Source of the DNA: an uncultured delta proteobacterium
GTDB taxonomy: Bacteria; Desulfobacterota; Binatia; Binatales; Binataceae
Assembly: GCA_963711565.1 (NCBI GenBank)
Contig: CAVQEQ010000001.1
Location: 576,001-640,000, forward strand
Reading direction: 5' to 3'
DNA length: 64,000 bases
Shown: positions 1-64,000 of the stretch, one piece after another
Layout of the letters: each line of letters begins with the position of its first letter
How positions within the stretch are numbered: the stretch's first letter is position 1
Made by a program: the position numbers and the translations under genes
The notes under the pieces: generated by a model
The model's input: only the letters and a program-made list of their open reading frames with translations
What the model was told of the DNA's origin: nothing
Database searches by the model: none

Positions 1-40
1 GCTCATGCTTCAGCGCGTGCGATCCCATCGAATTGTGTCC

Positions 41-778
41 TTATGTCTTTTCGCGGATCGCCCGCGCGCCGATTCGCGTTGCGTACACTGCCACCGCGAT
101 GGTCGCGATGAATCCGACTGCCGTGAGCACCCATCCTGCCGGCGTGCGCTTGGCGCTGCCACCGGCCGCGCGCGCGAGGTCTCCGCTGATCGAGCCGATA
201 TAGACGTAGAGGATGGTGCCGGGAATCATTCCCGCCCACGACGCGAAAAAGTAGTCGCGCAGCATCACGCGCGTCAGCCCGTACGCGTAGTTGAGCAGGT
301 TGAATGGAAAGACCGGCGACAGGCGCGTCAGGATGACGATTTTCCATCCTTCCTTGCCGACGGCTTCGTCGATCGCCTTGAACTTCGCGTTGCCTTCGAG
401 CTTTGCACTCACCCAATCGCGCGCAAGGTAGCGGCCGACGAGAAATGCCGCCGTCGCGCCGAGCGTCGATGCGATCGAAACGTAGATCGATCCGCGCACG
501 ACACCGAAAATCACGCCCGCGCCAATCGTAAGGATCGAGCCGGGAAGGAACGCGACGCACGCCGCGATGTACATTGCGATGAACGTGATCGGAGCCAGCG
601 CGCCCAATCCACGAATCCAGTCGAGCGCATTGGTCAACCACGGTCCCGCGCCGACGCGATGCGCACCATACAGTACCGCGATGCCCGCGATGACGATCAG
701 TAGAATTTTTGGGCGGAAGAAAACGGAAACGCGGCTGGCGGCGGTGGTCATCTTCGGTGTTCCGGTGATGGCGAGCAT
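41..778 (-). CDS. TVP38/TMEM64 (DedA/SNARE-associated) family membrane protein
   Basis: FLPGSILTIGAGVIFG, RLSPVFPFNLLNYAYGLT and GMIPGTILYVYIG motifs; multiple TM helices; alternative start at 751. Confidence 0.9.
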   Translation of the reverse strand: MLAITGTPKMTTAASRVSVFFRPKILLIVIAGIAVLYGAHRVGAGPWLTNALDWIRGLGALAPITFIAMYIAACVAFLPGSILTIGAGVIFGVVRGSIYVSIASTLGATAAFLVGRYLARDWVSAKLEGNAKFKAIDEAVGKEGWKIVILTRLSPVFPFNLLNYAYGLTRVMLRDYFFASWAGMIPGTILYVYIGSISGDLARAAGGSAKRTPAGWVLTAVGFIATIAVAVYATRIGARAIREKT

Positions 779-831
779 CGCCGACGCGGACTGCTTATAA
801 TGCCATCGAGGATTGTGTAATCCTAATCCGC

Positions 832-1329
832 ATGTCGGTCCACGATCACGAAAAGCGCGCGCCCGTGAATCTCAAGGTCGGCGTCATCACCGCTAGCGAT
901 TCGCGCACGCCCGAGACCGACGAAAGCGGCAAGCTCATCCGCAGTTTGCTGGAAGCGGCCGGTCACCGCGTTGACTACTACGAAATCCTGCCGGACGACG
1001 GCGAGAAAATTTCCGCCGCGCTGGTCAACAACCTCGAGAACCTCGACGCGATCATCCTAAATGGCGGCACTGGCATTACAGCGCGCGACGGCACCACCGA
1101 AGTCGTGAAGTCGTTGCTCGACAAGGAGCTCGAAGGCTTCGGCGAATTGTTCCGCATGCTTTCGTTTCAGGAAATAGGTGCGGCCGCCATGATGAGCCGT
1201 GCGATTGCCGGCGTGCGTCACAGCAAATTCGTCGCCGCGCTGCCCGGTTCGCCCGACGCATGCCGGCTCGCGATGGAAAAGCTGCTGCTCCCCCAGCTCG
1301 GCCACATCACCTACCTGCTGAGCAAATGA
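832..1329 (+). CDS. moaB: Molybdenum cofactor biosynthesis protein B (MoaB/MogA family)
   Basis: ITASDSR, DESG, NGGTGITARDGT, GFGELFR and LPGSP motifs. Confidence 0.9.
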   Translation: MSVHDHEKRAPVNLKVGVITASDSRTPETDESGKLIRSLLEAAGHRVDYYEILPDDGEKISAALVNNLENLDAIILNGGTGITARDGTTEVVKSLLDKELEGFGELFRMLSFQEIGAAAMMSRAIAGVRHSKFVAALPGSPDACRLAMEKLLLPQLGHITYLLSK

Positions 1330-2027
1330 ACAAGTTCAAGATCAAACTGTTCGCGACGCTGCGCGAGCGGGCGCATGCGGCCGAGCTGACGCGCGAGTTT
1401 CCCGACGGCGCTACCGTCGCCGACATCTGGCGGCAGATGGTCCTCGAATTCCCCGAGCTCGGGGGCCATCACGATTCGGTCGGCTTCGCCGTCAACCAGG
1501 AATATGTCGAAGGCAACTTCAAGCCGCGGATGGGCGACGAGGTCGCATTCATTCCGCCGGTGAGCGGCGGCGCCGGGACGCCGGTATACGTCGGCAAAAT
1601 TACAATCGGCCGCAATCCGATCAACGTCGCCGCGCTGGAACGCGAAGTTGCCGACCCCGCCGCTGGCGCAATCGTATCCTTCACCGGCACGACTCGCCGC
1701 GACAACGCGGGCCGGCGCGTGCTTCGTCTCGAGTACGAAGCCTACGAGCCGATGGCGCTATCCGAGATGCGCAAGCTCGCTGTCGAGGCGGGCGCGCGAT
1801 GGAAAATCACACGCATCGCGATCGCACATCGCGTCGGCGTCGTCGAGATTGGCGAAACTTCGGTCGCGATCGCAGTCTCGGCACCCCATCGCGCCGAGGC
1901 CTTCGAGGCGTGCCGCTTCGCAATCGATCGTCTCAAGGAAATCGTCCCGATCTGGAAGAAGGAACATTTCGAAGGCGGCGAAGTCTGGATCGGCTGCCAA
2001 ACGTCCCATCCCTCGCCGCTCACATGA
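1326..2027 (+). CDS. Fused molybdopterin synthase MoaD-MoaE (MoaX-type)
   Basis: ATG at 1326 overlaps the moaB stop (ATGA). N-terminal MoaD (KLFATLRE...GDEVAFIPPVSGG) is followed by MoaE (LEYEAYEPMA, HRVG, VPIWKKE). Confidence 0.9.
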   Translation: MNKFKIKLFATLRERAHAAELTREFPDGATVADIWRQMVLEFPELGGHHDSVGFAVNQEYVEGNFKPRMGDEVAFIPPVSGGAGTPVYVGKITIGRNPINVAALEREVADPAAGAIVSFTGTTRRDNAGRRVLRLEYEAYEPMALSEMRKLAVEAGARWKITRIAIAHRVGVVEIGETSVAIAVSAPHRAEAFEACRFAIDRLKEIVPIWKKEHFEGGEVWIGCQTSHPSPLT

Positions 2028-2299
2028 GCGCCTCAGTGGCACTCAGCATGAAGGTCGGCGACAAGATACGAATCGTCAAGCTCCCCAAGGGCCTCGTTGA
2101 TGACGAACAGCTCCAAACTAAGTCTCTGTTTGAACTCTGTCTCGGCCGAGTTTTCCTAATCCGGGAGATCGTTCCAGTGGTTGAGACCGGCGGTGAGTTG
2201 CTGGAACTTCACGTCGGCAAAGTTCTCGGTGAGGCCGCATTTGCACACAGCATCTGGATAGAGTCAGAACTGGTCGAACTCGTCAGACGTTCCCGCTGA
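2024..2299 (+). CDS. Hypothetical small protein (MKVGDKIRIV, possibly SH3-like)
   Basis: ATGA overlap with the moaD-moaE stop; 3' part of track ORF 1799..2299. Confidence 0.55.
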   Translation: MSASVALSMKVGDKIRIVKLPKGLVDDEQLQTKSLFELCLGRVFLIREIVPVVETGGELLELHVGKVLGEAAFAHSIWIESELVELVRRSR

Positions 2300-2358
2300 G
2301 CAGATACCGCCGGACCCCATTATTGACCGCACGGACAGTTACCAGTTACCTTGATTAG

Positions 2359-3300
2359 ATGGCGTTGCGCGAAACATCTGTCGAGAAGATCATCCTGGCC
2401 GAGCCGCGCGGCTTCTGCGCCGGCGTCGATCGTGCGGTCGAGGCCGTACGCAGTGCGTTGCGGTCATACGGCCGCCCGCTCTATGTGCGTCATCAGATCG
2501 TGCACAACCGCTTCGTCCTCGAGGCGCTCGAACGCGAAGGCGCGATTTTTGTCGAGAACCTCGACGAGGTGCCCACCGGACAGCGCGTCATCTTCAGCGC
2601 CCACGGCGTCGCGCCCAGCGAATGGGACCGCGCCAGGGATCGCGCGCTGCGCGTCATCGACGCCACCTGTCCGCTCGTCACCAAGGTCCATCTCGAGGTC
2701 AAGAAATTCGACAACGAGGACCGCACCGTGATCCTGGTCGGTCACGCCGGCCACGAGGAAGTGAAGGGCACCCTCGGCGTCGCGCCCGGCAAGGTGCTGC
2801 TGGTCGGCAGCGTCGACGAGGCACGCACCGTCGCAGTCCAGAATCCCGATCGCATCGCGGCCGTCACGCAGACCACGCTCAGCGTCAACGACACGCGCGA
2901 GATCATGGAGACGCTCAAGGAGCGTTTCCCCACGATGCAGGCGCCAAAGACCGACGACATCTGCTACGCGACCCAGAACCGCCAGAACGCAGTCAAGGAA
3001 CTTGTGCAGGTCAGCGATGCGGTGCTGGTCGTGGGCTCGAAGCAAAGCTCGAATGCGAACCGGCTGGTCGAGGTGGCGCGGATGCGCGGCGCGCGCGCGT
3101 TCCTGGTCGATTCGATCGCCGACGTAGAGCCCGAGATGCTCGAAGGTGTGCGCGCGCTCGGCCTGACCGCGAGCGCGTCGTCGCCGGAATGGCTGGTCGA
3201 GGAAATCATCGGCGCTTTCGCCCGCTCCGGCGCCGAGGTCGAGCTGCTAAGCGTCGCCAAGGAGCGCGTGCATTTCCCGTTGCCCCTGCCCGCGGACTGA
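2359..3300 (+). CDS. ispH: 4-hydroxy-3-methylbut-2-enyl diphosphate reductase
   Basis: PRGFCAGV, IVHN, SAHGV, DATCPLV, TQTTLS, ICYATQNRQ and SSN motifs. Confidence 0.97.
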   Translation: MALRETSVEKIILAEPRGFCAGVDRAVEAVRSALRSYGRPLYVRHQIVHNRFVLEALEREGAIFVENLDEVPTGQRVIFSAHGVAPSEWDRARDRALRVIDATCPLVTKVHLEVKKFDNEDRTVILVGHAGHEEVKGTLGVAPGKVLLVGSVDEARTVAVQNPDRIAAVTQTTLSVNDTREIMETLKERFPTMQAPKTDDICYATQNRQNAVKELVQVSDAVLVVGSKQSSNANRLVEVARMRGARAFLVDSIADVEPEMLEGVRALGLTASASSPEWLVEEIIGAFARSGAEVELLSVAKERVHFPLPLPAD

Positions 3301-3441
3301 TCTGCCTCCATTCCCTGCAAGGAAAAGCTTTGCACACAAATGATACGAGATGAGGCTCGCCGCTGCAGGCAGCCAGTCTGCGCCACGGCGCCGCCGCTTG
3401 CTTTCCCGCTGCTGTCGCCATCGCGATCGGCGTCGAGCGGG

Positions 3442-4290
3442 CTAGGGGACGGCGCGCGGGAGAGCGCGGCGTTGAGGTGGGCGAGGGGTGTGGCTTTGGA
3501 TCTGGCGGTGGGCTTCTTCTCCGGAGCAGAGCTCGGCGACAGGGCGCATTTCGCGTGAAATCCAGGAGGACTCGGGCGGGAGGCTTGCGGCGCGCATCTG
3601 CTCGTGGGCCTGATCAACGTTGTCCACGAAATGCAGGTGGTCGGCGCGGGGGAGGACCACCATTTGCTTGGGCCGAGGAGTGCGGCTGTAAAGGTCGTGC
3701 ATGCCAGCGATGGGAGTAAGGACGTCGTCCTCGGCAACGATGTAGAGGGTGGCCGGCGGGCGTGGCCAGTCGAAACTGAGGGTGGCGGGGATCATTCCCG
3801 GCTTGGGATTGGACGCTCCGCCGGGGGCGAGCGCGACCACAGCCCGGATGCGCGTATCGGTTTCGGGTAAGGCCAAGGCGGTCCAGCCGCCGGCGCTGTG
3901 GCCGACGATCGCGATGCGATCGGGATCGGACCGGGCGGTGCAGGAAGTCGCGCCGGCGAGCATGTAGTCAAGCAGGAAGCGGGCATCGGGAACGCGGTTG
4001 GCGATGAAGCCTTGGACACTGTCGGCGATCTCCGGGGCGACGACTTCGGAATGATCGAGGGCCGCGACCAGGTAGCCCTGACTCGCGAGGTGCATGGTGA
4101 GGTAGGTGGCGGAGCGACGGTTGCCGCGGCTGTGGTGAGAGTAAAGGACGAGCGGCCACGTGCCGGGCTCGTCGGGGCACCAGATATCGCAGGGGAAGAG
4201 ACGGTCGCGGGCCGGGTCGCGGGCTTCGAAGGTGTGGGTGCAGACGGCGAACGGGCCGGAGGCGGAGGGTGCGGAGGCAGGGCTATTCAT
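3442..4290 (-). CDS. Alpha/beta hydrolase (chlorophyllase/dienelactone hydrolase-like)
   Basis: GHSAGG nucleophile elbow, PLVLYSH, ADHLHF; C-terminus possibly frameshifted near 3487. Confidence 0.8.
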   Translation of the reverse strand: MNSPASAPSASGPFAVCTHTFEARDPARDRLFPCDIWCPDEPGTWPLVLYSHHSRGNRRSATYLTMHLASQGYLVAALDHSEVVAPEIADSVQGFIANRVPDARFLLDYMLAGATSCTARSDPDRIAIVGHSAGGWTALALPETDTRIRAVVALAPGGASNPKPGMIPATLSFDWPRPPATLYIVAEDDVLTPIAGMHDLYSRTPRPKQMVVLPRADHLHFVDNVDQAHEQMRAASLPPESSWISREMRPVAELCSGEEAHRQIQSHTPRPPQRRALPRAVP

Positions 4291-4487
4291 CTGGAATTTC
4301 CATTTTGGCTCCCGGTTGCGAAGATTTTATCACACGCCCCAACTTCTGATCCTCAACGGCTCCCAAAGCACAAGAAAAGGTGCTCCGGGCGATTTGCCGG
4401 AGCACCTCAAGTTCGAGTTGTTCGAGTGACTCTTCAAGCGGAGCCCTGGAACCCCGCTTGATAGCGCGCCTTGTTACGAGTTCATCA

Positions 4488-7070
4488 TCACTGGCATCCC
4501 GGCAATGCCGCGCCACTACCGCCTGCCGTGACGGCCCCGTTTATCGCCAACGCTCTGCCATTCAGCGTTGCCCCGCTGTTCACCGTGATTGAGATTGAAG
4601 CCAATATGTTTCCTTGCATCACGGCGGTGGTGTCGATCGTCGCCGAACTACCAACCTGCCAGAAAATATTGGATGCCTGAGCGCCGTTGGCCAGGACTAC
4701 CTGCAGGCCCGGCGTGACGTTGAGCGTCGTTCCGATCTGGAAGATCCAAACCGCGTTGGTGTCTCCCTGCGCGTCAAGGGTCAGGTTGCCCGATGATATG
4801 GCCATCGAGGTCGAAGGGGCAGTGTAAACACCCGGTGGCAGAGTTAAGCCGCCTATGTTTCCCGTCTCGGTCGCTCCGGGCGACAGGGCGAACAGAGCAT
4901 TGTAGGCGGTGAGCAGGTCAGCTTGAGCGGTCATCGCGGCGGTATTGTCAATGTTTGTGGTCCCGTTCACGGTTGCCGGCGGAAAGCCCGTTACCGACGT
5001 GCCTGGATACAAACCGAGATTTCCATTCACCACTATGGCGCCGGGAGCCGTAACCGTAGTGGCGGCGAGAATCGCGTAACTGGAAGCCGATCCGAGATCG
5101 ACAGGCGACTGACCCGTAGTGGCCGATCCGGTGGTGAAGCTCCATGAAGTTGTAGGCAGCGCATTGCCGGCGAGATCCATGGCTCCAGCAATCGTGGCAG
5201 TGAAGGTCGTGCTTGCGGCCAAAGTACTCGTCGGAGTGAAGGTCACTATTTCGTCGGATACATCATAGGAGACTTTCCCGACTACGACCGTTGCCCCAGG
5301 CCCCGTGACAGTGAAGGTCGTGGGGTTGAGCGTCGAGGAGTCCATAGCTTCGTCGAAGGTTGCGTTGACCGACGCGTCGATACCCACGCCGGCAGCATAA
5401 TTCGCCGGGTTCGTAGAAGTAACTGTCGGGGGAGTGCTGTCCGGGCCGAGTCCGGTAGTGAAGGTCCAGACATAGTTGCTTGCCAGTGCGTTAGCCGACA
5501 GGTCCGTGACCCCGGTCGTGATAGTCGCGGTGTAGATGGTGCTGGCTGCGAGGACGCTGCTCGGCGTGAACGTCGCAGTGTTGCCAATCGTGCTGTAGGT
5601 CACAGTGCCCACGACAGGCGTTACTCCCGGTCCCATCAGGGTAAACGTCGTTCCGTTGAGGGTCGTCGAGTCCATCCCCTTGTCGAAGGTAGCGACGATT
5701 TTCTGATTGGTGCCGACGCCGGTCGCGCTGCTGGCAGGATTGGTCGCGCTTACGAGAGGCGGAGTCGTGTCCGGGCCCGCGCCGGTCGTGAAGGTCCATA
5801 CGTAGTTACTCGCCAGCGGCAAAAGTCCCGCGCTCTCAGCCGCCGTTGTGATCGTGGCGGTGAACGATTCGCCGGCCGGATAGGAGCCGGTTACCGCAAA
5901 GATTGCGGTGTTGTTGGTCGGATCGTAGGTGACGGTTCCGGGGATGGGCGTTTCCGACGGCCCTGTCACCGTGAAGGTCCCTGGCGCGAGGATCGTCACG
6001 GAATCCATCGGCTCACTGAAAGTGGCCGTGATTTCCTGTGTCGTTCCCATTCCCTGTCCACCACAGCCCACGATTGCAGGGGCCGACGAAATCACTGCCG
6101 GAGCGATCGCAGTGGGAGTCGCAGTAGGAGTTGCGGTTGCCGTCGCGGTAGCAGTAGCCGTGGCGGTGGCTGTGGCTGTGGCCGTTGGAGTATCAGTCGC
6201 CGTCACGGTCGGAGTATCGGTGGCAGTGGCGGTCGCCGTGTCTGTCGCAGTCACGGTTGGAGTGTCAGTCGGAGTCGCGGTCGCCGTGGCAGTTGAGGTG
6301 ACGGTGGCCGTGGACGTTGCGGTATTGGTCGCAGTCGCGGTTGCAGTGGCAGTAGCCGTCGAGGTTGCTGTGGCCGTAGGCGTTTCAGTCGCGGTTGCTG
6401 TCGGTGTGGCAGTTGAGCTCGCAGTTGCGGTTACTGTCGGTGTGGCGGTCGTGGTCGCCGTGGCTGTGGTCGTGGCAGTGGGGGTCGCCGTCGCGGTGGC
6501 CGTCGTAGTCGCGGTTGAGGTCGCGGTGGATGTGGCCGTCGCGGTTGAGGTCGCCGTGGCGGTGGGGGCCTGTGTGGCAGTTGCCGTCGGCGTCGCGGTT
6601 GGCGGAATAGTGGCCGGGCCAGTGGTGAAATTCGATACGAAGCCCTTCCTCAGCTTTTTGCCGTTGGTGGCCCGAATCGCTCCGACGAACTTGATCCTGT
6701 ACCTTGTGTTGAATGCAAGAGCTCCTTGCGGGGTAAAAGTCACGCTATTGCCGCTGCACGTGATGCTGCTCGCCACGATACGAACCCGCTTGAGCGCATC
6801 GAGCCGGAATGTATCTGCGTTAATATTCTTGCAGCGAATCGGCATGCTGAAGTTCACGGTGATAGTGGTATCGACGGACACATCGATGGCGTTGTCGACT
6901 GGATTCGTAGACATTACCTCGGGCCGCGGATTCGAAGCTGCGGCCGCCGATCCGGCCATTCCCACGATTACTAGAAACGCCGCTACTGAGATTCTACTGA
7001 CTATATATTTGAGCATCATCGTGCCCTTTTTCGTTGAAGACATGGCATTCATTTCCTTGTTTATTTGCAT
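4488..7070 (-). CDS. Secreted Ig-like (Big_5) repeat protein with Thr/Ala linker and C-terminal DUF3494 ice-binding domain
   Basis: Signal peptide; four Big_5-like units (P.V.ST.P...F...MD...W.FTTG). DUF3494 motifs: VDLGSASSYAILA, LPPGVY, LTLDAQGDTNAVWIFQIG, ASNIFWQVGSSAT, LNGRALA. Confidence 0.9.
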   Translation of the reverse strand: MQINKEMNAMSSTKKGTMMLKYIVSRISVAAFLVIVGMAGSAAAASNPRPEVMSTNPVDNAIDVSVDTTITVNFSMPIRCKNINADTFRLDALKRVRIVASSITCSGNSVTFTPQGALAFNTRYRIKFVGAIRATNGKKLRKGFVSNFTTGPATIPPTATPTATATQAPTATATSTATATSTATSTATTTATATATPTATTTATATTTATPTVTATASSTATPTATATETPTATATSTATATATATATNTATSTATVTSTATATATPTDTPTVTATDTATATATDTPTVTATDTPTATATATATATATATATATPTATPTAIAPAVISSAPAIVGCGGQGMGTTQEITATFSEPMDSVTILAPGTFTVTGPSETPIPGTVTYDPTNNTAIFAVTGSYPAGESFTATITTAAESAGLLPLASNYVWTFTTGAGPDTTPPLVSATNPASSATGVGTNQKIVATFDKGMDSTTLNGTTFTLMGPGVTPVVGTVTYSTIGNTATFTPSSVLAASTIYTATITTGVTDLSANALASNYVWTFTTGLGPDSTPPTVTSTNPANYAAGVGIDASVNATFDEAMDSSTLNPTTFTVTGPGATVVVGKVSYDVSDEIVTFTPTSTLAASTTFTATIAGAMDLAGNALPTTSWSFTTGSATTGQSPVDLGSASSYAILAATTVTAPGAIVVNGNLGLYPGTSVTGFPPATVNGTTNIDNTAAMTAQADLLTAYNALFALSPGATETGNIGGLTLPPGVYTAPSTSMAISSGNLTLDAQGDTNAVWIFQIGTTLNVTPGLQVVLANGAQASNIFWQVGSSATIDTTAVMQGNILASISITVNSGATLNGRALAINGAVTAGGSGAALPGCQ
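6112..6610 (-). repeat. Thr-Ala/Thr-Pro low-complexity coding repeat inside the ice-binding protein
   Basis: About 165 aa of TATATP repeats; produces the antisense VAVAV shadow ORF. Confidence 0.9.
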
Positions 7071-7109
7071 CCGATGAAGCTCGAAGTATTTCGCGGCATT
7101 GCGTATTGA

Positions 7110-7385
7110 CTATTCGGCATAAGCGGTCACGCCGTATCGATAAAATATTTGCGCAGGCTTGCGTGTAACTTGTTCGAGAGACGCGGCCTTTTCAGTTGTC
7201 GTCGAGGCCGACAAAAGACTGCGAATGCCGGCGTATCCGGCTGCGCCCGCGACAATCGCAACCATCAGCATCAGGCCGCACACCGTCACCAGGTATCTTT
7301 CGAGCTGCAAATCAGGACGTGGACTTCGAATTAACGCACGCTGTTGGCACTCTGCTCGAATGCCGCCCCTGCCTCGCATCTTCAC
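7110..7385 (-). CDS. Hypothetical single-TM protein
   Basis: ORF directly upstream of, and co-oriented with, the ice-binding gene; one hydrophobic helix. Confidence 0.45.
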   Translation of the reverse strand: MKMRGRGGIRAECQQRALIRSPRPDLQLERYLVTVCGLMLMVAIVAGAAGYAGIRSLLSASTTTEKAASLEQVTRKPAQIFYRYGVTAYAE

Positions 7386-7801
7386 TTGCTTCTGATTCCC
7401 CTTTTGACGAAACGTCGCGGCTCAGAAGAAAACTCCTAAGCTCGCGAGTCCGCCAGTTACGGTAAACGCAAGTTTCGTACCTCTGACGAGTTCGGCGGCT
7501 TCGGTTATTTGGGTAACCGTGAGCAAGGCGAGGGTACTAGTCGGAAGCTCCGAATCGCTTTTGAAAGCTAACCGCAGGAGATAGTCAGTCGAACCGATAG
7601 TACCGAAAGAGATGGCAAGGTATTGCCACCCAAGAACCGCGATGACAAAAAAGTGGCTATTTGAATCGGTGCCGCGCGGCTCAAATACCAAAGCCGGCGC
7701 CCGCAAACGCTCGGCGTGCGAGATCGTTTACGGGGATTATCTTTGCTTCATAGTCGGAGCGCCGCGCAGACCCTCTTCGCGCAGCCGCTCGAGTGACTAT
7801 T

Positions 7802-8197
7802 CTATTTTGAAGGCGCGGAAGTGAGTACGGTGGCAGGTTTCACGATTGCGTAACTCGCGACCCCGGCCAGCACGAGGCCGACGCCCGCGAGTCCGAACGA
7901 CTGCCACAGCGGTAGCCATTCGTGGAGCAACAGTATCGCGGCGTACAGGATGCATACTCCGCCGGATAGCATCACTGCTATTACAGTTAGAGTAGCTATT
8001 GCACTAGCTAGTCGAGTCTCCAGCGCCGCACTCATGCTGGTCTCCAGCATGTGGGCCTCGGACTGCAGGATACGCGTTACGTCGTTGACCGCCCTGCCGA
8101 CCAGCGTCGGCCAATCCTGTAGAGTCATCGGCGCGCCGTTAGCCATCTGCGATTGTTTTTCTGTCATAGGATCAACCGTGCGAGTTGCAAGGTTCAA
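7802..8197 (-). CDS. YqjE/phage-holin-like (superfamily III) two-TM membrane protein
   Basis: Helical N-terminus plus two C-terminal TMs; start overlaps the upstream stop; context of an elaB/yqjD-E-K-like cluster. Confidence 0.6.
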   Translation of the reverse strand: MNLATRTVDPMTEKQSQMANGAPMTLQDWPTLVGRAVNDVTRILQSEAHMLETSMSAALETRLASAIATLTVIAVMLSGGVCILYAAILLLHEWLPLWQSFGLAGVGLVLAGVASYAIVKPATVLTSAPSK

Positions 8198-8487
8198 CGC
8201 TCGTCGCTTGAACCATGCCTTGCGATTGCGACGCCGAGCAATGCCGCGATTACAATCGGGCCCGCGCCGCGGCTGTTGACGATCGAGCCGAACACAAAAC
8301 CCACTGCTCCGGCTATCAGCGAGGCGCCAACCGAATGACTCTCGATCACGTGGTCGGGACGCATCTCGCCTTCAGCCTGTTCGACTTTCTCATTGACGTC
8401 CGCCAAAGTATCGCGCAGGTTGCGGCGGGCGTCGTCGCGCTCAATCTGGATCGCTGAAATCTGTTCTTCCGTTGTCATGGTGTCCAT
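8194..8487 (-). CDS. DUF3618/YqjK-like small membrane-anchored protein
   Basis: N-terminal coiled coil (IERDDARRNLRDTLADV) plus hydrophobic C-terminus. Confidence 0.55.
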   Translation of the reverse strand: MDTMTTEEQISAIQIERDDARRNLRDTLADVNEKVEQAEGEMRPDHVIESHSVGASLIAGAVGFVFGSIVNSRGAGPIVIAALLGVAIARHGSSDER

Positions 8488-8782
8488 TGCGTTCGCTTCG
8501 GCCGCGAGCTTTCCAGCGGTCTGATCTTTGGTTGTCGTGATTGCCGGTGACCAGGTCCACGATGAAACTGGTCGCCGCGCCGCGCAGCGCGATTCGACCT
8601 ACTATGGTCAGGAGCGCCAGCCCGATGCGGCTGTTGGCGCCACCGCCGAGGACGAATCCGACGCCGCCCGCGATAGCCAGCGCCGTCAGCGGTTCTTCCT
8701 TTATGTATTCGCCGATATCCCGCTCGCGCCGCCGCTGCCTCTCATCCGCTGCCGACACGCCGGCCGCTGCCGAATTATTCAC
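8441..8782 (-). CDS. Hypothetical membrane protein (DUF883-like helix)
   Basis: YIKEEPLTALAIAGGVGFVLG resembles the ElaB/YqjD C-terminus. Confidence 0.55.
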   Translation of the reverse strand: MNNSAAAGVSAADERQRRRERDIGEYIKEEPLTALAIAGGVGFVLGGGANSRIGLALLTIVGRIALRGAATSFIVDLVTGNHDNQRSDRWKARGRSERNGHHDNGRTDFSDPD

Positions 8783-8796
8783 TGCCCTGCCCCGGC

Positions 8797-9036
8797 TCAG
8801 GAAACGCGCCTAACGATTTGCGCGGCGACGTAGCCCACCGCAAACGCGGCTGCGATTGCGAACCACGGTTCACGGCGCACGAGCTCTCGCAGGTCGAAGT
8901 CCGCTCCGCGATCCTTGACGTATTGCTGCGCCGCATCGTAGCCGTCCTTAACTGCCTGGCTGGCTTTGTCCGCCGCCTGACGGCCCTGATCCATTGCGCT
9001 GCGGACGGTAGAATTTGCGGTATCTTCCATTGTCAT
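8797..9036 (-). CDS. ElaB/YqjD/DUF883 family protein
   Basis: Ala/Gln-rich helix ending in VRREPWFAIAAAFAVGYVAAQIVRR. Confidence 0.75.
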   Translation of the reverse strand: MTMEDTANSTVRSAMDQGRQAADKASQAVKDGYDAAQQYVKDRGADFDLRELVRREPWFAIAAAFAVGYVAAQIVRRVS

Positions 9037-9276
9037 CTCGGTTACCTCTGAGTTCGCGGGTCGCTAAGTACGTTTCTTGGTTTATCGAATTGAACGGTTC
9101 AACGCGCGGAAAATTTGGCGGGCACCGAGGGAGGGGGGAGTCTCCCGGATGCCCGCCGTTTCACCCATCCCCTCGCGGCGAACGCCGCTCGGTTGCTGGA
9201 AGAATGATCGCTTGAGGGCCGGTTGATTTGATTCTTATGGATCTCAATCGAGGTCTCATTTGCCGCTACTCGCTGA

Positions 9277-9474
9277 CTACGTCAACGCCGGTATCTTGAA
9301 TCCGGGTATCGCTCCGATCAGCCCGAACGTCTGCAATACCCAAATCAACACCACCACGAACACCACGATATTGAGTAAACTTTTGATCGCACCAGCCATC
9401 GGGATGTAGGTATTGATTAGCCACATCACCAACCCTATTACGACCAGAATCAGTACTATATTGACTAGTGGCAT
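9277..9474 (-). CDS. Thivi_2564-family small membrane protein
   Basis: LVMWLINTYIPM...IKSLLNIVV...WVLQTFGLI pattern; AAGGAG RBS upstream. Confidence 0.75.
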   Translation of the reverse strand: MPLVNIVLILVVIGLVMWLINTYIPMAGAIKSLLNIVVFVVVLIWVLQTFGLIGAIPGFKIPALT

Positions 9475-9495
9475 ATGCCCACTCCTTGCTATCCG

Positions 9496-9645
9496 TCAGA
9501 GACCGCCGCGACCGACCAGCAGCCAGACCACTACTATCACCAGTAACAGTGGGACCAGGCCTCCAGCCGCGCCATAGTTGCTGTAGCCGTAGTAGCCGCC
9601 GCCGCCGCCGAACAACAAAATCAATACAATGATTAGTAGTAACAT
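9496..9645 (-). CDS. DUF3309-like 49-aa membrane microprotein (not in ORF track)
   Basis: Manually translated MLLLIIVLILLFGGGGGYYGYSNYGAAGGLVPLLLVIVVVWLLVGRGGL; AAGGAG RBS. Confidence 0.8.
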   Translation of the reverse strand: MLLLIIVLILLFGGGGGYYGYSNYGAAGGLVPLLLVIVVVWLLVGRGGL

Positions 9646-9683
9646 GACATTCTCCTTTATCTATTTCTTGATCGCGCCAACAC

Positions 9684-9839
9684 TCAGACGTGCAGGCCAC
9701 CGTTGACTAGCCAGACAACCAGTATGACCATCAGCACCAGCATCAACAGGCCGCCCGGATCTCTGGCGCCATGATGGTAGGTCCGGTAACCGCCACCGCC
9801 GCCGAATAGAAGCAGCAGGATAATAAGAATCAACAGCAT
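9684..9839 (-). CDS. DUF3309-like 51-aa membrane microprotein, tandem paralog (not in ORF track)
   Basis: Manually translated MLLILIILLLLFGGGGGYRTYHHGARDPGGLLMLVLMVILVVWLVNGGLHV; GGGAGG RBS. Confidence 0.8.
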   Translation of the reverse strand: MLLILIILLLLFGGGGGYRTYHHGARDPGGLLMLVLMVILVVWLVNGGLHV

Positions 9840-9873
9840 CGTTTTTGCCTCCCTGAACTCGACCGGCCGCCTG

Positions 9874-10275
9874 CTAATGCCACTTCAGTTGATCGTCCAC
9901 GCCGGTGACGCCCTGTGCGGCCGCCGCGATTTCACCGGCATGCTTTGCGGCCTGGGCAGACTTAACCACCCCGCTCAACAGGATCTTGCCGTGATCGCAA
10001 TCGACGGCGACGATGTAACCGTCGGCGACACCGTCATGGGCCAGCGCGCTCTTGACTTCGGTAATCAGCAGATCGTCATTCGCGCGCTCAGCCGGGGAGT
10101 TGTAATGATGCTGCGCCTGCACCTTTACACTGTCGTTCTCGTGGGACACGGAGTTCGCGGAGTCGGCAGTGGCCGGGTCGGCGCGCACGTTGGAAGCCAT
10201 CAATCCGCCGCCAACCAATAGCGCGATCGCCAATGCCGGCACGGCTGTTATTTTTCGATTACGCATATTTCGCAT
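9874..10275 (-). CDS. BON-domain periplasmic protein (OsmY-like)
   Basis: Signal peptide; DLLITEVKSAL...GKILLSGVV...GVTGVDDQL. Confidence 0.85.
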   Translation of the reverse strand: MRNMRNRKITAVPALAIALLVGGGLMASNVRADPATADSANSVSHENDSVKVQAQHHYNSPAERANDDLLITEVKSALAHDGVADGYIVAVDCDHGKILLSGVVKSAQAAKHAGEIAAAAQGVTGVDDQLKWH

Positions 10276-10300
10276 CGTGGAATTCTCTAAAGGTCGCGAA

Positions 10301-10588
10301 TCAGTTGCTTGGCGTCACGGTCGTGGATTCGCTGTGATTGGAACTCGAGCTATCGACGGTCCCGCCCGTGCTCGACTCGCTCGAATCGCGCGACTTGTCG
10401 ATCGACGTGCTGCTGGTCGTAGTTGGCGGAATCACCTGCACCGGCGGCGCCACTACTACCTGAGCCGGCGCCGCGGCGGGCACATAGGTGGTGGAATCGA
10501 CTTCCTTGGTGGTACTGCCGCATCCGGCGACGCAGGCTAAGGCCGCAATACCTACCACACTGATAGCAATTCGTTGGATTGAGTTCAT
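10301..10588 (-). CDS. Small Ser/Thr-rich lipoprotein
   Basis: Lipobox VAGC; low-complexity mature part. Confidence 0.65.
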   Translation of the reverse strand: MNSIQRIAISVVGIAALACVAGCGSTTKEVDSTTYVPAAAPAQVVVAPPVQVIPPTTTSSTSIDKSRDSSESSTGGTVDSSSSNHSESTTVTPSN

Positions 10589-10668
10589 TTCTTTAGTCCT
10601 CCTCGGACTTTGGGTTCCAGGTCGGTTGAGTAATGGCGCGATATGCTCTGGCCGTATCGCGCCGACAA

Positions 10669-11658
10669 TTATTTCTTCGCTTCCCGCACTCCGCCCTCGT
10701 GCCCGCCGCCCTCATGGCTAGCACTCGACTGCTTTTGCCGTTCAGGCTGCTGACGCGACGAATGCTGCTCGTGACTCGCCGGCTGATGCTCGGCCCGCTG
10801 CTGTTCCGGACGCGCCTGTTTCTGATGCGAGGCCGCTTGCTCACGATGCGACACTTGCTGCTCGTTGCGCGCGGTCTTCTGCGCCTTCTGAGTAGTCGCC
10901 TTCTCGTTGCGAGTAGCCTGCTGGCGATCGCTCTTCTGCGTCTGCGCTTCGCGTGACGCTTCCTGCTTGCTGCTCGCCTCGTTGCGCTGATTGGTAACCG
11001 CCTTCTCGTTGACTGCCGCCTTCTCGTTCACCTGCTTCTGCTGATTGGAAGCCTGCACCTGGCGGGTCTGCACGCTACCTTCGTTCTCGGTCCGCATCAC
11101 GGCCCGTGAATCGTTTGGCTCCGTGTGATTTGCCCAGTTGCTATGCTGACTGAGCCAGTTGGGATGATTGGCGGAAACCCAGCTTGGATTCTGGTTGTAC
11201 CACCATTCGCCATAGTGCCAGTTGTGTTGCGCGTCGTAGGCGCCGTCCTGGCTGAGCCACTGCGGATCCCACGATACCCAGTTCGGATGATTGGCGTAGA
11301 AAAAATCCGGATCATTCTGATGCCACCAGTAGGCATTCTGCCAGGTGCCATTGCTCTCGTAGTCGCCGTCCTGGTTGAGCCACAGCGCGTCCATCACGGC
11401 CCATTCCGGATGATTCTGGTAGAACCACATGATGTCGTGCTGATGCCACCATCGTGCGCCGCGCCAGGTGTGACTATTGTCGTATGCGCCCCAGCCGGCT
11501 TCTCCGGGTCCGCCGTAGTAGCCCGGGCCGTCATAGCCGGGCCCCGGCCCTGGACCGTATTGCGCGAACGACGGCGCTGCCATCCCGAGCGCCATCAGAG
11601 CGCCTGACAAGGCAATCGTCTTCTTAAGTCTATTTTTCAATTTTATTTTCACGAGCAA
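10669..11658 (-). CDS. Secreted protein with three Trp/His-rich 41-aa repeats and a hydrophilic Q/E/K/A tail
   Basis: Signal peptide ending SFA-Q; repeats G.Y[DE]....W....WW...[DN]..[WF]...NHP.W. Confidence 0.75.
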   Translation of the reverse strand: MLVKIKLKNRLKKTIALSGALMALGMAAPSFAQYGPGPGPGYDGPGYYGGPGEAGWGAYDNSHTWRGARWWHQHDIMWFYQNHPEWAVMDALWLNQDGDYESNGTWQNAYWWHQNDPDFFYANHPNWVSWDPQWLSQDGAYDAQHNWHYGEWWYNQNPSWVSANHPNWLSQHSNWANHTEPNDSRAVMRTENEGSVQTRQVQASNQQKQVNEKAAVNEKAVTNQRNEASSKQEASREAQTQKSDRQQATRNEKATTQKAQKTARNEQQVSHREQAASHQKQARPEQQRAEHQPASHEQHSSRQQPERQKQSSASHEGGGHEGGVREAKK

Positions 11659-11912
11659 TCATTTCCGTAAGACTCGGTCGTCTCGCGCGGACCTCATTCA
11701 AGCCTTGGAGCTGCCGATTTAACGATGGTCTAGCGAAACGTGGTCGAAGGCGTGCGGAAAGACCACTGTCGAACTGGATCAAGGCCGGACTCGAATCCTA
11801 TATCGATTCCGACTGATATGACTATAAGTCTAGTATTCTCGAATAGCCAATCCAGTAACGTAAATGCGGTACTTGAGAGCACCAAATGATACATACTTGG
11901 CGCCTTTGTACT

Positions 11913-13787
11913 TCATGTACTTTCGCGCTCGAGACCGAGCCGATCTGTCTCGCCGGTCGCCGTCCCGCTGTCAATCAATGGGCGGCCGTTTCTGCTCTGC
12001 GACGACAGCGAAACCGAACGCTTGAGAACGCACAGCCGTACCGCGTGACGCACCTCGCCTCTGCTGGCGCAGATTTCCGTGGCTCCGGCATTCAGCAGCT
12101 CCTCGCGCTCCACCAACGCGGACGGGCCGCCGCCGACTATAGTCAAGTGCGGCGATGCCGCCATCAGCGCGCTCACCAGTTCGATCGCGGCCGGCATGCA
12201 TTCCGTCGTGGTGCACGAGAGAAAGACCATGTCGGGTGCGTATTGGTTCACGAACGCGCAGATTTCCTCCTGCGACTTGTCCATCCCGAAAAAGTTCGCC
12301 GCGATCCCCGTCCGCCGCAGGAGTTCAAGCAGCATGATCAGCCCCAGGCTGTGACTCTCGCCCGGAGGCACGATACCCACGATACGCAGTCGGCCTCTCA
12401 ATCTCGGTTTGTTGAAGCGATCGCCGAGTTCCTTTACCAGCGCCGCGGTCGTCGCGAAAACGAGGCTCTGATTATCTTCACTGATATGATTTTCGAACCG
12501 CTCTTCGCCGGCCAGGATCACCGCCGGCACCAGCACCTCGTCGAAGGTCGGCTCGAGGCCGTGCTTGTCGCAATAGCTGATTGCGAGATTCCGCGCGCTC
12601 GACTGATCGAGCTCGAGCAGGCTGCGATAGTAGTCGTGATAATCCTCGCGCGCACTGTCGTCTCCGAACAGCACCGCAAAGAAGCCCAGCGCCGGAATAT
12701 AGTCGCCGGCGACCTTGAGGCAAGCGGTCAAAGAGGTGGCGATCAGCAATCCCGGCAGACCCCACAGCCATCCCCAGAACATCGCGGAAAACAACAGCCC
12801 GAGGGGCGACAAGCCAATTCCGCGACCGATCAGGAAAGGCTCGATCAAGTAGCCCACAATCTGATCGAGAAGCACGAACGCGGCGAAAACCTCGACCGAT
12901 TTGCTCCATCCGGGGAATACCGCGAAGGCCACGAACATCGGCAACAATGCCGCAAACGGAACGCCGACATACGGCACGAAACGAAACAACGCCGCCAGCG
13001 CTCCCCACAGAATCGGGTTCGGCAACCCGATCGCCCATATAGTCAGTCCAATAGCTACTCCGTATCCGAGATTAGTCAAAGCGAATAGCAACAGGTAATG
13101 GCCCACCGCTTCGCCCGCGGCGCCGATCGCCTCGGCCGAAAGCGTGACCCGCCCGCGTGCCCCAAGCCGCACCAGCCGATCGCGCAAGTCGGCCCGGCCA
13201 TACAGCAGAAAGAACATCAGCACTATGACCAACAGCGCTTCAAACAGCCCCGACAGTATCGGCATCACCGGCTTGACGGCCTGCGCCAGGTACGACGGCG
13301 CCGCCGCCGGAGCCTCAATCACCCGCGCCGCTTTCGCCGGCTTGGGTTGTGGCGTTACGTCGTTGATCTGCTGCTCAACGTCCTTGATCCCGTACTGCAC
13401 CCGCTTCATCCACTCGGGCGTGCTGCCCTCCAGCGCGGTCAGTTTCGTCGCGATATTGTCGGTGTATCCGGTAACTTGAACTGCGACCGAGGTAAGCTCG
13501 ACCGTTACGAAATAGCCAATCCCCACGACAATCGTAACCGCCACAACCACCACCAGCGCCGCGCTGACAAAGCTTCCAACAAAACGCTCGAGCCGGCTGG
13601 CGATGGGACTGAAGATGACGGCCAGCAGCGCCGCCATCGTCAATGGCATCAAAATGTCTTTCGCGAAATAAAGAACCGCCGTCGCGAGGATTACCGCGAC
13701 AATCGGCCCCGCGGCACTCCCGCCCTCGAGCTCTTCATTGCGCTCGTGCTCGACACTGAGCGGAGCCGTCGTCGCGAGTTTTTCCAC
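11913..13787 (-). CDS. AI-2E family transporter fused to a C-terminal cobalamin-binding domain
   Basis: AI-2E motifs (RFVPYVG, IEPFLIGRGIGLSP, WGWLWGLPGLLIATSLT); C-terminal ESHSLG...FLSCTT...IVGGG. Confidence 0.85.
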   Translation of the reverse strand: MEKLATTAPLSVEHERNEELEGGSAAGPIVAVILATAVLYFAKDILMPLTMAALLAVIFSPIASRLERFVGSFVSAALVVVVAVTIVVGIGYFVTVELTSVAVQVTGYTDNIATKLTALEGSTPEWMKRVQYGIKDVEQQINDVTPQPKPAKAARVIEAPAAAPSYLAQAVKPVMPILSGLFEALLVIVLMFFLLYGRADLRDRLVRLGARGRVTLSAEAIGAAGEAVGHYLLLFALTNLGYGVAIGLTIWAIGLPNPILWGALAALFRFVPYVGVPFAALLPMFVAFAVFPGWSKSVEVFAAFVLLDQIVGYLIEPFLIGRGIGLSPLGLLFSAMFWGWLWGLPGLLIATSLTACLKVAGDYIPALGFFAVLFGDDSAREDYHDYYRSLLELDQSSARNLAISYCDKHGLEPTFDEVLVPAVILAGEERFENHISEDNQSLVFATTAALVKELGDRFNKPRLRGRLRIVGIVPPGESHSLGLIMLLELLRRTGIAANFFGMDKSQEEICAFVNQYAPDMVFLSCTTTECMPAAIELVSALMAASPHLTIVGGGPSALVEREELLNAGATEICASRGEVRHAVRLCVLKRSVSLSSQSRNGRPLIDSGTATGETDRLGLEREST

Positions 13788-13800
13788 GGCGGGTCTCAGG

Positions 13801-14025
13801 TCAGCGTCTCTGATACAGACCGCCCGCCATCAGAACCAGCCCCACGATCAGCGCCGACCCACCGAGTATGGGCGGTATCGCGTGCGAGGTTTCCTCATTT
13901 GCTTGAATCTTCAAATCGCCCAGCGTGGCGACGTTCTTCGTCTGATTGGTCGTGAATTCCGGCACCGCCAGCGCGAGCGCCCCAAGCAACGCGACAATCG
14001 CGCCAATCATTAGTAAAGGTTTCAT
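13801..14025 (-). CDS. Small two-TM protein (DUF3185-like)
   Basis: TM - short beta loop (VATLGDLKIQA) - IPPILGG TM. Confidence 0.65.
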   Translation of the reverse strand: MKPLLMIGAIVALLGALALAVPEFTTNQTKNVATLGDLKIQANEETSHAIPPILGGSALIVGLVLMAGGLYQRR

Positions 14026-14277
14026 TTTTTTCTACCTTGTCGGGAGATTCGAGCGGAACACTTCATGCAGATCCCGACAACTTGAAACTACAATTGGTAT
14101 TTCAGAATGTCAAAATTTATGGTCCAGTTAACATAAATGAAGTGCTGAAGAGAACATATTAACTGGATATAGCCGATTACTCACTTACTATACTCGACGA
14201 TTACCCAGCGGCGATGGGAGACGTTGCCAAACCTCGATCTTGCCGCTTCAGCGATAGTGGGCAACCATATTTCCGCA

Positions 14278-15153
14278 ATGCCCACGCGCGATCATCGCTT
14301 CACCGTCTCGTCGCGATCCGAACTGCTGCCATATCTGCTTACCTTGCCGCTCGGACTCTCGCGCAAACAGGCAAAGGATCTTCTGCGCTTCCGCGCGGTC
14401 ACCGTGACTCGCGTCCATGCTGTCAGGCACGACACGCAATTGGAGTCGGGCGACGTTGTGACTATCGCGGCGGGCAAGCAGGTCCCGGCCGCGTCGCTCG
14501 AGCGTCACGGCTTGAAGATTGTCTATCTCGACGATCACATCGTCGTCATCGACAAGCGCGCGGGTCTCCTGTCGATGGGCTCGGAGGGCGAGAAGGAACG
14601 CACCGCCCATCGGATTCTCAACGATCATCTGAAAGCGCTCACCAGCTCGCCGTCGCAGCAGGTCTTCATCGTGCATCGCCTCGATCGCGAGACCTCCGGC
14701 CTGATGATCTTCGCAAGGAGCCGCGCCATCCAGGCGACTCTTCAGGAGAACTGGAAGCGCATCACCAAGAAATACCTCGCCATCGTCGAAGGCGTACCCG
14801 CGAACACCGAAGGGACGCTCCGCGACAACCTGGTCGAGAGCAAGTCGCTCAGGATGCATCGCGTCGATCGCGGCGGCGAGTTGGCGATCACGCACTACCG
14901 CGTCCTGCGAAAGGGTCGGGACAAATCCCTGCTCGAGCTGACGCTCGAAACCGGCCGCAAGAACCAGATTCGCGTGCAGCTCGCCGGCCTGGGACACCCT
15001 GTCGTCGGCGACCGCAAGTACGGCGCTGAAACTGATCCAGCGCGCCGCCTCGCACTCCATTCATGCGAGCTAACCTTTAACCATCCCGTGTCCGCCGCCC
15101 CAATGAACTTCCACAGCCGAATGCCCACCCGCCTTATAGAGACCCTCGCATAA
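14278..15153 (+). CDS. RluA family pseudouridine synthase
   Basis: HRLDRETSG catalytic motif, TGRKNQIRVQL, VVGDRKYG, LALH. Confidence 0.93.
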   Translation: MPTRDHRFTVSSRSELLPYLLTLPLGLSRKQAKDLLRFRAVTVTRVHAVRHDTQLESGDVVTIAAGKQVPAASLERHGLKIVYLDDHIVVIDKRAGLLSMGSEGEKERTAHRILNDHLKALTSSPSQQVFIVHRLDRETSGLMIFARSRAIQATLQENWKRITKKYLAIVEGVPANTEGTLRDNLVESKSLRMHRVDRGGELAITHYRVLRKGRDKSLLELTLETGRKNQIRVQLAGLGHPVVGDRKYGAETDPARRLALHSCELTFNHPVSAAPMNFHSRMPTRLIETLA

Positions 15154-15166
15154 CTCCGCGATTGTC

Positions 15167-15200
15167 CCCCTTCCCTCGAGGGAAGGGGTTAGCGGTTAGG
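15167..15200 (+). repeat. REP-like hairpin, family A (CCCCTTCCC-N-GGGAAGGGG...GGTTAGG)
   Basis: Perfect stem just after the rluA stop; related copies at 17628, 17694, 17920, 21874 and 21977. Confidence 0.7.
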
Positions 15201-15269
15201 TTGACCGCGATGCTCGACCCGCGCGGGCGGGATTGAGATTCAGCCTGCCGCAGGTTCAGTATAGAAATC

Positions 15270-16157
15270 ATGGCGGCAACGTCGCTGGAACAGTTCCTCG
15301 AAAAGTACCGCGACACAATTGATCGCCTGCATTCCCTTAGCAACGCCGCTGCGTGGCGCGTCTCACGAACGTCTTTCGCCGCCGCGTTGTGGCGCAGCTT
15401 CGATCGCCGCTTCGGTGCCGATTCGAACGCCGTCACGCGCGCGGAAGCCGTGCGCTTTCTCGACTCTCTGCATGCCGCCGATCTCGCGCTCGCCATCGGA
15501 TGCCGCGACGGCGACGCCAGTGCCTGGCGTCATCTCGTCTCGACCTATCGCGCGCCCATCGACGCGTTCGCACGGGCCGTCCTCGGCAACTCCTCGCGCG
15601 CGAGCGAGATCGCCGATTCGTTGTGGGCCGACCTCTACGGTTTGCGCTCATCCGACGGCGCGCGCCGCTCTCCCCTCGAGCATTACGGCGGCCGTAGCTC
15701 GCTGACGTCGTGGCTCCGCGTCGTCGTCACCCGGCTCGAAGCCGATCGATGGCGTGCGACGCGCCGCATGGAACCGCTGGACGAGGAGCGCGACGGCGGT
15801 TCCGGCTTGCTCGCCGACGGGACCGATTCGCCCGACCCCGATCGCGCACGGTTACTTGGCGCCCTCGAACGATCTCTCGCCGAAGCTTTGAACGCGCTGT
15901 CGCCGGACAACCGTCTGCGCCTCTCATATTATTATGTGCAGAATCTGACGCTCGCCCAGACCGCCGCTCTGCTCGGCGAGCATGAGTCGAGTGCGTCGCG
16001 CAATCTCGCCCGCGCCCGCACGGCGATTCGCGAGTGTGTCACCCGCACGCTGCGCCGCGAGTATCGCTTCAGTGACGATCAAATCAGCCAATGCTTCGAG
16101 TATGCGACCGGCGATTGGCCGTTCGACCTCGGCCGCATGCTCGCACTGGGAAAATGA
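15270..16157 (+). CDS. ECF-type sigma-70 factor with N-terminal extension
   Basis: ADLALAIGC..GD..AW, region 2 (YGGRSSLTSWLRVV), region 4 HTH (LTLAQTAALLGEHESSASRNLARAR). Confidence 0.85.
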   Translation: MAATSLEQFLEKYRDTIDRLHSLSNAAAWRVSRTSFAAALWRSFDRRFGADSNAVTRAEAVRFLDSLHAADLALAIGCRDGDASAWRHLVSTYRAPIDAFARAVLGNSSRASEIADSLWADLYGLRSSDGARRSPLEHYGGRSSLTSWLRVVVTRLEADRWRATRRMEPLDEERDGGSGLLADGTDSPDPDRARLLGALERSLAEALNALSPDNRLRLSYYYVQNLTLAQTAALLGEHESSASRNLARARTAIRECVTRTLRREYRFSDDQISQCFEYATGDWPFDLGRMLALGK

Positions 16158-17545
16158 TGCCCGACGACAAGACCCCGCACAGCCGCCTTGACGCGATGAT
16201 TCGCAGGAGTCTCGCATCCGGCCTCGACACCTCGGGCGCACAATGCCCCGACGCCGACCTGCTCGCAGCGTTCGCCGAAAACACGCTCGCCCCCGACGAG
16301 CGCACGAAATGGAATTCGCACATCGCCGGATGCGCGATATGCCAGCGCCAGCTTGCGGCGCTCGCCCGAGCCGGTGCGCTCGGCGCTACGCGTTCATCTG
16401 CTCCCCAAGTCGAAACCGTTGACGCCGAAGAGGCACGCCAGGAAGCCGGCGGTTTCTGGCCCGCAATTCGCAGCTTCGTACGATTCATGATCGGTCCGTT
16501 CCCGCTCTCGGTCGCCCTTCACGTCGCGCTGCTGCTCGTTCTGATCATCACCATCCACGAGCAGCGCGGGCGCGAGTTGATCATGGTGAACCTCGAAGCG
16601 GGCGGCGGCGGCGGTGGCGGCAACGAGATGCAGGATCTCGACATGCCCGAAGTGCCGATGCCCGACACGGCGCCGCAGCAGATGGAGCAGCCGACCGCAG
16701 TGGATACCTCGCAAGCCGTGGGCCTCGCCAGTGACTACGTCCGCGCAGCCGGCGGCGGCGGTATCGGCATCGGTCGCGGCGGCGGCATGGGCTCGGGCTA
16801 CGGCCACGGCATCGGCTCGGGCTTCGGCGGGTTCATCGGCGAGTTGCGCCGCAAAGGACTCGACGTGGTGCTGGTGATCGACGGCACCGGCTCGATGCGC
16901 CTGATCATCGACAACGTCAAAGCCAAGATGCAGCAGCTGACGCAGTCGATTCACCGGCTCGTGCCGATCGCCCGCATCGGAATAATCGTGTTCGGCGGCA
17001 AGGGTGAGAAGATGGATATCCAGCCGCTGACGCTATCGCCGCAGAAGCTGAGCACCTTCCTGGAAGGCATCCAGGCAAAGGGCGGCGGCGAATGGGAAGA
17101 GGACACGCTCGGCGCGGTCCAGACCGGGATCGACAAGATGGACTGGAAGCCATACGCCAAGAAGGTGGTGGTGCTGGTCGGCGACTCTCCCCCGCGCACG
17201 GAGGACTTTGCGCCGCTGCTCGCGCTGATCCGGCAGTTCAAAGCCAACAACGGGACGTTCAACACGGTGGACGTCGCGGCGGAGGAGCACGAGCGGTTCG
17301 AGCGCGAATTCTGGCTGAAGGTGCATCGAGAGGAGCCGCCGAAGATCTCGGCGTTGCCAGCGTTCTATCGACAGACTCAAGCCGCGTACAAAGTGCTCGC
17401 CACCGCTGGCGGCGGCTCGATGAAGTCGTTGAGCAAGGACGCGCACATCAACCAGCAGGTGCTAATCCTCGCCTTCGGCGACCAATGGCAATCGCAAGTC
17501 GCCGCCTTCGCCCGCGGCCTGAACAACACCAGCTCAGGTCCGTAG
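16154..17545 (+). CDS. zf-HC2 (ZAS) anti-sigma domain - TM - vWA domain fusion protein
   Basis: ATGA overlap with the sigma stop; HIAGCAIC (HxxxCxxC); TM with SVALH; Gly-rich linker; MIDAS DGTGS, GGGEWEE, VGDSPP. Confidence 0.85.
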   Translation: MMPDDKTPHSRLDAMIRRSLASGLDTSGAQCPDADLLAAFAENTLAPDERTKWNSHIAGCAICQRQLAALARAGALGATRSSAPQVETVDAEEARQEAGGFWPAIRSFVRFMIGPFPLSVALHVALLLVLIITIHEQRGRELIMVNLEAGGGGGGGNEMQDLDMPEVPMPDTAPQQMEQPTAVDTSQAVGLASDYVRAAGGGGIGIGRGGGMGSGYGHGIGSGFGGFIGELRRKGLDVVLVIDGTGSMRLIIDNVKAKMQQLTQSIHRLVPIARIGIIVFGGKGEKMDIQPLTLSPQKLSTFLEGIQAKGGGEWEEDTLGAVQTGIDKMDWKPYAKKVVVLVGDSPPRTEDFAPLLALIRQFKANNGTFNTVDVAAEEHERFEREFWLKVHREEPPKISALPAFYRQTQAAYKVLATAGGGSMKSLSKDAHINQQVLILAFGDQWQSQVAAFARGLNNTSSGP

Positions 17546-17598
17546 CAACTGTCGGGCGCTTCTGTTTCCTCCTTCCATCGTGGAATGTCGACTGAGGG

Positions 17599-17770
17599 GT
17601 AGGACACAGCGCGGCAGAATCGCTGTTCCCCCTTTCCATCTGGAAAGGGGGCGAGGGGGATAGGACAGCCCGCACCGCATCGCTCTATTGCTTCCCCTTC
17701 CCCATTCCTGGGGAAGGGGCTAGGGGTTAGGGCTCTGCCAGAAGTGGCACTGGCTTCAGCCAGTGATTCT
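17599..17770 (+). repeat. Cluster of REP-like palindromes (GTAG-type, two family A copies, one GTGG-type)
   Basis: CCCCCTTTCCA-TC-TGGAAAGGGGG; CCCCTTCCCCA-TTCC-TGGGGAAGGGG; GTGG-CACTGGCT-TC-AGCCAGTG. Confidence 0.7.
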
Positions 17771-17801
17771 CTGCTTCGGCCGAAATCCTGTCCGCACACA
17801 G

Positions 17802-18194
17802 CGATGACTTCGTCACACAGACCGACGGTTCAGGACGAGGTAGCGCTACAACGGAGCGCAATGCTAGCACAATCAGGAATCACTGGATGCAGGGGTCACC
17901 CCTGCCTCTTAATCTTGCTCCCCTTCCCGCGAGGACCGAAAAAAGGGGCCGGGGGTTAGGTTCTTGATGAGCGTGCAAACAAACGGTCAGCGACGATTCA
18001 CGGTGCTCGAGCTGCCGTTGTTGGAGATGCCGACCAGCTCGTCGGCGCAGTCATAGCCGTAGTTAAAGGCCGCTTGGGACGCTGGCGTCATGGTGCTAAT
18101 CGCGCTCGCGACAACCGCCCTCGCCGGCCCGGCCCTCGCCTACAAGGCAATAGTAATGGACCAGCCCCAGGCCGACCCAGCCGCCGTCTTCTAA
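17802..18194 (+). pseudogene. Internally deleted copy of the 20887-21810 region (membrane-protein gene plus upstream DNA)
   Basis: 17802-17906 matches 20887-20998, 17970-18017 matches 21013-21060, and about 18094-18185 matches about 21716-21806. Confidence 0.85.
18002..18100 (-). pseudogene. Isolated RHS/YD-repeat fragment
   Basis: Minus strand reads ISTMTPASQAAFNYGYDCADELVGISNNGSSST (Y.YD..D.L..I pattern). Confidence 0.6.
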
Positions 18195-18607
18195 CCCGGG
18201 CTCCTCTGATGCCAGCGATGATACACACTATAAGCCGCTCCTACGCAGATCAGTACGACAGGGGTGAGTGTCGAGAAAAGCACGAAGCCCAGGCGAGTCT
18301 CCAGGTCCGGAATCCACGACGTCAAAAGTTCAGAACATGAGAGGATGACGAGCGCTAACGCAATGGACATCGCAGTAACAAACGCTCCCCACTCATCCGG
18401 AAAATAAGAACGAAAGAAGGTGGGCAGAGCCGCAGAAAGTATGAGACCTGCCGTGTACTCCGCCTCGATGAGTCCCGTCAAAGTCGAAACCGTTAAGCCT
18501 ATCAACAGGCCCACAAGGCCGAGATAGAACTCGAGCCAAAGCGGAAAACGCCCCTTATGGTTCAGTTTGCGACTCAATGCACTCAAACTCCTTGGCCTGC
18601 GCCGCAA
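18191..18607 (-). CDS. Four-TM protein, putative immunity protein for the RHS C-terminal module
   Basis: Directly downstream of and overlapping the toxin-like ORF; hydrophobic; lower GC; start uncertain. Confidence 0.6.
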   Translation of the reverse strand: MRRRPRSLSALSRKLNHKGRFPLWLEFYLGLVGLLIGLTVSTLTGLIEAEYTAGLILSAALPTFFRSYFPDEWGAFVTAMSIALALVILSCSELLTSWIPDLETRLGFVLFSTLTPVVLICVGAAYSVYHRWHQRSPG

Positions 18608-19502
18608 TTTGACATTTGGCCAAAACGCTGACTGACGCAGTAGCAGTCATTGTCGCAACGCGGCCGCCGCATACGAGAAGGTCAGCTCCGTCTGTGAAAT
18701 ACGCGCCGATTCCGCATGCAAGCTCTGCAGCTCCTCCTAGCAAACCCACTTTCGCTTCTGCGTTCTTCGAGCAATCTGCCATGTCAACTATGTATTGCTG
18801 CTGGCAAGATAATTTGGGCTGTTCCTTCTGCAGCGGACGCGCATTGGGGCAGGGAGCAGGATCTCCGCAGAATTGCGGCTCGCCTGAAGACTCCATCGTT
18901 GGAATCTCACCGTCGGTGATACCCAAAATAACTGGATACAGCGGGTGGCGGCCGTGGAGCAACTGACGTGGAGTCGGAGGAGCGCTGTCGCCGCCGCCAA
19001 AAATCGCATCAAAGATGTCGAACAGACCAAACGCGGCAGTCACGATGATTCCTGGGATCGCCCCGGCGGCCCAAGCCGCAGCAAAGATCTTCGGCTCCAG
19101 CACTGCCAATATTCCGGTCAGTGCGAGATTAGAGGCACTCGAAGCGGCTGCAGCTATTCCGGCATCCCCCACGGCAGTTGGGACACCGCCGCTGCCCGAT
19201 GGCCGCGCGATCGCATTGCCCGCAGGGCCGCTGTTGCTGCCGCTGGTACTGGTGGCGCTGGTCTCGGACAACGAGCGGACCAGTTGCGGACTATAGAACT
19301 GTCCGCCGCCTGAATAGTAGTACGTCCCCGGATCGGTATATTCCTTCTCCATGCCTTGGTACAGGAACGGCCAATCGTTCGCCGTGCCGCTCACCGTCGG
19401 CGTTCCTGACGGATCGTAGGTGTACGTTGTCGCCGGCGGCGAGTCCACATTCGCGGCGTTCACCAGACCGAGCGTTGACCCGTCCGCGTCGAGCAGCGGC
19501 AC
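18555..19502 (-). CDS. Orphan RHS core fragment with variable Cys-rich C-terminal tip
   Basis: LDADGST, YTYDPSG, PFLYQGMEKE and YYY...QFYSPQLVRSLS match the RHS-associated core; begins abruptly 3 nt after the upstream stop. Confidence 0.75.
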   Translation of the reverse strand: MPLLDADGSTLGLVNAANVDSPPATTYTYDPSGTPTVSGTANDWPFLYQGMEKEYTDPGTYYYSGGGQFYSPQLVRSLSETSATSTSGSNSGPAGNAIARPSGSGGVPTAVGDAGIAAAASSASNLALTGILAVLEPKIFAAAWAAGAIPGIIVTAAFGLFDIFDAIFGGGDSAPPTPRQLLHGRHPLYPVILGITDGEIPTMESSGEPQFCGDPAPCPNARPLQKEQPKLSCQQQYIVDMADCSKNAEAKVGLLGGAAELACGIGAYFTDGADLLVCGGRVATMTATASVSVLAKCQIAAQAKEFECIESQTEP

Positions 19503-19505
19503 CGT

Positions 19506-19754
19506 TTACGGTTTTGGAGGTGGATCACTCTTAAGTTCATCCGGCACGATGTCTGGGTACATTCGGTACAGGTCATTCGAAAAATTTATCGTATCGACCA
19601 AACATTGGCCGATTAGGCCTAGATACTTATGCCTTTCCTCTGCCGATATGTTGCCTCGCGCAACGTTGTTACTCATATAATCCGAGATCGAGCCAAGGCT
19701 GGCACGGACTCCTGCCAAAAGCGAATCAATTCTTAGTGCAAAATCTCGTTTCAT
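19506..19754 (-). CDS. 82-aa helical protein, putative immunity protein
   Basis: Low GC; GAGG RBS; lies between the two toxin-like modules. Confidence 0.6.
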   Translation of the reverse strand: MKRDFALRIDSLLAGVRASLGSISDYMSNNVARGNISAEERHKYLGLIGQCLVDTINFSNDLYRMYPDIVPDELKSDPPPKP

Positions 19755-19817
19755 TTCGACCTGTTCCTCGTTTCACGAATTGCAAACATCTCATCACGAT
19801 CGGGTCATAGGCTCAAC

Positions 19818-20415
19818 TCAGAAGCCAGCAGCGAAGCCCAATGCTCTAGCTAAGCTCGGCAGTAAAGGTATGACGACCCACCAAGGCGATATCTTCGGTA
19901 CTTGAAAATTAGAAGAGCTGTCCGGAACTGTATTGTGGTTCCGTGGGAAATAGGGCCTCCATTCTGGATAATCACCCGTCCCCATACATTGATTGTAGCA
20001 CCTATAGAACCACATTGACTGATCGGGCGCTTTGTCTCTATTTATTCCCCGCTCCAGCGCCAAATCTGTGCATCGTGCCTGGCACCATTGTGCGTTTCCG
20101 GGACCGTCGCTGGTATTGTCGACAATTTGTTGGAGGGGTGCTGGATTGCACGGCGTCGATGGAGCCGTAGGTTCAGATTCGGTCGATGCCGAGGAGCTTT
20201 CGGTTGGGGTTTCGCTAGGCCGAATCTGCAAAATCTGGTCGTACAGCGGGTGGCGGCCATGGATCATCTGGCGCGGGATCTCCAGGCTACTGCCGCCGCC
20301 TCCGAATAAGTCGTCGAAAAGCTCATACAGACCAAACGTGGCTGCCGCTAAAGCAACATATTCAACAATCGTAGTGAGAGTCGTAGAATCGATATTGGTT
20401 GACTCGCTATTAGAG
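19818..20415 (-). pseudogene. Second orphan toxin C-terminal module (5'-truncated)
   Basis: Shares FGL...FD..FGGG.S....PRQ..HGRHPLY..IL.I...E.PT..SS with 18555..19502 and then diverges; no credible start. Confidence 0.7.
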
Positions 20416-20877
20416 CGCCGGATGCGTGCGCATAGAGCCTGGACCAACTGCCGCTCAGCTGCCACTCATACTCGGCTGTCTTGGCCGCGCCGTTCATGTC
20501 GATGCGATGCTTCATGGGCAGGCAGACATAGTTCTCTCCATACGCAAATCGAGCGATCCGTGCGACTGCTCGTTTGGGAACAATCTCGGCAATAAAAACC
20601 ACACCTCTGCGATCCTCACATCATGTTCTTTGCGGCGAACGTAGAATCGCAGGTTCACCTCATCAAAATCGGTATGAAAGGGAATAGGAACATATCCAAA
20701 GAGCTTTGTGCGGCAGAACCGGAAGCCCACCAGGCTGACGTATGTCCTTCCCTCAAATGAGTCCAGCACGGTCCCCGCCGGAACATGGGCGTCCAGGAGT
20801 TTCGCATCAACCTCGTGATTCAACATCACCAAGTCTAGCCACTCGGCGGAAAGGAAGACGCGTTTTCGCTGGCCCAT
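20416..20877 (-). pseudogene. DUF2071/YqjF family gene, frameshifted and 3'-truncated
   Basis: FLSAEW.DLVMLN, YVSLVGFRF, EVNLRFYVRR; continues in another frame (VFIAEIVPK...YGENY) after about 20605; cut off by the toxin module. Confidence 0.8.
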
Positions 20878-21015
20878 TTGTTCGACCGATGACTTCATCA
20901 CACAGACCGACGGGTCAGGGTGATCGCACGAGGTAGCGCGACAACGGAGCGCGATGCTAGCACAATCAGGAATAACTGGGTGCAGGGGTCATCCTGCCGC
21001 GTTGAAGTGGTAAGC

Positions 21016-21831
21016 GTGCAAACAAACGGTCAGCGACGATTCACGGTGGTCGAGCTGCCGGTATTTCCAATCGTAATGGAATCGTTGCTGATGCCGTTCC
21101 GCTATCTGCCCGAGCTGGCGAAATTCGGCTGGATTCCCTTCGCCGCGATTCTGGCGATCGATCTCATCTGCTATGCCCTCCTGCGCGAGGACGTTTCCAG
21201 GAGCGTGACCAGCAGTCTGATGACGCTCGCGCATTTCGTTCTGTTCACGCCGTTCTCCGTGGCATGGACGAAGCTCGCCGTCAGAGGCCCTCAAGCAGTC
21301 TCGAAGCATCCGCAGTTCTTCTACTCGCGCACGCAATGGTTTTATCTGCTGGCAGGCGCAGCGATGATGGTGGCGCTCCTGGTTCTCGTCGGCATTCCGT
21401 TCGTCGTCGTTCGTTACGGACAGCGAAACTTTGAGAGCCAGATCACACTGCTCGGAGAAACCGGTATGATGCTGGGAATCGGCCTTTACGTTATCGGATA
21501 CGTCCGCCTGGCTTTTGTCTTCCCCGCGATTGCGATCGGCAGGTACGCCGGCATCCGGGCTGCCTGGAGGCAAACGGCAGGAAATATCGAGCGCCTCGCG
21601 GCAATTATCGTGCTCACGCTCCTTCCCTACTGGATCGTCCGCCAGGCGTTCTCATGGTACATGGGCTATCACCCGCCCGGCGTCATCGAGGCGTTCCGCG
21701 GATGCATCGACATGCTGCTAATCGCGCTCGCGACGACCGCCCTCGCCGGCCCAGCCCTCGCCTACAAGTCGATAGTAATGGACCAGCCCCAGGCCGACCC
21801 CGCCGCCCAATCAATCACCGCCGCCCGCTAG
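21016..21831 (+). CDS. Multi-pass membrane protein (GPDPase membrane-domain-like)
   Basis: About six hydrophobic helices; RLAFVFPAIAI...IRAAWRQTAGN pattern; GTG start. Confidence 0.7.
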   Translation: MQTNGQRRFTVVELPVFPIVMESLLMPFRYLPELAKFGWIPFAAILAIDLICYALLREDVSRSVTSSLMTLAHFVLFTPFSVAWTKLAVRGPQAVSKHPQFFYSRTQWFYLLAGAAMMVALLVLVGIPFVVVRYGQRNFESQITLLGETGMMLGIGLYVIGYVRLAFVFPAIAIGRYAGIRAAWRQTAGNIERLAAIIVLTLLPYWIVRQAFSWYMGYHPPGVIEAFRGCIDMLLIALATTALAGPALAYKSIVMDQPQADPAAQSITAAR

Positions 21832-21873
21832 CGCCCTAGAGGAGACCTCTGCATAACTGCGCCGCGTATCTTC

Positions 21874-22011
21874 TCCTCTCCCAGGATGGGAGAGGATCGA
21901 AGGTGAGGGTCCTTATACAGCGCGCGATTTTTTTCGCGCGCGATTCAAGATTCTGCCTCTTATCTTTCATCCGGTTCCCCTCTCCTGAAGGGAGAGGTGT
22001 TAGGGGTGAGG
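21874..22011 (+). repeat. Two REP-like hairpins, family A variant (CCTCTCC-N-GGAGAGG...GGTGAGG)
   Basis: Located between convergent genes; TCCTCTCCCA-GGA-TGGGAGAGGA and CCTCTCC-TGAAG-GGAGAGG. Confidence 0.7.
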
Positions 22012-22047
22012 TTCCGCCCACGATTCTCAAAAACCGCCCACTACCCG

Positions 22048-24144
22048 TCACCCGCCATTCCATCCGCGGTCCCGCAATGCCTCGAGCGCGATTGCAAGAT
22101 TATTTTGTGTCTTCTTCCAGTCACTCGGTAACTTGTCTTTGGTCAATACGGTCAGCGCCTGATGATAGTTATCGACCGCCGCTTCCAGGTATTTGACTCC
22201 CGGCCCACGCATGCCGAGTCCTGACAAGGCGTCCCCAAGATCGCTCTTGGCTCGTGCCCATAGGATTGGATCGCGGTCGGGTCTGAAGACTTCGAGCGCC
22301 TCGTTGTAATTCTGAATCGCCTGCTCGAAGCACCAGGATTCATTGGTGCTCTCTCCCATCTCGTCCAACGCATTGCCGAGCCCGGCTTTCAACGTCGCCC
22401 ACGCGATCTGATCGCGCTCACGCGATTGCTCTTCGAGACTGGCCCGAAACGCCTTTACGGCTGCCTCCGGATAACGCGGGTTGGGCTGGACATCGTTCAA
22501 ACTCAGCAGTTCGTTGCCAAGGACGGCCTGCATAGCCGCCCAGCGATTCCGATCCCACTCGCGCGGAAATCCATCCAGTGTTTGCCTGCTGATCGCCACC
22601 GACTCCTTGAGATCTTCGACGTCCGAGCGAGCCTGGCCGCGTAACTCGAGAGCCTCTGCGAGTTGCGCTTGAGCGTCTGCCCAGAGCATCGGATCCGACT
22701 GCTTCGTGTAAACTTTTAGCGCCTCTCTGAAGGCCTCGATCGCATTATCGTAACCACCTGCGTTATCCTCGCGATCCGCCAGCCCGCAAAGCACAGATCC
22801 CAGCTGTGTCTGAGCCGCCGCCCAGCTCATCGGGTAGAACTTAACGTCGAAGCCTTTCACTGCGGCGCGACTATAGTCCGCCGCTTGATGCAGGCTCTCA
22901 GTTCCTGCTTCATGATTTGCAATTTGCTGGAACGTGCGTCCGAGCTGCAGTTGAACCGTCGCCGAATCGAGCGAATCGGAACGCCCCTGGTACACCCCCA
23001 ACGCATCCTTGTATGCGGCCACCGCCTCCTGCAAAGGCCCCACTTGAGCATTGAGAGCTGCGATTTGATTCAGCGCCGCGCCCAGGTTGAGCTGCGCCAT
23101 CGCCCACTCCAGCGGATTACGTTCTCGCGTCCAATCTTCCTGCGCTCGCCGAATGTAAGTGACCGCGCTATTCAACGAATCTTCCGACTTGAGTTCGACT
23201 CCCGAGATTCTGCTCGCAATACCGATCGCGAGATTCACGCGGGCGCGTGCGTCGGCCGTCCACGCACCGCTCTTTCGGGGATCGTCGGCGAGCGCGCGAA
23301 TCTCGCGAATTGTAGGTTCGAGCGCATCGCCAAATTTGAACATCCACTGGTGCATCGAGTCCGCGCTTTGCGTTGCTACGATCAGGCCGATCACCTTGCA
23401 TAGGTCGTCCGGCGGCAACTCCGGCAGCTTGAAGTCCGATGGAAGATACACTCCGCCAAATTGCGCATCGGATCCGAATTTCGTCTCGTAAAGCGGCCCA
23501 ACCGCTGGCGGCGATGCGCCGCCCACCCCGCCCCAGATCAATGCCTCCACCCGCACGTTCGTCACCGAGTTGAGCGCATCGAGATGCGCGAGACCCTGCG
23601 GACGGCCCGAAACCGCAATCGTGGAATTCAAAATGACCGGCGTGATGTGCAACCTCGGATCGATATTCGACAGCGCGTCGCGCAGGCGTGCTTCAAGCTG
23701 CTGGCCTTTGTCGCCTTCGAGATGCGCGATCGCAAAGACGACGCGGATGCGCCACTTTTCAACGTCTGGGTACGGAGCCGACGCCTCCGCGATGTCCGCC
23801 GGCGCTTCGCGCAGCACGTTCGGACCCCGCAGATAGATCGAGGTTTGCTGCAGGATCAGCAACGGCAGGCAAACAATCGCCGCGATACCGGCGCCTCGCC
23901 GCACCGCCTTATAGCGCAGCTTGACCCGCCCGATCTGGACGCGCGCCTTATGCCAAAACGTAAGGCCGCACACGATCGCGGCAACCGATCCCGGAATCGC
24001 AGTTACGATCACCAGGTCGACCACCACCCGCGACCGCGGCCAGACGGCCACAACAACCAGCACGATCACGCCGGCAACCGCAAGTGAATCAGCAAGATTC
24101 ACCCCCGGAAACCGCTCAAAAAAATCCCGCCGCAGACTCCTCAT
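22048..24144 (-). CDS. Membrane-anchored tetratricopeptide-like repeat protein
   Basis: Three N-terminal TMs; about eight repeats of P..WA..Q..LG..L...........A...Y..AL. Confidence 0.85.
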   Translation of the reverse strand: MRSLRRDFFERFPGVNLADSLAVAGVIVLVVVAVWPRSRVVVDLVIVTAIPGSVAAIVCGLTFWHKARVQIGRVKLRYKAVRRGAGIAAIVCLPLLILQQTSIYLRGPNVLREAPADIAEASAPYPDVEKWRIRVVFAIAHLEGDKGQQLEARLRDALSNIDPRLHITPVILNSTIAVSGRPQGLAHLDALNSVTNVRVEALIWGGVGGASPPAVGPLYETKFGSDAQFGGVYLPSDFKLPELPPDDLCKVIGLIVATQSADSMHQWMFKFGDALEPTIREIRALADDPRKSGAWTADARARVNLAIGIASRISGVELKSEDSLNSAVTYIRRAQEDWTRERNPLEWAMAQLNLGAALNQIAALNAQVGPLQEAVAAYKDALGVYQGRSDSLDSATVQLQLGRTFQQIANHEAGTESLHQAADYSRAAVKGFDVKFYPMSWAAAQTQLGSVLCGLADREDNAGGYDNAIEAFREALKVYTKQSDPMLWADAQAQLAEALELRGQARSDVEDLKESVAISRQTLDGFPREWDRNRWAAMQAVLGNELLSLNDVQPNPRYPEAAVKAFRASLEEQSRERDQIAWATLKAGLGNALDEMGESTNESWCFEQAIQNYNEALEVFRPDRDPILWARAKSDLGDALSGLGMRGPGVKYLEAAVDNYHQALTVLTKDKLPSDWKKTQNNLAIALEALRDRGWNGG

Positions 24145-24208
24145 TGTGCCTTAACGCCGGTGATATTAGCGCAATCGCCACGCCTAGCCACATCTCCAGC
24201 CCTTGCTT

Positions 24209-24306
24209 GAAGTGGCACCGGCTTCAGCCGGTGATTCTTTCGCAGCATCAGGGCAGGAAACAAAAAGTCACTGAGTGCAGAGCCTGTCCTGAGCGAAGCC
24301 GAAGGA
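24209..24306 (+). repeat. GTGG-type REP hairpin plus a CCTGTCCTGAGC-N-GCCGAAGG element
   Basis: 24209-24238 is identical to 17741-17770 except for one compensatory base pair. Confidence 0.65.
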
Positions 24307-24679
24307 GGTCACCCCTGCGTGACAATCGTTGTCATCCCTCTATGCCATAATAGCGACATGTCTGGTCTCCCATTCCCACCAACACACCTACCCCAGCGGC
24401 ATCTGCCTCCCGCCAATATGCGCTCACCATTCGCAGCAACTTTACTCTTTGTGATCCTCAGATCCGCGCTTTCTCCCAATGGGTTTCTTTCCTCACCAGT
24501 CGCCTGCACGGAAGAAAACGAAGAGAAAGAACAAATCACTTTTATTCTCAGTTCAGAACATTGTTTGTTTCTATCTCGGCACCTCGGAAAACAAAATCGC
24601 AAGAAAATCGCACCTCCTCCGATCTTAGTTTCAGGGAGACGCCGGGGCTTTCCGCCGCCTTGGCGCGAAGGAGGATGCG

Positions 24680-25867
24680 ATGATTCCGATCCTGGTTGTC
24701 TGCCTCGCCGTGTCCGGTTCGATCGTGATCGTAGCCTTCGCATGGACCAGGATTCGCGGCCTTCCTATCGCCCCCTCGATGCCACCCGGTCTGCGCAACG
24801 CGGCCCGCTTTGCCGGCGGCCCGTTTTCGATTTCGATCGCGATCCACCTCGCGATCCTGCTCACGCTCATCGTCACCGTGCATGAGAGCCGCGCGCGCGA
24901 CCTGCTGATCGTCACATGGGAGCCGGGTTCCCTTCGTTCGGTCGAAGAGGCTGAGCCACACGAGATTCCCGACGTGCCGATGCCGGAGTTCAACACCAGG
25001 ATACCCGACGACTCGCCCCAGCCCGTGGACGTAAACAAGGTGCTCGGCGCCAACTCCAGCGCAATCGCCGGAACCTCGTCCCTCAATGGAATCGATATCG
25101 GCCGCGACCTCGTCTCTTACTTGAATCTCCACCCAGGACCCGGCGGCGACGGTGGCGCGAGCTTTCCATGGTTCATCGACGAGCTGCGCCACAAGGGTCT
25201 CGACATCGTGCTGGTGATCGACGGCACCAAGTCGATGGACTTCGTGATGGCTGACGTGAAGGCGCGGATGACGCGGCTCGCGATACGAGTTCGCCAGCTC
25301 GTGCCGATCGCGCGCGTCGGCGTCGTCGTGTTCGGTGGCAAGGGCGAGCCCCTCGACATTCAGCCGCTGACTCTCTCGACCGTAAAACTGCAAACGTTCC
25401 TCGGCTCGATTCAGGCCAAGGGTGGCGGCGAGTGGCAGGAGAACACGCTCGGCGCGGTGCAGGCCGCCGTAAACAAGATGGATTGGAAGCCATACGCGCG
25501 CAAGGTGATCGTGTTGATCGGCGACTCCCCGCCCGAGCAGGAAGACTTCGCCCCTCTGCTCGCGCTGCTCCACGATTTCAGGCGCAACAACGGCACGCTG
25601 AGCGGCGTCGACGTCCAGGCTGAAGAGCATGAGCGCTACGAGCGAGCGTTCTGGATGAAGGTGCATGGCGTCGAGCCGACGCTGGCCGAAATCGGGCCGC
25701 TGCCCGAATTCGCCAGACAGGCCCAGGCCGCCTACAAGGTGCTGGCGGCCGCGGGCGGCGGCTCGGTCCGTAGCCTGAGCCACGACGCCGAGGTCAATCA
25801 GCAGGTGATGATCCTGGTATTCGGTGATAAGTGGCAGGACGAGGTCAGCCGGTTCGCGTCGAGGTAA
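24680..25867 (+). CDS. Membrane-anchored vWA domain protein, paralog of 16154..17545
   Basis: GAAGGAGG RBS; TM with SIAIH; LDIVLVIDGTKSM, AKGGGEW, MDWKPYA, IGDSPP. Confidence 0.85.
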   Translation: MIPILVVCLAVSGSIVIVAFAWTRIRGLPIAPSMPPGLRNAARFAGGPFSISIAIHLAILLTLIVTVHESRARDLLIVTWEPGSLRSVEEAEPHEIPDVPMPEFNTRIPDDSPQPVDVNKVLGANSSAIAGTSSLNGIDIGRDLVSYLNLHPGPGGDGGASFPWFIDELRHKGLDIVLVIDGTKSMDFVMADVKARMTRLAIRVRQLVPIARVGVVVFGGKGEPLDIQPLTLSTVKLQTFLGSIQAKGGGEWQENTLGAVQAAVNKMDWKPYARKVIVLIGDSPPEQEDFAPLLALLHDFRRNNGTLSGVDVQAEEHERYERAFWMKVHGVEPTLAEIGPLPEFARQAQAAYKVLAAAGGGSVRSLSHDAEVNQQVMILVFGDKWQDEVSRFASR

Positions 25868-26073
25868 CGGTGGCGCCTTGTGGCAAACAAATGACACAGC
25901 GATGCGATTCTGACGGCTCGCGACGCTCGCACGTCCAGCTCGTCTCGACGCTAACAACTCGATTCAGACCGATGATGCGTGCGACTGACCGCCGCAGCCG
26001 GTCGTTGGTCGAGTGGGGCATTGTTCGCCGACCGCTGAGTTATCGTGGCACGCAACTTGGTTTAATCAATCGC

Positions 26074-26454
26074 GTGAGCATCGAAACCACGAACGTTCCG
26101 GCGATCGACATGCACGCGATTACCCAGATCGCGGAAATCGATGGGGCGGGTGACCAATTCGTAGCCGAGATCATCAAGGTCTTTCTCGCCGACTTGGGCG
26201 AACGCGTGCGCGCAATCGGACTGCAAATGAGACAGAACGATCTCGTCGGAATTGCGGCGACGGCACATGCTATCAAGGGCGGCTGTGGTCATTTTGGCGC
26301 GTCGCACCTGGTTGAGCTATCTCAAGAACTTGAAGACCGGACGAAGCGCGACCCAACCGGCGACCTTCAGCCCGCGATCGATTCGATGGTCGCGGAAACG
26401 GAACGAGTCCGCGCCGCGCTGGAAGCTTATCAATCGGAACGTGAGCCGCGATGA
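26074..26454 (+). CDS. Stand-alone Hpt (histidine phosphotransfer) protein
   Basis: AHAIKGGCGHFGA...L...SQELE motif; GTG start inferred. Confidence 0.85.
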   Translation: MSIETTNVPAIDMHAITQIAEIDGAGDQFVAEIIKVFLADLGERVRAIGLQMRQNDLVGIAATAHAIKGGCGHFGASHLVELSQELEDRTKRDPTGDLQPAIDSMVAETERVRAALEAYQSEREPR

Positions 26455-26473
26455 GCGGCGCATCTGCGACCGA

Positions 26474-27055
26474 TCAGGCGGGCACGGCTTGCGGGGGCGT
26501 AGGTCCGCCGCTACTGCCGACGCTCAGCGCGAGCATCACCTCAGTCCATCCATCGAAGATCATATCGATGCCGATGAAGAGTCCGATGACCCACAGGCCT
26601 GAAACCGGCCACGAATCCATGATGCAGAATCCGAGGATCAGCGAAATTACGCCGTTCAGTATCAGCCATCCCCGGTGATGTATTGGAGTTGAGAAGGCTA
26701 CGATGATTCTGAAGGTGCCCGCGACGATCAGCAGCATCGCAATCATGAAGGTAAGCGTCACTGCCGCTAGCCCCGGATGCGAGACCATCAGAAGTCCTGT
26801 TACCGCGTACAGCAGCCCGCCCGCGAGATTGATGAAGAAGCCGCCCCACGCGCGTCGCGCAAAGCCGTGAACCACTTCAAAGATACCGGCGAAGATCAAT
26901 ATCCAGCCGAGCAGCATCACGGAAACCATCGTCATGATCTCGGCGCTGCCGATCGCGATGGTGCCGAAGATGATCAGCGCCACTCCCATGAACAGAAACC
27001 AGCCACGATGTGCCCTTACCTCTTCGATTCCTAACACCGGCCCAAGTAAAGCCAT
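26474..27055 (-). CDS. HdeD/DUF308 family membrane protein
   Basis: Six TMs; W.VSGLWVIGLFIGIDMIFDGW; GGAG RBS before MALLGP. Confidence 0.88.
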   Translation of the reverse strand: MALLGPVLGIEEVRAHRGWFLFMGVALIIFGTIAIGSAEIMTMVSVMLLGWILIFAGIFEVVHGFARRAWGGFFINLAGGLLYAVTGLLMVSHPGLAAVTLTFMIAMLLIVAGTFRIIVAFSTPIHHRGWLILNGVISLILGFCIMDSWPVSGLWVIGLFIGIDMIFDGWTEVMLALSVGSSGGPTPPQAVPA

Positions 27056-27099
27056 ACTGGTCTCTCCTTGATTACCTTGTTTGAGTGACAGTCTGCGGG

Positions 27100-27540
27100 T
27101 CAGCTCGTGGGTGGCTGTGCAGGCTGAACTGCGGGCGCCGACTCGCCGGTGAAGTGGACTGCGATGCCGGCGCATTCGAAGTACCCGCCTTCAGTATAAG
27201 GTTCGAAAGCGCCGTAATCGTCATCCTCGACGAACCATACCGTAGTGTTCACGATCGCATCGACCTGGTCGCCATACTTCCGATACGCGGCCGCTCTAAG
27301 TCCGTCGCCATGAACAACAGCGCCGCCGGTTGAATTTGGTCGGTTGAAGCAGTAGCCCTCCGCACGTCCGAGCGCTGTAAATTGCGGATGACCTTTGACG
27401 GCGGGGCCGTGAACGACCTGGATCTTCTTGATCGCGGCGCTGATGGCGTCCTGTTGCTGTTGGAGATGGTCCACATCCTGATCAACAGCGGAACATCCCG
27501 CGAGCGCGACGATCGCAACAAGGAGAAGCACGAGTCGCAT
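27100..27540 (-). CDS. Lipoprotein, possible RcsF/YbjQ-like fold
   Basis: Lipobox LAGC; LGRAEGYC...LRAAA...VDAIVN...CAGIAV. Confidence 0.6.
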   Translation of the reverse strand: MRLVLLLVAIVALAGCSAVDQDVDHLQQQQDAISAAIKKIQVVHGPAVKGHPQFTALGRAEGYCFNRPNSTGGAVVHGDGLRAAAYRKYGDQVDAIVNTTVWFVEDDDYGAFEPYTEGGYFECAGIAVHFTGESAPAVQPAQPPTS

Positions 27541-27625
27541 TGGAATCCCCTCCGGCCGATTGGCGTAGCCAACCCGCGCGCGCAGCGCAACAATACATAT
27601 TCCGCGCGCGATTCGAGCAGTCGTG

Positions 27626-27871
27626 CTAGCCCTGCTGCTTCCTGCGCTCAGCCCAACGCTTCTTCATCGCAATTGACAGCCGCTTTCTGCCCGCCGGCGT
27701 CAGACCGCCGCGCTTGCGCTTCTTCGTGGTGGACCCTTTAGGCCTGCCGACTCTCTTCTTCTTGCCACCACCTGACAAGGCCTTACCCGCCGATCCCATC
27801 AGAGCAGTGATCGCTCGGCCAAGCCTGTCCCTTTCCTTCGCCAAGTCTGCAACTAATTTTTCCAGGTCCAA
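27626..27871 (-). CDS. Small basic putative DNA-binding protein
   Basis: AAGGAG RBS plus TTG; N-terminal coiled coil, GRPKGS AT-hook-like motif, C-terminal LTPAGRKRLSIAMKKRWA. Confidence 0.7.
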   Translation of the reverse strand: MDLEKLVADLAKERDRLGRAITALMGSAGKALSGGGKKKRVGRPKGSTTKKRKRGGLTPAGRKRLSIAMKKRWAERRKQQG

Positions 27872-28095
27872 GGTTTGCTCCTTTGGCGCGCATGCTCTAT
27901 GCAGCGCCTTCATTAGCGGCTCGTTGTGATTTGCGTCCTATAGATAGGTGTGCACGCTTGTTCGGGTCAGCGCAATACCTAGCCTTCCGCCGATTCGATG
28001 CAGCAGTGCGGAAATTTCAGGACTTTCCGTGCGCTCCGGCACATATCCACAGGCGACGATTTAACGGGTAGCGAACAACTTCGATTGCGAATAGA

Positions 28096-29913
28096 GTGAG
28101 GCGACGTTTGCCGGAAGGTTTCGTGAACGAAGCGCATCGCACTAGATTTCTCGTCGAGCTGATCAAACCCTCGCATTACGACGACGACGGCTACTTAATA
28201 CAGTGGTGGCGCGGATTTGTGCCGTCGAGCTCGCTGTCGAACCTGTACGGCCTCGCGCTTGACGCGCAGACGCGCCGCATCCTCGGCGAGAGCGTCGATC
28301 TCGATATCGAGGCGCACGACGAGACTAACAAGCGAGTGCCGGTGCGTTCGATAATTCGGCGGTTCAAGCGCAACGCGAACCGCGGCATTGTGCTGCTGGT
28401 TGGTGTACAAACCAACCAGTTCGCGCGCGCAGTCGATATCGCGCGCGAGCTACGCACCGCCGGCATCCAGGTTGCGATCGGCGGGTTTCATGTCAGCGGA
28501 TGCCTCGCGATGCTGCCGGAGATGCCGCCCGAGATGAAGGACGCGCTCGCGCTCGGCATCACGCTGTTCGCCGGCGAAGCCGAGCATCGGCTCGACGAGT
28601 TGCTGCTCGCCGCGTTCGAGAATCGCATGCCGCCGGTTTACAACTTCATGGCCGATTTGCCCGCGATGGACGGCGAGCCGCTGCCGTTCCTGCCGATGAA
28701 ATACGTCAAGCGCTACGCCGGCGCACTCGGATGCTTCGACGCGGGGCGCGGATGCCCGTTCAGTTGCAGCTTCTGCACGATCATAAACGTGCAGGGCCGC
28801 AAGTCACGTCATCGCAGCGCCGACGATATCGAGCAGTTGATTCGCGCGCACGCGGCGCAAGGCGTGCGCAGCTTTTTCATCACCGACGACAACTTCGCGC
28901 GCAACCGGAATTGGGAACCGATCCTCGACCGCATCATCGAACTCAAGCGCCGCGACCGGCTCAAGATCAACATCATCATGCAGGTCGATACCATGTGCCA
29001 CAAAATCCCGCACTTCGTTGAGAAGTCGGTGCGCGCAGGGTGCAAGAAAGTTTTCATCGGGCTCGAGAACATCAATCCCGACAGCCTCAAGGGCGCGTCG
29101 AAAGGTCAGAACCGCATCACCGAGTATCGCAAGATGCTGCAGGCGTGGAAGCGCGCGAAGGTGCTGACCTATGCCGGTTATATCCTGGGTTTCCCGTCCG
29201 ACACGCCCGCGAGTATCGAGCGCGACATCGCGATCATCCAGCGCGAACTCCCCATCGACATCATGGAGTTCTTCATGCTCACGCCGCTGCCCGGCTCGAA
29301 GGATCACCAGGACATGTACCTGCGCGGCGAGCGGATGGAAGCCGACACCAACAAGTACGATGCCGAACATGCGACTGCCGACCATCCGCGCATGAGTGCC
29401 GCCGAATGGCAGGACATCTACCAGCGGGCGTGGCACCTGTACTATTCGCCGTCGCACATCGAGACGCTAATCAAGCGGGCGGTCGCCAGCGGGATGCGCT
29501 CGCGGCGGATGACTTCGATGATTTTCTATTTCTACGGAAGTCACGCTTTCGAGCGGGTACATCCGCTGCAAGGCGGGATCATTCGCCGCAAGCCGCGTAC
29601 GCAGCGCCGTCCGGGATTTCCGCGCGAGAACTTGCTCAGCTTTTTCGCGAGGCGCACCCACGAGACGCTAACGACTTACGTTCCTGGGCTGTTGTACTTC
29701 AGGCGGCTGGAACGTTTGCGAAAGAAGATCGAGAACGATCCCGCGTCGAAACACTATATGGATGTAGCGCTCAGTCCCGTCGTCGATGGCGAGTTCGACG
29801 GCGACCTCGAACTCTACCAGGCATCGGACTCCGCTGTACGCGCCGCCGACCAGGCCCGCTCACGCGCCGACGAGATGCGGAAGATCGAGCTTCGCCGCGC
29901 GGCAGCCGGCTGA
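28096..29913 (+). CDS. Cobalamin-binding radical SAM protein
   Basis: N-terminal B12-type Rossmann fold (GVQTNQF, IGGFHVSG, GEAE); RGCPFSCSFC; TDDNF; GLE. Confidence 0.9.
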   Translation: MRRRLPEGFVNEAHRTRFLVELIKPSHYDDDGYLIQWWRGFVPSSSLSNLYGLALDAQTRRILGESVDLDIEAHDETNKRVPVRSIIRRFKRNANRGIVLLVGVQTNQFARAVDIARELRTAGIQVAIGGFHVSGCLAMLPEMPPEMKDALALGITLFAGEAEHRLDELLLAAFENRMPPVYNFMADLPAMDGEPLPFLPMKYVKRYAGALGCFDAGRGCPFSCSFCTIINVQGRKSRHRSADDIEQLIRAHAAQGVRSFFITDDNFARNRNWEPILDRIIELKRRDRLKINIIMQVDTMCHKIPHFVEKSVRAGCKKVFIGLENINPDSLKGASKGQNRITEYRKMLQAWKRAKVLTYAGYILGFPSDTPASIERDIAIIQRELPIDIMEFFMLTPLPGSKDHQDMYLRGERMEADTNKYDAEHATADHPRMSAAEWQDIYQRAWHLYYSPSHIETLIKRAVASGMRSRRMTSMIFYFYGSHAFERVHPLQGGIIRRKPRTQRRPGFPRENLLSFFARRTHETLTTYVPGLLYFRRLERLRKKIENDPASKHYMDVALSPVVDGEFDGDLELYQASDSAVRAADQARSRADEMRKIELRRAAAG

Positions 29914-29914
29914 T

Positions 29915-30571
29915 CTATTTCGCGGCCTGTTGCTGGTACAGCTCGGGCAAGTCTTTCTGAAACTGTTCCAGTTTCGGCAAATCGTTGTAGACGATGTAAG
30001 GTTGATCCGGATGCAGCTCCAAGTAGTTCTGATGATAGTCTTCGGCCGGGTAGAAGCCCGTGAATGGAACCACCTTGGTAACGATCGGCCCCGAGAATGC
30101 GTGCTGCTGATAGAGTTGCGTGATGTAGTCATCGGCCATCTTTTTCTGAGCGTCGTTCTCATAGAAGATCGATGAGCGATACTGAGTCCCCGAATCCGGT
30201 CCCTGTCGATTCAGTTCGGTCGGATCGTGAGCGACGAAGAAAAACACCTTCAACAGATCGTCGTACGTAACCTTCGACGGATCGTAGGTAACCCGGACTG
30301 ACTCCGCATGCCCCGTCGTTCCCGTGCTGACGATCTCATAATGGGCGGTATTCGCCGCTCCGCCCGCGTATCCTGAAACAACCTTGGTCACGCCCTTAAC
30401 ATGCTTGAAGACAGCATCGACACCCCAGAAACATCCACCCGAAAAAACCGCGCTAGCGCTATCGTTGCCCGCGGCCTGCGCCGTAACGTTAACGGTCTTC
30501 ACGCCGAATAACACTCCCACGGTAAGCAAGAGCGCCATGATCAACTTCGTTCGCGACTTCATATTCATCAT
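29915..30571 (-). CDS. msrA: Peptide-methionine (S)-S-oxide reductase, with signal peptide
   Basis: GGCFWG, GHAE, HDPT.LNRQG.D.GTQYRS, FYPAEDYHQNY. Confidence 0.95.
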   Translation of the reverse strand: MMNMKSRTKLIMALLLTVGVLFGVKTVNVTAQAAGNDSASAVFSGGCFWGVDAVFKHVKGVTKVVSGYAGGAANTAHYEIVSTGTTGHAESVRVTYDPSKVTYDDLLKVFFFVAHDPTELNRQGPDSGTQYRSSIFYENDAQKKMADDYITQLYQQHAFSGPIVTKVVPFTGFYPAEDYHQNYLELHPDQPYIVYNDLPKLEQFQKDLPELYQQQAAK

Positions 30572-30656
30572 ATTAGCAACGCGCAACGGTCGCGTCTGGT
30601 TCCCGCAGCCGGTTTGAATTTGACCGTCGGCATTAAACTCTGAGCAATATCCCCTG

Positions 30657-31376
30657 ATGCGATTCGCGCCGATACTTCTTTCTCTCGTCACGCTCGTCTC
30701 GACCGGGTTAGGCGGGACAGCCGCAATCCGCCTCCGCGACCGGCTTCATCTACTGCTCGGGTTCAGTTCCGGCGCGGTATTGGCGGTGGCGCTGTTCGAC
30801 ATACTGCCCGAAGTGTTCGCGTTCGACCATGGCGCATCCTATATGCCGATCACTGCGCTGGGATTCCTGGCGTTCTTCGGACTCGAACGCTACACCGCGA
30901 TGCATCGCGCCCGCGAACATCCCCATTCGGTGGGCGCCCATGAGCCGGAGCTTGGCGCGATGTCCGCGGCCGGCCTGGCCTTTCACAGTTTTTTGGACGG
31001 AGTCGCAATCGGCGTCGGCTTTCAGACCAGCGTCGCAATCGGGCTACTCATAGCGTTCGGCATAATCGCGCACGACTTTAGCGACGGGCTGAACACGGTG
31101 ACGGTCGTTCTCGCCCATGGAAATTCGCCACGACGCGCCGTTATCTGGCTGATAATCGACATGCTCACGCCTGTTCTTGGCGCGGCTTCGACGCTGATGT
31201 TCGATCTGCGGGGACTGCTGCCTTTCCTGCTCGCGTTCTTCGCCGGGTCTTTTCTTTATATTGGTGCCTCGGACCTGCTGCCGGAAGCGCGGGAGCACGA
31301 TTCTCCGCTGGTCGCCGTCGCCACCTTCATGGGGATGCTGGCGATTTTTCTGATCACCCGCCTGCTGCGGGGATAG
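30657..31376 (+). CDS. ZIP family metal transporter
   Basis: HSFLDG..IG, HDFSDG, YIGASDLLPE. Confidence 0.9.
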   Translation: MRFAPILLSLVTLVSTGLGGTAAIRLRDRLHLLLGFSSGAVLAVALFDILPEVFAFDHGASYMPITALGFLAFFGLERYTAMHRAREHPHSVGAHEPELGAMSAAGLAFHSFLDGVAIGVGFQTSVAIGLLIAFGIIAHDFSDGLNTVTVVLAHGNSPRRAVIWLIIDMLTPVLGAASTLMFDLRGLLPFLLAFFAGSFLYIGASDLLPEAREHDSPLVAVATFMGMLAIFLITRLLRG

Positions 31377-31444
31377 TTGCGAGATCCTTTTGGCGGGCTG
31401 CCCAAGGTTGGCGAAGGCCCCTGTACATATATATTGTCGCGACT

Positions 31445-32578
31445 ATGGAAAAGAGACCGGCGCGGCTGCTCGCTTTGTTTCAGCTCATTGCGTGCATCGC
31501 GATCTTTGGATGCGGGCATAAAGAGGCGGCTGCGCCCGAGTCGATCCCCGTTACGGTGCAGGCCGTCGCGATGGCGAGTGGTGCTGCCGGCGGAGCCTAC
31601 TCGGCAAATATTATTGCCGATACGCAGGTTGATGTTGCGTTCAAGGTCAACGGCTATGTGCAGTCGATCCTCCAGGTAAAGGGTGCGGACGGCAAGCTGC
31701 GCAATGTGCAGGCGGGCGATGCGGTGACGGCGGGCGCGGTGCTCGCGGTCGTGAAGGATGACACCTACCGCAACAGCCTGGTGAAAGCTCAAGCCGATTT
31801 ACAGAACTCGCGCGCGACATTCAGCAAGGCGAAGGCGGACTTCACCCGCTACACGCATCTGCTGGAGCAGCACGTCGTGTCGCAGGCCGACTATGACGCC
31901 GCCAAGCAGCAATACGAATCCGCGCAGGCGTCGGTCGGCGCATCGCAGGCCGCGGTGCAGCAGGCACAAGTCGATCTCGACGACTGCAAACTCAAATCGC
32001 CGATGAGCGCGCTGGTGCTCGATCGGAAGATCGAAGTCGGCACGCTGGTATCGCCCAACAGCGTCGGCTTTCAGATTGGCGATACCAGCAAGGTCAAAGT
32101 CGTGTTCGGCGTGCCGGGCGCAATTGTCGGCGAGTTGAAGCCCGGAGCGGCGATCGCGGCCACCGTCGATGCGTTCCCCGGCCAGACCTTCAAGGGCGCG
32201 ATTTCCAAAGTCGCCGCCGTCGCCGATCCCAACGCTCGCCTATTCGATATCGAGGCGACGATTCCCAACCCCGACGCGCGCCTGCGGGTCGGCATGATTG
32301 CCGCGCTCCATCTGCCGGCCGCCGCGCAAGCGCAGAGCGTGCTGGTGGTGCCGACGCGGGCGATAGTGCGGCCGCCGGACGACCCCAAGGGCTATGCGGT
32401 GTACGTCGCGGAGAAGAATGCTGACGGAAAGATGGTCGCGACACTCAAGAAGGTCGAGATAGGTCCTGTCGTCGGCGACCAGGTCTCGATTGCGACGGGG
32501 CTCGACGCCGGTGCGCAAGTGATCGTCAGGGGCGCGGACATCGTCTTCAACGGCGCGAGCATCAACGTGGTTCCGTAG
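31445..32578 (+). CDS. RND efflux periplasmic adaptor (MFP)
   Basis: Lipobox, lipoyl halves, coiled hairpin, LRVGM. Confidence 0.9.
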   Translation: MEKRPARLLALFQLIACIAIFGCGHKEAAAPESIPVTVQAVAMASGAAGGAYSANIIADTQVDVAFKVNGYVQSILQVKGADGKLRNVQAGDAVTAGAVLAVVKDDTYRNSLVKAQADLQNSRATFSKAKADFTRYTHLLEQHVVSQADYDAAKQQYESAQASVGASQAAVQQAQVDLDDCKLKSPMSALVLDRKIEVGTLVSPNSVGFQIGDTSKVKVVFGVPGAIVGELKPGAAIAATVDAFPGQTFKGAISKVAAVADPNARLFDIEATIPNPDARLRVGMIAALHLPAAAQAQSVLVVPTRAIVRPPDDPKGYAVYVAEKNADGKMVATLKKVEIGPVVGDQVSIATGLDAGAQVIVRGADIVFNGASINVVP

Positions 32579-32588
32579 GCGCGATCCG

Positions 32589-35500
32589 ATGGCGCATCGG
32601 CCTGACGCAGAAATAATCGCGACGACTCACAACACTGCGCGGTTCTTTACCGAGAACCGCCAGATTTCGTGGGTCGCACTCCTGCTCGTGATCGCATGGG
32701 GCATCTACGGCTACGGCAAGATGCCCAAGCGCAAGGACCCCGACATCCCCGTGAAGGAAGCGCAGGTGATATGCGCATGGCCGGGCGTCAGCGCCGACCG
32801 GGTCGAGCAACTCGTCACGCGCAGAATCGAACAGCAACTGGCCGAGGTCTCCGAGGTTCGCGCGCCTTCGGCCGAAGAGTACTCGATCAAGTCGCTGACG
32901 CTCGACGGACTGTCGGTCGTCAACGTACAGGTCGATTACAACGTCAAGGACACCAAGCCCGTCTTCAACGAGATGGACTTGAAGCTTAGGAGCATCACGG
33001 ACCTACCCAAAGGTGCCGGGCCGATTCAGTTCTTCAGCGGCTTTGGCGATACGGCGGCGCTGATGCTGACGGTGGCAAGTCCGAAAGAAAGCGAGGTCGC
33101 GATCTCGCTGCGCGCCAGGGAGATCGCGGCCGCAATAAAAGCGGCGCGCGGCAGCGGCGACACGTCGAAGCGCGCGACGATAGTTGTCCCGTTTCCGCTA
33201 GGTCTCGATTCGCCGAACATCGGCGAAAGCGTCAGGAGTACGCTCGGGCCGTGCCTGGCCAAGAGCGGATCTCTCGCCGACATCCGGCCGATTGCGGGCA
33301 AAGGCTTCGTTGGACTCGACGGTATCGCGAACTCCGACGCCGAACTGCAGCGCGCGTTCATGGGATGCGTCGAGGAAAAGTACGGCTCCGCCTCGTTCGA
33401 TCCGGACATCTGGCAGCCGGTCGTAATTCGCAATCCCGACGACGCGGAGGCGCGGCTCGCCACCGTCGCGGGAGACAAGTACAGCTTTCGTGAGCTGGAC
33501 GATTTCACGGATCTGATCAAGCGCGGGCTGACCGGAGTGCCGCAGGTATCGAAGATTCTGATCTCCGGAGATCTGCCGCAGTGGATTAACCTCGAATATT
33601 CGCAAGCCAAGCTCGCGGCTTACGGCATCACACCGAGCAAGATCTCACAGGTGCTGGCGGCGCGAAATATCGTTTCGCCCGGAGGCTCGCTGGAAACCAA
33701 CGGCCGCAATCTGATCGTGTTGCCCTCGGGCGAGTATAAAAGCGAAAAGGATATCGGCGACACAATCATCGGCAAGTCTGCGACCGGCACGCCGCTGTAT
33801 CTGCGCGATCTCGTGACGATCACGCGCGGCTACCAGGACCCCGCGCGCTATCTCAACACTTATACCGTCCGCGACGCCGCCGGCGGATGGCAAACGCATC
33901 GCGCGATCACGATCGCCGTGCAAATGCGCTCGGGCGAACAGATTCATCTGTTCGGCGAAAACGTCGATCGCCAACTGACGATGCTTCGCCAGCAACTGCC
34001 GTCCGATCTGATCATGGCGCGGACCTCGGACCAGCCGCGGCAGGTCGAGGAAAACGTCGAGCTGCTGAATCACGCGCTCGAGGAAGCGATCGCGCTGGTC
34101 GTCATCACGGCTCTGATCGGGTTCTGGGAATGGCGCTCGGCCCTGCTGATGGCCGTGTCGATCCCGCTAACGCTGCTGATGACGTTCGGCTTTATGGATC
34201 TGGTCGGATGGGACATCCAACAGGTCTCGATTGCTTCGCTGATCATCGCGCTAGGTCTGCTGATCGACGACCCGGTCGTTGCCGGGGACGCGATCAAGCG
34301 TGATCTGGACGCGGGGCATCCGCGGATTATCTCGGCGTGGCTGGGACCTACCAAGCTGGCGCGCGCGATCCTGTACGCCACTATCACGAACATCGTCGCC
34401 TATTTGCCATTCGGCTTACTCAGCGGAGATACCGGCAAGTTTATGATTTCGCTGCCGGTTGTTATGACCGCATCCCTTATAGCGTCGCGATTGGTCTCGA
34501 TGACCTTTATCCCGATGCTGGGTTACTATTGGCTGCGCCCGGCAAAGAAGAAACCGCTACCGATAGAAGAGCAGCGTCGCCAGGGCTTCAGCGGCTACTA
34601 CTACCGCACCGGACATTGGTGCCTGGAGCATCGATGGTTGACGTTCGCCGCCTCGATTGTCTTCCTGGTCGTTGGATTCAAGTTAGGTTCGATGCTGAAG
34701 TCGGCGTTCTTCCCCACCGATCTGCAGTTCCTGTCCACGGTCGATATTCTTCTGCCCAACGACAGTGCGTTGACCGAGACCACAGCTGCGGCGGCGAAAG
34801 CGCGCGAGATAATCGAGCAGCAGGCGCATCAGATTGACGTCAAGGAATCGGAGGGCGCCGAAGCTACCCATCACATACTAAAGTCGCTGACGACTTTCGT
34901 CGGCGGCGGCGGTCCGCGCTTCTGGTATTCGCTGGCGCCCGAGACGAAGCAGGTCAACTACGCGCAAGTCGTCATCGAAATTGACGACCGGCGGGCTATG
35001 TCGCACTTCGCCGACGTGCTGCAACCCGCGCTGTCGGCGGCGATTCCCGGCGCATACGTGGATGTGCAGGAGTTGCAGACCAACGGCTCCAAGTATCCCA
35101 TCGAGATTTTCGTAAGCGGCCGTGCGGAATCCACGACTGGCGGCGAGATCGAAGACATCGTGACGCTTCGCAAGTTGGCCAACAACCTTGAAGATATACT
35201 GCGGGCGGTGCCCGACGCGCGCCGGGTCCGTAACGATTGGATGGGGCAAACGATGGTCGCGCGGCTCGATATCGATCCCGATCGCGCCAACCTGGCCGGC
35301 ATTTCCAACCAAGATGTCGCCGCGTCAACCACCGCCGGCTTGAGCGGCACCAGGGTGACGACGCTGCTCGAGGGAGACAAACAGATCCCGGTCGTTGCGC
35401 GCCTTGACCGGCGTGAGCGAGCAACCGTGCCGGATCTGGAAAATCTCTACGTCTATCCCTCGAACGGGGGCCAACCGGTTCCACTTAAGGCGATCTCGTC

Positions 35501-36263
35501 GGTGCATTACGAACTCGAGACGCAGCGAATCCGCCGCCGCGCCCACCACCGCACCATAACAGTCGCGGCTTTCACCGCACCCGGCGTGCTGGCCTCGGAA
35601 GTACTTAACCAGGCGCTGCCGAAGATCAAGGAACTGCAGGCTAGTTTGCCACCCGGCTACAGCATCGTCATAGGCGGCGAGTATGCCAAGCAGCAAACCG
35701 GATTTGGAGAGTTAAGCACCATACTTTTGATCTCGTGCCTGATGATTTACGTGGCGCTGGTCATCCAGTTCAACAGTGCCATCAAACCAGTGCTGGTGTT
35801 CGCCTGCGTTCCATACGGCGTCGTCGGCGCATTGCTAGCGCTCCTTGTAATGGGTACGCCTTTCGGCTTCATGGCGTTCCTGGGTATAGCCAGTCTCATA
35901 GGTGTCATCGTAAGTCACGTTATCGTGCTGTTCGATTTCATCGAGGAGATGCACGAGAAGGGCGAACCGTTCATGGAGGCAGTGCTCGACGCCGGCATCG
36001 AGCGGCTGCGTCCCGTGCTGATCACGGTCGGCGCGGCGGTGCTGGCGTTGGTGCCTCTTTCGATGCGCGGCGGCCCTTTGTGGGAGCCGCTATGCTACGC
36101 ACAGATAGGAGGTCTTAGCGTCGCGACTTTCATCGAACTGCTACTGGTGCCGGTGTTGTACGGAATATTCGTGCTCGATTTGAAAATCATCAAGTGGGAG
36201 ACGATACATCCAGACACTGCGCCTGGGACGGTGATTCCGCTTCGTGGTAGCGCGGAAGATTGA
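32589..36263 (+). CDS. RND efflux permease (AcrB-like, 1224 aa)
   Basis: WPGVSADRVEQLVT, ALGLLIDDPVV, RLRPVLIT; 12-TM layout. Confidence 0.92.
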   Translation: MAHRPDAEIIATTHNTARFFTENRQISWVALLLVIAWGIYGYGKMPKRKDPDIPVKEAQVICAWPGVSADRVEQLVTRRIEQQLAEVSEVRAPSAEEYSIKSLTLDGLSVVNVQVDYNVKDTKPVFNEMDLKLRSITDLPKGAGPIQFFSGFGDTAALMLTVASPKESEVAISLRAREIAAAIKAARGSGDTSKRATIVVPFPLGLDSPNIGESVRSTLGPCLAKSGSLADIRPIAGKGFVGLDGIANSDAELQRAFMGCVEEKYGSASFDPDIWQPVVIRNPDDAEARLATVAGDKYSFRELDDFTDLIKRGLTGVPQVSKILISGDLPQWINLEYSQAKLAAYGITPSKISQVLAARNIVSPGGSLETNGRNLIVLPSGEYKSEKDIGDTIIGKSATGTPLYLRDLVTITRGYQDPARYLNTYTVRDAAGGWQTHRAITIAVQMRSGEQIHLFGENVDRQLTMLRQQLPSDLIMARTSDQPRQVEENVELLNHALEEAIALVVITALIGFWEWRSALLMAVSIPLTLLMTFGFMDLVGWDIQQVSIASLIIALGLLIDDPVVAGDAIKRDLDAGHPRIISAWLGPTKLARAILYATITNIVAYLPFGLLSGDTGKFMISLPVVMTASLIASRLVSMTFIPMLGYYWLRPAKKKPLPIEEQRRQGFSGYYYRTGHWCLEHRWLTFAASIVFLVVGFKLGSMLKSAFFPTDLQFLSTVDILLPNDSALTETTAAAAKAREIIEQQAHQIDVKESEGAEATHHILKSLTTFVGGGGPRFWYSLAPETKQVNYAQVVIEIDDRRAMSHFADVLQPALSAAIPGAYVDVQELQTNGSKYPIEIFVSGRAESTTGGEIEDIVTLRKLANNLEDILRAVPDARRVRNDWMGQTMVARLDIDPDRANLAGISNQDVAASTTAGLSGTRVTTLLEGDKQIPVVARLDRRERATVPDLENLYVYPSNGGQPVPLKAISSVHYELETQRIRRRAHHRTITVAAFTAPGVLASEVLNQALPKIKELQASLPPGYSIVIGGEYAKQQTGFGELSTILLISCLMIYVALVIQFNSAIKPVLVFACVPYGVVGALLALLVMGTPFGFMAFLGIASLIGVIVSHVIVLFDFIEEMHEKGEPFMEAVLDAGIERLRPVLITVGAAVLALVPLSMRGGPLWEPLCYAQIGGLSVATFIELLLVPVLYGIFVLDLKIIKWETIHPDTAPGTVIPLRGSAED

Positions 36264-36311
36264 TCGGGAAATTATGATTGGTTTCGCGAACGTGGATCGG
36301 AGGTCATAGCT

Positions 36312-36842
36312 ATGTCGCCGAAAGACCACTCGAGCGTACCGCCGGACTGTGGCGAACCGCCGCCAGCAGCGAGTTCAGACCCCGACTGGCCCAGGCTTCT
36401 CGCGCGCGTCGTAGAAGGAATAGTCACCGCAGAGTTGCAGGAGTTCGAAGACAACGTGATGGCGTTTCTCGACTCCGCCGTCGCGGATGCCTACGCAACC
36501 TTCGTCTGGATATGCGCGCGAGTAATCGGCGCGGCCTTTCTGCTGACTGGGCTGGTCCTGTTTTTGGGAATCTTCCTTCAATGGTGGGCGGCATTTGGAT
36601 TGGTGGGTATAGTAGTCATCGCGGTGGGTGCTCTCGCGAGCATCAGGCGCAGGCCTGCCCGCGCCGATCACGCCGATAGCATTGGTGCGGGACACAAAAG
36701 CCGGATTAGCGTTAATATAATCGACGATTTTCAAAAAGCTGGAGACAGCCGATGCCACATTGGTACGAAGATAATTCAAGATCGATCGGACACACGCCGC
36801 TGGTGCGGCTCAACCGCGTCACCGACGGCGCACCGGCGATAG
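36312..36842 (+). CDS. YqjE/holin-like two-TM protein; 3' end uncertain
   Basis: DWPRLLAR resembles DWPTLVGR of 7802..8197; the ORF runs 91 nt into cysK. Confidence 0.5.
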
Positions 36843-37708
36843 TTCTCGGCAAGATCGAAGGACGCGGCCCCGCGTATTCCGTCAAGGACCGTATCGGCGC
36901 CGCGATGGTCTGGGACGCCGAGAAGCGCGGCCTGCTAGGCCCCAGCAAGGAGCTGGTCGAGCCGACCAGCGGCAACACCGGTATCGCGCTCGCCTTCGTC
37001 GCCGCCGCGCGCAACATTCCGCTGACCTTGACGATGCCCGATACGATGAGCCTCGAGCGCCGCAAGCTGCTGATCGCCTACGGCGCGAAGCTGGAATTGA
37101 CCGAGGGCGCGCGCGGGATGAGCGGCGCGATCGCGAAGGCCGAGGAAATCAAAGCGTCGGCGCCCGATCGCTACGTCCTGCTGCAGCAGTTCAGCAATCC
37201 CGCCAATCCCGCGATTCACGAAGCAACCACCGGCCCTGAAATCTGGAACGACACGGAGGGTGCGATCGATATTTTCGTGTCGGGAGTCGGCACCGGCGGA
37301 ACAATCACCGGCGTCTCGCGCTACATCAAGAAGACAAAGGGCAAAGCCATCGTTTCGGTCGCCGTCGAGCCGACCGCCAGTCCCGTCATCACACAGAAAC
37401 GCAGCGGTCAGCCGCTGAAGCCGGGCGCGCACAAAATCCAGGGCATCGGGGCGGGGTTCGTGCCCGAGAACCTCGACCTCTCGATTGTCGATGTGGTCGA
37501 GCAGGTCAGCAACGAAGATGCGATCGAATACGCGCGGCGGTTGACACGCGAAGAAGGAATCCTGTCGGGCATTTCGTCGGGAGCAGCGGTCGTCGTGGCC
37601 GTGCGCATCGCGAAGCGTCCGGAGAACAAGGGCAAGACCATCGTCGTCGTGCTGCCGGATTCGGGTGAACGATATTTGAGTACCGCGCTATTCGAGGGCC
37701 TTTCCTAA
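36752..37708 (+). CDS. cysK: Cysteine synthase A
   Basis: SVKDRIG (PLP Lys), [30 protein letters not shown]. Confidence 0.96.
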
Positions 37709-37732
37709 AATCAGGAAGCCTGCGACGCGAGC

Positions 37733-40054
37733 ATGAAGCCGGAAGAAACTCTCGACGCTGCGACCGCGCTGAACCATTCGCATTGGGGCGCGTTCGAGCC
37801 GGTCGTCGTCGATGGACGGGTGACGGAGGCACGCCCCTTCTCCAAGGATCCTGACCCTTCGCCGCTACTGCAATCGATTCCCGATGCGCTGCATCACGCG
37901 AGCCGTATCGCGCAACCGGCGGTGCGAACAGGATGGCTCGAGAACGGGCCGGGTGGTGCACGCGATCGCCGCGGCGCCGATCGCTTCGTGCCCGTGACGT
38001 GGGAGCGCGCACTCGATTTAGTCGCCGATGAAATCAGGCGGGTGATTCGCGAGCGCGGCAACCAGGCCATTTACGCCGGTTCATACGGATGGGGCAGCGC
38101 TGGCCGCTTTCACCATGCGCGGACGCAGCTACAACGCTTCCTCGGCGGGATCGGCGGATACACCGAAGCGCGCGACACTTACAGCAACGCCGCGGGCGCG
38201 GTGCTCGTCAAGAACGTGCTAGGCAGCCTGCACGCGATGAACGGTCCCGGCACCAGTTGGAAGAACATCGCCGATCATGCGGACCTGGTCGTGATGTTCG
38301 GCGGAATGCCGACGCGCAACACTCAAGTCACGCCCGGCGGGATGGGCGAGCATACGACGCGCGGCTGGCTGGAGAAGGCCAAGGCCGCGGGCGTCGAGTT
38401 CTGCAACATCAGTCCGATGCGCGACGATGCGGCCGACTTCCTCGAGGCGGAATGGATCGCGCCGCGCCCGCATAGCGACACTGCGCTGATGCTCGCGCTC
38501 GCGCACACCCTGATCGTCGAGGGCCTGCACGATGCGGACTTCCTCGCGCGCTACTGCGCCGGCTTCAATCGCTTCCGCGACTACTTGCTCGGGGCCGACG
38601 ACGGCGTCGCGAAGTCTGCCGACTGGGCGTCGAGCTTGAGCGAAATATCAGCCGACAGGATTCGTGAGTTAGCGCGCAGGATGGCGGCGTCGCGAACCTT
38701 CATCAACGTCAACTGGTCTCTGCAGCGCGGCGACCACGGCGAGCAGCCGATATGGGCGGCGATTGCGCTCGCGGCCGTGCTCGGCCAGGTCGGTCTGCCG
38801 GGCGGAGGTTTCGGCTTCGGCTACGGCAGCATGGAGGGTCTCGCGAGCCTGTTGCCGGATATGCCGATTCCCACTCTGTCACTCGGCCGCAACCCCGCTC
38901 GCAGCTTCATCCCGGTGGCGCGAATCGCGGACTTGCTGCTCAACCCTGGGCAGCCGTTCCAGTACAACGGGCAGGATCTCGTCTACCCTGATATCGATCT
39001 CGTCTACTGGTGCGGCGGCAATCCGTTTCACCATCATCAGGACATCAACCGCCTGATTCGAGCATGGCGGCGGCCTGCGACGATCGTCGTCCACGATCCG
39101 TGGTGGACCGCGACGGCGCGCCACGCCGACGTCGTGCTGCCAACGACGACGACACTCGAGCGCGACGACATCGGCGCCAGTGCGCGCGACAGATTCATCA
39201 TCGCGATGAAGCAGGCGATCGAGCCGGTCGGCGAAGCGCGCGACGACTTTGCAATCTTCGGCGATCTCGCGGAGCGGTTCGGGACTCGCGAATCGTTCGC
39301 CGAGGGCCGCAACACCATTCAATGGCTCCGTCATATCTACGAGGCGGCGCGCAAGCGCACGAATCCTCGCGTCGCCGAATGGCCGGACTTCGACGAGTTC
39401 TGGCGGCGCGGCTATCTCGAGATTCCCGAAGCCTCGACGCCGCATGTGCTGTTCGAAGAATTCAGGATGAATCCCGACGACAATCCGCTGCCGACTCCGT
39501 CAGGACGAATCGAAATCTTTTCGGAGAAGATCGCGAGCTATAACTACGCCGACTGTCCCGGACATCCGACCTGGCTCGAACCCGCCGAATGGCTGGGCAG
39601 CCCGGCCGCGCGCGAATATCCGCTGCATCTCCTGACCACGCAGCCGCGCACGCGATTGCACGGCCAGATGGACATGGCGCGCGTCAGCCAGGAGAGCAAA
39701 GTCGCGGGGCGCGAGCCGATGCGGATCAATCGCGATGACGCCGGCGCGCGCGGGATTCGCGACGGCGACGTCGTGCGGGTTTTCAACGATCGCGGAGCGA
39801 TTCTCGCCGGGGCGGTTCTGACCGACGACATTCGCCCCGGCGTGATTCAGATCTCGACCGGCGCGTGGTACGACCCGGCCGAGCCGGGCACGATCGGCAG
39901 CCTCGACAAGCACGGCAACCCGAACGTGCTCACGCTCGACAAGGGAACGTCGAGTCTGGCGCAAGGTCCGAGCGCTCAGACCACGCTGGTGCAGGTCGAG
40001 AAATACGCGGGCGAGCCGCCGGCGGTCAGCGCCTTCACACCGCCGCTCGCCTGA
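37733..40054 (+). CDS. Bis-MGD molybdoenzyme, BisC/TorZ/DMSO reductase family, cytoplasmic
   Basis: SHWG, SYGWGSAGRFH, YSNAA (Ser ligand), TPSGRIEIFS, RLHGQ, GAWYDP; no Tat motif. Confidence 0.9.
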   Translation: MKPEETLDAATALNHSHWGAFEPVVVDGRVTEARPFSKDPDPSPLLQSIPDALHHASRIAQPAVRTGWLENGPGGARDRRGADRFVPVTWERALDLVADEIRRVIRERGNQAIYAGSYGWGSAGRFHHARTQLQRFLGGIGGYTEARDTYSNAAGAVLVKNVLGSLHAMNGPGTSWKNIADHADLVVMFGGMPTRNTQVTPGGMGEHTTRGWLEKAKAAGVEFCNISPMRDDAADFLEAEWIAPRPHSDTALMLALAHTLIVEGLHDADFLARYCAGFNRFRDYLLGADDGVAKSADWASSLSEISADRIRELARRMAASRTFINVNWSLQRGDHGEQPIWAAIALAAVLGQVGLPGGGFGFGYGSMEGLASLLPDMPIPTLSLGRNPARSFIPVARIADLLLNPGQPFQYNGQDLVYPDIDLVYWCGGNPFHHHQDINRLIRAWRRPATIVVHDPWWTATARHADVVLPTTTTLERDDIGASARDRFIIAMKQAIEPVGEARDDFAIFGDLAERFGTRESFAEGRNTIQWLRHIYEAARKRTNPRVAEWPDFDEFWRRGYLEIPEASTPHVLFEEFRMNPDDNPLPTPSGRIEIFSEKIASYNYADCPGHPTWLEPAEWLGSPAAREYPLHLLTTQPRTRLHGQMDMARVSQESKVAGREPMRINRDDAGARGIRDGDVVRVFNDRGAILAGAVLTDDIRPGVIQISTGAWYDPAEPGTIGSLDKHGNPNVLTLDKGTSSLAQGPSAQTTLVQVEKYAGEPPAVSAFTPPLA

Positions 40055-40124
40055 TCCCGCAATGCGCGCAAGATGGTTTTGTATTCGTCTGCCATCGGTA
40101 CAAACGTGACGCAGGCCACTCCAA

Positions 40125-40580
40125 ATGAAAATCCGGGATGATTCAGAGCAAGGACCGCCGCAGCGGAAGTTTGGCGGACGCAACCGGGTTTGGGCGCTCG
40201 CTATTTTGGCCGTCTTGATGCTCTCGAATCGGACCGAAGCGCAATCGGCGGCCCGCGACGGCTGGGTCGAGGAGCCGGCGACCAAGTCGCTCAACGTTGA
40301 AGGAGATCCTGGTCGTGCCTACCTCGATCCCGCATCCGTCCACCGCGGCGATGACGGCCTGATCTATTTCAACGAAAGCTCCAACGTGTCGCGACCGGAG
40401 GAAATCGGCAAGGTCGGCCTCATGAACGATGCGTACGATTGTGCGAAGAACATCAAGTACATGTGCGTGGAGGCCGGAGATTGGCGTAACGATCCGAAAA
40501 GCACGATCAATGCCGCCAATGATCCGGCGCTGCCGGTTTACCGCAAATTCCTCTGCGGTGACGCTGGTCCCGCCAAATGA
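40125..40580 (+). CDS. Hypothetical secreted protein
   Basis: Hydrophobic signal segment; YDC and C-terminal LC pattern. Confidence 0.55.
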   Translation: MKIRDDSEQGPPQRKFGGRNRVWALAILAVLMLSNRTEAQSAARDGWVEEPATKSLNVEGDPGRAYLDPASVHRGDDGLIYFNESSNVSRPEEIGKVGLMNDAYDCAKNIKYMCVEAGDWRNDPKSTINAANDPALPVYRKFLCGDAGPAK

Positions 40581-40615
40581 CAACGGCGCATGAACTTCGC
40601 TCGTCTTCGATTTGA

Positions 40616-41494
40616 TCAGCTCGCGCTCTGATACTTCGGCGACGACGCCTTCATGAAGCGCAGCAGCATTCTCATTTCGGCGACTCGCTTGCCGTCCGCT
40701 TCGTTCAGCGCGGTTTCGAACCACATGTATTCAGTCTTGGGACTCTGGCCCAACGCGACGATACTCCCGCCGACGCGATACGGATGCTCGACCATCACGG
40801 GACCGTTGATGTTGCGGAGCTCGATCGCGCCGAACAGTCCTATCGCCTGACCAAGCTTGCCGCGCAGAGTCGCGATCGACTGAGAGTAGAGCAGCTGCAC
40901 CATCGTCGCCGGCGTGGCGATCGCGCCGCCCCACGGCGAGGGCTTGATGTACCAGTCCAGCGGTTCGGTGATGACCTTCATCCGTTCGGTCATCGTATCC
41001 TTCGTCAGAAACGCGTCGCACTCCTCAAACTTGTCGCCGACTTTCAGCCCGCTAAGAATCCGTAACTGACCAGCGTCGAATCGATAGAGCGGGCGCCTTA
41101 GCAACGCGCTCGGCTCCTCGGGGTTTCCGATCGACGCGGTGCCTTCCGCGACGCGCATTCCATCGTCGCGCTCGATCCAGATATCGACCTGCGCATCGGC
41201 TGCATCGTGCGGAGGCTCTTTGACGAATGCGCGGACCGGTTCACTGTCAGTCGTCGCATTGAGGAAGTACATCGAGATCGTTCCGCGCTCGAACCATCGC
41301 TTGCCGAACGCTTTCAGCAAGAGCGGCGGAAACAATTCCAGATGGATCGATCCAGCGACGGTGCCGCCGCGAAAACCCAGCTTGGTCGCCGTCGCATCAT
41401 CGTGGATGCTGCCCTTCACGTTGCGAGCGTTGTTCCGAGATCGTCGCAAGGGGCCGACGAACACGTGATCGCGCGATTCGATTTCCGAGTTCAT
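40616..41494 (-). CDS. Hypothetical double hot-dog-fold (MaoC-like) protein
   Basis: SIHDD..A..LGFRGGTVAG; second half SPWGGAIA.P. Confidence 0.7.
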   Translation of the reverse strand: MNSEIESRDHVFVGPLRRSRNNARNVKGSIHDDATATKLGFRGGTVAGSIHLELFPPLLLKAFGKRWFERGTISMYFLNATTDSEPVRAFVKEPPHDAADAQVDIWIERDDGMRVAEGTASIGNPEEPSALLRRPLYRFDAGQLRILSGLKVGDKFEECDAFLTKDTMTERMKVITEPLDWYIKPSPWGGAIATPATMVQLLYSQSIATLRGKLGQAIGLFGAIELRNINGPVMVEHPYRVGGSIVALGQSPKTEYMWFETALNEADGKRVAEMRMLLRFMKASSPKYQSAS

Positions 41495-41591
41495 GATGTC
41501 GTCCTCAAGGCGGATTGAATCACGGTCTTACCGCGCTCGGCAAACATCCAGTCGTTTCCCGATTCATTCGTGCGGATGCTAATTTCCTCGC

Positions 41592-43004
41592 GTGGCCACC
41601 CCTTCAGCGATAGAACCATCCGCATGGACGGGTGATCTGCTCGCGTCCCTCGGACGCGCAGACTCCTCAATTCAGCACACGCTATCCATCACCGGACACG
41701 ATCCGGTAATCGCCACCAGGTTTCGCGCGGGCGAAGCTGCCGCGGCCGTGCTCGCCGCGAATGCGACCGCGGCCGCCGACCTGTGGTGCGCGCGCGGTGG
41801 ACGTCCGCAGCGGATCGAGGTTGACGTGCGCGCGGCGGCGGCGTCGCTCGTGTCGTTCGCATACTTGCGATATCAAAATGCGTCGTTCGAGCGGCGCGGG
41901 CTGGCGACCACCGCGCTCTATCGGGCGCGCGACGGGCGATGGGTTCATCTGCACGGCGGATTCAGTTCACGCGAAGGCACCCTCGCTCTTTTGAATTGCG
42001 ATGATGACGCAGGCGCGATCGCGAAGGCCGTCGCGTCGTGGGATGCGCAGGCGCTCGAGGATGCGCTCGCTGAGCGAGGCGTGTGCGGTGCGAAGCTTCG
42101 CAGCGCCGACGAGTGGCGCGTTCACCCGCAGGGGATGGCGCTCGCACAAGTGCCAGTGGTCGAAATACTTCGCCTCGGCGACGCCAGTCCCGAGCCGATT
42201 CCGGGACCTCGCGCCGAAGAGCGTGGCGCGCGTCCGCTTTCTGGAGTGCGCGTTCTCGATCTGACTCGGGTGCTGGCGGGACCGACCTGCGCGCGGACGC
42301 TGGCCGAGCATGGCGCCGAGGTGCTACACGTCCGCAGTCCCAAGCTGCCGTCAATCGAGGGTTTCGTCATCGATACCAATCCGGGCAAGCGTTCGTGCTT
42401 TCTCGATCTCGATCGCAAGCAGGACGTCGAGCAATTGCGCGCACTAGCTCGCGATGCTCACGTGTTCTCGCAAGGCTATCGTCCCGGCGCGCTCGCGCGG
42501 CGGGGTTTCGCGCCCGAAGAATTGGCAGAGATGCGGCCCGGAATCATCGTGGTTTCGATCGACTGCTACGGACATGAGGGTCCGTTCGCCGGCCGGCCGG
42601 GATGGGAGCAACTCGCACAGACGGTTAGCGGCATGGCGCTCGAGCACGCCGGCGACGAGCATCCCGCGCTCGTGCCAGCCGCGATCAACGACTACACGAC
42701 CGGCTATCTCGGTGCGCTGGGCGTGATGCGTGCGCTCGCGCGACGCGCGACCGAAGGCGGCAGTTGGCATGTACGCGTGTCGCTCGCGCGAACCGCAATG
42801 TGGATCATGTCGATTCCGCGAACCGACCCCGATGCCAAACCCGGTGGATTCGACGCGGCGTCGATCGCTCCGTGGATCATCGAGATGAATACGGCCTGGG
42901 GGCCACTGACTCGTCTCGGGCCGATCGCGCGCATGTCGGAAACCCCGCCACGATGGGATCTTCCGCCCGCGCGGCTCGGCAGCGATCCGCCGTCGTGGCG
43001 CTAG
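41592..43004 (+). CDS. CoA-transferase family III (CaiB/BaiF), two-domain form
   Basis: LSGVRVLDLTRVLAGP, GKRS..LDL, QGYRPGAL, DYTTG. Confidence 0.9.
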   Translation: MATPSAIEPSAWTGDLLASLGRADSSIQHTLSITGHDPVIATRFRAGEAAAAVLAANATAAADLWCARGGRPQRIEVDVRAAAASLVSFAYLRYQNASFERRGLATTALYRARDGRWVHLHGGFSSREGTLALLNCDDDAGAIAKAVASWDAQALEDALAERGVCGAKLRSADEWRVHPQGMALAQVPVVEILRLGDASPEPIPGPRAEERGARPLSGVRVLDLTRVLAGPTCARTLAEHGAEVLHVRSPKLPSIEGFVIDTNPGKRSCFLDLDRKQDVEQLRALARDAHVFSQGYRPGALARRGFAPEELAEMRPGIIVVSIDCYGHEGPFAGRPGWEQLAQTVSGMALEHAGDEHPALVPAAINDYTTGYLGALGVMRALARRATEGGSWHVRVSLARTAMWIMSIPRTDPDAKPGGFDAASIAPWIIEMNTAWGPLTRLGPIARMSETPPRWDLPPARLGSDPPSWR

Positions 43005-43026
43005 CGGGTTTTGGAGCAGCGACCGG

Positions 43027-44256
43027 ATGAAGCTGGAACAGATAGACCTCACCGACCTGGATTTTTTCCAGAGCGGCGATCGCTTCGAGGCCTGGCGGAT
43101 CATGCGCGCCGAGGCTCCCGTCTATTGGCACCACAAAAACTCCGGCGAGGGATTCTGGTCACTCACCACGATGCACGAGTGTCTCGCGGTGCTTGCCGAC
43201 GCGCAGCTGTTCAGCTCGGCCTTAAGGGGCAACGTGCTGAACTTCGTGCTGAATCGCGATCGCGCGGGTGCCGACACCGGCGTCGGCAAGATGCTCAACT
43301 GGACCGATCCGCCACGGCACGAGAAAATCCGCGCACTCGTGAATCGCCATTTCGGCCATCCCGAAGTCTCCGCGCGCGAACCGCACATCCGCCGGATCGT
43401 CAATTCGATTATCGACACCGTCGTGGTGCGCGATGAATGCGATTTTTCGGTTGAGGTCGCCGGACAACTTCCGACCGCGGTAATCTGCGAGATGATGGGG
43501 ATTCCGCGCGCGGATTGGAACCCGCTGTTCGAGCTCGGCAAGACCATGCTCGGCGCCGACGATCTGGAATATCGCAAAGGCCGCTCGTCGGCGGAGACCG
43601 AGGCGGGGGCGCGCTCCAGGATGTTCGACTACCTTCGCCGCCTGATCGCGGAGCGCCGGAAAAACCCCGGCGACGATTTGGTAAGCGCCCTCGTTACAGG
43701 AACCATCGCGGGCGCCGGACTCTCGCAATCCGAGTTGCTGTGGAACGCGCTTCTGCTGATTCTCGGCGGACTGGAAAGCCTGCGCATCGCTATCACCGGC
43801 GGCCTTCACGCACTGCTCGAAAATCCCGCCGAGTTCGCCAGGTTGCGCGCCAATCCCGCGCTGATAGAGACCGCGGTCGAGGAGATGCTGCGCTGGACGT
43901 TGCCCGCCACTCATGCGATGCGCAGCGCGGTGCGGGACACCGAAATCAACGGCCATCCGGTGCTCGCCAATCAGCGCGTCGTGATGTGGTTCGCGTCGGC
44001 CAACCGCGACGAGCAGGTCTTCCCTGAGTCCGAGCGCTTCCTCGTCGGCCGCTCGCCCAACAATCATCTGACTTTCAGCCACGGCAACCACTTTTGTATC
44101 GGCTCCGGCGTCGCGCGCCTCGAGATGCGCGTGATGTTCGAAGAGGTTCTCCGTCGCATGAGCGACATCGAACTCGCGGGACCCGTCGAATGGCTGCGGA
44201 CCAACTTCAATTGCGGCATCAAGCACATGCCGATCAAATTCAAACCTCGCGCATGA
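43027..44256 (+). CDS. Cytochrome P450
   Basis: DPPRH, EEMLR (ExxR), SANRDE, FSHGNHFCIG heme motif. Confidence 0.95.
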   Translation: MKLEQIDLTDLDFFQSGDRFEAWRIMRAEAPVYWHHKNSGEGFWSLTTMHECLAVLADAQLFSSALRGNVLNFVLNRDRAGADTGVGKMLNWTDPPRHEKIRALVNRHFGHPEVSAREPHIRRIVNSIIDTVVVRDECDFSVEVAGQLPTAVICEMMGIPRADWNPLFELGKTMLGADDLEYRKGRSSAETEAGARSRMFDYLRRLIAERRKNPGDDLVSALVTGTIAGAGLSQSELLWNALLLILGGLESLRIAITGGLHALLENPAEFARLRANPALIETAVEEMLRWTLPATHAMRSAVRDTEINGHPVLANQRVVMWFASANRDEQVFPESERFLVGRSPNNHLTFSHGNHFCIGSGVARLEMRVMFEEVLRRMSDIELAGPVEWLRTNFNCGIKHMPIKFKPRA

Positions 44257-44275
44257 ACCGCGCGGAGGAACGCCG

Positions 44276-44854
44276 ATGCTCACGCTCTATTTCTCGCCCG
44301 GATCGAGTTCGATGGCGCCGCATATTGCGCTGCACGAAGTCGGCGCACCGTTCGAAAGCCGGCCGATCTCGCTTGCGGAGAAAGAGAACCGCACGCCCGC
44401 CTATCTCGCGATCAATCTTGAAGGCCACGTGCCGACCATGCTGATCGACGGACGCGCGCTGACCGAGGTCGCCGGGATTCTGTACTACCTTGCCAGGCGC
44501 TTCCCGGAGGCGAGCCTGCTGCCCGACGACATCGAAGCGCAAGCGCAGGTCGTCTCGTGGATGTCGTTCATCGCATCGACGGTGCATCCTGTGCGACGGC
44601 AGGGGCTCGAACATGCGCGCGCCGTTTACGCGATCGCCGATAAGCGATTGGGGAATCGCGAGTGGGCGGTGGGAAGCTACTCGATCGCTGACATCCACCT
44701 GTTCCGGCTGTTCTGGCGCTTCAGCAATTCGCTCAAGCTTTCGCGCATAGAGTTCCCCAGTCTCTTCGCGCATTACGACCGCATGATGGCACGCCCGGCG
44801 GTGCAACGAACGCTGGCGATCGAATCATCGATCGGTTACGAACTGCCGGCATGA
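44276..44854 (+). CDS. Glutathione S-transferase family protein
   Basis: YFSPGSSSMAPHIAL, N..G.VP, SIADI. Confidence 0.9.
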   Translation: MLTLYFSPGSSSMAPHIALHEVGAPFESRPISLAEKENRTPAYLAINLEGHVPTMLIDGRALTEVAGILYYLARRFPEASLLPDDIEAQAQVVSWMSFIASTVHPVRRQGLEHARAVYAIADKRLGNREWAVGSYSIADIHLFRLFWRFSNSLKLSRIEFPSLFAHYDRMMARPAVQRTLAIESSIGYELPA

Positions 44855-46236
44855 CTCGGCGGAAGAAGATTCCGCCACCTGACTCGAGTCGCCTTCAACT
44901 TTTCGACGAGACCGGTCGCACAAGGATCGAGCCTTGCGGGTTCCGGATTTTTTCCGCGCGCTAGTAACGACAACGCAACCGCGCCGCGAAGCGTTCCGGT
45001 CTCATCCGGCGAACGAAACACCGGCTGAGGTTCGCGCAGCGCCGCGAGTGCCGACGCGAATGCCTCGTTGGACGCAAGCCGCCCTTCGAGGATGATGTCG
45101 CCGCGCGCCTCGAGCATCGTCAGGCAGTAGTCCGTCATCAGTGCGCAGTACAGCGCCGCGAGCGCGGCTCGAGGGCTCGGAGCTCCGGGAGCGTTGCCCA
45201 CGATTCGTCCGATTTGAGCGCGCAGGGGACCGCCTTGATCGGCGAACGAAGGAATCGCCAATGCTCCTGATTCAAGAACAGTTTCGAGGTCGCCAGCGGA
45301 AGGCTGCGCCAGGACGCCATCGGCGCCGCAGATCGCGGCGTACTCGCGCCCGCCCATGAAGCGCGCCGTCGGAACAGGGTTGCCGAACGCATCGACGTTC
45401 GCGAGCATGTCCAAGTCCTCGCGCAGCACGTCGAGCGGACTGCCATGCGCCATCGCGACGATCCAGGTCCCCGTTGACACGACGCAGAAGGGCTGTGCGC
45501 GAGTCGCGCGATGGGCGAGATACGACGCGTTGCTGTCGTGGATACCCGCGAGAATTTTGCATTCATTGGAAAGACCGGTGGCGACGACCTCCGGCAGTGG
45601 AAGACCGAGAGGGGTCCATGCGCTGACACGATGGCCGAATCGCGAGTCCCATTTCATCTTCTTTGCGAAGGTCGAGAAATCTCCGCACCCTGGTTCCCAC
45701 AGATCGGTGTGGCAGCCCAGCAACGTCGGCTCCCATGCGCGGACGCCGCACAGCCGCGCGGCCCAGTATTGCGGGTATGGGAGAATCGTCGCGCGGCTGA
45801 ATTCCCGCGGAAATCGTCGCTGTTGCCAGAAAAGCTGCCGGCCAAGGTTGAGACCGGCCGGAAGTTTGGGTGACGCGGTCCGCGCAAAGTCACGCGCGAT
45901 CGCATCGTAGTCGGAATCGATTTCGCTTACGCCGCGAAATTCGTAATCCATGGTCGGCAGCACGAGTCCATCGTCATCGACCAGCGCCGCGCACGCGCCG
46001 TGAGTGACCGGCACGACGGAATGAATCGCGAAGTCGCGCGCGAGCGTCGCGAGTCCGTCGATCAGCCATGCATACAGCTCGTCGGCCTCGAAATGCGGAT
46101 ACGGCGGCGAACTATCGACACCGTTCTGACGTTCGAGAGCAGCTAACGCGACGCCGGAATCGTTGACTGCGGTGAGTCGTACGTTGCTTTTGCCGACGTC
46201 GAAGACGGCGACCGCTTGGGGACGCGCTTTGCTCAC
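44836..46236 (-). CDS. FGGY-family carbohydrate kinase (RhaK-type rhamnulokinase)
   Basis: FDVGKSN, THGA, LGCHTDLW, GIHDSNAS, STGTW, RFMGGREY; GTG start at 46236 inferred. Confidence 0.88.
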   Translation of the reverse strand: MSKARPQAVAVFDVGKSNVRLTAVNDSGVALAALERQNGVDSSPPYPHFEADELYAWLIDGLATLARDFAIHSVVPVTHGACAALVDDDGLVLPTMDYEFRGVSEIDSDYDAIARDFARTASPKLPAGLNLGRQLFWQQRRFPREFSRATILPYPQYWAARLCGVRAWEPTLLGCHTDLWEPGCGDFSTFAKKMKWDSRFGHRVSAWTPLGLPLPEVVATGLSNECKILAGIHDSNASYLAHRATRAQPFCVVSTGTWIVAMAHGSPLDVLREDLDMLANVDAFGNPVPTARFMGGREYAAICGADGVLAQPSAGDLETVLESGALAIPSFADQGGPLRAQIGRIVGNAPGAPSPRAALAALYCALMTDYCLTMLEARGDIILEGRLASNEAFASALAALREPQPVFRSPDETGTLRGAVALSLLARGKNPEPARLDPCATGLVEKLKATRVRWRNLLPPSHAGSS

Positions 46237-46306
46237 CTCGGAACCATTACTCAATCGGCCGCCTTCGCTCAATTGAATTAGCACGCCACCGTGTTACGAT
46301 CCGCGC

Positions 46307-48370
46307 GTGACAATCGACCGATGGAACGACGCCGACGCGAAGGCGCTGTCAGAGCCCGAGCTGCTTTTGTACCGCTCGCACCTGTTGGGCGCCGATCTTG
46401 GCGTGACAAATTTCGGCGGCGGCAACACCTCGGCGAAAATCGCCGCGGAGGATCCGCTGAGCGGCGCGAGGGTTACGGTTCTGTGGGTGAAAGGATCGGG
46501 CGACGATTTGGGCTCGATGGATCTGTCGGGCTTCGCGAAACTGTACCAGGACAAACTTCTCGCGCTGGAAAATCGTTTTCGCGGGCGCGCGCACGAAGAC
46601 GAAATCGTCCCATACTTCGACTATTGTGCGTTCGCCGGTAGCAGCCGCGCCGCCAGTATCGACACTCCGCTGCACGCACTGTTGCCATTCGCGCACGTCG
46701 ACCACGTGCATCCCGATTCCGTTATCGCGATTGCGGCGGCGCGCCATAGCGAAGCAATCACGCGCGAGGTTTTCAGCGGCGAACTCGGATGGCTGCGATG
46801 GCAGCGGCCGGGCTTCGACCTCGGACTGCACTTGCGCGACGCGGTGCGAGCAAATCCGAAAATTCGGGGAGTCGTGCTCGCGGGCCATGGGCTCATCACC
46901 TGGGGCGAGACGTTGAAGGCCTGCTACCAGAACACGATCGATACGATCCGCCGCGCGGAAGCGTGGCTGGCCGAGCGCAACGGAACGGCGCCGGCGTTCG
47001 GCGGCATGCGCGTCGCCTCGCGGCCCGAGCCGCAGCGCAGCGCAATCGCGTCGGAGTTGATGCCGATTCTTCGCGGTCACCTGTCTGGCGCGCAACATAA
47101 AGTCGGTCATTTCGCTGACAACGCGCAGGTACTTGAGTTCGTGGGGGCGCGGCAGTTCGAGGAATTGGCGCGGCTTGGAACATCGTGCCCCGATCATTTT
47201 CTTCGCACCAAGATTCGGCCGCTCGTGGTGCCGTCTGATCCGGCCGCTGCAAAAGCGGGCGCGACCGAAACGATCGCGCGCTATAGAACCGATTACCAGG
47301 CGTACTATGAGCGATGCCGCAGGCGGGATTCTCCGCCGATGCGCGACGCGAACCCGATCGTGATCCTGATGCCGTCGGTAGGGATGTTCACGTTCGCCAG
47401 AGACAAGGCGACTGCTCGCATCGCGGCTGAGTTCTACTGCAATGCGATCGGGGTCATGCGCGGAGCGTCGGGGGTCGATGAATATCTCGGATTGCCCGAG
47501 CAGGAAGCTTTCGACATCGAGTATTGGGCGCTGGAGGAGGCCAAGCTGCGCCGACAACCTGCGCCCAAGCCGTTGGCAGGTCGCGTCGCGATCGTAACCG
47601 GTGGCGCCGGCGGCATCGGGCGTGCGATCGCGGAACGGCTATTGGCCGACGATGCGTGCGTAGTGCTGTTGGACAACGACGGAGACGCGCTGGAACAGGT
47701 AGGCGCCGACTTTGCGCTGAAGTTCGGCAGGGATCGCACGCGGGTTACGCGATGCGACGTTACCGACGAAGCGAACGTGGCGCGAGCATTTGCGTTCGCG
47801 GCGCGGGAATACGGCGGCGTCGATATCGTGGTGTCGAACGCGGGAATCGCGTCGGCCGCACCCTTCGATCAAACGACGCTCGACACGTGGCGGCGGAATA
47901 TGGACGTGCTCGGGACAGGCTATTTCCTGATCGGGCGCGAAGCGGCTCGAGTGATGAAGACACAAGGCATCGGCGGATCGATCGTATTCGTCGCCAGCAA
48001 GAACGCGCTGGTAGCATCGGCGGGCGCCGCCGCATACAGCACCGCCAAGGCAGCCGAGCTTCACCTGGCGCGATCAATGGCGCTGGAACTCGCTCCTGAT
48101 GGAATCCGTGTGAACGCGGTGAATCCCGACGCCGTGTTGCAAGGCTCGCGAATCTGGTCGAGCAGTTGGCGGGCGGAACGCGCGCGCGCATACGGGATCG
48201 ACCCGTCGGAACTGGAGCAATTTTACCGGGAACGAAGCCTGCTGAAAACAAACGTCACGCCCGAGGATGTTGCCGAGGCAGTGCATTTTTTTGCGTCCGA
48301 TCGATCGGCGAAGTCCACGGGCAACATTCTCAACGTCGACGCCGGTAACGCCGCCGCTTTCACGCGGTAA
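46307..48370 (+). CDS. rhaD: Bifunctional rhamnulose-1-phosphate aldolase / short-chain dehydrogenase
   Basis: NFGGGNTSAK, SIDTPLH, HVHPD, GTSCPDHFLRTK, IEYWALEEAKL; SDR TGGAGGIG and YSTAK. Confidence 0.93.
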   Translation: MTIDRWNDADAKALSEPELLLYRSHLLGADLGVTNFGGGNTSAKIAAEDPLSGARVTVLWVKGSGDDLGSMDLSGFAKLYQDKLLALENRFRGRAHEDEIVPYFDYCAFAGSSRAASIDTPLHALLPFAHVDHVHPDSVIAIAAARHSEAITREVFSGELGWLRWQRPGFDLGLHLRDAVRANPKIRGVVLAGHGLITWGETLKACYQNTIDTIRRAEAWLAERNGTAPAFGGMRVASRPEPQRSAIASELMPILRGHLSGAQHKVGHFADNAQVLEFVGARQFEELARLGTSCPDHFLRTKIRPLVVPSDPAAAKAGATETIARYRTDYQAYYERCRRRDSPPMRDANPIVILMPSVGMFTFARDKATARIAAEFYCNAIGVMRGASGVDEYLGLPEQEAFDIEYWALEEAKLRRQPAPKPLAGRVAIVTGGAGGIGRAIAERLLADDACVVLLDNDGDALEQVGADFALKFGRDRTRVTRCDVTDEANVARAFAFAAREYGGVDIVVSNAGIASAAPFDQTTLDTWRRNMDVLGTGYFLIGREAARVMKTQGIGGSIVFVASKNALVASAGAAAYSTAKAAELHLARSMALELAPDGIRVNAVNPDAVLQGSRIWSSSWRAERARAYGIDPSELEQFYRERSLLKTNVTPEDVAEAVHFFASDRSAKSTGNILNVDAGNAAAFTR

Positions 48371-48388
48371 CACTCTCGCGAGGTTTTT

Positions 48389-49684
48389 ATGACACCACGC
48401 ACGCCGATCGATCCCGAGCTGATCGCAAAACACAACTCGCGCCTGGAGAAGGACCTTGCCGCCGACTACGAGCATCTTGGCGTCGTGCTGGCACGGCGCG
48501 GCATCGACCTCGAAGCGATCACCGCGCGCATCCAGCGATTTGCGGTGGCGATCCCGAGCTGGGGCGTCGGCACGGGCGGCACGCGGTTCGCGCGGTTTCC
48601 GCTTGCCGGCGAGCCGCGCAACGTTTTCGAGAAGCTCGAGGACTGCGCGGTCATCCAGCAGCTTGGACGCGCGACGCCGACGGTGTCGCCGCATTTTCCG
48701 TGGGATCGCGTTGACGATCTCCGCGAGCTGCGCGAGTTCGCGCACTCCTACGGAATCGCTTTCGACGCCGTGAATTCGAATACGTTCGAGGATCTTCCCG
48801 GTCGGCTGTCCTACAAATTCGGCAGCCTGACCCACACTGACAAGGCGGTTCGCGAACAGGCGATCGCGCACAACCTCGAATGCATCGAGATCGGAAAGCA
48901 GCTCGGCTCGCGAGCGCTGACGGTCTGGATTGGCGACGGCTCGAACTTTCCGGGCCAACTCAACATGACGAAAGCGCTGGAACGGTATCTCGAGAGCATG
49001 CGCGTGATCGTCGCGGCGATTCCCGACGGATGGCGCGCGTTCATCGAGCACAAGCTCTACGAGCCGGCGCTGTACTCGACGGTGATCGCGGACTGGGGCA
49101 CCAGTTTCATATGCGCAACGCAGCTCGGCGCGAACGTGCAATGCCTGGTCGACTTGGGGCATCACGCGCCGACGACGAATATAGAGCAGATCGTTTCGCG
49201 GTTGATCCAGTTTCAGCGGCTTGGTGGATTCCATTTCAACGATTCCAAGTATGGCGACGATGACCTCGACACCGGCTCGGTCAACCCGTTCCAGATTTTC
49301 CTGGTTTTCAACGAGTTGGTGGACGCAGAGCTGCGCGGCGCGCCCGGCTTCGCGCCGGCCTACATGCTCGATCAGAGTCACAACGTGACCGACCCGGTCG
49401 AGAGTCTGATGGAGAGCGCGGTCGCACTGCAGCGCGCGTACACGCAGGCGTTGATGGTCGATCGCGGCGGGTTGAATTCAGCGCAGGACTCGAACGACGC
49501 GCTGATGGCTAATCGCACACTGCAGAACGCGGTGCGCATGGACGTCGAGCCCGCGATCAAGATGGCGCGCAAACGAAACGGCGGCGCAATCGACCCGGTC
49601 GCGGTGTTCAGGGAGAGTCGCTACCGTCAGTGCAAAGCGTCGGCGCGTCCGCAAGACCTGACTGGCAAATCGGGAATCGTTTAG
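48389..49684 (+). CDS. rhaI: L-rhamnose isomerase (RhaI type)
   Basis: PSWGVGTGGTRFARF, HFPWD, NSNTF, EHKLYEP, DLGHH, FNDSKYGDDDLD. Confidence 0.93.
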   Translation: MTPRTPIDPELIAKHNSRLEKDLAADYEHLGVVLARRGIDLEAITARIQRFAVAIPSWGVGTGGTRFARFPLAGEPRNVFEKLEDCAVIQQLGRATPTVSPHFPWDRVDDLRELREFAHSYGIAFDAVNSNTFEDLPGRLSYKFGSLTHTDKAVREQAIAHNLECIEIGKQLGSRALTVWIGDGSNFPGQLNMTKALERYLESMRVIVAAIPDGWRAFIEHKLYEPALYSTVIADWGTSFICATQLGANVQCLVDLGHHAPTTNIEQIVSRLIQFQRLGGFHFNDSKYGDDDLDTGSVNPFQIFLVFNELVDAELRGAPGFAPAYMLDQSHNVTDPVESLMESAVALQRAYTQALMVDRGGLNSAQDSNDALMANRTLQNAVRMDVEPAIKMARKRNGGAIDPVAVFRESRYRQCKASARPQDLTGKSGIV

Positions 49685-50790
49685 CTCGAGCGGATAGCGT
49701 TGGAGAGTTTGCGGCTGGTCTTCGCGTCGCGATAGATTAGTGGACCTTCGCCGGAATTCTTTCGTATCGATTCGACGATTCCGTGATGCGGTGAGAGGCG
49801 GCAGATCGGATCGGCTTCGGCCGCGTTTCCGGCAAGCATAAAGGCCTGGCAACGGCATCCGCCGAAATCGATTTCCTTCCTGGCGCACGAGCGGCACGGT
49901 TCCATCATCCAATCGTCGCCGCGAAACGCATTCATAGCGGGCGAATCGCGCCAGATCTTCCCCAACGCGCCATCGCGCACCGAATCGAAGCGCAATCCCG
50001 GGATCACCGAGGCGGCGTGACACGGCATCACCTCGCCGGTCGGATTGATGCACATATAACTGCGGCCCCATCCGCCCATGCACGGCTTGGGCTCGCCCGA
50101 GAGATAGTCATTCTGCACGAACGCGATCTCGAGCATGCCGCGATACTTCTCTATCGCCTCGAGCGCGATTTCTTCGGCGCGATCGTACTGCTCGCGGGTC
50201 GGCATCAATGCTCGACGATTCTCGGCCGCCCACGCATAGAACTGAGTATTCGCAAGCTCGAGACGATTCGCACCCAGTTCCAATGCGAGCGCGATGAGGT
50301 CGGGAACTTCGGAAATATTCAACCGATGAATCACGACGTTGAGCGTTAACGGAAAGCCGAGCTTGCCGATAAGCCGCGCAATCTCGAGTTTTTTTCGATG
50401 CGAGCGCACGCCAGCGATCGTCTCGGCGCTTTCACGGTGAGCGCCCTGGATACTCAATTGAATGTGGTCGAGGCCGGCCTCGCGAAAACGCCACAACTTG
50501 TCCTCGTCGAGTATCGTGCCGCCCGTTATCAGGTTGGTGTAGAGATCATTCGTGCGCGCGTGCTGAATCAGTTCGATCAAATCATCGCGGAGGACAGGCT
50601 CGCCACCCGAGAGATGCAACTGCATGACGCCCAGTTCCGCAGCCTCGGAAAAAACGCGGCGCCAGTCGCCGGTCGAGAGCTCGGCCCGCGAGCGGTGGAA
50701 ATCGACGGGGTTGGAACAGTACACGCATCGCAACGGGCATCGATAGGTAAGCTCCGCGACCAGCGTGTAGGGACGCGGCGCCGCGCTCAT
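49681..50790 (-). CDS. pqqE: PqqA peptide cyclase (radical SAM/SPASM)
   Basis: AELTYRCPLRCVYCSNP, SGGEP, ELANTQFYAWA, PKPCMGGWG, DFGGCRCQA. Confidence 0.96.
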   Translation of the reverse strand: MSAAPRPYTLVAELTYRCPLRCVYCSNPVDFHRSRAELSTGDWRRVFSEAAELGVMQLHLSGGEPVLRDDLIELIQHARTNDLYTNLITGGTILDEDKLWRFREAGLDHIQLSIQGAHRESAETIAGVRSHRKKLEIARLIGKLGFPLTLNVVIHRLNISEVPDLIALALELGANRLELANTQFYAWAAENRRALMPTREQYDRAEEIALEAIEKYRGMLEIAFVQNDYLSGEPKPCMGGWGRSYMCINPTGEVMPCHAASVIPGLRFDSVRDGALGKIWRDSPAMNAFRGDDWMMEPCRSCARKEIDFGGCRCQAFMLAGNAAEADPICRLSPHHGIVESIRKNSGEGPLIYRDAKTSRKLSNAIRSS

Positions 50791-51062
50791 TGGAGCAACC
50801 CGCGCGCGCGAATCGTGGCAATGAAATCCACGACCTCGCGCATCAACGCGTCGCGATCGGCGTTGCCGTATTTCTCGGATAACCGATCGACGATTTCACT
50901 TATCGAGCGAGCGCCGTTGCATAGCTGTACGATCGCGGCGCCAGTTTCATTGAGCGCCAGGGCGGCTTCCGGGAACAGCAGCATTACCTGCTTTTCGATC
51001 GGGTCGAACTTGAGCCGCGCGCACGAGGCCAGACGCGGCCGCCATGCGTCGTCAGCGTCCAT
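50787..51062 (-). CDS. pqqD: PQQ biosynthesis peptide chaperone
   Basis: MDADD...LLFPE...LNETGAAIVQLCNG; TGATG coupling to pqqC. Confidence 0.92.
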   Translation of the reverse strand: MDADDAWRPRLASCARLKFDPIEKQVMLLFPEAALALNETGAAIVQLCNGARSISEIVDRLSEKYGNADRDALMREVVDFIATIRARGLLQ

Positions 51063-51802
51063 CAGAGTTTCCGCGAGTCGTGCCACAGCGGCGGCAGATG
51101 GCCGGGTGAGACGTACGCGTAGTGAACCGCGTCGAGCAGGCACCAAAGTATGTGGCACTTGAGCGTGAGCGCTTCTGCCGCGCGATCCTGCGACTCGCGC
51201 GTCGTGCAATGCGCGACGACGTATTGCAAGCCGAACTCCGAGTCGCGCGGCGCCTGCACGAGGCGTCCACGGAAGTATTCCAGCCCGCGGCTGTCGAGCC
51301 ACGGGTAGAGTTTTTCGAGAACGGCGATACGATCCGCCATCAGCGTCGCCGCGAACAATTCCGTCAGCGACGACGCGACTGCCTCGGTCAGCGGACGCGA
51401 CGCGCACAGATGCAGATAGGCGTCCACCGCGAAGCGCACGCCGGGCAGTACGTAGCGCAGGCTCGCGACGTCGGCGACATTGAGCCCGGCGGCCTCCGAC
51501 AGCTTGTACCACTTGCGGATGCCGCCCTCGCTGTCTCCAATCCCGTCGTGGTCGGTGATGCGCGTGATCCATGCGCGGCGGAATTCACGGTCGTCGGCCT
51601 TGGCGAGGATCAGCGCGTCCTTTTTGGGAATCGTCCACTGATAGTAGAAACGATTTTCGATCCACGCTTGCAGTTGCCGCTTGGTCAGCTTGCCCTGATG
51701 CATCAGCACGTGGAACGGATGCTTGTCGTGATAGGCCGCCTCGCCGATTGCACGCAGGCGCGCGACAAATTTTTCCGGCGAGTCGGGATTACTTTCCGCC
51801 AT
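51062..51802 (-). CDS. pqqC: Pyrroloquinoline-quinone synthase
   Basis: YHDKHPFH, NRFYYQ..IP.KDA, RITDHDG, RFAVDAY, SSLTELFA. Confidence 0.96.
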   Translation of the reverse strand: MAESNPDSPEKFVARLRAIGEAAYHDKHPFHVLMHQGKLTKRQLQAWIENRFYYQWTIPKKDALILAKADDREFRRAWITRITDHDGIGDSEGGIRKWYKLSEAAGLNVADVASLRYVLPGVRFAVDAYLHLCASRPLTEAVASSLTELFAATLMADRIAVLEKLYPWLDSRGLEYFRGRLVQAPRDSEFGLQYVVAHCTTRESQDRAAEALTLKCHILWCLLDAVHYAYVSPGHLPPLWHDSRKL

Positions 51803-51819
51803 ATCGTTTCCGTCTGACG

Positions 51820-52719
51820 TCAGACCGTAAAGTCCATGCCGTCTTCGGCGACTTCCCATCCCGCTTTCTCGACCGCGCGCCGCTCGGCCGAGTCTTCGTC
51901 GAGAATGGGATTGGTGTTGTTGATGTGAGTATAGACTTTTCTGATTTGAAGATCGCGGAGCCGCGCAAGACTGCCGCCGGCTCCCGAGATTGGTATGTGA
52001 CCCATCGCCGACGCGGTCCGCGTCCCTGCGCCGCGCAGCTCCATTTCATTCTCCGACCGGAAGCTGCCGTCGAACATAAGACAGTCGCATTCGGCGGCCG
52101 CCGCGATAAATCGTTCGTCGATTTCCCTGATCGCCGGAACATAAAGGAGTGACGAGCCGGTACTACTGTCGATGAGTTTGTAGGCGACCACAGCGCCATC
52201 GTAATTCGCAGGCGGAGTTTTCACATAAGTCGGAACCTTGCCGCTGACGAAGATCGCCTCGAAGCCCAGACCGCTCCCGATAGTCTCGGCCTTGCGATCT
52301 TCGGTCGTCGTCACGCGAAATCTGTCCGGCGAATTCAACGCGCTGAAAACTGGATTCGACGCGAAGACCCAATCGAAAACCAGTGAGGTGCAATAGAGGC
52401 GCACCGGTTGCGACTCTCTAAGCGACAGCAGGCCGGTGATGTGATCGAGCTCCGCGTCGGAAAGCAGGACCGCGTCGATCGCCGATCCTCTAACGAGGCT
52501 GGTGGGCAGCAATTCGGGAAATGAAAATACTTGTGCGCGAAGGTCGGGGCTCGCGTTCAGCAGGGACCAGTGCGAGCCGTCCGCGCTGACAGCCACTGAG
52601 CATTGCGTCCGCGCCTTCGCGCGAAGTGACCCGGTGCGCAACCCTGCGCAATTTACACAGTTGCAGTTCCACTGCGGGAAGCCGCCGCCGGCAGCGGAAC
52701 CAAGGATATGGACCCGCAC
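51820..52719 (-). CDS. pqqB: PQQ biosynthesis protein PqqB
   Basis: LGSAAGGGFPQWNCNC, RTQCS, NASPD, MGH, HINNTNP. Confidence 0.96.
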   Translation of the reverse strand: MRVHILGSAAGGGFPQWNCNCVNCAGLRTGSLRAKARTQCSVAVSADGSHWSLLNASPDLRAQVFSFPELLPTSLVRGSAIDAVLLSDAELDHITGLLSLRESQPVRLYCTSLVFDWVFASNPVFSALNSPDRFRVTTTEDRKAETIGSGLGFEAIFVSGKVPTYVKTPPANYDGAVVAYKLIDSSTGSSLLYVPAIREIDERFIAAAAECDCLMFDGSFRSENEMELRGAGTRTASAMGHIPISGAGGSLARLRDLQIRKVYTHINNTNPILDEDSAERRAVEKAGWEVAEDGMDFTV

Positions 52720-52731
52720 GACGGCCGGGTC

Positions 52732-52881
52732 TTAGGATTCCCGATCGGCTTCCGAGTTGTCGCGAATCAGAGGCTGCTTGAGGACTCGCACCCTCGGATC
52801 GTCCGCCAGCGCGGAACTGTAGCAGTTGATTTCCGCGTCCATCCGGATCTCGACGAACTCTGGCTTCTTCCACTCACTCAT
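52732..52881 (-). CDS. pqqA: PQQ precursor peptide, 49 aa (not in ORF track)
   Basis: AGGAG RBS; MSEWKKPEFVEIRMDAEINCYSSALADDPRVRVLKQPLIRDNSEADRES with W..P and ExxxY; directly upstream of pqqB. Confidence 0.9.
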   Translation of the reverse strand: MSEWKKPEFVEIRMDAEINCYSSALADDPRVRVLKQPLIRDNSEADRES

Positions 52882-52973
52882 ATTTGAACTCCTGCGAACG
52901 CCCCAAAGAGTTTTTACACCATGAGGTTAACTGAAGGCAACGCGTGTCCACATTATGGCGACGCTTTGAGCAG

Positions 52974-54905
52974 CTAATTTACCGATTCCTGAAATACCTG
53001 CTGCCCGGCGATGACACGGTTATCGATTCGACTGCGTCCGGCAGTGCGCCTCAATACAAGCCGTCTCCTGACGCACCAGGCCTGGACTCTTTGGATTTCC
53101 TCGACGTTCGGGCCGGCAAGCAATCCAAGCGACTCGCCCAACGACACCAGATAGAGGCGAGTTCTTTCAATGGCGGCGGCCGTGCGCGAGCGCTCGACCC
53201 GGATGATCGCCATCATGCCGCCGTCTTCGTGTCCGGCGATGTGGCAGTGATACACGAAGTCGCCAATATCGGCTCCGCGAAAGTCCATTCGAACCGTCAC
53301 GGATGGATAAGGATGGCTCGGGTTTCCGTCCCAGAAAGGAACCTGAATCATGTCGAGCATCTGTCCTTGAATGCTTGGATTCGGCTGGGTTCCATTGATT
53401 GCGAAATTGTTCTGCGAAAGCACCAGGAAATGAATCTGGTGGATGTGGAATTCATGATTTTCCATCGCTTGATTTTCGATCGTCCAGTCTTCCACCGCGC
53501 CCTGGGTCGTGACGATAGCCGGTGGATTGTTGGGATCGAACAATTCCGGAGTGGCGCCCGCGACGGTGATGTAGAAGTTAGTGGGACTTGAAGGGTTGCT
53601 GGGGTCGCTCAGCACTTCGGAGAAATAAAGCGAACGCTGCGCGGTCACGCGCGCGGTCTTGAGGTTCTCAAATCGCTGTGGCGATGCCGGCGCGGTGACG
53701 TCCGGCAGTACGCTGTCTTCGGCGCTCACTGATGTGCTCTTGGTGACTGTCTGAATCGTCGCCAGCGTCCGCTGAGTGTCGTTGTCACCGTCGGGGCCGG
53801 TATTGATGGCCAGGGTAACCAGACCTGCGTTCGTTACAGTTGACGGCGGGGCGTTCACGATCAATTCCGCGCGGCCGGCAGTGGGAAGCAGAATGTCCGT
53901 AGCGTTAACGATTTTGCCGTGCCGGTCGCCGTCCTGAGAGCCCGTGGGAACTCCGTCCAGCCCGACTATCTGTAGATTTTGCGGCTCGCCGTCGTATTGT
54001 ACCTGCAGATCGATAATAGTGTCGGCTGACGCGTTCACAACGCGCCAGAGTTGCTTCTCTCCGGCTTGCATTTGTATGACGGCCGGAACTTCATCCGGAT
54101 AAGCGATCGGAACATTGTTCAAAGTAAGATCCCACGAGGGAATGTCACCTACAGGGTTGGGATTGCCCGCGACATTCTGGTCGCGAATCACCAGCACGCG
54201 CTGAGCGAGGTGCCTTACGGCGGGCTGCAGGTTCTGGATTCCATCCACCACGATCGCCCCTGAGGCTCCCCCCTGCAGGGCCGCCTCCACCAGCATGTGC
54301 GCATGCGGATGGTACCAATAAAGTCCGGGCGGCTCGTCTGCCGGAAAGTGGACGTCATAGCGGAATGACTGGCCGGAATTTATCAGTGTATGAACCACCT
54401 CATCCTTGTGGCAGGTCGGAGATATGTTAGTGCCGTGGAAGTGGATATTAACTGACGACCCGGTTAGGTCGCTCGCTCCGCAGTTGGGCGGATTGATCGC
54501 CTCAACCAGCGGCGTCGCGGGAGTGTTATTCGTCATGTTGATCACAAGATGATCACCAGGATGGACATGAAGCGTGGGATTCTCGAGGCCCTCGGGGGTC
54601 ATGAAACAAAACAGCGTCCGGCCATCCGTGTCGGTGGTGGTCTGGTAGGAAAGATTGACCTTGAGCTTGCCGTTGTGACTGAAGAGCGCAGGCGGGTCCT
54701 GGACGATGCTTCCCGCCGTAAACCGAGCGCACGCGTTGGCGACGGGCGCTACGGGATGCGAAGCGAGGGTCGCATGTCCAGGGGGCGCGCCGATATTTGC
54801 TGATGCATGAGCCGGCGCGACGGCTGCTAAAACAATCAGCGTTGCGAGCAGCGGGAGCCCTGTTACGAGAAGCTGTGTGAGGCGCTTCGGCAGTCTTGGA
54901 GTCAT
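52974..54905 (-). CDS. Multicopper oxidase
   Basis: HFHG, WYHPH, HEFHIHQ and HCHIAGHEDGGMM copper motifs; signal peptide. Confidence 0.93.
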   Translation of the reverse strand: MTPRLPKRLTQLLVTGLPLLATLIVLAAVAPAHASANIGAPPGHATLASHPVAPVANACARFTAGSIVQDPPALFSHNGKLKVNLSYQTTTDTDGRTLFCFMTPEGLENPTLHVHPGDHLVINMTNNTPATPLVEAINPPNCGASDLTGSSVNIHFHGTNISPTCHKDEVVHTLINSGQSFRYDVHFPADEPPGLYWYHPHAHMLVEAALQGGASGAIVVDGIQNLQPAVRHLAQRVLVIRDQNVAGNPNPVGDIPSWDLTLNNVPIAYPDEVPAVIQMQAGEKQLWRVVNASADTIIDLQVQYDGEPQNLQIVGLDGVPTGSQDGDRHGKIVNATDILLPTAGRAELIVNAPPSTVTNAGLVTLAINTGPDGDNDTQRTLATIQTVTKSTSVSAEDSVLPDVTAPASPQRFENLKTARVTAQRSLYFSEVLSDPSNPSSPTNFYITVAGATPELFDPNNPPAIVTTQGAVEDWTIENQAMENHEFHIHQIHFLVLSQNNFAINGTQPNPSIQGQMLDMIQVPFWDGNPSHPYPSVTVRMDFRGADIGDFVYHCHIAGHEDGGMMAIIRVERSRTAAAIERTRLYLVSLGESLGLLAGPNVEEIQRVQAWCVRRRLVLRRTAGRSRIDNRVIAGQQVFQESVN

Positions 54906-55033
54906 GACGCTCAACCGTTGGGGGAATGACATGGAGATTTCTCGGCATTCTGAAACTGAGATTCATTCTCAATATCAATACGAGGCTCAGCCTGTCAAGA
55001 AGAAGCAACTGCGCTGGCAGCCGAGACAGTATT

Positions 55034-55480
55034 TCAAGCGCGCCAGGCGAGAAGATCGTCCGCAAATCTGCGCAGCAGGCGCGCAAGATCCTGAAGGTCC
55101 GTCTGGCTCCAGTCAGCCAGCAGGATCGATGCGATCCGTTCACGCGCTGCGTCCAGCGCGTTCGTCATCGCGCGCCCTTTCGCCGTGATCGTCGCTTCGC
55201 GCACCCGCTTGTCGCCCTTGGATGCGCGCCGTGTGACGAGCTTCAAGCTTTCGAGCTTTGCCACCTGCCGGCTGACGGTCGTGTAATCTCGCGCGACGCC
55301 GTCGGCCAGTTCGCCCACTCCGATCGGTCCCTTGCGCTCGATGCCGACCAGCAGGGGAAACAGCGCCCGGTCCAGAGAGATACCGGCTTCCCGGATAAGC
55401 GCCGTGTCGCGCTGTGGCCGGTTCATCATCCCGATCAAGTCGATGAGGGCATGGTGCAGCTGGCGAATCTCTTTGTTCAC
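55034..55480 (-). CDS. MarR family transcriptional regulator
   Basis: ELADGVARDYTTVSRQVAKLE...DKR...T.KG; divergent from the monooxygenase. Confidence 0.9.
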   Translation of the reverse strand: MNKEIRQLHHALIDLIGMMNRPQRDTALIREAGISLDRALFPLLVGIERKGPIGVGELADGVARDYTTVSRQVAKLESLKLVTRRASKGDKRVREATITAKGRAMTNALDAARERIASILLADWSQTDLQDLARLLRRFADDLLAWRA

Positions 55481-55502
55481 GATTTTGGCGGCCCGTTTGC
55501 GA

Positions 55503-55542
55503 TTGACAGTTTACGCGAGATTATGTGTATAATACACATAAT
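55503..55542 (+). promoter_or_regulatory. Promoter overlapped by a putative MarR operator palindrome
   Basis: TTGACA (55503) and TATAAT (55528); perfect inverted repeat ATTATGTGTAT-A-ATACACATAAT at 55520-55542. Confidence 0.75.
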
Positions 55543-55567
55543 TGAACTGCAATGCAGGAGTGCCTGG

Positions 55568-57070
55568 ATGAACCATGAGTTGACGGCCGAAGTTCTCATC
55601 GCTGGCGCCGGGGCCGCAGGATTGACACTAGCCATCGATTTGGCCCGCCGCAACGTCGCCTTTCGCTTGATCGACAAACTGCCCAGCCCGTTCGCCGGCT
55701 CGCGCGGCAAGGGAATACAACCGCGCAGTCAGGAAGTGTTCGAGGATCTCGGCGTCATCGACCGGCTCGTGGCCGTCGGCGGAACCTATCCGCCGCAGCG
55801 CGAATATCGCGAGAACGGTAGTTATCAAGACTCGCCGCTGATGGAACAACATGAAGCCAGGCCGGACGAGCCTTATCTAATCCAGCTGATGGTGCCGCAA
55901 TTCCTGACCGAGGCGGTGTTGCGCGAACGTCTGGCGGAACTCGGGCATCGTCCACATTTCGGCTGCGAGCTGACGGCTTTCGAGCAGGACGCTGACGGCG
56001 TAACGGCTCATGTCATGAGCACTGATGGAGAGGAAGCCGTGCGGGTCGGCTATCTGGTCGGCATGGATGGCGGCAGGAGCTACGTGCGGCACGCGCTGGA
56101 CATCGAATTCCCCGGCCAGACCCTGGGCGTCCGGGCGGTGGTCGCGGACGTTCGGCTGGAAGGGCTCGGCACCGACGCGTGGCATCGGTTCAACGGAGGC
56201 TCGATGGAACGGCTGACTTCATTCTGTCCGCTGCGCGGAACCGATATGTTCCAGCTGCAAGCACCGATCCCGATGGAGGGCGATATCGATCTCTCGCCCG
56301 ACGGGCTGACGGCATGGGCGGCCGCGCGCACCGGCCGAAAGGACATTGTGATTCGCGAGGTCCTATGGGCTTCCGCCTATGACATGAACGCGCGCATGGC
56401 CGACAAATACCAGGTCGGCCGCGTCTTCATCGGCGGCGACGCTGCTCACATCCATCCGCCGACGGGAGGCCAGGGTCTCAATACCAGCGTGCAGGACTCC
56501 TATAATCTTGGATGGAAGCTCGCGGCCGTCATCAACGGCGCGCCGGAGAAAATCCTCGCGACATACGAGGAGGAACGCCGCCCGATCGCGGCGGAGATGC
56601 TCGGCCTCTCGACCAAACTGCTCCAGGCCGCCAAACAGCGCGGTGATATGCGACGCGGCCGCGAGACGCACCAGCTCGATCTGGGTTATCCCGATTCGAG
56701 CCTGTCTCTCAACCAACCGGCGCGATCGCCAGAACTCGTGATGGCGGGGGACCGCGCCCCGGATGCTCCCGTCAGAGGCGCTGCGGGCCAGCCCACCCGG
56801 CTCTTCAAACTCTTCCAGGGTCCGCACTGGACTTTGATCGGCTACCAAGTCGAGCGCGAGGCGATCGCGCCGCGCCGCGACTTGCACATCCACACGATTG
56901 GCGTGCGCGGAGACATCATTGACGAGGGCGGCTACGTTCGCGATGCCTATGGCGTCTCGGCCGGCGACTGGGTGTTGGTCCGGCCGGACGGCTATGTTGG
57001 AGCGATCGTATCGTCCAGCGAGTTAGCGACCTTGAGCCAATATCTGGACGGTGTCGGCATCGCCGCATAG
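55568..57070 (+). CDS. FAD-dependent monooxygenase (PheA/TfdB/Rox-like)
   Basis: AGGAG RBS; GAGAAG, DGGRS, GDAAHIHPPTGGQGLN, LVRPDGYVG. Confidence 0.92.
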   Translation: MNHELTAEVLIAGAGAAGLTLAIDLARRNVAFRLIDKLPSPFAGSRGKGIQPRSQEVFEDLGVIDRLVAVGGTYPPQREYRENGSYQDSPLMEQHEARPDEPYLIQLMVPQFLTEAVLRERLAELGHRPHFGCELTAFEQDADGVTAHVMSTDGEEAVRVGYLVGMDGGRSYVRHALDIEFPGQTLGVRAVVADVRLEGLGTDAWHRFNGGSMERLTSFCPLRGTDMFQLQAPIPMEGDIDLSPDGLTAWAAARTGRKDIVIREVLWASAYDMNARMADKYQVGRVFIGGDAAHIHPPTGGQGLNTSVQDSYNLGWKLAAVINGAPEKILATYEEERRPIAAEMLGLSTKLLQAAKQRGDMRRGRETHQLDLGYPDSSLSLNQPARSPELVMAGDRAPDAPVRGAAGQPTRLFKLFQGPHWTLIGYQVEREAIAPRRDLHIHTIGVRGDIIDEGGYVRDAYGVSAGDWVLVRPDGYVGAIVSSSELATLSQYLDGVGIAA

Positions 57071-57075
57071 TCGGG

Positions 57076-59541
57076 TTATGGCGATCCCTTGAAGAGCTGC
57101 GTGAGCGGGATTTTTATCCCGGCGTACAAAGTGCGGCGGGGGCCGTACGTCGGCGAAAAAACCCCGATCCCGCTGCCATTGCGAATCTGATAAGTGTGGT
57201 CGAACACATTGATCAGGCTGATCCGCCCCTCGACGTTGCCGATCCCCGGCATCCTGAAGTTGCGGATTACCGCCGCGTTGAATTGCAGTATCGGCGGCAA
57301 CTCGCCACTGTTCGCGAAACCGCGGCGATAGCCGCTAGCCCAGATGCCGTCGGCTGTGAGCAGATTTCCCCAGAGTTTGTACGAGGCGCCGCCCGACCCG
57401 ACGAACATCTGATCGTCATCGAGCGTGACCCAGTGATTCGCGATGTAACCGATCTCGGACGCGTCGTCGGCGAGGAACGCACCGGCGCTGATCTTCTGCG
57501 CTTGCAGCACCGCGTAGGAAAAATTGAAATACCCCGACAGCCCATTGCGCTCCAGGGTCAGGCTGAAGTCGGAGCCCCACGCCCGGCTCGTGCGATAATT
57601 CAGCGGCGCGGTCACGACGCTGCCCGCAAGTTGCGCCAAGTCGAGCTGGTCGTGCCCAAATTTGTAAAAGCCATCGACCCCGGCGTTGAGGCCCTCGATG
57701 ATGCGCTGCCGAATCCCGGCGTCGAAGTAGTCGTCAGTCTCCGCCTCGATCTTGTCGTTGCCGCTGTTGACCGGCGCAGCATTGGTCGTGTCCTTAAACT
57801 TCTGCACGGTCTCGAGTGCGACCTGATCGAACGGCGGCACCTTGAAGTAGCGCGCGTAACCCGCATGCAGCGTCGTGCTGTGCGTCAGCGCGTATTCCAC
57901 CGCGAATCGCGGGCTCCATTGATTCTGAGTGACGAACGCGCTCATCCAGTCCCATCGCAAACCCGCATTTATCGTCAGCTTCTCAGTCGGATGCCATTCG
58001 TCCTGCGCGTAAAATCCGAGCAGCCACGCGATCTGATTGTTGTCATCGACGATCGAAAACGGATGGTCGCTGGTCGGCACGCCGTCCACCGCGTGAAACG
58101 TCTGCGCGTGATCGTCCAGCTCGATTGCCTCGCCGCTCATGTAAAATCCGGCGCGCAGCGTGTGCTGCGAACCCAGCTTGTAGCTGGTGTCTTCCTGCAG
58201 GCCGTTGATGAAGCCGGTGTGCAGGATCTCCGCCGCAACGCCGTTGTATATCAGGTCGCCGATCGGATCGGGGCTGTACTTCAGCTCGTAGTACCTGCTG
58301 AATGCCGCCAGCTGGTAGTTGAGGTTCTCGCCGACCGCCCCCTGCAAAGACAGGATGCCGTAATAATTTTGTTCGAGCTCGTTTTCCTTGACCTCCGACG
58401 ACGGATAAGTCGGCACGCCCGCGAGCGCGAACTGCTGTGGCAGGCCCGGCTCCGGCGGAATCTCGAATGAATTCACCGCCACGCCCGTCACCAGTGAGAG
58501 CCGCGTATCGGAATTTATTAGATACGACAAGTAGCCGAATCCCTGGCCCTGATCCGAGTAGTCGTGATTTGGATCGGGGCTGTCGGACGGCGCCTGAAGC
58601 CCGAGACTGTTGTGCTCGTAGAAACCGCTCAAGTAGTAGCTGAAGCGCCCCTTGCATCCGCCGATTTCGAAACTCGGCTGGACGGTCTCGCGCTGCCCGC
58701 CATACATTTCGATGTTGTCGTTGTCGGGTCCGCCGTCGGTGCATCCGTCCTTGGTCCGGATATCGATGATGCCTTCGGGGCGATAGCCGATCTCCGCGGG
58801 CAGCACGCCAGTCAGCAGTGTGATGCTATGCACGAAGCGGGGGCTGAAGATCTCGCCGAAGCTGGTCACCGCCTCCGGCATGAAAATGTCGTTGATGCGG
58901 TACTGGATACCGCCGCCGTTCTCGCCGTGGATATGAATCTGCTCCTGCCCCTGCGCGTATGCGTCCTGGCTCACTCCCGGCGCCTGCTGCAGCACCTGCG
59001 CGAGGTTGGTGTTCTGCCCTTCCGGCAGCTTCTGAATCGCCTGCTGATCGAAACGATAGGCGGTCGCGCCTATCTCCGGCGCCAGATCGTTACGCGCCTT
59101 GTTCAGCCGCTCGGTGATCACCTTGAGCGTCAGCGGCGCCGTTGCCTCCATCGCGAGGACCATCGGCTCGTGGCGTTTTCCGGGACTCATGACGATGGTC
59201 TCAAGCGTCGGCTTGAACCCCTGCTTGTTCACGCTGATGGTGTAGGTTCCGGGCGCGATCGTCCTGAATTGAAATGCCCCGGCCGGGTCGGTATGCGTGC
59301 GCGCAACCACGCGGCTACCCGCCTGCACGCGCACCTCGACGCCGGCGATTGGTCTTCCCAGAGCGTCCTTGATCGAGCCACTTAATTCGGGTCCACGCGC
59401 CGCATTGCTATTGGCGGCGCCGGCAATGCAGATGCTGACGGAGAACAAAATCGCGAGCGCAATAAAGATCAGGACGACGCAGACGTCACCAATTCGGTCG
59501 TCAATCGACTCACGAAACATCGCACGATTCCTGGTGGGCAT
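57076..59541 (-). CDS. TonB-dependent receptor with N-terminal carboxypeptidase-regulatory-like domain
   Basis: Plug (LQQAPGV, LPAEIG), beta-barrel (YAQDEW, GLRWD, SPR, N.FD..Y). Confidence 0.88.
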   Translation of the reverse strand: MPTRNRAMFRESIDDRIGDVCVVLIFIALAILFSVSICIAGAANSNAARGPELSGSIKDALGRPIAGVEVRVQAGSRVVARTHTDPAGAFQFRTIAPGTYTISVNKQGFKPTLETIVMSPGKRHEPMVLAMEATAPLTLKVITERLNKARNDLAPEIGATAYRFDQQAIQKLPEGQNTNLAQVLQQAPGVSQDAYAQGQEQIHIHGENGGGIQYRINDIFMPEAVTSFGEIFSPRFVHSITLLTGVLPAEIGYRPEGIIDIRTKDGCTDGGPDNDNIEMYGGQRETVQPSFEIGGCKGRFSYYLSGFYEHNSLGLQAPSDSPDPNHDYSDQGQGFGYLSYLINSDTRLSLVTGVAVNSFEIPPEPGLPQQFALAGVPTYPSSEVKENELEQNYYGILSLQGAVGENLNYQLAAFSRYYELKYSPDPIGDLIYNGVAAEILHTGFINGLQEDTSYKLGSQHTLRAGFYMSGEAIELDDHAQTFHAVDGVPTSDHPFSIVDDNNQIAWLLGFYAQDEWHPTEKLTINAGLRWDWMSAFVTQNQWSPRFAVEYALTHSTTLHAGYARYFKVPPFDQVALETVQKFKDTTNAAPVNSGNDKIEAETDDYFDAGIRQRIIEGLNAGVDGFYKFGHDQLDLAQLAGSVVTAPLNYRTSRAWGSDFSLTLERNGLSGYFNFSYAVLQAQKISAGAFLADDASEIGYIANHWVTLDDDQMFVGSGGASYKLWGNLLTADGIWASGYRRGFANSGELPPILQFNAAVIRNFRMPGIGNVEGRISLINVFDHTYQIRNGSGIGVFSPTYGPRRTLYAGIKIPLTQLFKGSP

Positions 59542-59644
59542 CTGTCTAGCGAATTAACACCAACATAGTTGAATATCGCAAGCGATTTGGCGAAACTCCA
59601 AGGATACCGTCGCAGTTGAGTCATCTGGTGTCGAGGAAGCTTTG

Positions 59645-60280
59645 ATGTCGAGCCTGTTTGAAGAAACAGATCGGCTCGTGAGAATTCCGATTGCGGACGG
59701 CGAGGTGTATTACCTAAGTGAGCTCAGGCTGGGACGCAACGCCGTTTCAATTTTGCGTCAGCTAATCGCGGACGTGGTATGGCGACAGGACAAAATCGTA
59801 GTGTGGGGCAAAATGTATTCGCAGCCGCGCTTGGTCGCGTGGTACGGAGATCGAGGCAGCGACTACACTTATTCCGGCATCAGACTTACGCCACTGCCAT
59901 GGACCGATCTGTTGCTTGAGGTCAGGAGACGCGTCGAGACAGTGACGGCGTCATCTTTCAACAGCGTGCTGCTGAACTACTACCGTGACAATCGAGATAG
60001 CATGGGATCCCATAGCGATGATGAACCGGAGCTTGGCGAAAGGCCTGTTATCGCATCGGTGAGTCTGGGTGAGGAACGGACGTTCGTCCTGAAGCACAAG
60101 GCAAACAAGCTTGCGAAGCCTGTCCGGCTAAGGCTTGCATCGGGGAGCCTGTTGTTGATGAAAGGTGAGACGCAGCGATATTGGAAGCACGGAATCGCGA
60201 AGGAAACCCGTCCACGCGGGCCGCGGATTAACCTGACTTTCCGCCGCATTGTCTCGCAAGCGAATGTGTTAGATAGATAA
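59645..60280 (+). CDS. AlkB family 2OG-Fe(II) dioxygenase (ALKBH2/3-like)
   Basis: QPRLVAWYG, NYYRD.RDSMGSHSDDE, WKHGI, RINLTFR. Confidence 0.92.
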   Translation: MSSLFEETDRLVRIPIADGEVYYLSELRLGRNAVSILRQLIADVVWRQDKIVVWGKMYSQPRLVAWYGDRGSDYTYSGIRLTPLPWTDLLLEVRRRVETVTASSFNSVLLNYYRDNRDSMGSHSDDEPELGERPVIASVSLGEERTFVLKHKANKLAKPVRLRLASGSLLLMKGETQRYWKHGIAKETRPRGPRINLTFRRIVSQANVLDR

Positions 60281-60304
60281 TTACCCGCGTAAAGGAGTCG
60301 CACC

Positions 60305-60931
60305 ATGATTGTTGTTCATCACCTTAACGATTCGCGTTCGCAACGAATCCTTTGGCTACTGGAAGAGCTGGGGCTGCCTTACGAGATCAAGCCTTATCAG
60401 CGCGATGCGCAAACCCGGCTGGCACCGCCGGAGTTGAAGAAGGTTCATGCGTTGGGCAAATCGCCGGTCATCACCGACGGGAATAAGACCATCATCGAAT
60501 CCGGCGCGATCATCGACTACATAATTCGACGCCACGGCGGAGGGCGTTTGCAGCCCGCGCCCGAGACGCCGGCGTACGACGAATACCAACAATGGATGCA
60601 CTATGCGGAAGGATCCGCGATGCTCCCGTTGATGCTCAACCTTTATGCCTTGCGGCTGGGTGATGCGGCGGCGGCACTGATGCCGCGAATCGAGAGCGAG
60701 ATCGCGAATCATCTGAGTTATATCGATGGCGCTTTGAAGGGCCGGCAGTTCCTGTTGGGCGACAAACTGACGGGCGCCGACATCCAGATGAGCTTCGTCG
60801 GCGAGGTGGCGGGAGCGTTCGGCAAGCGCGCTCAGTATCCAAATCTCGATGCGTGGACGAAGCGCATGCACGAGCAGCAGGCATACAAAAAGGCACTCGA
60901 GAAAGGCGGCGCGTATAACCTCGCGAACTAG
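60305..60931 (+). CDS. Glutathione S-transferase family protein
   Basis: SRSQRILWLLEEL, LGKSPV, ESGAI, TGADI. Confidence 0.92.
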   Translation: MIVVHHLNDSRSQRILWLLEELGLPYEIKPYQRDAQTRLAPPELKKVHALGKSPVITDGNKTIIESGAIIDYIIRRHGGGRLQPAPETPAYDEYQQWMHYAEGSAMLPLMLNLYALRLGDAAAALMPRIESEIANHLSYIDGALKGRQFLLGDKLTGADIQMSFVGEVAGAFGKRAQYPNLDAWTKRMHEQQAYKKALEKGGAYNLAN

Positions 60932-60932
60932 T

Positions 60933-61739
60933 CTAATCGCGCGGCGCGATCCGTACGGTGCAGAAGAGACCGCTGTGGTCGGAATAGGGAACGTCGGCGC
61001 TCTGATTTGCGATTAGCGCGAGGTGTGCCGAGACATCCCACGTGAGCGAGTTGGCTGCGACGATGTAGTCGATCCATTCGGGACGCCCGCCACGCGGGTT
61101 AACAGTCGTTCCGGGATTCCCCGGCGCGCGCGCCTCGGCAGTCAGGTCCGTGCCGAGGGCCTTGACGTGGGCATAGAGTGATTCGCGGAAGTCGGTATTG
61201 AAATCTCCCGCAACCAACGCGGGTAGTGAAGGATGGAATTGCGAGACGACCTTGCCTAGCTCGATGAGTTGAGCTTCGCGAACTTTGGCATAGTTACTGC
61301 CCGAATATTGTGACTGAAGATGAGTATTGATCGCGCAGATGCGCTGCTCGCCGTTTTCTAGCTCGACACTCAGAACACCCTTCCGGCCAAGTCCATCGCC
61401 CTCCCAGATTTTCCATACTGGCGCGCTAACCGTGAAGGCATCAAAGTCCGGCGAAGATACCGCGCGCCATCCCGCGGAAGCGCGGAGGAACGTCAGCAGT
61501 CCGCCGCGAGGACCACCGCCACGGCGCTTGCTATATGTAGGCATCCAATCTTGTTGCAGCGCCGTCGCGAGACGATCGACAAGCGAGCCGAGCCAGACTT
61601 CCTGCAACAGCAGAATGTCGGGCGACAGCTCGCGCACTTTCGCGCTCACGCGATCCATCCGAACGCCGGGATCCTTTGATAAGGGCCATGCCAGTCCGTG
61701 AAGGTTCCATGATAGGATCTTAAGGCAGATTTCGCGCAT
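60933..61739 (-). CDS. Endonuclease/exonuclease/phosphatase family protein
   Basis: SWN, LQEV, NTHL, GDFN, IDY, SDH. Confidence 0.88.
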   Translation of the reverse strand: MREICLKILSWNLHGLAWPLSKDPGVRMDRVSAKVRELSPDILLLQEVWLGSLVDRLATALQQDWMPTYSKRRGGGPRGGLLTFLRASAGWRAVSSPDFDAFTVSAPVWKIWEGDGLGRKGVLSVELENGEQRICAINTHLQSQYSGSNYAKVREAQLIELGKVVSQFHPSLPALVAGDFNTDFRESLYAHVKALGTDLTAEARAPGNPGTTVNPRGGRPEWIDYIVAANSLTWDVSAHLALIANQSADVPYSDHSGLFCTVRIAPRD

Positions 61740-61749
61740 CCGGGGCTAT

Positions 61750-63297
61750 CTAATGAGAGGGTTCGCCGGTGTCCGGTTTGAGGAATAGAGGAGGAGTGCG
61801 ATGGTGCCCGGTGAAATCGAACAGGTTGGTGAGCTGGCCGGCGATTGCGTCAAAGGAGCCTCCGCCAATCCTGCTAAGTGACCAGTTGTCTTCGATGAAG
61901 CGCGTGATTGAGGTCAGGTCGGTGATCGTATGGTCAACGGAATTCGGCCTCGCATAAGGCGAGATGACCAGCAACGGCAATCGCGGACCATAACCGCATC
62001 GCAACTCCGCGTGCCCCAGCGAAGGATCGCCTGACCCGCAGATTCCCATCCCGCTTAGCGCATCGAGAGGCGAGGTCGAACCGTTGAAGATAGGACTCAT
62101 CTGATGATCATAGTCACCATCGCTGTCGTCGAAGGCGATCACGATAGCCATGCTCTTCCACTGCCGCGTTTTCTCAAGCGCGTTGATTGTCTGGACCAGG
62201 AACATCTGCTCGTTCAGCGGATCCGAAATGCCGCCCGCATGACCGGTTTGATAGCGCACCGCTTTGACATAGCTAACCGCCGGCAGGTTATTGGCATTGG
62301 CAGCGGCCAGCAGGTCGTCCAGGTCGTACTCATGGTTGGCCGGGCCGGGATGCCCTATTTCGGAGACGTCGGCGGGCCGCGTGTGAGCCAAGTTGCTGCT
62401 CTGAGGATAGTACTGAAACGGAGTGTACTGGCCGTTGTAGTCGGCGATCAGCATGCCACTTATGGGATTGGTATGGCTACGCATACATCCTGTAGTGCCG
62501 TTAGGATTGACCGTCTGTAGGTTGAAACCGCCCTCGAAGGATCCCCAGCTTATCGCCTTATCATTCAACAGGTCGCCAATGTTCCTTCCCGCCATTTGAA
62601 CCGTCTGGGGAGCGCTGGCGAAGCATACGTCGCCGGTCGGCTGCGCATTGGCGACAAGAGTGCCATCCAGAACGACCTTGGTATTAGGCGGAGTCGCTGT
62701 TGCACCGTTGGTTTGGCCCGAAACCAGGTTGATATGTCCTAGCAAGGTGCTACCAAAGGTGGTGCCATAAGAGTTATCACTCATTGCAAAATGCTGCGCG
62801 TAATTCCACAACGCGGTCACGGTGTTACCGTCGAAATAGCCCATCACGAACGCACTGCCATAACCGTAATCGGGGCATCCTGGCGGAAGCTTAGTAAAGG
62901 GAGGGAACTTGTCCATCAGGCCCATATCGAACTGCTGCTGCTCGGCGAGGTAACCGTTGTCGCCGTCGCAGGTGAAACCTTGCGAGCGATCGTAGCGAAA
63001 CGGATTTACCCCGTTAGGATTGAAGTTTAGCAGCGTCGGCGTTAGTCCGTTAACCGACGGCGTGTCGTGAGCGGGATGGAACTCAGGCTCACCGGGAGGA
63101 TTGGCGGCGTTGGGATAAGTCCCGAAGTAGTGATCAAAGGTCTCGTTTTCCTGGAAAATAATTACCAGATGCTTGATAGGTGTGGTGGTAGAAAAACCGT
63201 CCGCTTCGTCGGCGATCGCTTGCTTCACCGATATAGTCGTGACCAGTGCCAGGACCGAAACAATCGCGCACAGCAATCTGGAAATCGATCGATACAT
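61750..63297 (-). CDS. Phosphoesterase (phospholipase C / acid phosphatase AcpA family)
   Basis: PIKHLVIIFQENETFDHYFG, YGPRLPLLVISPYA, SITRFIEDNW; signal peptide. Confidence 0.9.
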   Translation of the reverse strand: MYRSISRLLCAIVSVLALVTTISVKQAIADEADGFSTTTPIKHLVIIFQENETFDHYFGTYPNAANPPGEPEFHPAHDTPSVNGLTPTLLNFNPNGVNPFRYDRSQGFTCDGDNGYLAEQQQFDMGLMDKFPPFTKLPPGCPDYGYGSAFVMGYFDGNTVTALWNYAQHFAMSDNSYGTTFGSTLLGHINLVSGQTNGATATPPNTKVVLDGTLVANAQPTGDVCFASAPQTVQMAGRNIGDLLNDKAISWGSFEGGFNLQTVNPNGTTGCMRSHTNPISGMLIADYNGQYTPFQYYPQSSNLAHTRPADVSEIGHPGPANHEYDLDDLLAAANANNLPAVSYVKAVRYQTGHAGGISDPLNEQMFLVQTINALEKTRQWKSMAIVIAFDDSDGDYDHQMSPIFNGSTSPLDALSGMGICGSGDPSLGHAELRCGYGPRLPLLVISPYARPNSVDHTITDLTSITRFIEDNWSLSRIGGGSFDAIAGQLTNLFDFTGHHRTPPLFLKPDTGEPSH

Positions 63298-63391
63298 TTA
63301 GGTCCTCTTCGGAGCGCATGGCCTAGTCAAAATCGGCAAGTGGTAATAGATTCAATTGAGCGATATTTTAATGGTTGGCAGTACCCTTATA

Positions 63392-64000
63392 GTGGATACA
63401 GAAGCAAAAAGCGAAGCCGTCCTTTCGGAAATACCGGAGATCTCGCGCGAGGAACTCCGGCGCGGCTTCACGACCCGTCGCTCACGATCGTTGATGTCTT
63501 ACCCGCCGAGTCTTACGCTGCGGGGCACGTTCCAGGCGCGGTCAGCATTCCGCTCGAACTGGTCGCCAGCCGCGCGCCGGAACTTCTTCCCGATCACGCC
63601 GCGGAAATAGTTGTCTACTGCGGGAAGCTGACGTGCGACCGCAGCGAGCAGGCACTCGAGCAACTGCACAAACTCAGCTACTCGAATGTGCGCGACTATC
63701 GCGCCGGAATTGCCGACTGGGTGGAATCGGGGGAACCGACCGAGAGCATCGCTGAAGCCGCCTCCAAGCCGGATGCCGCGGCGGCGATTCTGGCAGGACC
63801 TCCGTTGACAGTTTCGCCCACCGGAGAAATCGGCCGACTCCCCGCACGCCTGTCGCAGATGCGTCGGTGGGACAACTCGGTGCTGGGCCTGGTTCAGCGG
63901 CAGTCCACTTTGCAGTTGTTCCTCCTCTGGCTCGCTATGATCCTGCTGTCCGGCGCCGGGTACTGGTTAGGTGCGCTGGCCGGCGAACACGGGCTGGTCG
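63392..64000 (+). pseudogene. Rhodanese domain fused to a membrane domain; frameshift near 63463; runs off the window
   Basis: EISREELRR continues after a 1-nt shift as RLHDPSLTIVDVLP...GHVPGA...IVVYC...GIADW, then TM LFLLWLAMILLSGAGYWL. Confidence 0.7.

Follow-up and report, generated by a model that had tools for sequence, protein, structure and literature searches.

A predicted ECF anti-sigma factor of the Binataceae built from a motor-linked vWA transducer

INTRODUCTION

Some ECF sigma factors are controlled through the Ton machinery, as in cell-surface signalling of the FecR type, where TonB acts on the outer-membrane receptor. Putative anti-sigma factors of group ECF255 likewise link ECF control to Ton-type machinery, and those of groups ECF226 and ECF289 are encoded at position +1 from an ECF sigma gene and combine one membrane helix with an external vWA domain, as described in the available parts of PMC7826278. 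In Myxococcus xanthus, DdvS and DdvA are a coupled pair of an ECF sigma factor and a single-pass zinc anti-sigma factor with a CHCC motif (available parts of PMC6061681 and PMC11506125). A further class, the vWA force transducers encoded beside tolQ-like and paired tolR-like genes, was predicted in 2025; in the part of the source drawn on here it is a computational class with no phenotype, and the word 'sigma' is absent from the main text (PMC12204202).

Here we analyse a window of 64,000 nucleotides (the whole stretch of DNA under study) from a soil bacterium of the family Binataceae. A sequence-only reading had picked out an ECF sigma gene and a partner gene, which we call F, and had suggested that F joins a zinc anti-sigma (ZAS) domain to a TonB/TolA-type helix and a periplasmic vWA domain.

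RESULTS AND DISCUSSION

An ECF sigma gene overlapping a predicted anti-sigma gene

The ECF-type sigma gene (window positions 15270–16157, plus strand, 295 aa) has extensions at both the N- and the C-terminal end. Its product matched Pfam Sigma70_r4_2 (E = 3e–7), and the general superfamily TIGR02937 was the sole NCBIfam model whose cut-off it passed; the best NCBIfam match, TIGR03001 (Myxococcales sigma family 1), stayed below its cut-off (90.2 vs. 154.6 bits). Among named relatives, records of Candidatus Binatus and of Binataceae are the closest, and dN/dS of the sigma gene in 12 same-genus genomes was 0.19. As had been noted from the letters, the sigma stop and the F start (ATG at 16154) overlap in ATGA. 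Of 26 loci, 18 had a 4-nt overlap of the F start with the sigma stop and 4 had an overlap of 1 nt; at the remaining 4, mostly at frameshifts, our script had chosen another start or stop. The overlap predicts translational coupling of F to the ECF sigma gene, a criterion of ZAS-type membrane anti-sigma factors.

A promoter scan found no sigma-70 site before the sigma gene. Immediately 5' of the sigma start is a conserved element with an inverted repeat (15229–15269), which has no obvious ribosome-binding site and in which the scan made no call. The usual upstream neighbour within the genus is a gene for an RluA-type pseudouridine synthase (14224–15153), and REP-like palindromes lie on either side of the locus (15167 and 17694), their pattern giving 158 overlapping matches genome-wide.

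Domain anatomy of the fusion protein

F (16154–17545, plus strand, 463 aa) consists of the zinc anti-sigma domain, the TonB/TolA-type helix, a linker and a vWA domain; the HxxxCxxC motif, the S-V-A-L-H helix and the Pro/acidic/Gly spacer that had been called from the sequence were all present. The motif C31-x24-H56-x3-C60-x2-C63 (16244–16342, plus strand) had all four of its Cys and His residues invariant in a 61-sequence alignment. The Pfam zf-HC2 (PF13490) score lay under the cut-off (14.5 vs. 22.2 bits), and F was outside the five zf-HC2 matches of the genome. The best PDB profile match of the ZAS part was the anti-sigma factor DdvA, a weak match (E = 0.029). Within the same genus (12 genomes), dN/dS of the ZAS core (residues 12–75) was 0.14. 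An AlphaFold model of F from 61 homologs (mean pLDDT 63) gave the N-terminal domain helices at residues 8–26, 34–41, 47–59 and 61–72, with pLDDT about 80 over 31–70. By its coupling and its zinc-ligand motif, F is predicted to be a ZAS-type membrane anti-sigma factor.

An amphipathic helix and a transmembrane helix follow (16454–16558, plus strand). The single hydrophobic stretch of F (Kyte-Doolittle windows >1.5 start at residues 108–120) holds S119-V-A-L-H123, and its membrane pattern is S119-x3-H123-x6-L130, with these three residues at 16508, 16520 and 16541. For residues 111–137, dN/dS in 12 fusion copies was 0.05. Directly C-terminal to the helix, residues 141–148 (16574–16597, plus strand) make a candidate motor box, marked by conservation and position: I143, M144, V145, L147 and E148 were kept in all 67 fusion homologs (those of the best 120 protein matches that have HxxxCxxC in their first 170 residues), and the placement fits that given for vWA force transducers in the available part of PMC12204202. 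The model drew these residues as a low-confidence helix, with no strand. The fourth position of the SHLS pattern was V in 60, I in 6 and Y in 1 of the 67, and V in the stand-alone copy P described below.

The periplasmic linker (16559–16855, plus strand, about residues 136–234) is some 100 aa of Gly, Pro and acidic residues, recognised by sequence and by pLDDT, residues 142–224 being modelled as disordered (pLDDT <50). Pfam (VWA_2, E = 7e–9, residues 238–345), Foldseek, which matched the modelled Rossmann-type head to vWA domains, and conservation agree on the final domain (16859–17524, plus strand). The vWA fold previously claimed is thereby borne out; the MIDAS-like site is a DxTxS variant, D243-x-T245-x-S247 (16880–16894) with D344 (17183), not DxSxS, and the Thr position of the canonical site was not located. 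C31, S119, H123, L130 and D344 occurred in 67 of 67 fusion homologs and the DxTxS residues in 66–67 of 67.

A full transducer anatomy (helix, candidate motor box, linker of about 100 aa, vWA) fused to a predicted sigma-binding domain favours a reading by direct mechanotransduction, as had been proposed from the sequence alone. Here the helix would transmit torque of the motor, or tension on a vWA arm that has bound its target, and so free the sigma factor or unfold the head with no separate chemical signal. Metal-dependent vWA domains are often force-sensitive, as in integrin I domains and VWF, and this counts on the same side. We nonetheless hold direct force to be distinctly unlikely, since the 40-residue segment between ZAS and helix, which has low confidence (residues 77–100 at pLDDT <50) and varies in length among homologs, is ill-suited to rigid-body force, and since DdvA, the nearest characterised ZAS protein, is cut by RseP when truncation has removed its head, according to the available part of PMC11506125.

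Spread of the fusion

Of 165 Binataceae genomes, at least 41, from 7 of 30 genera, had a match to residues 1–140 of F (E up to 1e–25); the count is a floor, as three further loci (L127, L217 and L228) carry the fusion in genomes that fell below the E threshold. The fusion is patchily distributed in comparison with the helix-linker-vWA module, which was present in 142 of the 165 genomes, and it was not found in 24 genomes of the class outside Binataceae. The other 53 of the best 120 protein matches were of the parent type, and one of these seemed to be frameshifted. Within the 150 best representatives, only three of those long enough to score joined ZAS to helix and module, and these three came without taxonomy. 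A contig from a second study (run X5), spanning 15176–16639, covers the joint. Misassembly or chimerism at 16420–16470 was ruled out by this contig together with the family-wide full-length homologs, and the fusion is thus no peculiarity of the contig on which it had been seen. Several long-read loci carry frameshifts.

Origin of the two halves

The closest relatives of the sigma factor (36–45% identity) and of the ZAS domain belong to a widespread pair of a sigma factor and a ZAS-helix-Ycf48-like anti-sigma factor. The sigma factors of this sister family form a separate clade. Since its anti-sigma factors have a plain helix and a Ycf48-like head, the fusion appears to have replaced both helix and head with those of a transducer. 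SxxxH, which the earlier reading expected to be conserved if meaningful, was found in 67 of 67 fusion homologs vs. 0 of 12 sister anti-sigma factors, and this exceeds chance. A search of 131 representatives that have HxxxCxxC flagged five: three are of the fusion type, and two have the letters before the hydrophobic stretch. The genome under study has a gene for a ZAS-helix-Ycf48-like anti-sigma factor at C1:317868–318743 (L032), with no adjoining sigma gene and shorter than most of its relatives in intact pairs; a search of this genome did not find the sister sigma linked to Ycf48-like heads (one match at E up to 1e–20).

The same genome holds a stand-alone copy of the other half. This protein, P (C1:411755–412975), has 93% amino acid identity to F residues 111–463 and carries an extra N-terminal helix in place of the ZAS domain of F. 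Its gene is the fourth of an operon, after exbB and two exbD genes and ahead of a gene for a small exported protein; that the helix-linker-vWA half of F copies an exbB-exbD-exbD operon gene strengthens the TonB/TolA interpretation originally placed on the helix. In the ExbB of the P operon, residue Ser25 of the first helix, presumably the contact for the TonB His, was the same in all of 37 sequences. There are three ExbB/TolQ genes in the genome, just one of them linked to vWA copies. At 11 loci from other families of the class the module adjoins exbB, mostly with exbD and often with a large TPR protein. The small exported protein after P matched no Pfam or Atlas family, and a large TPR protein replaces it in distant relatives. 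One genus (L209–L216) has the operon in two parts, exbB-exbD-exbD-vWA at one place and a vWA gene with the exported gene at another, an arrangement which hints that the exported protein may partner the vWA head.

Concerted evolution of the fusion and its parent

F and P were compared in 23 genomes with both copies intact, splitting the module at residue 137 (three of the first 19 pairs had been left out for a frameshifted or partial copy). For the periplasmic part, F was closer to the P of its own genome than to any other F in 14 of the 23, the tree contained 15 same-genome F-P cherries, of which 11 had support 100, and a topology with F and P in separate lineages was rejected (AU test, P = 1.5e–62). 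The helix gave the opposite picture, with the own P closer than another F in 1 of 23 genomes and separate lineages not rejected (P = 0.18). Identical runs between F and P reached 722 and 732 nt, and the homogenised tract begins near residue 135–140. The heads of F and P differed by 0–1 residues in 8 of the 23 genomes, and at 14 of 315 residues in the genome studied here.

Trees of sigma, ZAS and ExbB gave the same main groups (17 genomes), from which we take the locus to be vertically inherited. Independent repeated fusions, considered as a source of the likeness between F and P, were ruled out because a single syntenic locus has passed down sigma, ZAS and helix together; repeated gene conversion, rather than repeated fusion, is the likely cause as judged from these comparisons. 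In a test of selection for identity, within-genome N/S was below between-genome N/S in two distance bins and above it in one. Gene conversion between similar copies can also be neutral. Concerted evolution that is limited to the periplasmic part points to a way in which a sensor may stay matched to the protein that it monitors.

An artefact of polishing or assembly is disfavoured as the source of this pattern, since whole F clades are sister to P clades, since the leftover differences in the closest F/P pairs are nearly all synonymous (107 vs. 4), and since both versions of the module were recovered in an independent run, where the pieces covering 17090–17358 showed 4 differences in one case and 21 in the other. 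The broader proposal that the fusion is a misassembly, or the non-functional relic of a recent recombination, draws on the likeness of the copies (about 90%), which can mislead assemblers, on the long-read frameshifts and on two loci with swapped flanks. We find it scarcely credible, and largely refuted, given purifying selection on every part, the spread over 7 of 30 genera, the contig bridging the joint and the two module versions of the independent run. At the two loci in question, L089 and L096, the downstream flanks are exchanged: after the fusion comes the exported gene that belongs to the motor operon, and after the parent comes the motif of the third copy T (see below). A crossover between the two copies would account for this, as would a misjoin of short reads. 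RNA contigs from two runs covered almost solely the module common to F and P, and their loose ends had P letters; they are therefore uninformative on F.

These results also bear on whether F needs a motor at all. A captured vWA domain might sense the ligand of P with no motor, release the sigma factor by ordinary regulated proteolysis and keep SxxxH for packing or dimerisation. Zinc anti-sigma factors readily exchange periplasmic heads (Ycf48-like in the sister family, TPR-CHAT in DdvA), the putative vWA anti-sigma factors of ECF226 and ECF289 are described with no motor link stated in the available part of PMC7826278, and the F helix has its own majority residues at positions 125, 126, 129 and 134. 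Against such a motor-free sensor, S119, H123, L130 and residues 143–148 are invariant or nearly so exactly at the described motor-binding features, and the helix lies outside the converted tract yet shows the low dN/dS given above; the SxxxH of F thus appears to be held by selection of its own, not by copying. We consider the ligand-only alternative somewhat unlikely.

A third copy and its promoter-like motif

About 7 kb of other DNA separates the fusion in the window from a third copy, T (24680–25867, plus strand), 55% identical to F, with two helices (the second with SxxxH), a linker and a divergent vWA domain. At 24 of 29 other loci the DNA fetched had T downstream of the fusion, mostly <1 kb away; it was absent from the fetched DNA at the other five, in two of which it is elsewhere or farther off. 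A stand-alone Hpt-domain ORF (25831–26454, plus strand; Pfam Hpt, E = 2.5e–14; true start uncertain) follows T here and in same-genus loci, and is possibly co-transcribed with it. The intervening DNA (17546–24598) contains two ORFs (18555–19502 and 19818–20465, minus strand) with small neighbours. The first of these we take to resemble an Rhs core with a variable tip; it had no Pfam match. A TPR protein is encoded at 22048–24144, and one is also found beside T at L185.

A candidate ECF promoter, GCAAG ... CGATCT (24599–24625, plus strand), lies 54 nt before T. The motif GCAAG-[AG]AA-n12-14-CG(AT/TC)[CT]T preceded T in 23 of the 24 loci, the single miss having one letter changed, and preceded exbB in 0 of 53; because the pattern was derived from the same loci, the 23 of 24 measures conservation, not prediction. 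The strict motif matched once in the genome. With a matrix this site scored 47.0 and the next 17.9, of which the low second score is the informative part, the training set having held the genome's own site. By strict motif and matrix alike, this genome has no second strong site that would indicate a broad regulon. The motif was not found at the extra vWA copies of 4 genomes without the fusion. A family-wide pattern scan gave matches in 105 of 165 genomes and was too loose for a test of co-occurrence; among the matches listed, those that recur away from T fall in coding sequence. In one genus the motif reads GCAA-n16-CGTCTT, a geometry that agrees with GTAA-n16-CGT, mapped as the DdvS promoter, and with the AAc/cGT motifs general to ECF factors, both in the available part of PMC6061681. 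T is likely the target gene of this sigma factor, which we infer to read the motif; the motif could instead serve another sigma factor.

Many ECF sigma factors are autoregulated. The motif is not found 5' of the sigma gene in this genome. In two other genomes, some 60 bp of the T promoter and leader recur before the sigma gene (L128:4940–5010 and L054:1330–1390), a copy that would make the sigma factor autoregulated there; T is cut short at L128.

The existence of three copies raises a further reading, in which F pairs or competes with P or T for motor sites or for the exported protein and so reads the stoichiometry of transducer to motor, with T as negative feedback. Such titration suits the retention of SxxxH in all three copies F, P and T, the linkage of one of the three ExbB/TolQ genes to them, and the small exported gene that accompanies a vWA copy where the operon splits in one genus. 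It is very unlikely in our estimate, the exported protein matching no family and being swapped for the large TPR protein in distant relatives.

A possible mechanism

The account that we put forward, and regard as evenly poised between right and wrong, makes F a sentinel anti-sigma factor that reports on the vWA transducer P, is docked on the same motor and induces T as a spare. The ZAS domain of F would hold the sigma factor, and F would dock on the motor of the P operon, with S119/H123 contacting its ExbB and residues 141–148 contacting ExbD. Its head likely binds the same target as P, assuming a shared ligand. Altered engagement, through stalling, loss or excess of the target, or pulling, might then expose the linker, and RseP-type intramembrane proteolysis would probably free the sigma factor; we propose this route on the precedent of intramembrane proteolysis in DdvA (PMC11506125, available part), and the genome has an M50 protease that matches the whole Pfam model. 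The freed sigma factor would turn on T, whose head differs and which would serve as a spare arm. The whole would amount to a sentinel-and-spare loop for a motor-driven envelope process.

More tentatively, and at less than even confidence, we suggest that the anti-sigma factor is a client of the ExbB/ExbD motor for which engagement by the motor, or pulling on the vWA arm, sets release, conversion keeps the head matched to that of P and the output swaps in a transducer with another head. If so, ECF signalling would gain a new kind of input, and the vWA force-transducer class would have a reporter built into the cell. If the docking holds true, the anti-sigma factor's own helix would link a Ton/Tol-type motor directly to transcription.

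Comparison with known systems

Our literature search, which covered sources outside subscription journals, found no description of an anti-sigma factor built on a motor-binding helix. That the architecture was unfamiliar to the sequence-only reading therefore stands for the fusion, and not for its transducer half or for other vWA anti-sigma factors, both of which are in print (available parts of PMC12204202 and PMC7826278). That reading overlooked P, the concerted evolution of F with it, and T with its ECF-type promoter motif.

As in DdvS-DdvA, the sigma and anti-sigma genes are coupled, and the promoter geometry is alike (PMC6061681). Unlike F, DdvA has a TPR-CHAT head and governs a defence island, as far as the available text goes. 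The putative anti-sigma factors of ECF226 and ECF289 differ in combining vWA with DUF3520, for which a search of F at E up to 0.1 gave nothing; their description makes no mention of a motor helix, and 'MotA' and 'TolQ' gave 0 matches in the available part of the PMC7826278 supplement. ECF255 proteins carry TonB_C, the receptor-binding end of TonB (PMC7826278, available part), whereas F has the predicted motor-binding end. The difference from signalling of the FecR type is that here the anti-sigma factor itself has the predicted motor-binding end.

The vWA force transducers, as set out in the available part of PMC12204202, are shared ground: F has the S, H and L of SHLS, the candidate motor box, a Pro-rich linker of about 100 residues and the vWA domain, and P adjoins exbB-exbD-exbD here and in relatives. 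F differs from them in adding a cytoplasmic zinc anti-sigma domain, in lacking the fourth Ser, and in adjoining a sigma gene rather than tolQ/tolR-like genes; since it does not show this synteny feature of the class, we describe F as built from a vWA transducer and not as a member. The locus ties a transducer copy to a sigma factor that has, as far as the motif shows, a single target promoter, and is thereby a potential reporter of motor docking, proton-gradient dependence and ligand binding for this transducer class. We place F within ECF/anti-sigma signalling, as a protein predicted to work like a ZAS membrane anti-sigma factor, and built from a vWA transducer.

Follow-up and report, generated by a model that had tools for sequence, protein, structure and literature searches.

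A probable protease-dead Rhs polymorphic toxin family, apparently undescribed, with exchangeable tips and an almost single-family range

Rhs/YD toxins such as RhsA, Tse5, Rhs1 and RhsP combine a DUF6531 plug and a YD-repeat shell with variable tips, paired genes and orphan cassette arrays, all of which they share with the family described here. In RhsA and Tse5, C-terminal self-cleavage is needed for killing (PMC8765631, PMC10684867), and cleavage-dead Tse5 mutants are reported as non-toxic (PMC10684867). Metazoan teneurins resemble our family in having a YD shell with a core that does not self-cleave (PMC8765631, PMC9935623). Here we analyse a 64,000-nucleotide stretch of DNA from an uncultured delta proteobacterium (the window), which contains two leftover orphan toxin-tip/immunity cassettes in a rearranged array. 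The family to which they belong is very probably a protease-dead polymorphic toxin family. The first-pass annotation of this DNA had proposed an RHS subfamily not yet described, and after a profile search of proteins and a literature search this apparently is so. Literature queries on Binatota with Rhs and on HGRHPLY returned nothing, with most subscription journals outside their reach. We also found no title on a protease-dead family of bacterial Rhs proteins, although the supplements of PMC3482391 and PMC13018210 could list such proteins.

The array comprises four open reading frames on the minus strand, at 19818-20465, 19506-19754, 18555-19502 and 18191-18607, which lie in the predicted order of tip 2, small ORF, core with tip 1, and membrane ORF. 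None of them, the small gene at 19506-19754 included, matches a Pfam or NCBIfam profile, and neither tip has a recognisable domain. Module 1 (18555-19502) contains the last 80 residues of an Rhs core, a Gly/Ser/Thr linker, a hydrophobic segment, a conserved box and a Cys-rich tip, and shares 63% identity with the C-terminal portion of the full-length protein P0001. It is an orphan fragment, holding only these last 80 core residues and opening directly behind the stop codon that precedes it. Its degenerate core end (19263-19502) has Gln at the position of the catalytic Arg, Thr at that of the first Asp and no second DP motif; indeed the core finishes QFYSPQLVRSLSE, confirming the suggested loss of both DP motifs. 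The low-complexity linker and variable hydrophobic segment follow at 18993-19262 and the box, the main crossover zone, at 18885-19031. The membrane protein at 18191-18577, with about three hydrophobic stretches, is likely the tip 1 immunity protein, and a 42% identical homolog follows a related tip at locus L060. An AGGAG 10 nt upstream would make TTG 18577 a more likely start than the longer call at 18607.

Module 2 (19818-20416, minus strand) is a 5'-truncated orphan cassette consisting of the end of a hydrophobic segment, the box and a Cys-containing tip with a hydrophobic tail. P0073 represents a longer form with the same tip, and metagenome contigs of runs X5, X6 and X10 run on at 20416 into this type of longer form. 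The shared box expected from the first-pass annotation is thus present in both modules, and in module 2 (20190-20342) it is made up of an amphipathic FxDLFGGG helix, PRQMIHGRHPLY and a tail. The frame called at 19818-20465 is family-derived only from 20416 down; since the sequence upstream is DUF2071 DNA, GTG 20465 is probably not the true start. Downstream of module 2, the 82-residue soluble gene at 19506-19754 is likely the tip 2 immunity gene, with a 56% identical homolog after a related tip at L029, so that both tip/partner pairs of the window recur elsewhere. This gene is partly and weakly covered by one short RNA-library contig per run in both RNA runs, each of which gave two short contigs, too little for showing expression.

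The flanks of the array carry the marks of rearrangement. A 28-codon Rhs shell remnant (18008-18091, minus strand) matches the start of P0008, and contigs of X5 and X10 run on into shell sequence at 18005. On the other side, a truncated DUF2071 gene (20417-20901, minus strand; PF09844) is fused to module 2, and an X8 contig spans the junction. Two window bases at 20617 are missing from all five DNA runs that cover the site, so the frameshift in DUF2071 probably reflects an error of assembly or is peculiar to this strain. The segment 17802-18185 is a partial duplicate of 20887-21807 (repeat families D1, D2, D3 and D8, 91-94% identical) and forms a rearrangement scar beside the array. A TPR membrane protein gene (22048-24144, minus strand), with a homolog in 12 of the family loci analysed, marks the conserved chromosomal site of the array. 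The toxin fragments of the window, having no shell, are probably silent, while their partner genes may still give immunity, and we infer that these immunity genes are the main reason why the genome retains the array.

Several further features of this neighbourhood were recorded. A sigma-factor-like ORF is followed by a zf-HC2/membrane/vWA protein at 15270-17545, with a second vWA paralog at 24680-25867, and in several relatives, too, such sigma-factor-like/vWA genes lie to either side of the array. Short REP-like repeats at 17700-17960, 21950-22011 and 24204-24238 have deep coverage in metagenome contigs. Elsewhere in the genome there is a second family remnant, a box-less core-end fragment followed by an unrelated ORF (G000:C1:1021928-1022837), and there are canonical DPxG Rhs cassette arrays (G000:C1:812000-835000 and C4:790000-793300), with 12 TIGR03696 matches.

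With module 1 as query we found 18 longer homologs and 104 of similar length, and a profile search returned 144 proteins at E < 1e-30. Seven of the 18 longer homologs are 1,288-1,328 residues long and carry DUF6531 and RHS repeats. Such full-length members, of about 1,300 residues, have a signal-peptide-like N-terminus, DUF6531 and a YD shell, and match PF05593, PF20148 and TIGR01643. All nine complete N-termini examined were signal-peptide-like by our own charge and hydropathy heuristic, which is not SignalP. An AlphaFold model of residues 28-1227 of the L028 protein includes the shell (pTM 0.43), and its best Foldseek matches are Rhs shells (8qjd, 8qjc and 7q97, E 4e-35). The window itself holds core fragments only of the YD shell, and the shell and plug are known from homologs elsewhere: the host genome, at 95% completeness, lacks a full-length member, and such members occur in genomes G023, G095 and G102. 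In G102 the full gene and the array lie on separate contigs, and the array occupies the same TPR-gene site as in the window genome. At L040:571-15072 a full-length member sits amid terminase-, methylase- and recombinase-like ORFs (identified by eye), which suggests carriage on a mobile element.

The box profile matches 30 of 121 genomes of the host's bacterial family, in 11 of 30 genera, and canonical Rhs cores occur in 63 of the 121. Among 301 genomes across the phylum, those outside this family gave only three marginal box matches (E 2e-4 to 7e-4). Homologs are labelled as Candidatus Binatus, Binataceae or unclassified delta proteobacteria, with two of 27 loci labelled Acidobacteriota. This Rhs/YD-shell family is therefore found almost only in one bacterial family, of the Binatota by record labels.

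Evidence for loss of the autoprotease comes from the core ends. Among 223 proteins, the core end could be read in 152, not one of which has a DPxG within 60 residues, in agreement with the predicted absence of this motif from full-length homologs. In 121 proteins with both core and box, Gln stands at the catalytic Arg position in 103 and Arg itself in one; at the first Asp position 108 have Thr, Ala or Val, and Asp never occurs there. The canonical motif's second Arg persists in 94 of 99 rows. As had been suggested for the window, a Gly/Ser linker (77% S/G/T/P/A) occupies the place of the lost second DP motif and leads into the hydrophobic segment. TIGR03696 misses all four full-length members and matches a canonical paralog of the host genome; because the proteins of this family escape both screens, surveys based on TIGR03696 or DPxG would overlook it. 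The family very probably lies within the broad Rhs polymorphic toxin class, but it lacks the residues that define autoproteolytic Rhs proteins. Among ORFs of at least 200 residues beside the full-length genes at L028, L040 and L045, we recognised no dedicated peptidase by eye, and only 5 of 47 tips are followed by Rce1/CAAX genes.

The first-pass annotation had proposed that the box stands instead of DPxG. This part of the proposal does not hold, because one Rhs protein, L154 from genome G011, carries both an intact protease motif and a recognisable box; it is the only one of 24 canonical tails scanned to do so, and the box thus did not arise in place of DPxG. In L154 the box starts about 35 residues past the intact DPxG, on the cargo side, and there is no long linker. 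In members from G113 and G118 the first DP motif survives as a remnant at most, and a Gly linker comes directly after it. We built a tree of 34 rows over about 147 core residues, with 52 candidates left out as short, unanchored or near-copies, the root assumed among the canonical rows, and a bootstrap convergence of 0.988. It forms a ladder of 11 canonical rows, L154, three remnant rows and 19 main rows, and protease loss maps as one change (support 100/97) on the branch common to 22 rows. The tree places L154 as an intermediate in which the box would have been gained first and the protease lost later, as a single sequence that could be recombinant.

The motif loss could in principle reflect decay of dead genes: the window copies are broken fragments, and open frames longer than 1,200 residues were found in only two of the 75 box matches listed. 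However, intact ORFs of about 1,300 residues recur, the loss falls on that one shared branch, and box codons vary synonymously under conserved residues, and we regard decay as extremely improbable.

After the core, the order is linker, variable hydrophobic segment, conserved PRQLxHxRHPLY box and a variable tip of about 100 residues. The hydrophobic segment forms a second polymorphic module, a feature that the first-pass annotation overlooked. Of 121 pre-box segments, 73 reach a 19-residue hydropathy of at least 1.6 and 48 are not strongly hydrophobic; in some homologs the segment gives glycine-zipper Pfam matches below the curated cut-off. As anticipated, no Pfam or NCBIfam model, those of known pre-toxin or processing domains included, matches the box. 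ESM Atlas feature matches to the box reached at most 0.84 and were not usable, nor was anything usable returned for tip 2. AlphaFold modelled the shell of both the L028 and the L154 proteins but gave pLDDT below 50 for all post-core sequence of the L028 model and for the L154 box, so no position or fold is supported for the cargo. We also considered the box as a displaced second half of the Rhs core and rejected it: the expected register scored best, but with a permutation p of 0.16, the HHalign probability was 0.2%, and L154 carries both segments.

A new autoprotease or cleavage signal in place of DPxG would account for the strong conservation of polar box residues across 167 boxes (96% for the Arg and likewise for the second Arg, 89% for the first His; the search pattern itself fixed the second His and the Tyr). 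We think such a role improbable, however, since the box coexists with an intact protease in L154, its His and Tyr vary in the divergent members P0137, P0174, L135, L136 and L139, and it has no fold or family match.

The tips are hypervariable, as had been claimed: across 96 proteins, median identity falls from 32% before the box to 8% in the tips, which form 61 clusters at 50% identity. Pairs of proteins have in common only the pre-box part (23), only the tip (21) or both (2). P0021, for example, joins the pre-box part of module 2 to the tip of module 1, and P0022 and P0023 join the pre-box part of module 1 to other tips. In 27 of 29 pairs with the same pre-box part (pairs that are not independent) the breakpoint falls 5 to 41 residues past the Arg of RHPLY, in the box or its tail, bearing out the view of the box as the crossover point. 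Conspecific metagenome contigs from other studies behave in the same way: those of X6 and X10 depart from the window at 18923 into P0022/P0023-type tails, and one of X8 departs at 18829. A 17-nt exact match between the two window boxes does exist at 18937 and 20242, its only two positions in the 4.84-Mb genome. As a DNA signal or recombination site it is ruled out, with the 17-mer in only 8 of 66 boxes (picked by peptide pattern) and every fixed codon varying synonymously. Given this rarity and synonymous variation, ordinary homologous recombination within a stretch that appears to be conserved for its protein is the best account of tip exchange.

For only 15 of 90 proteins in one scan and 13 of 66 in another, Pfam names a tip domain, many of the matches lying below curated cut-offs; these domains are PLA2, Ntox44, Ntox37, 3D, DPBB, DUF4329/JAB and eCIS_core. 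A search of the Lipocone paper found no mention of Ntox44. The predicted pairing of tips with cognate downstream ORFs is borne out in 58 cassettes with such an ORF, where it is common to 8 of 11 tip-similar pairs and to 24 of 1,642 others, pairs again not being independent. Orphan cassette arrays also occur at L004, L005, L009 and L025. Of 47 partners, 17 have a Pfam match, including Rce1/CAAX (5), DUF6968 (2), HEAT (2), TPR (2) and DUF4279 (1), families that we take to be immunity proteins. Odd genes in the immunity position include an FHA domain (L001:3089-3616), a ClpX-type zinc finger (L005:15322-15591) and a proteasome-subunit-like gene (L046:2850-3422). The soluble downstream genes (the tip 2 partner, DUF6968, HEAT and DUF4279) suggest that some tips reach the cytoplasm. 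From such sequence patterns, we infer that the tips are toxic and that each is countered by its own partner. Known enzyme domains are absent from most tips, and there are many Cys-rich tips and many membrane-protein partners, which would also suit a shift from killing to recognition or adhesion, with tips as ligands and membrane partners as receptors, as in the teneurin transition. Yet domains of the phospholipase A2, lytic transglycosylase, Ntox37, Ntox44 and JAB-like types occur among the tips, and orphan arrays with one partner per tip follow the polymorphic toxin pattern, which leaves such repurposing very improbable.

Self-cleavage has been lost but tips and partners still diversify, so the cargo must be freed or used in another way. 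The explanation that we favour, at close to an even chance, is delivery of cargo uncut on a tether or cut in trans, with the segment and box as the means of membrane entry. The full-length protein would likely be exported by Sec with its cargo packed uncut in the shell; the cargo would likely then be paid out on the Gly/Ser tether, or after a cut by another protease, and the hydrophobic segment and box are predicted to act as a membrane-entry module. Export route, cargo location and way of release are all putative, as is the processing or translocation role that the first-pass annotation gave to the box. A tether is supported by the linker of early-branching members, directly after the remnant first motif, and by L154, which has no long linker; the box of L154, on the cargo side of DPxG, is where a pre-toxin element is expected. 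Total cargo is narrowly bounded at 22-26 kDa (108 proteins). Counting against this mechanism, a 24-kDa cargo of about 29,500 cubic angstrom nearly fills the cavity of shells this size, reported as roughly 32,000 cubic angstrom (PMC10684867), and size therefore does not decide between a tether and external display. The tether must also do what cleavage-dead Tse5 cannot, because those mutants are non-toxic.

External display would place the linker and segment inside the shell, with the chain passing through the wall, the box latching it from outside and the tip exposed, much as in teneurins and SGS1; the tip would then act on the envelope or be clipped by an outside protease. Metazoan teneurins are protease-dead YD shells, with about 90 residues inside and a toxin-like domain outside (PMC8765631, PMC9935623). 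The median core-to-box stretch of 115 residues (about 9 kDa) would easily fit inside, many tips are envelope enzymes (PLA2, 3D, DPBB), and 62 of 121 proteins have at least four Cys. However, the distance from box to C-terminus is capped (interquartile range 125-140, maximum 160 residues), which is needless for an external domain, the box of L154 starts only about 35 residues past its intact DPxG, and the low post-core pLDDT means that structural models give no backing. We consider this arrangement, the main rival, rather unlikely. The family bears on how Sec-exported Rhs toxins outside the T6SS bring cargo into targets, and on how a cleaving toxin shell turns into an uncleaved teneurin-type protein. 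The graded intermediates make both questions testable. The family may be an independent bacterial repeat of the teneurin transition, in which a box was gained first, the supposedly essential autoprotease was discarded later and two independently swappable modules, in this proposal the membrane segment and the toxin tip, are delivered uncleaved, with living intermediates that preserve each step; this is a tentative reading, and we lean slightly against it.

Compared with canonical Rhs toxins, our family has no Arg/Asp/Asp autoprotease and no TIGR03696 match, has a predicted signal peptide rather than PAAR/VgrG, and carries a linker, a hydrophobic segment and the box ahead of its tip, with the crossover about 115 residues past the core end. 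The PAAR/VgrG link of T6SS Rhs effectors was not found, the nine N-termini being signal-like and VgrG occurring in none of the five genomes tested, with a positive E. coli control. Also similar are the canonical signal-peptide Rhs proteins of the same bacterial family (for example L090:5595-9185 in the host genome), which have a signal-like N-terminus, 29% shell identity and tips of like size (median 117 residues); they differ in keeping both DP motifs, in matching TIGR03696 and in lacking the box in 23 of 24 tails. At L090:5595-9867 (minus strand) this full-length canonical protein follows a small YD-repeat gene with an Ig-like lipoprotein-type match (NF047769, below cut-off), possibly an accessory subunit. 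The bacterial teneurin-like proteins (BiTLP, PMC13018210) share YD shells and toxic C-termini of diverse kinds, one of them hydrophobic and membrane-active, whereas such proteins retain two DPxG motifs, cleave and have other N-terminal domains. Mosquito SGS1 (PMC9935623) likewise has hydrophobic helices past the core, followed by a toxin-like domain that a protease acting in trans releases, but it is far larger and keeps each of the three catalytic residues. In contrast to teneurins, the family has no FN-plug, NHL or EGF domains and has polymorphic tips with partner genes; its full-length members, compared with teneurins and teneurin-like proteins, consist only of DUF6531 and RHS repeats, with the shell beginning near residue 60. 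Like metazoan teneurins it has lost self-cleavage, a loss that appears to have occurred independently, inside one bacterial family.
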